Origin: Anthoceros angustus | Lineage: Eukaryota > Plantae > Anthocerotophyta | NCBI GenBank assembly: GCA_010909165.1 | Contig: VJWM01000401.1 | Span: 1-18,205, forward strand | Direction of reading: 5' to 3' | Length of the DNA stretch: 18,205 bases | Shown: piece after piece, positions 1-18,205 of the stretch | Layout of the letters: every line of letters begins with the position of its first letter | Numbering within the stretch: position 1 is the stretch's first letter | The notes under the pieces: generated by a model | What the model saw: the letters and a program-made list of their open reading frames with translations, nothing else | The model's database searches: none | Told to the model about the DNA's origin: nothing | Translations under genes and position numbers: made by a program

Positions 1-24
1 TCCGTCCGGATCCATAGCAGCACG

Positions 25-838
25 ATGTCGGGGCCGATGTGGAGATGCACGAGCCGCGACGTGGCTGAGCCGAGATGGGCCGCACCATAGGGTACAAAGA
101 CACACCTACGGATTAGTATTGGTCAACATTGACGAGGACGCATCAAGAGAGCATCCATCGGGGTGATACCCAAGCTAGTCAACGTGATGGCAACCACCAA
201 CCTTCACGTGCAATTGACTTGCATCATTTGGGCCTCCACCTCCCCAACGTGAGTACCGCCCGAGCAAAACGGCGGAGCTATGGCAACGTGAGGGTCCGAC
301 TCGGTCCTGGCCTTACCGACATTGCGCGTGTTCGTGTCGACGTGTGAACGTGCTAGGACCAGCATCGCCGCCAATGTAATGGTGTTTGCGAGAAGTCGGT
401 CGCGATGGTCAACAGTTGGGGTACAATGCACATTTTGATCCTAACGACTTCACGGTTTCCAACATTGTGCCGGACGCGAAGTGCTTAAAGATAAAGATAG
501 ATACGCAATCGACTTGGTAGAGCTTCACGCAACCCTAGCCAAGATATGAGCCGGCTCAGTCGAAACGATTGCGCCTCGACGCACCGGCATTGAGAGGGTT
601 CAAGGGTTGATAGCGAAGTTCAAGAGAACTTGGCCGTCACTATGTTCCATTCAGACACCTCCACATCTCCGAGGAAGGACTATTGCACCGTCAGATTTAA
701 GTTTTTGAACAGATCCCATCCCACCGCACACCAAACGAAAAGAACGGTAACCAACCCGACTGGGACGCAGACGAGCTCCGTCGCAAGAGAAAGCGGTCGA
801 AAAGGACTACTTCCATGACCGAATCATATCAATTGTGA
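25..838 (+). CDS. TBP: Divergent TBP-family (TATA-binding protein-like) gene, copy 1, frameshifted as read
   Basis: Same unit as copy 2. In-frame pieces include YGNVRVRLGPGLT and AVTMFHS. Several indels break the frame. Confidence 0.85.
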
Positions 839-1271
839 CTATAGGGAGTATGGCTTGGATTCGATCAATTTGATTAGTTGGACAATTGAAACACATTGTA
901 AACAAATGAAAGAAATTTTGATGGAAATGAAAGTGATGTTCTCACTTGCATGCACCGGGGTGAGGGAAAAGGAAGGCACCGCCATTCGCTAAACCATCAA
1001 TGAGCATTTGTTGTCCTTGGGTCATGGTGCGTAATATTATTATAGTTTTTATCGAGACATTCTAGCTTGCAGCATTGGCCAAAGGCCAAGGACAAGTAGT
1101 CCTATAAGTATAACGCAGAGCTAGTATATAGGTAGTAGCTACTACCACTCCAACGAAAGTCGCGCGCCCTTGAAACAAACCATTTCCGTCCGTGCGGTAG
1201 GCTGCAGCCACCAGTCCAACGAAAGTCGTGCGCACTTGAAATCATTTCCCGTCCGGATCCATAGCAGCACG

Positions 1272-2103
1272 ATGTCAGGGGCCGATGTGGAGATGCACGA
1301 GCCGCGACGTGGCTGAGCCGAGATGGGCCGCACCATAGGGTACAAAGACACACCTACGGATTAGTATTGGTCAACATTGACGAGGACGCATCAAGAGAGC
1401 ATCCATCGGGGTGATACCCAAGCTAGTCAACGTGATGGCAACCACCAACCTTCACGCAATTGACTTGCATCATTTGGGCCTCCACCTCCCCAACGTGAGT
1501 ACCGCCCGAGCAAAACGGCGGAGCTATGGCAACGGTGAGGGTCCGACTCAGCGGGTCCTCGGGGCCTTACCTGACATTGCGCGTGTTCAGGTCAGGACGT
1601 GTGAACGTGCTAGGACCAGCATCGCGTCAGCAACAGAATGGTGTTTGCGAGAAGCTGGTCGCGATGGTCAACAGGTTGGGGTACAATGCACATTTTGATC
1701 CTAACGACTTCACGGTTTCCAACATTGTGCTGGACGCGGAAGTGCTTAAAGATAAAGATAGATACGCAATCGACTTGGTAGAGCTTCACGCAACCCTAGC
1801 CGAAGATATGAGCCGGCTCAGGCTGAAACGATTGCGCCTCGACGCACCGGCATTGAGAGGGTTCAGTGGGTTGATAGCGAAGTTCGAAGACAGCAACTTG
1901 GCCGTCACTATGTTCCATTCAGGACACCTCCACATCTCTGGAGGAAGGACTATTGCACCGTCAGATTTAAGTTTTTGAACAAGATCCCATCCTCGCACAC
2001 CAAACGAAAAGAACGGTAACCAACCCGCTGACTGATGCGATCCGGTCGCAAGAGAAAGCGGTCGAAAAGGACTACTTCCATGACCGAATCATATCAATTG
2101 TGA
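1272..2103 (+). CDS. TBP: Divergent TBP-family gene, copy 2 (best preserved), frameshifted as read
   Basis: ORF 1411-1698 gives IPKLVNVMATTNLHAIDLHHLGLHLPNV (cf. TBP VPxLQNIVSTVNLxxxLDLxxIALxxxNAEY). ORF 1526-1978 gives LTLRVFRSGRVNVLG, LGYNAHFDPNDFTVSNIVLDAEV, IDLVEL, GFSGLIAKF and AVTMFHSGHLHISGGRT. These match both TBP pseudo-repeats (TALIFSSGKMVCTG, LGFxAKFxDFKIQNMVGSCDV, FPGLIYRM, VLLIFVSGKVVLTGAK). Alignment by eye. Confidence 0.92.
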
Positions 2104-2350
2104 CTATAGGGAGTATGGCTTGGATTCGATCAATTTGATTAGTTGGACAATTGAAACACGCTTGTAAACAAATGAAAGAAATTTTGATGGAAATGAAAGT
2201 GATGTTCTCACTTGCATGCACCGGGGTGAGGGAAAAGGAAGGTGGAAGGCACCGCCATTCGCTAAACCATCAATGAGCATTTGTTGTCCTTGGGTCATGG
2301 TGCGTGTAATATTATTATAGTTTTTATCGAGACATTCTAGCTTGTCAGCA

Positions 2351-2542
2351 TTGGCCAAAGGCCAAGGACAAGTAGTCCTATAAGTATAACGTGCAGTAGC
2401 TAGTATATAGGTAGTAGTAGCTACTACCACTCCAACGAAAGTCGTGCGCCCTTGAAACAAACCATTTCCGTAGGCTGCAGCCACCACCAACGAAAGTCGT
2501 GCGCACTTGAAATCATTTCCCGTCCGGATCCATAGCAAGACG
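2351..2542 (+). promoter_or_regulatory. Putative promoter module of the TBP-like unit (present in each spacer)
   Basis: TATAAG/TATAA at 2379-2389 and TATATA at 2404-2409. Palindrome GTAGTAGCTACTAC at 2414-2427. Imperfect direct repeat CCAACGAAAGTCGTGCGCxCTTGAAA..CATTTCC at ~2432-2471 and ~2487-2523, ending ~20 nt before the ATG at 2543. Function is inferred. Confidence 0.5.
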
Positions 2543-3361
2543 ATGTCAGGGGCCGATGTGGAGATGCACGAGCCGCGCGACGTGGCTGTCGGAGCTGAGA
2601 TGGGCCGCACCATAGGGTACAAAGACACACCTACGGGATTAGTATTGGTCAACATTGACGAGGACGCACTTCGAAGAGAGCATCCATCGGGGGTGATACC
2701 CAAGCTAGTCAACGTGATGGCAACCACCAACCTTCACGTGCAATTGACTTGCATCATTTGGGCCTCCACCTCCCCAACGTGGAGTACCGCCCGAGCAAAA
2801 CGGCGGAGCTATGGCAACGTGAGGGTCCGACTCGGTCCTGGCCTTACGACATTGCGCGTGTTCGTCGGGGCGTGTGAACGTGCTAGGACCAGCATCGCCG
2901 CAATGTAATGGTGTTTGCGAGAAGTCGGTCGCGATGGTCAAGTTGGGGTACAATGCACATTTTGATCCTAACGACTTCACGGTTTCCAACATTGTGCCGG
3001 ACGCGAAGTGCTTAAAGATAAAGATAGATACGCAATCGACTTGGTAGAGCTTCACGCAACCCTAGTCAAGATATGAGCCGGCTCAGTCGAAACGATTGCG
3101 CCTCGACGCACCGGCATTGAGAGGGTTCAGTGGGTTGATAGCGAAGTTCAAGAGAAACAGCGTCACTATGTTCCATTCGTGACACCTCCACATCTCGAGG
3201 AAGGACTATTGCACCGTCGTGCAGTTTTTGAACAGATCCCATCCATCGCACACCAAACGAAAAGAACGGTAACCAACCCACTGGGGCATGCGGCGATCCG
3301 GTCGCAAGAGAAAGCGGTCGAGTGATGGACTACTTCCATGACCGAATCATATCAATTGTGA
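2543..3361 (+). CDS. TBP: Divergent TBP-family gene, copy 3, frameshifted as read
   Basis: ORF 2507-2908 gives the N-terminus MSGADVEMHEPRDVAVGAEMGRTIGYKDTPTGLVLVNIDEDALRREHPSGVIPKLVNVMATTNL and TLRVFVG. Confidence 0.87.
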
Positions 3362-3805
3362 CTATAGGGAGTATGGCTTGGATTCGATCAATTTGATTAG
3401 TTGGACAATTGAAACACATTGTAAACAAATGAAAGAAATTTTGATGGAAATGAAAGTGATGTTCTCACTTGCATGCACCGGGGGTGAGGGAAAAAGGAAG
3501 GCACTGCCATTCGCTAAACCATCAATGAGCATTTGTTGTCCTTGGGTCATGGTGCGTGTAATATTATTATAGTTTTTTTATCGAGACATTCTAGCTTGCT
3601 CGCAGGCATTGGCCAAAGGCCAAGGACAAGTAGTCCTATAAGTATAACGTGCAGTAGCTAGTATATAGGTAGTAGTAGCTACTACCACTCCAACGAAAAA
3701 GTCGTGCGCCCTTGAAACAAACCATTTCCGTCCGTGCGGTAGGTCGACCACCACCAACGAAAGTCGTCGCGCTTGAAATCATTTCCGTCCGGATCCATAG
3801 CGACG

Positions 3806-4614
3806 ATGTCGGGGCGATGTGGAGATGCACGAGCCGCGACGTGGGCGTGAGCCGAGATGGGCCGCACCATAGGGTACAAAGACACACCTACGGATTAGTA
3901 TTGGTCAACATTGACGAGGACGCATCAAGAGAGCATCCATCGGGGTGATACCCAAGCTAGTCAACGTGATGGCAACCACCAACCTTCACGCAATTGACTT
4001 GCATCATTTGGGCCTCCACCTCCCCAACGTGGAGTACCGCCCGAGCAAAACGGCGGAGCTATGGCAACGGTGAGGGTCCGACTGGTCCTGGCCTTACCGA
4101 CATTGCGCGTGTTCGGTCGACGTGAACGTGCTAGGACCAGCATCGCCGCAATGTAATGGTGTTTGCGAGAAGTCGGTCGCGATGGTCAACAGTTGGGGTA
4201 CAATGCACATTTTGATCCTAACGACTTCACGGTTTCCAACATTGTGCCGGACGCGAAGTGCTTAAAGATAAAGATAGATACGCAATCGACTTGGTAGAGC
4301 TTCACGCAACCCTAGTCAAGATATGAGCCGCTCAGTCGAAACGATTGCGCCTCGACGCACCGCATTGAGAGGGTTCAAGGTTGATAGCGGTTCAAGACAA
4401 GAACTTGGCGTCACTATGTTCCATTCGTGACACCTCCACATCTCGGAGGAAGGACTATTGCACCGTCGTCACGAAGTTTTTGAACAGATCCCATCCCACC
4501 GCACACCAAACGAAAAGAACGGTAACCAACCTCAAGACTGACGACGAGCAATCCGGTCGCAAGAGAAAGCGGTCGAAAAGGACTACTTCCATGACCGAAT
4601 CATATCAATTGTGA
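3806..4614 (+). CDS. TBP: Divergent TBP-family gene, copy 4, frameshifted as read
   Basis: Same unit. The C-terminal frame reads GRKRKRSKRTTSMTESYQL* with TGA at 4612-4614. Confidence 0.85.
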
Positions 4615-5027
4615 CTATAGGAGTATGGCTTGGATTCGATCAATTTGATTAGTTGGACAATTGAAACACTTGTAAACAAATGAAAGAAATTTTGATGGAA
4701 ATGAAAGTGATGTTCTCACTTGCATGCACCGGGGTGAGGGAAAAGGAAGGCACGCCATTCGCTAAACCATCAATGAGCATTTGTTGTCCTTGGGTCATGG
4801 TGCGTGTAATATTATTATAGTTTTTATCGAGACATTCTAGCTTGCTCGCAGGCATTGGCCAAAGGCCAAGGACAAGTAGTCCTATAAGTATAACGTGCGA
4901 GCTAGTATATAGGTAGTAGCTACTACCACTCCAACGAAAAAGTCGCGCCTTGAAACAAACCATTTCGTCTGCGGTCACGAAAGTCGTCGCACTTGAAATC
5001 ATTTCCGTCCGGATCCATAGCGGCACG

Positions 5028-5853
5028 ATGTCGGGGCGATGTGGAGATGCACGAGCCGCGCGACGTGGCTGCCGAGATGGGCCGCACCATAGGGTACAAA
5101 GACACACCTACGGATTAGTATTGGTCAACATTGACGAGGACGCATCAAGAGAGCATCCATCGGGGTGATACCCAAGCTAGTCAACGTGATGGCAACCACC
5201 AACCTTCACGTGCAATTGACTTGCATCATTTGGGCCTCCACCTCCCCAACGTGGAGTACCGCCCCGAGCAAAACGGCGGAGCTATGGCAACGTGAGGGTC
5301 CGACTGGTCCCTGGCCTTACCGACATTGCGCGTGTTCGTGTCGGGGCGTGTGAACGCAGGACCAGCATCGCGTCGCCAATGTAATGGTGTTTGCGAGAAG
5401 TCGGTCGCGATGGTCAGTTGGGGTACAATGCACATTTTGATCCTAACGACTTCACGGTTTCCAACATTGTGCCGACGCAAGTGCTTAAAGATAAAGATAG
5501 ATACGCAATCGACTTGGTAGAGCTTCACGCAACCCTAGCCAAGATATGAGCTCAGTCGAAACGATTGCGCCTCGACGCCGGCATTGAGAGGGTTCGGTGG
5601 GTTGATAGCGAAGTTCGAAGACAGCAACTTGGCCGTCACTATGTTCCATTCAGGACACCTCCACATCTCTGGAGGAAGGACTATTGCACCGTCGTACGAA
5701 GTTTTTGAACAGCTGTATCCCATCCTACTGGCACACCAAACGAAAAGAACGGTAACCAACCCCGCACCTGGGACGGTACGAGCAGTCCCGGGTCGCAAGA
5801 GAAAGCGGTCGTAGCAGTGGACTACTTCCATGACCGAATCATATCAATTGTGA
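5028..5853 (+). CDS. TBP: Divergent TBP-family gene, copy 5, frameshifted as read (alternative stop TAG at 5812-5814)
   Basis: ORF 5584-5814 reads GLIAKFEDSNLAVTMFHSGHLHISGGRTIAPSYEVFEQLYPILLAHQTKR...GRKRKRS*. YEVFEQLYPIL matches the TBP C-terminal helix YxAFENIYPIL. Confidence 0.9.
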
Positions 5854-6280
5854 CTATAGGGAGTATGGCTTGGATTCGATCAATTTGATTAGTTGGACAA
5901 TTGAAACACAGTTGTAAACAAATGAAAGAAATTTTGATGGAAATGAAAGTGATGTTCTCACTTGCATGCACCGGGGGTGAGGGAAAAGGAAGGCACCGCC
6001 ATTCGCTAAACCATCAATGAGCATTTGTTGTCCTTGGGTCATGGTGTAATATTATTATAGTTTTTATCGAGACATTCTAGCTTGTCAGCATTGGCCAAAG
6101 GCCAAGGACAAGTAGTCCTATAAGTATAACGCAAGCTAGTATATAGGTAGTAGTAGCTACTACCACTCCAACGAAAAGTCGCGCCTTGAAACAAACCATT
6201 TCCGTCTGCGGTAGGGTCCAGCACCACCCAACGAAAGTCGTGCGACTTGAAATCATTTCCGTCCGGATCCATAGCAGACG

Positions 6281-6575
6281 ATGTCGGGGCGATGTGGAGA
6301 TGCACGAGCCGCGCGACGTGGCCGGAGTCGAGATGGGCCGCACCATAGGGTACAAAGACACACCTACGGATTAGTATTGGTCAACATTGACGAGGACGCA
6401 TCAAGAGAGCATCCATCGGGGTGATACCCAAGCTAGTCAACGTGATGGCAACCACCAACCTTCACGCAATTGACTTGCATCATTTGGGCCTCCACCTCCC
6501 CAACGTGGAGTACCGCCCCGAGCAAAACGGCGGAGCTATGGCAACGTGAGGGTCCGACTCGGGTCCCTGGGGCCT
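6281..6575 (+). pseudogene. 5' part of TBP-like copy 6, truncated at the junction with unrelated AT-rich sequence
   Basis: Identity to the unit ends at ...GACTCGGGTCCCTGGGGCCT (6575). Non-array sequence CACAAAGTGGTTTTTTTGGGG follows. Confidence 0.9.
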
Positions 6576-6677
6576 CACAAAGTGGTTTTTTTGGGGTAGT
6601 GTAAATTTTTAGAGAGAGAAAATTGACCTTTTGGTCATTATTTTACCCAGAGAGTAAAATTCATTACAGTATAGTAG

Positions 6678-6750
6678 AAAATCATCTACCATCAAGGTAC
6701 AAAACAACTGAACCATACAAGTGGGGTAAAAATCATCTACCATCAAGGTA
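6678..6750 (+). repeat. 22-bp direct repeat near the left end of the insert
   Basis: AAAATCATCTACCATCAAGGTA at 6678-6699 and 6729-6750. Confidence 0.85.
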
Positions 6751-6859
6751 GAAAATAGAGCACTAGAGTAGAAAACATGACGACCAAGTGAATACCAGCT
6801 GGGTCTAGAAGCTCATTCTAGAAATCCCACCAAAATCGCTAATCGACAAAACATTTTCT

Positions 6860-7660
6860 TAAATAATATTCATGCGGATCCGGGATATACAAAAACCAAC
6901 AAAGAAACCTTTTCTTTGCGAGTTTCTGTATATCCGTAATGGCATGAAATACAAATTCAACTAATGAAGAGTAAAGATAGATTGAACTCGCTAGATTGAA
7001 CTCTACTTCAACAACAATGGAACCTACAAACAAACAAAACAAAGACACAAACCGTGATTAGTGATACTAGAAAACGGAAATAATCATAGCAAATACTTAG
7101 GAAATGATACTCACCTTATTTAGGAAATTGATCGCATAATTATCTGATTGAAAACGTAATTTTCACGACCACTTGGCTTGATTGGCGGTTGTACAGATCA
7201 TTCTTGGCAACCAATTGATGAAGCGAGGACTTGGGCGAAATTGTCCCTTCCGCAAGGTGACAACCTAATAAAATACAACCATTGATTTTCAAATTAATAA
7301 AGAGCATAAGAAAACTTACCAATCTCGACGGATTTTCGCAGATAGCAAATATCTCGAGACACATTCTTCTCTCGCCTCTCTTTTCCACCGCAGTCTTGAA
7401 CCTCTTGCTCCATCTGCCGCCGCTTTCTTGATGCTTAATGTGCTCTTGTCTCCTCTCCACATTTCTCCGCCTGGATCTCAAGGGCTTTCTCTCTTTGCTT
7501 AGAGACTCGTAATTCAACCGCTACTGTCTCTCTATAAGAGCCTCCAAATCCTTTTGTCACGAAACTCCAATTCTGCCCATCATACTCCAATTCCGTACTC
7601 GCGCAATCTCGGTCACCGCTCAAAGCCACTTCCATTTCCATTTGAGTCACAATACAATAT
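6860..7660 (-). CDS. Multi-exon coding remnant of unknown function (a second gene or the 3' extension of the YR gene), frameshifted
   Basis: Minus-strand GT-AG introns at 7319-7265 (GTAAGT...TATTAG) and 7114-7024 (GTGAGT...TTTGTAG), plus a donor at 6908. Exon 7023-6909 is open (GSIVVEVEFNLASSIYLYSSLVEFVFHAITDIQKLAKK). Charged segment ELRVSKQREKALEIQAEK. Confidence 0.45.
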
Positions 7661-7667
7661 CGAGGTG

Positions 7668-7845
7668 CTACCAACATTGTGCCGACGCACCGGCATTGAG
7701 AGGGTTCGGTTGATAGCGAAGTTCAAGACAAGAACTTGGCCACTATGTTCCATTCAGTGACACCTCCACATCTCGAGGAAGGACTATTGCACCGCATTTA
7801 AGTTTTTGAACAAGGACTACTTCCATGACCGAATCATATCAATGT
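7668..7845 (+). repeat. Internally deleted fragment of the TBP-like unit
   Basis: CCAACATTGTGCCGACGCA|CCGGCATTGAGAGGGTTC...GACTACTTCCATGACCGAATCATATCAAT matches non-contiguous parts of the unit. Confidence 0.9.
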
Positions 7846-8013
7846 TGAAATGAGGGATGAAGGTCGCTTCCACTAGTCGCAGGATTCACAACGCCAAGAT
7901 AAACATAATCGAAACTCCAAAAAGAAGTGAAACAAACAAAGACAAAGAATCAACCTTGTCAACATATGGAATTTCACTAGAACACCCGATTGTTGGTCTG
8001 TTATCCATCGATG

Positions 8014-8215
8014 CCTTGGCCACTATGTTCCATTCAGACACCTCCACATCTCTCGGAGGAAGGACTATTGCACCGCATTTAAGTTTTTGAACAGATCCCA
8101 TCCCACCGCACACCAAACGAAAAGTCGCGACTTGAAATCATTTCCGTCCGGATCCATAGCGAAGTTCAAGACAAAGAACTTGGCCACTATGTTCCATTCA
8201 GACACCTCCACATCT
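8014..8215 (+). repeat. Rearranged mosaic of TBP-like unit fragments
   Basis: TBP 3' segment, then spacer segment, then TBP 3' segment again. Joined at ACGAAAAG (8117-8124) and ATAGC (8156-8160). Confidence 0.9.
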
Positions 8216-8389
8216 TGACATTGTTCAAAGGTCCTTTCATGATGAACAAGGAGTTGTAGAGACCTAACACACAAAACAAGTGACACGTTTAATCAAAACA
8301 AGTCCCTACAAACTTGCAACAAATCTCAAACACTTACATTGTTAACTGTTGCACTCGCAAGTGCTTAAAGATAGATACGCAATCGACTA

Positions 8390-10479
8390 GAAAATACAAT
8401 TTCGAGTCACATTGAGGAGCTTGACGGAAGAACACCCTTAAATCATCCGCATCCGATTCTTTCTTCGTTCAAAAGCTCCTGATAGGATCGCCGTTCACCA
8501 GGAACAAGGACTCTTCTCATTGTTTTGCTTGACTGACGGCCATATCTGCAAACCATATCAAAACATCAGGAAGAAACAAACAAAGGACTGAAATGTCACA
8601 AGCTTTCAAAACATATTACCTTGAGAATCCAGCATCTGTTTTATGGCCAGTCACACTTCTCCCAAAGATCGAAGGCACCGAGCCATCGTCAACGTGTAAT
8701 CATTGTTACACGGCAGCTCTTATTGGTGTAATAGCCAACGAGCCCAGCCCAGCCATGGTCTTCATGAACCTTGACAACATTCCTTTTGAAACACGGAGTT
8801 TTGCATACCAAGCCTAGCCAAAAACAAAACAGCTTAGTAAATACAAACCACAAAACTTAAGCCCAATAACAACAAAACTTAAGCCCAATAACAACAAACT
8901 TACATTTTGATCTTGGGTTATCAATTGTTGAATTGAACAAAACCCCGAATTGATGATTTTTGTCGCTTGCACCACTTGGGAGAGTGTTCAATGACTCTAA
9001 AAGTTTCGATAACATCCTCGTCAGAATCTTGACCTTTTTGACTAAATGCTCACCGGTAATTCTTCATGTCCACTTTATAATTTTTGAAAGCCGTTCTTGA
9101 TACCGCAAATAAAAGCGAGCTTAATACGACATCAAAAACAACCAAAACATACGAAAAGATACAATGAACAAAACAACCAAAACATCGAACAAAAGGTCCT
9201 CTGAATCACGAGAACGAAGTCCACGGAGTTATGTAACTCTTCACCACCTCGAACTCCAAACTGGTCATGCAAAAATATGCACACCGCAAACAGAGAGACC
9301 TCCGTGTTTAAAACCATAAATGAACAATCAAAGTGCACCCCTAAACCAACAATATTACCTTTTTGAGCCCCGCCCAAATGAGCATTGATGATCTCTGTGA
9401 AAGAATCGCTCATCATCAAAATCAACTTCACCTCTTTTCGACATGACACAATCCAAGATCCTTGATTTTCATGGACAACCACGGGACCCATGGAAAATTC
9501 CATGAAACATGTTGATCAACATCGAACCGCTTTGGTTCAAGATGCACTTCCTTGTTAAAATTCGGTTAAAACCACGAAAAGAAAGACATCAACGACAAGA
9601 GAGAAATAAATCCATGTGAATGAAAGAACTATCAAAATCAACAAGTCAAAAACATCACTACTTACGTTTCGAGAAAATCTCCTGTTGTCCTTGATTCGAA
9701 CTTGATGGAAAAAGGTATCGAATAAGATTTAGATCCTTGTAAGGAATATCCTCAACAGAGTATCCCATCCCATCCCCACTCACTTTCATAAAGGCCACAG
9801 GCGACTTGACCGCTTATTCGCCGCTTGGACCTATCCTCCCCACCACTCAAGCATCATTCAGCCCTCCGGGACTATTGGTCAAATCCGCCTCAAAATTGCT
9901 TCATCATCAATTTCCTCCATACCCATGGCAAAGTCATCTTGGGATCATCACACTTTAGCCTCTCAAACATATCAAGCACTTCTTGATCGGGGATGACTCG
10001 GTCGAACCACAGGCATGGAAAAGCCCACCAGAAGCATTCTGCTCAACGCAGACACAAATCTCTAGACTGCAGGTTTTGGCAAGACTCACAACCATGGGAT
10101 CGTCGGTTATCAAGAAATCATTCTCCCCACAACCGGACCCCTCTCTCGAATCGACATAGTTAGTAATCTGCAAGAGGACCTTCAACCAAAGCCAGTGTCG
10201 ATCCACCCTTCTCCTCTTGAACAAACTCGGGCATCGAGCGTCCTTCTTGGATGAAAATCGCCTTGGCGGTTTGGGCAAGTCTTTTGGGAACTAAGTAAGT
10301 TCCTTCATGCACCAAGACACCATCAACTTTACCATCATCCTGCAGCGGATGAGTTGCAGTATGTAGAATCGCGGATTTGACACGCTGTCTTGTATATGGC
10401 TTGGCCATAACTTCAGCCAAGGATCCTTGTTTTCTTCCCGGCCCAGCAGGCGCCCAGTGGGTTTTCTTTTAGGAGCCAT
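8390..10479 (-). CDS. Intron-containing tyrosine recombinase, Crypton/DUF3504-like, frameshifted as read
   Basis: Minus-strand motifs appear in canonical order. IFLHDQFGVRGGEELH (Arg codon 9251-9249); FKNYKVDMKN; AWYAKLRVSKGMLSRFMKTMA (from 8813); AGLVGYYTNKSCRVTMITR (8748-8692); VTGHKTDAGFS-R|Y, where splicing the 8619-8547 GT-AG intron joins AG|A TAT and gives Tyr at 8545-8543. Further introns at 8903-8814 and from 9665. Candidate ATG at 10479 (MAPKRK) follows a 5' intron 10576-10480. The 3' end is uncertain. Confidence 0.85.
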
Positions 10480-11889
10480 CTGCAAAAGCGAGAACAGAAT
10501 TGAGTGGTCAAGGAACTTGACAACACAAACATCCTGCAGGAAGTTGACAAAAAGACAAAATAAAGAAAGCACTTACATGGTGTTCACAACTTCCAGATAG
10601 GAACTCTTGAAGGGTCTAACAATTGATTATAAAACAATCGAGACGAGGATAGGGATGGGGGATATGGCACACACATTCATTGAATATACACATTGTTAAA
10701 TATTGAAATCCTCCACTTTTGGTTAGTGAGAGATAACTCCTTTTCAAACAACACCCACATACTTCCTGTAATAGAAGACTTTGTCGGCAAGTTAGATTTA
10801 AGAGGAAAAACAAACAAACAAACAAAACAAACTACGAGATTCAATCATGACTTCAAATTCAGTAAATGGTGATCCCGACCACGATGACAATCGAATGTTG
10901 TGTCAACCTTCACACGATGAACAATAAAGCCTACAAACAGAATTAGATTATTCACGATAGAACTAAACGTTAAAAGACAACGAGGTAATTATCAATGAGA
11001 AATCATCAAGTTTAAAATACTCACATACCATACGCGGGTTACACCGAACAAACGCCTTATACGTTAAGGCATTATCGCATCAAAGCAAGGACCTTAGAAT
11101 AAGAATGAGACAAAACATTGAAACACAAAACAACACAAACCTTGGCCTTGAAACAAACCACAATTCAACAAACAAGATACGTAAAGCAATAACAAAAGAA
11201 GCTTTCTGACGTACAAAAGGTCCCAAATGTGTCCGCCACACGTCCAAACCTTGATGCATCAAAAGAGCGGGAGAGTAAGATCACACAAGCAAGGAAACGC
11301 TCTCAAAGAAAGAGAGAACAAGATTTGCAGATCGACACAACAAACAACAAAACAACACAAACCTTGGCCTTGAAACAAACAAATGAAAGAACCTTCAAAC
11401 AAAAAACCAACCTTTACGTCAACAACCTCTTGTACACTCCCTGCGTTTCAAAAGGAATAAAGATACAAGAATACCGCTCAACATTATAACAATGAAAGCT
11501 CAAGAGAAGATACATTCATTTTCCAACAACAACATATCGTAAACAGAAAACCGATTGACACAAAGACATTTTGATGACTTACCAAAGTGGTCGATCTAAA
11601 CCGCACTTCAAACAAAAAGTCGCGCCTTGAAACAAACACAACGGGAGGGTTACAACACACCAGCAAAGCGAAAGTCGAGAACAAAGACTTGAACAGCAAC
11701 AAGCGCTTTTAACACACATGGGACCACGACGACAACGACGACAAAGAGACACTTCCACCAAACAAACAATCAAGCAATACGAGATTTTGCAAGAGAAAGA
11801 ACACAAGCATCACATGCAAGTTTTGAACAAAAGTAAGCCTAGCCAACCACGTTCAAGCAAGCAAAACACGTTATGAGAGGAAGTAACAC

Positions 11890-12790
11890 CATCGACGCAA
11901 TGTAATGGTGTTTGCGAAGTCGGTCGCGATGGTCATGTGTTGTACAATGCACATTTTGATCCTAACGACTTCACGGTTTCCAACATTGCCGGACGGGCGT
12001 GCTTAAAGATAAAGATAGATACGCAATCGACTTGGTAGAGCTTCACGCAACCCTAGTCAAGATATGAGCCGGCTCAGTCGAAACGATTGCGCCTCGACGC
12101 ACCGGCATTGAGAGGGTTCAAGGTTGATAGCGAAGTTCGAAGACAGCAACTTGGCCGTCACTATGTTCCATTCAGGACACCTCCACATCTCTGGAGGAAG
12201 GACTATTGCACCGTCAGAAGTTTTTGAACAGCTGTATCCCATCCTACTGGCACACCAAACGAAAAGAACGGTAACCAACCTGACCGACGACAAGCATCCG
12301 GTCGCAAGAGAAAGCGGTCGAAAAGGTGGACTACTTCCATGACCGAATCATATCAATTGTGACTATAGGGATGGCTTGGATTCGATCAATTTGATTAGTT
12401 GGACAATTGAAACACGCTTGTAAACAAATGAAAGAAATTTTGATGGAAATGAAAGTGATGTTCTCACTTGCATGCACCGGGGTGAGGGAAAAGGAAGGCA
12501 CGCCATTCGCTAAACCATCAATGAGCATTTGTTGTCCTTGGGTCATGCGTGTAATATTATTATAGTTTTTATCGAGACATTCTAGCTTGTCACAGCATTG
12601 GCCAAAGGCCAAGGACAAGTAGTCCTATAAGTATAACGCAAGAGCTAGTATATAGGTAGTAGTAGCTACTACCACTCCAACGAAAAGTCGCGCCTTGAAA
12701 CAAACCATTTCCGTCTGCGGTAGGTGCAGCCACACCCAACGAAAGTCGCGGCGACTTGAAATCATTTCCGTCCGGATCCATAGCAAAGAC
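11890..12790 (+). pseudogene. Partial TBP-like unit (3' half of ORF plus full spacer) inside the insert
   Basis: ORF 12124-12342 reads IAKFEDSNLAVTMFHSGHLHISGGRTIAPSEVFEQLYPILL. The spacer runs to CCGGATCCATAGC (~12784) and stops before the next ATG. Confidence 0.9.
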
Positions 12791-13038
12791 ACCTTGGCCT
12801 TGAACAAAACACCTTGGCCTTGAAAGAACCTTCAAACAACAAAACAACACAAACCTTGGCCTCAAACCTTTACGACACCTTGGCCTTGAACGAAGGCGAG
12901 AAAGGCCTTAAACATTGGAAAGGGCAAAAGAACCTTGGCCCCAAAACTTAAACGACGCCTAGCGAACCTAGAACACCTTGGCCTTGAATGAGCTAGAAGC
13001 ACCTTAGCCTAGCGAACCTAGAACACCTTGGCCTTGAA
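12791..13038 (+). repeat. Cluster of ACCTTGGCCTTGAA motifs
   Basis: Perfect copies at 12791, 12811, 12877, 12975 and 13025, partial copies at 12853 and 12932, and two more at 11139 and 11361. Confidence 0.85.
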
Positions 13039-13149
13039 AAGAACCTTCAAAGAGGAGGACAAAGAAACTAAACACAAAGCAAAACACCTAAGCCTTGGCG
13101 CGAGACTGACAACCACCGGACTTGAAAACAGAATGACAAAGAACTCCTG

Positions 13150-13440
13150 AGAAGCCATATATAGGCCAGCAAACCCTAAATATTCTCCTCGGACTCTCTC
13201 TACCAAGCTGGTTTGAATTTACCAAACCTAACATCGAGCCCAATTCCAAACCAGTGGGTTGCCATTGCCGCCTACTATCAACCAAACCTAGATTCGATTT
13301 TCCAAACCTAGCCTAACGGCACCAAACCTAATCTCGAACCCCGTCGTGGGCGTAACGAAGCTCTGCGCCAACCCAGGCCCGCCACCCCTCGAACCATCTA
13401 GAACCCTAACTTTCGATTAAACATGCACATAGGGTTAGCG
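13150..13440 (-). promoter_or_regulatory. Putative leftward promoter (TATA + telo-box motifs)
   Basis: On the minus strand CCTATATATGGC at ~13155-13166. AAACCCTA at 13171-13178, AACCCTAA at 13402-13409, TAGGGTT at 13430-13436, and several AAACCTA. Telo-boxes are known plant promoter elements. Assignment to the YR gene is inference. Confidence 0.4.
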
Positions 13441-14239
13441 GTCACGCCCAACCGCGCCGCCAGTCGCGGGCTGCGCGGCCTTCTCGATCGCACCAGTGCA
13501 TTCGCTCACGCTTTGGGTGAGTCCTCGGAGAAGGTCGCGAATCGGCTCCTTCCTTTCATCTGTTACCCACTACGCGTCATCGCACTCTCTTGTTCGTGTA
13601 GGTGGCATTCCACTTTTCTCGCTTCAAAACCTTGATCCGTCCTTACAGCGTCCGCTGCTCATCTCCACCGCCACCGCCAACACGACATCAAGAAGTCTCT
13701 GGCGTCCTCACACGCTCACGCTCTTCTTTTTGTGTTCGTTCAGAATTGCCGCCCTCTTTTCTTCTCGCCCGCTCTAGGTAGCCGTAATCGCTCTTGTGTT
13801 TCTTGTTCTGCGATGTAATTTGCCTCGAGACATAGCACAAAACCTCGGCCAGCGTCCTCGTGTGTTGTCAAACACGTTTCGTCTCTTCTTTCTTTTTGTT
13901 GCAGCCATTGCAGCCGCGCTTTCTTCCTCTTCGCTCTTGGTTCCGCTCTTCGCCTCGTGAGTTCTTCAGTTGCTTTGATGCTTATTGCTCTCGAGCGTAC
14001 GACAAACGCTCGAAAGCACGGCGCCTCCGTGCGATCAAGCCACTTGTCTTTCTTTTTGTGTTTTCTGCCAATTCAACGCTTCCTTTCTTGTTGTCTTACT
14101 CATAGCGATTATCGCCTTTCTTTGCCTTGCATGATGTGTTTGCAAGACATGTTTGGCATGCGGCCAGTTGTGGAGCGACAAGCCGCGTCACTTTTTTTCT
14201 CACCCATCAGTTGGTGTTGCTCGTCGATGTGTCTGCAAC

Positions 14240-14495
14240 GCGCGGCTTGATTGCATGCAAGCTGCGCCTTGCGTGATCGCTGCGTGTCGCGTAGCGGCAT
14301 GCGCACGTATGTCGCACACGCCGTGCGGCATGCCGCGTCCGTAAAGCATGGCGGCAGGTCGCATGCGCGCAACGCACGGTGCATCGCCGGCGTAGCATCG
14401 CGCGTGTGAGTGCGCATGCTGCCGCATGCGGCATGCCGCGACACGCGTGAGTGCATGCCGCAACGCAACACTTGCGCTTGGCGGCATGCCGCCGC
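14240..14495. repeat. GC-rich block of short palindromes (GCATGC / GCGGCATGCCGC)
   Basis: GCGGCATGCCGC at ~14325, ~14428 and ~14481. Inverted repeat GCGCGGCTTG...CAAGCTGCGC at ~14240-14268. Many GCATGC and CGCG sites. Confidence 0.8.
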
Positions 14496-14515
14496 GTGTT
14501 ACATGTTATGGACTT

Positions 14516-14521
14516 TATAAA
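14516..14521 (+). promoter_or_regulatory. TATA box upstream of the plus-strand multi-exon gene
   Basis: TATAAA is followed by a pyrimidine-rich leader, a GTAAGT donor at 14581, candidate acceptors near 14645/14667/14698, and ATG at 14700. Confidence 0.5.
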
Positions 14522-14699
14522 CTCACGCCTCTCCTCTTCGAATTGAGCGCAAAGGTCACGCAAGAAGGCGCCACTCTAGTGTAAGTACATCCCAATCCGA
14601 AATTCTCACCTTGTTTCTGTTTTACGTGGGATGCGTCTTGTTCAGTCTGATTTGATTCTCTCCACAGTGATTACTGACTGATGGCTTTTTAAAATCAGG

Positions 14700-16180
14700 A
14701 TGGAATCTGAGAACGGAAGCAATAACGATTTTCAAATCCAAGAAGGTACTTGATTGTAATTCGTATTATACGTTTCTTACTTTCCTTTTACATTTACTAA
14801 TATCTTTTTGTGTCAACCCCTCACAAGAACTCATGACGCCACCCCGTGAGCGCCACTCGACAAATTACTTCCCACCCATGGGGATCCGGATATGACGCTA
14901 ATGCAGAGTTTGAACCACCACTGGAGATAAGAAAGATCGTAGAAAAAGGTATTCGGGAAAAATGATTGCGTTAGTCTGTATGTTCTTGGTCGAGTCTAAC
15001 AAAACCCGTGGGTTGCGTCCTCTGCGAGCACACAATGTTCTCTGTCATGGACAAACAAGACCTTAAGCATCTTTGCGAGATGCCTTGATTGAATAAGATA
15101 AAGAAGGTAAGCACTTTTCTTTAATTCATAAACTTGATCTAATTATGCTCAAATCCAAAATCTTAACCTAAATTATCTCTAGGATATCAAAAGAACCTTG
15201 AACAACATCAATTGGAAACGACACACTTGTGGAAAGGTTTAATGGACACCGATTTTCAATGCAAACAATGTTGGAGGGATATCAAAGTTCAATCCAGATC
15301 GGAGGTAATCAAATCTAATACATTCATACCTTCTTTGCTTCTTCACATTGACCTTATAACTTGGCATTACAGAATGCTGGAAAACAAGCTGTTGCTGCAA
15401 AAAACATAAAGGACAAAGTCGAAAAGATTGACAATAACATTGACAACGCAGCCATCTCCAATCAGGTATACAAAAAGTATTAGGTATATAATGTGCATTA
15501 ATATGATTTTGGTTTAAGAAATTAATGATTTTGGTTTTGATCGGGCAAAAAGAAAAATTGATGACTTCGAGGAGGATGGACCAACTTACGGGCCGTCACT
15601 TGAGTTCACCGAGTTTGGAAAGTGGATGAGCAATTTTCAATATCCACCACTTTTCAAGACTTTAAAGATAAGTATTGCACTTTGGGAGCATAGTCTAAAA
15701 GAGCAAGTACAGCCATCTTGAATGAAGATGGGTCCAACCCAACATTCGAGCGATGCAGACAAATCCAAGCAAGTAAGTCGATAACTTCTCTTTTCACTAT
15801 TATTTTCATTACATATAATTCTATGTAATGTAATTGCATGCATTGAATGCGAGATAGGGGCAGCAATTGAAAATAAGGAGTTGAAAACGAGACTTGTTGT
15901 CTCTCATGGAAGAACCGGAGACAACTAAAAACATTCAAAAGGTACATCGTTTGAAAGGTAATATCCGCTTGCATTCCAAAAAATTCTAATGTTTATGTTT
16001 CTTGAACATACGATCACATTTCCGGCAGGGGGGAATCTTCACGACGTGTTTAACGCTTGTCGAAAAGGTATATGCAAAGAAAGATCTTCTCCGAATTGAA
16101 ATGGAGGTAAATGACTAATTACTTTTACTTTTTGTTTGTAGTTATCGGAGAATCAAAGCGAGTTGTTTTCACTCTTTGAG
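14700..16180 (+). CDS. Multi-exon gene of unknown function, frameshifted as read; 3' end uncertain
   Basis: MESENGSNNDFQIQE, intron 14746-14827, then ELMTPPRER...SGYDANAEFEPPLEIRKIVEK. A clean phase-0 exon at 15373-15465 reads NAGKQAVAAKNIKDKVEKIDNNIDNAAISNQ. RAKRKIDDFEEDGPTYGPSLEFTEFGKWMSNFQYPPLFK lies near 15540-15660. Donors GTAAGT at 15773 and GTGAGT at 16181. No family recognised. Confidence 0.5.
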
Positions 16181-16540
16181 GTGAGTACTAAAGTTAAAAA
16201 TAGATAAGTTTTTATATATGAATTCGACAATGGTTTAAATTGCGAAATATTCTCGCTTGGATGAAATATTGAAATGATAATACATTTATCTGGACCATAC
16301 AATCAGCAGCTCAAAAGTACTATTCAAGAGACGGACCACTAACTATACCATATTACACTCCATCTACTCCAATAGAATATGTGTGATTAACCAAAACTAT
16401 TTTGATTAGAGCCTTACGATAAAGGATAAAGATAATCCTTTTATTGTGTAAAAGGATTGAAAAACGAAAATGATACGTAGTGAAGGGCAAGTTATCAGAA
16501 GAGAGAGAGAAATGACATATAAGCCGGTGCTATAGGCAGC

Positions 16541-17458
16541 CTAGTCAAGATATGAGCCGGCTCAGTGAAACGATTGCGCCTCGGCCCCGGACTCGGCCTC
16601 ACGGCCTCGGCCTTACCGACATTGCGCGTGTTCGCCGACGGCCTGAACGGTCTCGGCCTCACGGCCTCGACCGTTCTCGCCAACGGCGCCCTCCCTGGCC
16701 TTACGACATTGCGTGTTCGCCGACGGTGAACGCTAGGACCAGCATCGCGTCGCAATGTAATGGTGTTTGCGAGAAGGTCGCGATGGTCAACGGTACAATG
16801 CACATTTTGATCCTAACGACTTCACGGTTTCCAACATTGTGCCGACGCGGTGCTTAAAGATAAAGATAGATACGCAATCGACTTGGTAGAGCTTCACGCA
16901 ACCCTAGTCAAGATATGAGCTCAGTCGAAACGATTGCGCCTCGGCGCACCGGCATTGAGAGGGTTCGGTGGGTTGATAAGTTCAAGACAAGAACTTGGCC
17001 GTCACTATGTTCCATTCGTGACACCTCCACATCTCCGGAGGAAGGACTATTGCACCGTCGTAAGTTTTTGAACACGTATCCCATCCCACCGCACACCAAA
17101 CGAAAAGAACGGTAACCAACCTCGACTGACTGCAGACGAGCATCCGGTCGCAGAGAAAGCGGTCGAAAGGACTACTTCCATGACCGAATCATATCAATTG
17201 TGACTATAGGGAGTATGGCTTGGATTCGATCAATTTGATTAGTTGGACAATTGAAACACAGCTTGTAAACAAATGAAAGAAATTTTGATGGAAATGAAAG
17301 TGATGTTCTCACTTGCATGCACCGGGGTGAGGGAAAAGGAAGGCACGCCATTCGCTAAACCATCAATGAGCATTTGTTGTCCTTGGGTCATGGTGCGTGT
17401 AATATTATTATAGTTTTTATCGAGACATTCTAGCTTGTCAGCATTGGCCAAAGGCCAA
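16541..17458 (+). repeat. TBP-like unit, 3' two-thirds plus most of the spacer, with scrambled 5' junction
   Basis: Displaced fragment at 16541-16583 and GGCCTC-rich scrambled DNA at 16584-16700. Unit sequence then runs to TGA at 17201-17203, and the spacer to CATTGGCCAAAGGCCAA (17458). Confidence 0.9.
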
Positions 17459-17471
17459 CCGTGAGCATGTT

Positions 17472-18205
17472 ATGTCAGCAGGGGAAGCTGAGGCCGTTGG
17501 AGCCCTGGAATCTCTGGCGCAGACAGACTCTGCTGTCTGGTCTCTGTTGTACACTGTGCTGAAACTGTGTACAGCTAAGAAGGATTTGGTTGTGGGGCGA
17601 CGAGTTCATGATCTCACTGTCAAACTTGATTCGAATGCATACTTGGGAAAACCATATCTTGCGCATGTATGCATGTCTTAGAGGAGGCCATGGATGTGTT
17701 CACCAGGTGGGGAAACCAGATGCCTTCATGTGGTTTTCCATAATCTCTGCATACGCTAAGCATGGGAAACCTAATGAGGCCATACAACTGTACCATGAGA
17801 TGCGTAGGTCAGGAGTGAAGGCGAATGGTCACGTCTTTGTAGCTGCCCTTCAAGCTTGTGCATTGGCCGCCGACTTGGAATCTGGCAGAAAGTGCACTGA
17901 TGTTTTATACAGTGGCATTCCTCCTAACTTGTTTGTTGGCAACTGCCTGGTGTGCAAAATGTGGCGAACTGGAAGATGCACGCCAGGTTTTGACAACATG
18001 AGAAAGGATGTGGTGACATGGAATGCCCTGATATCTGGGTATGCAAAATGTGGTGAACTGGAAGATGCACGCCAGGTTTTGACAGCATGGCACAAAGGAT
18101 GTGGTGACATGGACGGCACTGATTGCTGGGTATGCACAGCAAGGGCTCGGCCAAGAGGCGCTTGTCGTGTATGAACAAATGGAGCAAGATGGGCGTATTT
18201 TGGCT
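17472..18205 (+). CDS. Pentatricopeptide-repeat protein, PLS-class-like (plant), frameshifted as read, probably running off the window
   Basis: Typical plant PPR motifs: VLKLCTAKKDLVVGRRVH, NHILRMYA, PDAFMWFSIISAYAKHGKPNEAIQLYHEMRRSGVKANGHVFVAALQACA, NLFVGNCLV, KDVVTWNALISGYAKCGELEDARQV. A ~90-bp internal duplication (17953-18023 vs 18041-18113) corresponds to one PPR motif. Confidence 0.93.

What the first reader, a model, noticed from the sequence alone, without database searches (positions are those of the whole stretch)
1..6575. Tandem array of an intronless, highly divergent TBP-family gene in a plant-like genome
Seen: at least five near-identical 1.25-kb units, each with a TBP-fold ORF, and the array is open at the left edge. 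Established: plant TBPs are low-copy, intron-containing and very conserved, whereas this protein is recognisable only by its motifs. Divergent TBP-like genes are known from large DNA viruses (Nucleocytoviricota), and endogenised sequences of such viruses occur in some early-diverging land plants. Inference: an amplified non-canonical TBP of viral, retrocopy or mobile-element origin that could act as a private transcription factor or as a competitor of host TBP.
Basis: partly seen in the sequence, partly recalled or inferred. Interest (0 to 1): 0.88.

Follow-up and report, generated by a model that had tools for sequence, protein, structure and literature searches.

The report
Amplified divergent TBP beside Crypton recombinase
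A land plant, likely a seed-free one, carries a high-copy tandem array of an intronless, strongly altered gene for the TATA-binding protein; it sits beside a likely Crypton-type DNA recombinase gene, so it is likely mobile-element cargo, and the protein is predicted to grip DNA but not to dock its usual partner TFIIB.

Summary
Confirmed: five full 1.22-1.27-kb units and one partial unit each hold a complete, intronless, two-lobed TBP core, about 30-35% identical to plant TBP. No copy has an unbroken frame. The breaks look like long-read errors on methylated DNA: 48 of 48 indels against the cleanest copy are deletions, and 37 of 46 CHG sites are disturbed against 3 of 92 isolated CHH sites. A second organism's run holds a related copy that aligns without gaps over about 450 bases. 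Depth in one public run is about 60-80 times that of a low-copy paralogue, so the array is not a single-copy artefact. The protein is eukaryote-type; no viral relative was found, and the donor is unresolved. It keeps 3 of 4 DNA-intercalating Phe and both central Asn, but the acidic TFIIB loop is replaced by a basic insertion. Best reading: captured TBP cargo of a large recombinase element, now CHG-methylated. Expression, purifying selection (borderline) and element ends are not shown.

The parts
1..1245 (+). Tandem unit 1 (array open at the left edge)
1246..2516 (+). Tandem unit 2, the cleanest copy
1272..2103 (+). TBP-like coding span of unit 2: first ATG to the stop after the KRKRS tail; broken near 1413, 1496-1522 and after about 1965; ends inferred from fragments
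1508..1963 (+). Open TBP-frame stretch that aligns without gaps to contigs of run X2 (1508-1886 with 22 differences; 1857-1963 with 6)
2043..2064 (+). Basic GRKRKRS tail, NLS-like (label recalled); matched as an island in X2, whose likeness ends just after it
2517..3781 (+). Tandem unit 3; its N-terminal third is open (2543-2746)
3782..5001 (+). Tandem unit 4
5002..6255 (+). Tandem unit 5; its C-terminal part is open (5578-5760, Pfam TBP E 8.7e-6 for 5539-5811)
6256..6578 (+). Partial unit 6, cut inside the coding region
6850..7660 (-). Multi-exon gene of unknown function with GT-AG-type breaks; multicopy in X1; no Pfam hit; extent approximate
8500..10480 (-). Spliced gene with Crypton/DUF3504-type tyrosine-recombinase motifs at 9260 (FGVRGGEE), 9102 (YQERLSK), 8810 (WY..MKTMA), 8730 (YTNKSCR) and 8651 (TGHK); the predicted catalytic Tyr (8544-8542) follows a 74-nt GT-AG intron (8619-8546); extent approximate
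   Evidence: no Pfam hit
11893..12786 (+). Partial TBP unit between the two divergent genes
14700..16200 (+). Multi-exon gene with Cys/His clusters (CxxC..H..C-like); depth in X1 similar to the recombinase region; no significant Pfam hit; extent approximate
16540..17458 (+). Jumbled lead-in and partial TBP unit, joined to the PPR gene
17457..18205 (+). Host PPR gene (relatives carry E/DYW domains); its 5' end is cut by the TBP unit and it runs off the window

Best explanation
The 1.25-kb unit is a high-copy tandem repeat holding an intronless, strongly diverged eukaryote-type TBP gene that was likely captured as cargo of a large Crypton-type tyrosine-recombinase element, amplified head to tail and likely silenced by CHG methylation. 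Shown: the repeat, the complete two-lobed TBP core, high depth in a public run, a gap-free related copy in a second organism, and a spliced multicopy neighbour with five ordered recombinase motifs. Inferred: (1) most frame breaks are long-read errors at methylated cytosines, so most true copies are open; (2) the gene arose as an intronless copy of a canonical eukaryotic TBP and drifted to about 30% identity; (3) it travels with the recombinase element; (4) if expressed, the protein would enter the nucleus by its KRKRS tail and bind A/T-rich minor grooves with altered specificity, but would not recruit TFIIB in the normal way, so it would act as an element-specific DNA-binding factor or as a decoy against host TBP rather than as a second general TBP.
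For: TBP identity; the three chains with Z>=5 in the fold search are all TBP (Z 6.2-6.5, rmsd 2.3-2.7, 63-69 residues; the model used a TBP alignment, so this is partly circular). Error signature: against unit 2 over 1508-1963, 48 of 48 indel events in four copies are deletions, often of different sizes at the same site. 37 of 46 CHG sites are disturbed against 3 of 92 isolated CHH sites, and gap columns lie near CHG 0.46 of the time against 0.17 background and 0.34 for the best shifted null. Independent frame check: X2 contigs align to 1508-1886 and 1857-1963 with 0 gaps, and none of the 23 listed changes makes a stop. At two N-terminal sites near unit 2's breaks, X1 and X2 both carry letters that unit 2 lacks (table 4). 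Residues: Phe kept in VFRSG, GFSGL and MFHSG, Asn kept in VNVM and SNIV; the first Phe is lost; the acidic YEPEL loop is replaced by a longer basic stretch. Ravarani 2020 (PMC7221094, passages) names two glutamates of this C-lobe loop as the TFIIB contacts; placing them on YEPEL is my recall. Recombinase: five motifs in order within 610 nt on one strand, against a longest chain of 2 in 400 shuffles; motif order and the GH-x8-Y spacing match CryptonA rows in Kojima and Jurka's supplement file 4. Summed X1 depth is similar, about 300-800 in most bins, over 7.0-10.35 kb and 15.0-16.7 kb, as expected if these genes belong to one multicopy family.
Against: X1 itself carries several of the same deletions at high depth (1802: 894 of 921; 1674: 636 of 1282; 1738: 472 of 1380; 1922: 1945 of 4911). 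Its library type is not on record; if its reads are accurate, most array copies are truly frameshifted. Only 3 of 7 such X1 sites lie next to a CHG start (background 0.28). Purifying selection is not shown: 8 synonymous and 15 non-synonymous among the 23 listed of 28 differences, pN/pS 0.60, P 0.17-0.31. Adding 4 N-terminal and 3 loose-end changes after the fact gives 13 of 30, P 0.017-0.057. Pfam did not call the recombinase, my motif patterns were tuned after seeing the window, and the H of the H-x-x-R motif is K. No element ends, terminal repeats or target duplication were found. Junctions around the extra unit pieces are jumbled, and no listed X1 contig spans them, so the link to the recombinase could be partly an assembly join. 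X2's TBP-like contig runs on into unrelated DNA.
Confidence: 0.5

Rival explanations
1. A lineage-specific host TBP paralogue (TRF-like in role) kept as a low-copy gene; the tandem array is a recent incidental amplification and the recombinase gene is a chance neighbour in repeat-rich DNA.
For: X1 holds a depth-20 paralogue about 87% identical to unit 2 that shares alleles with X2 at 1435, 1649, 1735, 1738, 1744 and 1774. X2's 1732-base contig continues into DNA unlike the unit, so it is not a 1.25-kb tandem there. X2 also matches the region just upstream of the ATG and the KRKRS tail.
Against: X2's TBP-like contigs (depth 30-35) are several times deeper than its PPR contigs (3-9), which points to several copies if the run is DNA (its kind is not on record). 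A second X2 copy is cut at 1553. Selection is borderline.
Confidence: 0.22
2. A dead satellite: a TBP pseudogene fragment amplified by unequal crossing-over or rolling-circle copying; most copies are truly broken and make no protein.
For: Every window copy is broken. X1 shows shared deletions at high depth, with 1802 in nearly all array-derived depth. Deletions at 1802 and 1821 are shared by 4 of 4 other copies. pN/pS is not significantly below 1.
Against: Deletion-only, CHG-centred differences that vary in size at one site are hard to get from real mutation (that 5mC causes such base-calling errors is recalled, and one search found no paper to cite). Different copies are clean in different stretches, as partial polishing would give. 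X2 keeps the frame over about 450 bases.
Confidence: 0.18
3. An endogenised viral TBP (Nucleocytoviricota or Polinton-like), amplified in place.
For: Viral TBPs are known to lose the TFIIB-binding signature (PMC7221094, passages; KSHV ORF24, PMC12529657, passages), as this protein does. It is intronless. The 42-residue N-terminal fragment scores best against archaeal TBPs in the PDB (1mp9 E 1.1e-5). Earlier scan notes report Polinton-borne TBPs in animals (unchecked).
Against: Eukaryote-type HPSG, linker and C-terminal helix. No relative in viral contigs (0 of 6 candidate stretches). The all-against-all scan returned only a canonical TBP. No capsid, polymerase or TFIIB family among the fragments scanned, and the neighbours are spliced genes. 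No tree with viral TBPs could be built.
Confidence: 0.07

Closest known systems
Canonical eukaryotic TBP (PF00352; plant TBP1/2, e.g. P0002, P0174, P0167)
   Same: Complete two-lobe core from HPSG to the last helix; 3 of 4 intercalating Phe, both central Asn, both FxSG turns, and the linker.
   Different: About 30% identity, whereas canonical plant, algal and chytrid TBPs are near-invariant in the core. Intronless and in tandem. First Phe lost, with a short insertion in the lobe-1 loop. Acidic TFIIB loop replaced by a basic insertion. Longer N-terminus and a basic C-terminal tail.
Animal TBP paralogues TBPL1/TRF2 and TBPL2
   Same: A duplicate of TBP that has diverged at signature DNA-contact positions.
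   Different: Ravarani 2020 (passages) reports that these keep most signature residues; here the TFIIB loop is lost. They are low-copy host genes (recalled), not tandem arrays, and no shared ancestry was tested.
Viral TBP-like factors (large dsDNA viruses; KSHV ORF24)
   Same: DNA-binding Phe kept while the host-TFIIB contacts are lost; possible orthogonal use.
   Different: Eukaryote-type sequence marks, no viral relative found, no viral genes or TFIIB homologue seen in the window.
CryptonA / DUF3504 tyrosine-recombinase transposons (Kojima and Jurka 2011; Glomhoppers, PMC13465315)
   Same: The neighbouring gene has the ordered motifs FG.RG..E, ER.SK, WY..MK.MA, TN.S.R and TGH-x8-Y, and has introns.
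   Different: In the passages read, animal Cryptons encode only the recombinase (some oomycete ones add a peptidase). Here two more spliced genes and TBP units share the region. H of H-x-x-R is K, and no ends were found.
Starships (fungal cargo-carrying tyrosine-recombinase elements, DUF3435 captain)
   Same: Works like: a recombinase gene with several cargo genes in a large multicopy block (inferred).
   Different: Different recombinase family, a plant host, and no boundaries shown.

Membership tests
TBP family (PF00352) | Profile match above the curated cut-off | tested here: met
   33.8 and 25.9 bits against 22.9
TBP family (PF00352) | Two tandem lobes covering the whole core | tested here: met
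   Alignment from TBP residue 17 to the last helix; PDB hits for N-terminal, middle and C-terminal fragments
TBP family (PF00352) | TBP saddle fold | tested here: inconclusive
   Only a fragment could be folded (mean pLDDT 53-60). Model residues 1-76 match TBP at Z 6.2-6.5; Foldseek on the single-sequence model gave nothing at E<=0.001
Canonical eukaryotic TBP | Four intercalating Phe | tested here: not met
   Three kept; the first is replaced by Met or Asn depending on the gap
Canonical eukaryotic TBP | Two acidic residues in the C-lobe loop that bind TFIIB | tested here: not met
   In the frame that X2 shares without gaps, the loop is a longer basic stretch. A YEP-like word exists in a shifted frame, so accurate reads should confirm this
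Canonical eukaryotic TBP | Near-invariant core sequence | tested here: not met
   23-32% identity to the 120 canonical TBPs listed
Canonical eukaryotic TBP | Binds TATA DNA and supports initiation | not testable with these tools
   Needs biochemistry
Viral TBP (Nucleocytoviricota, Polinton-like) | Closest relatives are viral | tested here: inconclusive
   No viral relative found, but no viral TBP could be fetched for a tree
Viral TBP (Nucleocytoviricota, Polinton-like) | Viral hallmark genes in the neighbourhood | tested here: inconclusive
   None among the fragments scanned; the left side of the array lies outside the window
CryptonA / DUF3504 recombinase (neighbour gene) | Ordered DUF3504-type motifs | tested here: met
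   5 of 5 in order; longest chain in 400 shuffles was 2; patterns set after seeing the window and the alignment
CryptonA / DUF3504 recombinase (neighbour gene) | Pfam PF12012 match | tested here: inconclusive
   No hit on short, frameshifted, intron-split fragments
CryptonA / DUF3504 recombinase (neighbour gene) | R-H-R-Y catalytic tetrad | tested here: inconclusive
   R and R are present, Y follows a predicted splice, and H is replaced by K
Crypton transposon (element) | Short (4-6 bp) terminal direct repeats bounding the element | tested here: inconclusive
   No ends could be located in this noisy window; an octamer recurs at 6572 and 16596 but the right-hand side is jumbled

The most novel reading that the evidence does not exclude
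A cargo-carrying, Crypton-recombinase giant element in a seed-free land plant (a plant analogue of fungal Starships) carries its own TBP, rebuilt to keep DNA bending but to bypass host TFIIB, and uses it to switch on its own genes or to hold host promoters.
Probability: 0.2. Interest if true: 0.9.

Novelty: new variant of a known kind. Interest (0 to 1): 0.66.

Why it matters
TBP is among the most conserved eukaryotic proteins, and the plant TBPs fetched here are near-invariant. A 30%-identity TBP family in tens of copies, present in two organisms' runs, is unexpected. If it is cargo of a recombinase element, a land-plant transposon carries part of the basal transcription machinery, as large DNA viruses do. 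It would also be a natural TBP variant that separates DNA binding from TFIIB recruitment. The window also shows how methylation-linked assembly errors can hide a gene family from annotation: no close relative was found in the 5.8-billion-protein collection.

Tried and rejected
No whole genome is held, so genome-wide copy number, element ends and a host canonical TBP could not be examined. No close relative was found: protein collection 0 of 93 candidates; viral contigs 0 of 6; metagenomes 0 of 196; prokaryote genomes 0 of 118. Two of the three hits in the representative library (P0001, P0003) are long repetitive proteins and were treated as chance. Plant TBP against viral contigs gave 0 of 7. 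The Atlas gave no answer. L001 and L002 (2 of 256 stretches) match intron-derived letters of the recombinase query and lie in bacterial-looking contigs; rejected as chance. No RNA holder was listed; run X3 (RNA only by a guess) covered only the PPR part, which is no evidence on expression. X1 had no cover at about 10.8-11.2 and 12.9-14.6 kb, which proves nothing. HPSG as a plant-specific mark: rejected, since it is in 119 of the 120 TBPs listed, including a chytrid's (the set was found with a plant TBP in the query). Donor by score: unresolved; the plant, algal and chytrid TBPs checked lie within about 11 bits, and no tree was built for lack of viral, archaeal and wider fungal sequences. CACTA ends: a CACTA-like word at 6601 has no partner in the window. 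Rfam: 0 matches. Foldseek on the single-sequence model: nothing at E<=0.001 in PDB or BFVD. Centromeric satellite: no support sought beyond passages of one hornwort genome paper (PMC8075897), which reports only very short tandem arrays; the host is not known to be a hornwort. Earlier scan notes held nothing on this genome or on this sequence.
Full report
Observation. Self-comparison shows five full units of 1.22-1.27 kb and a sixth cut at about 6578; they are 90-93% identical to unit 2, and the array is open to the left. More pieces of the unit lie at 7683-7843, 8015-8215, 11893-12786 and 16540-17458. The longest open stretch matches Pfam TBP above its cut-off, as does a C-terminal fragment of unit 5. 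PDB searches with three natural fragments returned only TBP or TBP-containing chains (28 of 28, 35 of 35, 35 of 35). A frameshift-aware alignment with X at the breaks covers plant TBP from HPSG to the last helix at about 33-38% identity over aligned columns, with no intron-sized gap. No copy is unbroken.

Is the array real? Run X1 holds unit contigs at word depth 1244-1549 and a diverged paralogue at about 20, a ratio of about 60-80. The tool warns that depth is not a copy number, and X1 may be the window's own source. A single-copy artefact is nonetheless unlikely.

Are the breaks real? Among five copies, indel events are about half as common as substitutions (27-39 against 44-76 per pair). 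Variation is concentrated at CHG: 37 of 46 sites are disturbed, against 36 of 77 CG sites and 3 of 92 isolated CHH sites. Against unit 2 over 1508-1963, 48 of 48 indels in the other four copies are deletions. Run X2, from another organism, aligns to unit 2 over 1508-1886 and 1857-1963 with 28 substitutions and no gap. I read this as base-calling error on CHG-methylated DNA with patchy polishing; that mechanism is recalled, and one search found no paper to cite. It would also imply that the array is methylated like a transposon. Against this, X1 carries several of the same deletions at high depth. If X1 is an accurate library, most copies are pseudogenes. Its library type is not on record; its depth falls sharply over 1574-1641, where the copies also differ most, which fits noisy reads.

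Selection. Of the 28 X2 differences in the gap-free span, 23 are listed: 8 synonymous, 15 non-synonymous, no stop, pN/pS 0.60, P 0.17-0.31. Adding 4 N-terminal and 3 loose-end changes after the fact gives 13 of 30, P 0.017-0.057. This is a hint, not a result. X2's likeness resumes at, and ends just after, the GRKRKRS tail, which suggests that the tail is kept.

What kind of TBP. The HPSG start, the linker and the FEQLYPIL end are eukaryote-type. HPSG is in 119 of 120 TBPs fetched, a chytrid's included, and scores do not separate plant, algal and chytrid donors. The N-terminal fragment alone scores best on archaeal TBPs, so short-fragment ranks are unstable. No close relative exists in the collections searched. 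Three of four intercalating Phe and both central Asn are kept; the acidic C-lobe loop is replaced by a longer basic stretch in the frame that X2 shares. Ravarani et al. 2020 (PMC7221094, passages) identify two glutamates of this loop as the TFIIB contacts and note that viral TBPs lose them; the words 'plant' and 'transpos' do not occur in its main text. PMC12529657 (passages) describes the four Phe and a viral TBP mimic that lacks the acidic residues. Folding only a fragment gave weak models; the first half matched TBP chains at Z 6.2-6.5.

Neighbourhood. The host is a land plant: the PPR gene's best named relatives are from a clubmoss, Ginkgo-type gene models and ferns at about 28-38% identity, with unnamed proteins up to 52%. 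A seed-free plant is likely; a hornwort is a recalled guess and untested. PPR relatives in X3 continue upstream of 17457 with other sequence (21 contigs), so the unit either interrupts this PPR gene or is mis-joined to it. On the minus strand at about 8.5-10.5 kb lies a spliced gene with five motifs in the order of CryptonA recombinases. The order and the GH-x8-Y spacing match rows in supplement file 4 of Kojima and Jurka 2011 (PMC3212892; main-text passages and supplement passages), and 400 shuffles gave chains of at most 2 (patterns tuned after the fact). Pfam did not call it. Two more spliced genes of unknown function (6.85-7.66 kb minus, 14.7-16.2 kb plus) have similar summed depth in X1. 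This is consistent with one multicopy block of 10 kb or more with fewer copies than the TBP unit. No ends were found.

Mechanism. Most likely an intronless copy of a eukaryotic TBP was captured by, or inserted next to, a Crypton-type element, diverged, and was amplified head to tail. Cryptons are proposed to move as excised circles (PMC3212892, passage), which offers one route to tandem copies; unequal crossing-over is another. The protein is predicted to be nuclear, to bind A/T-rich DNA and to miss normal TFIIB docking, so it would serve the element or compete with host TBP. None of these functional steps is shown. A low-copy paralogue in X1 and a non-tandem copy in X2 keep alive the rival reading of a host paralogue with an incidental array.

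Novelty. Searches found no account of such a gene: hornwort + TATA-binding protein, 3 papers; TBP-like/transposon/tandem array/TBP paralog, 6 papers; TBP + Nucleocytoviricota + endogenous + land plant, 0; TBP-related factor/moss/fern/retrocopy, 10 of 98 listed; Crypton/bryophyte/land plant/DUF3504, 5 papers. I saw these as listings only, except the papers named. The library lacks most subscription journals. The Glomhopper paper (PMC13465315; passages and section 5) describes DUF3504 elements in opisthokonts; its supplementary spreadsheet was listed but not opened and may bear on plant distribution. Earlier scan notes report dead, single-gene Crypton-like relics in mosses and liverworts (unchecked), so the recombinase alone is less new than its TBP-bearing context. 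Verdict: a real and unusual feature, a new variant of a known kind; interest 0.66.

Noticed in passing
window 8500-10480 (-): Spliced Crypton/DUF3504-type tyrosine-recombinase gene, multicopy in X1, with K in place of the H of H-x-x-R; worth its own follow-up as a land-plant Crypton.
   Followed up: partly
window 14700-16200 (+): Multi-exon gene with Cys/His clusters and no significant Pfam hit, transcribed away from the recombinase gene; similar depth in X1.
   Followed up: partly
window 6850-7660 (-): Small multi-exon gene of unknown function downstream of the recombinase gene.
   Followed up: partly
window 17457: The PPR gene's 5' end is replaced by a TBP unit with a 2-base overlap; either an insertion into a PPR gene or an assembly join.
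   Followed up: partly
window 6579-6800: Right of the array: a CACTA-like word (minus strand, 6601), a 22-base direct repeat and a second CACTA-like word at 6761; no partner end in the window.
   Followed up: partly
window 6572-6579 and 16596-16603: The same octamer marks where unit 6 stops and where unit sequence resumes 10 kb later at about the same unit offset; this could be a 10-kb insertion into a unit, but the right side is jumbled.
   Followed up: partly
window 10770-11900, 12790-13130, 7680-8220, 16540-16750: Mosaic, A-rich or jumbled stretches made of short repeated words; 10.8-11.6 and 12.9-13.1 kb have little or no cover in X1; likely poorly polished consensus.
   Followed up: no
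window 13200-14600: CG-rich (94 per kb) region with short GC-rich inverted repeats upstream of the plus-strand gene; no cover in X1.
   Followed up: no
window 1125, 2404, 3662, 4906, 6140: A TATATAG word about 120-150 bases before each ATG in the spacer; a weak TATA-like candidate.
   Followed up: no
window 1803-1821: A YEP-like word, as in TBP's TFIIB loop, is read in a shifted frame exactly where that loop belongs; possibly an old compensated frameshift.
   Followed up: no

Follow-up and report, generated by a model that had tools for sequence, protein, structure and literature searches.

Does a eukaryotic, repeat-rich window (the whole stretch of DNA analysed, 18,205 nucleotides) carry on its minus strand a tyrosine-recombinase gene of the DUF3504/Crypton type and, if so, is that gene a transposon relic, a working gene or a foreign piece of DNA? 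Among eukaryotic DNA transposons, Cryptons form the rarest and least understood order, and the animal regulators ZMYM and QRICH1 arose from DUF3504 recombinases. Such a gene was proposed at this locus from its motifs, and we address here its identity, its present state and its likely origin.

Cryptons were reported by Kojima and Jurka (2011) in fungi, oomycetes, a diatom and animals (PMC3212892), and the only "plant" sequences in their tree are those of Chlamydomonas, mentioned solely where a figure legend spells out its species abbreviations. A 2026 paper on the Glomhoppers describes DUF3504 as "widespread in Opisthokonta" and, among fungi, as nearly confined to Glomeromycota (PMC13465315). 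In a plant TE atlas, one of the databases under comparison has 535 entries labelled "Crypton" (PMC8729191). No curated land-plant Crypton was found in the literature searched (PMC13465315, PMC3212892), in agreement with the original prediction, according to which this is not a standard class in land-plant TE catalogues. Since the literature places DUF3504 in Opisthokonta and holds no curated land-plant Crypton, a DUF3504-type gene in a plant-like context is unusual.

A DUF3504/Crypton-type recombinase gene with short introns

The minus strand from 8443 to 10479 holds a DUF3504/Crypton-type tyrosine-recombinase gene, homologous to this family at the family level. The gene covers ~2 kb between repeat fragments and comprises some 500 codons, interrupted by two or more short GT-AG introns, and both its span and its number of codons match family members of 450-580 aa. 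The intron-bearing gene that had been proposed is thus recovered, through its match to the family profile and at least two canonical GT-AG introns. Three-frame translation places FGVRGGEEL, WY, TNKSCR, VTGHK and the Tyr on the minus strand, where they had been predicted, with the motifs distributed between frames 0 and 2; FGVRGGEE, WY, TNKSCR, TGHK and Tyr follow one another in the order and at the spacing of DUF3504/CryptonA recombinases. The AGLVGYYTNKSCR box is present in the same translation of this strand, together with VTGHK and RYGRQSS. The pieces that carry the motifs are:

9135-9515, minus strand, frame 0: stop-free piece with FGVRGGEEL
8709-8813, minus strand, frame 0: AWYAKL..FMKTMAG
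8692-8856, minus strand, frame 2: AGLVGYYTNKSCRVTMITR
8619-8699, minus strand, frame 0: ..GRSVTGHKTDAGFS
8446-8565, minus strand, frame 2: RYGRQSSKTMRRV

The C-terminal motifs had been described as absent from the list of open reading frames, which does not apply to the TNKSCR piece, found in a 54-aa ORF (8689-8853) when ORFs of at least 50 aa are listed. In the direction of transcription, the gene is laid out as follows:

10477..10479, minus strand: putative start codon (MAPKRKP..., a basic N-terminus), directly 3' of an acceptor-like ...TTTTGCAG, as judged by reading the sequence
9666..9713, minus strand: N-terminal QRICH1-like/core-binding motif FFHQVRIKDNRRFSRN, aligned to F..EVR..DG..YP of the family
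9237..9263, minus strand: first catalytic Arg box, QFGVRGGEE (family consensus FALRGGEE)
9088..9111, minus strand: YLRYQERL block (family fLeYtedl), just before the Lys-containing KtNqGG region
8814..8903, minus strand: 90-nt intron, GTAAGT...CTAG, phase 0, joining ..QDQN to AWY
8748..8810, minus strand: WY block WYAKLRVSKGMLSRFMKTMAG
8692..8748, minus strand: HxxR-equivalent box AGLVGYYTNKSCRVTMITR, which reads KxxR (hhalign and hmmsearch)
8620..8693, minus strand: second His box (TGH), VDDGSVPSIFGRSVTGHKTDAGFS(R)
8546..8619, minus strand: 74-nt intron, GTAATA...TTTGCAG, phase 2, 49% T, with GT at 8619-8618 and AG at 8547-8546
8443..8545, minus strand: last exon, with the catalytic Tyr (TAT, 8544-8542) in R-Y-G-R-Q-S-S, a 32-residue tail and a TGA stop (8445-8443)

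The encoded protein would therefore have a core-binding-like domain at its N-terminus and, after it, a catalytic domain containing an Arg (RGGEE), KxxR where the family has HxxR, TGH and, as nucleophile, the Tyr. The R...HxxR...H/W...Y signature invoked for this locus is accordingly found in its Arg box, TGH and Tyr, and departs from expectation at the first His of HxxR: box II is KSCR, which retains the second catalytic Arg but has Lys (AAG) instead of the His. Type IB topoisomerases have a Lys at the position of this His, and a Lys here need not abolish catalysis. The catalytic Lys itself (SKTNQGG in the family) could lie in FKNYK near 9080 or, in another frame, in DKNHQFG at 8961-8941; the frame is uncertain in this region.

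As predicted, the Tyr is in frame only after GT-AG splicing, although the intron responsible, given as 73 nt, is in fact 74 nt long (8619-8546). Its removal creates the codon AG|A (Arg), followed by TAT (Tyr), and restores the frame. Reading through the 90-nt intron unspliced leads to a stop; a 22-nt tandem repeat (TRF; 8846-8902) lies inside this intron. A candidate intron at 9665, after ..RFSRN, is doubtful, as the unspliced reading aligns with the TLY..L helix of the family.

Homology to the reference family

The family was represented by at least 120 metagenome loci matching a back-translated WY..TNHSLR..TGH pattern, of which ~10 would be expected by chance according to our own estimate. 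An ORF spans the motif in 104 of the at least 120 loci listed, and the same pattern gave no match in viral contigs. The long ORFs checked with Pfam (8/8) contain DUF3504 (PF12012, 1e-19 to 1e-35), Phage_integrase (PF00589) and the QRICH1 N-domain (PF25561). A 23-sequence reference alignment, hereafter A1, has the consensus FALRGGEEHR, SKTNQGG, WY, TNHSLR, TGHKS and Y-K-R. Its profile matches the QRICH1 structure 9hjt (8e-27) as well as XerC-like, XerA, IntI4 and XerH proteins (~1e-10 for XerC-like and XerA), which identifies the reference family as having the tyrosine-recombinase fold. The RGGEE box, named in the original prediction as typical of the family, is indeed part of the A1 consensus and lies outside the selection pattern, so that it played no part in picking the references.

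When single pieces of the window were compared with A1 by hhalign, all fell at the expected columns. The TNxSxR piece, AGLVGYYTNKSCRVTMITR, gave E=6.5e-6 with 60% identity over 20 columns (A1 columns 353-372) and was also the top single piece in hmmsearch. It was followed by the TGH piece (E=0.0036, A1 columns 378-395), the WY piece (E=0.019, A1 columns 331-350), the RGGEE piece (E=0.021, A1 columns 222-238), the N-domain piece (E=0.16, A1 columns 121-138) and the Tyr piece, whose RYGRQSS falls at A1 columns 397-403 (E=0.54). Spacing is conserved as well: 20-21 residues separate the Arg of the KxxR box from TGH, equal to the HxxR spacing of A1, and in the spliced product 8 residues lie between the His of TGH and the Tyr, identical to H375..Y384 of A1.

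A purpose-written local DNA-versus-profile aligner, which allows frameshifts and GT-AG introns, was applied to 8300-10600 (minus strand). Its top-scoring block aligns 8810-8628 with profile columns 260-322, includes the WY and TGH boxes and reaches 35.7 bits with two frameshifts, compared with 15.8 +/- 1.6 (maximum 20.7) in 120 dinucleotide shuffles; this main block is ~12 sd above the mean of the null. Six main blocks are collinear, from 9713 to 8509, and the chain includes 9713-9666 (EVR..DG..Y), 9263-9237 (RGGEE), 9111-9088 (fLeY), 8961-8941 (KtNqGG-like) and 8553-8509 (Tyr), while four extra blocks of 8-12 bits are at noise level. Among the chain members, FFHQVRIKDNRRFSRN (14.6 bits, profile columns 49-64) and QFGVRGGEE (15.7 bits, profile columns 154-162) are weak alone, the former being collinear with the other blocks and the latter correctly placed in the chain; YLRYQERL scores 13.0 bits (profile columns 186-193), with the frame uncertain from there to 8904, and the Tyr exon 12-13 bits (profile columns 321-337). 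Taken singly, most blocks of 10-15 bits score about as high as the best block of shuffled sequence. The collinear chain as a whole scores 69.1, versus 37.4 +/- 6.7 (maximum 54.6) for shuffled DNA and 41.8 for the plus strand of the region.

The spliced C-terminus (84 aa, with X at two breaks) scores 48.8 bits against the family profile. Because the references had been picked by motif, the score was split by column to remove this circularity: the 11 pattern columns contribute 34.9 bits and the other 66 columns 41.1 bits; for these 66, 20,000 permutations average -34 and reach at most 7.6. Identity to the references is 23-36% over the 84-residue C-terminus, at the edge of the references' own spread (median 45%, 5th percentile 30%), and tblastn of the 104 reference ORFs against the window revealed no single close relative, with a maximum of 36% identity in the best-conserved 84 residues.

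General profiles do not see the single pieces or the spliced C-terminus. Among ten single window pieces, Pfam gave no PF00589 or PF12012 match for the recombinase pieces at E<=1, the PF12012 region (RGGEE to WY) being the most fragmented part of the window copy, with single pieces that lack a Pfam match; for the 84-aa spliced, X-joined C-terminus, Pfam returned no tyrosine-recombinase family and only a spurious ABM-like match (E=0.032). The absence of a recombinase-fold hit, named beforehand as an outcome that would speak against the gene, thus holds in part, for these pieces and the 84-aa C-terminus with the general models, and is overturned only by the family-specific profile. A phmmer search with a 127-aa piece against 1.84 billion representatives gave nothing at E<=1e-3, and neither did a word-indexed protein search with the same piece, whose length filter leaves out full-length relatives, give a match; no close relative is therefore on record in these two protein collections.

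Repeats, frame breaks and competing origins

The surroundings of the gene bear directly on its state and origin, and comprise:

1-6566: tandem array of five head-to-tail copies of a ~1250-bp (1.25-kb) unit
7683-8388, 11604-11637, 11887-12784 and 16540-17458: fragments of the 1.25-kb unit
10480..11886, minus strand: non-coding DNA upstream of the gene, 43% T and 17% C when read on the same strand as the gene, ending at 1.25-kb repeat fragments
17472 to the window end: PPR gene (Pfam PPR_2 4.6e-19 and PPR 1.7e-17 for 17590-18171)

The protein encoded by the 1.25-kb unit is TBP-like but very divergent (Pfam PF00352, E=3e-8; PDB TBPs, E=2e-4), and a protein search with its ORF found no match; Rfam and tRNA scans of the window found none either. 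From our own reading of its motifs, which appear in P-L-S order, the PPR gene would be of the PLS class. This order is a hallmark of land-plant editing-factor genes. Database searches with the PPR gene gave best matches of no more than 30-36% identity, including one from Solanum, and it is from this gene alone that the host context of the recombinase locus looks like that of a land plant.

Two breaks interrupt the recombinase frame within its last 80 codons, a minimum for this part of the gene:

8741..8754, minus strand: frameshift 1, GGCTG GGCTG GGCTC, one 5-nt unit too many (aligner break ~8746-8748)
8690..8694, minus strand: frameshift 2, CGT T GAC, between ..ITR and DDGSVP (aligner break ~8691-8693)

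Dropping one GGCTG unit at the first of these yields MAGLVGYYTNK in a single frame. Further upstream, the soft-penalty alignment path (9085-8925) includes several more frameshifts and one in-frame TGA near 9050. As written, the copy cannot encode the recombinase.

These breaks have to be read against the rest of the window. The five tandem units are 91-93% identical, with 72-85 gap columns per alignment of 1263-1281 columns and ~16-37 mismatches, and in their multiple alignment indels are at least as frequent as substitutions and cluster at G+C-rich spots. The PPR gene, on our reading of its frames, seems to need ~5 frameshifts in ~730 nt, yet its motifs are well kept. Differences in an uncorrected long-read consensus are dominated by indels, whereas natural decay brings many more substitutions than indels. 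The indel-dominated differences among the tandem units and the frameshifted PPR gene thus suggest that the breaks in the recombinase may be consensus errors of long reads, and in so indel-ridden a window the gene may be dead or merely mis-assembled. The 5-nt duplication and the in-frame TGA make us lean towards real damage.

On balance, the gene is probably the relic of a Crypton-like DNA transposon, inserted into a plant-like genome in a region rich in tandem repeats; its transposon nature and the inactivity of this copy are what we infer from the evidence above. In an intact element, the recombinase would pair short direct repeats at the element ends, by analogy with published Cryptons, the element would be excised as a circle through a Tyr-phosphodiester intermediate, and it would reintegrate site-specifically without target-site duplication. 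Circle excision and site-specific reintegration by a Tyr nucleophile have been described for Cryptons (PMC3212892, PMC8969392). The window holds a single copy of the recombinase, without recognisable termini, and animal Cryptons have been reported to be without terminal repeats (PMC3212892).

It is less likely that the organism itself carries an unbroken gene, be it an active Crypton or a domesticated DUF3504 gene, and that its frameshifts are indel errors of an unpolished long-read assembly. The mostly indel differences among the tandem units and the frameshifts of the motif-preserving PPR gene next door fit this possibility, as do the exact family spacing and the clean GT-AG introns between the breaks. 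Replacement of the HxxR His by Lys could in addition signal a loss of catalysis comparable to that of animal domesticates (PMC13465315), and a domesticated version might, like animal ZMYM and QRICH1, serve as a DNA-binding or transcription regulator. However, the first frameshift is a 5-nt tandem duplication, unlike the usual 1-nt homopolymer error, and the soft alignment path requires the TGA near 9050. Furthermore, a conserved host gene would not be expected to lack a homolog of any length in two protein searches, and satellite-like repeats surround the locus.

A foreign gene, brought in by chimeric assembly or contamination or acquired recently by horizontal transfer from a donor rich in DUF3504, for example an animal or the arbuscular mycorrhizal fungi with their Glomhoppers, is rather improbable. 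Potential donors are at hand, as DUF3504 is widespread in Opisthokonta and, among fungi, occurs almost only in Glomeromycota, which live within plant tissues (PMC13465315). Composition points the same way: GC is ~41% in the gene region versus ~50% in the flanking repeat, and the gene strand, in contrast to the flanks, is poor in C and rich in T. The recombinase region is nonetheless bordered on both sides by fragments of the 1.25-kb repeat, directly 3' of the stop codon and ~1.1 kb 5' of the putative start, and the same repeat adjoins the PPR gene. This makes a chimera of different organisms unlikely, and the locus is not an obvious one. In addition, none of the fetched DUF3504 loci is close (<=36% identity in the best-conserved 84 residues); an ancient transfer and vertical descent are indistinguishable with the present data. 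Of the flanking repeats, the unit coordinates are non-contiguous (448 on the left versus 1084 or 295 on the right), and a clean insertion of the recombinase region can therefore not be demonstrated. The stretch at 10480..11886, whose ORFs contain no Pfam domain, is possibly a promoter/5'UTR with small introns, and its composition suggests that it could belong to the element.

A recombinase derived from a DIRS/Ngaro/PAT-type retrotransposon whose reverse transcriptase (RT) part was lost or lies outside the window appears very improbable. The locus is rearranged, and DIRS-like elements are tyrosine-recombinase elements already known from Viridiplantae (PMC4157794). The match is nevertheless to the DUF3504/CryptonA profile, the family used for comparison, including EVR..DG..Y, RGGEE, WY and TNxSxR. 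Moreover, Pfam detected no RT, RNase H or methyltransferase, nor a domain of any kind, in the 20 other ORFs of the 18-kb window, a search limited by broken frames; the lack of RT in these ORFs fits a Crypton rather than a DIRS-type retroelement, which is thereby disfavoured.

Finally, a chance likeness of short motifs in non-coding DNA, for which the shuffle-level scores of most single blocks and the silence of Pfam might be invoked, has a negligible probability in view of the main block, the collinearity, the exact spliced spacing and the 41 bits from unselected columns, and is ruled out by the shuffle null and the unselected-column permutation at the level that these tests allow.

Relation to known Cryptons and DUF3504 genes

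Beyond the reading of this gene as a Crypton-like relic, it is conceivable, if somewhat doubtful, that land plants, probably a non-seed lineage (given the short introns and many PLS-PPR genes), harbour a DUF3504/CryptonA lineage of their own, possibly acquired from arbuscular mycorrhizal fungi or animals, and that the genome might contain, at other sites, copies that are intact, mobile or domesticated. A real plant lineage would extend the DUF3504 family beyond Opisthokonta and offer a case in which transfer from fungi or animals to plants could be tested. It would also bring in a class not curated by plant TE annotation pipelines. The present evidence consists of one broken or mis-assembled copy, which is a lead for a targeted search rather than a finding on plant biology, and it is notable only for the presence of a family known from animals and fungi beside a PPR gene of land-plant look.

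The window copy shares with animal CryptonA elements and their transposon DUF3504 proteins (PMC3212892) a putative N-terminal core-binding-like domain followed by a tyrosine-recombinase catalytic domain, as well as the boxes RGGEE, WY, TNxSxR, TGH+ and Y-x-R at equal spacing. In both cases, there is no RT, no second recognisable ORF and no terminal repeat to be seen. In contrast to animal CryptonA, the window copy has KxxR instead of HxxR and at least two introns, is only 23-36% identical in the best region, lies in a land-plant-like host context, is broken or mis-assembled, and is known here from one gene copy.

With Xer, integron and phage tyrosine recombinases (PF00589), the likeness is one of catalytic fold and residue order; the window escapes detection by PF00589 and is related to these enzymes only via the DUF3504 family.

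Domesticated DUF3504 genes (WOC/ZMYM2-4, QRICH1, KCTD1 and KIAA1958) resemble the window copy in that the profile matching the window also matches QRICH1 (9hjt) and in that one catalytic residue is replaced, which is frequent in domesticates. Whereas these are conserved, intact, multi-domain host genes, the window copy has a broken frame and no extra domain, and no homolog of it was found in the two protein searches.

The Glomhoppers, DUF3504 CryptonA elements of Glomeromycota (PMC13465315), were compared by description only. They are on record in Glomeromycota and a few Mucoromycota but not in plants, and the fungal copies keep the catalytic His, unlike the window copy. They nonetheless provide another DUF3504-type recombinase outside animals, and many of their copies are truncated or intron-bearing and located in repeat-rich compartments (PMC13465315), much like the copy in the window.

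Strand composition around the recombinase gene and its metagenome relatives

The minus strand of 6567-11886 has an asymmetric composition, with 16-17% C and 32-43% T. This C-poor, T-rich skew is common to the frame-broken DUF3504-type recombinase gene, the 1.4 kb upstream of it and the block 6567-7682, from which the repeat array differs in having 26% C; the shared skew could reflect a larger element of ~5 kb or a single long transcription unit. The N-terminal part of the gene contains a possible zinc-binding module, to which Pfam gave no match:

9958-10158 (frame 2 of the minus strand): segment rich in Cys and His, with the pattern C-x4-C-x-C ... H-x-C ... C-x2-C

The reference family of this gene comprises at least 120 ORFs in metagenome contigs (loci L001-L120) with DUF3504, Phage_integrase and QRICH1 domains, a set checked on eight long ORFs and present in all eight. 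Many are uninterrupted for 450-580 aa, with the catalytic set intact, and they come from a few metagenome assemblies (JAAUXT01, WLWD01, JAAUYG01, VSKX01 and others). These loci look like abundant CryptonA-like elements, probably active, of some eukaryote in the sampled material.

The tandem array and sequence quality

1-6566: tandem array, five full copies of a ~1250-bp unit
7683-8388, 11604-11637, 11887-12784 and 16540-17458: fragments of the unit

The product of each unit is a TBP-like protein with two repeats, very divergent in sequence (Pfam PF00352, E=3e-8). It matches TBPs in the PDB (E=2e-4), and a word-indexed protein search returned no homolog. A TBP-like gene in tandem repeats is unusual on its own account.

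Pairwise comparison within 66-6316 puts the similarity between copies at 91-93%. What separates them is mostly short indels, concentrated at G+C-rich spots, and runs of 50-100 nt show no difference across all copies. This pattern resembles errors left uncorrected in a long-read consensus, perhaps where the DNA is methylated, and every frameshift in the window is therefore suspect.

The PPR gene and flanking blocks

17472-18205, plus strand: PLS-type PPR gene, continuing past the window end
12957-14600: low-complexity block, G+C-rich (52-55%), C/T-skewed
12957-13038: tandem repeats of 24-25 nt
14600-16500: A+T-rich block (35-39% GC), directly after the low-complexity block

No Pfam domain was found in the ORFs of block 12957-14600. 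With frames read by eye, the PPR gene requires about five frameshifts; it also contains a 99-nt direct repeat (17949-18045 versus 18038-18136, 89% identity), which is a duplicated PPR repeat.
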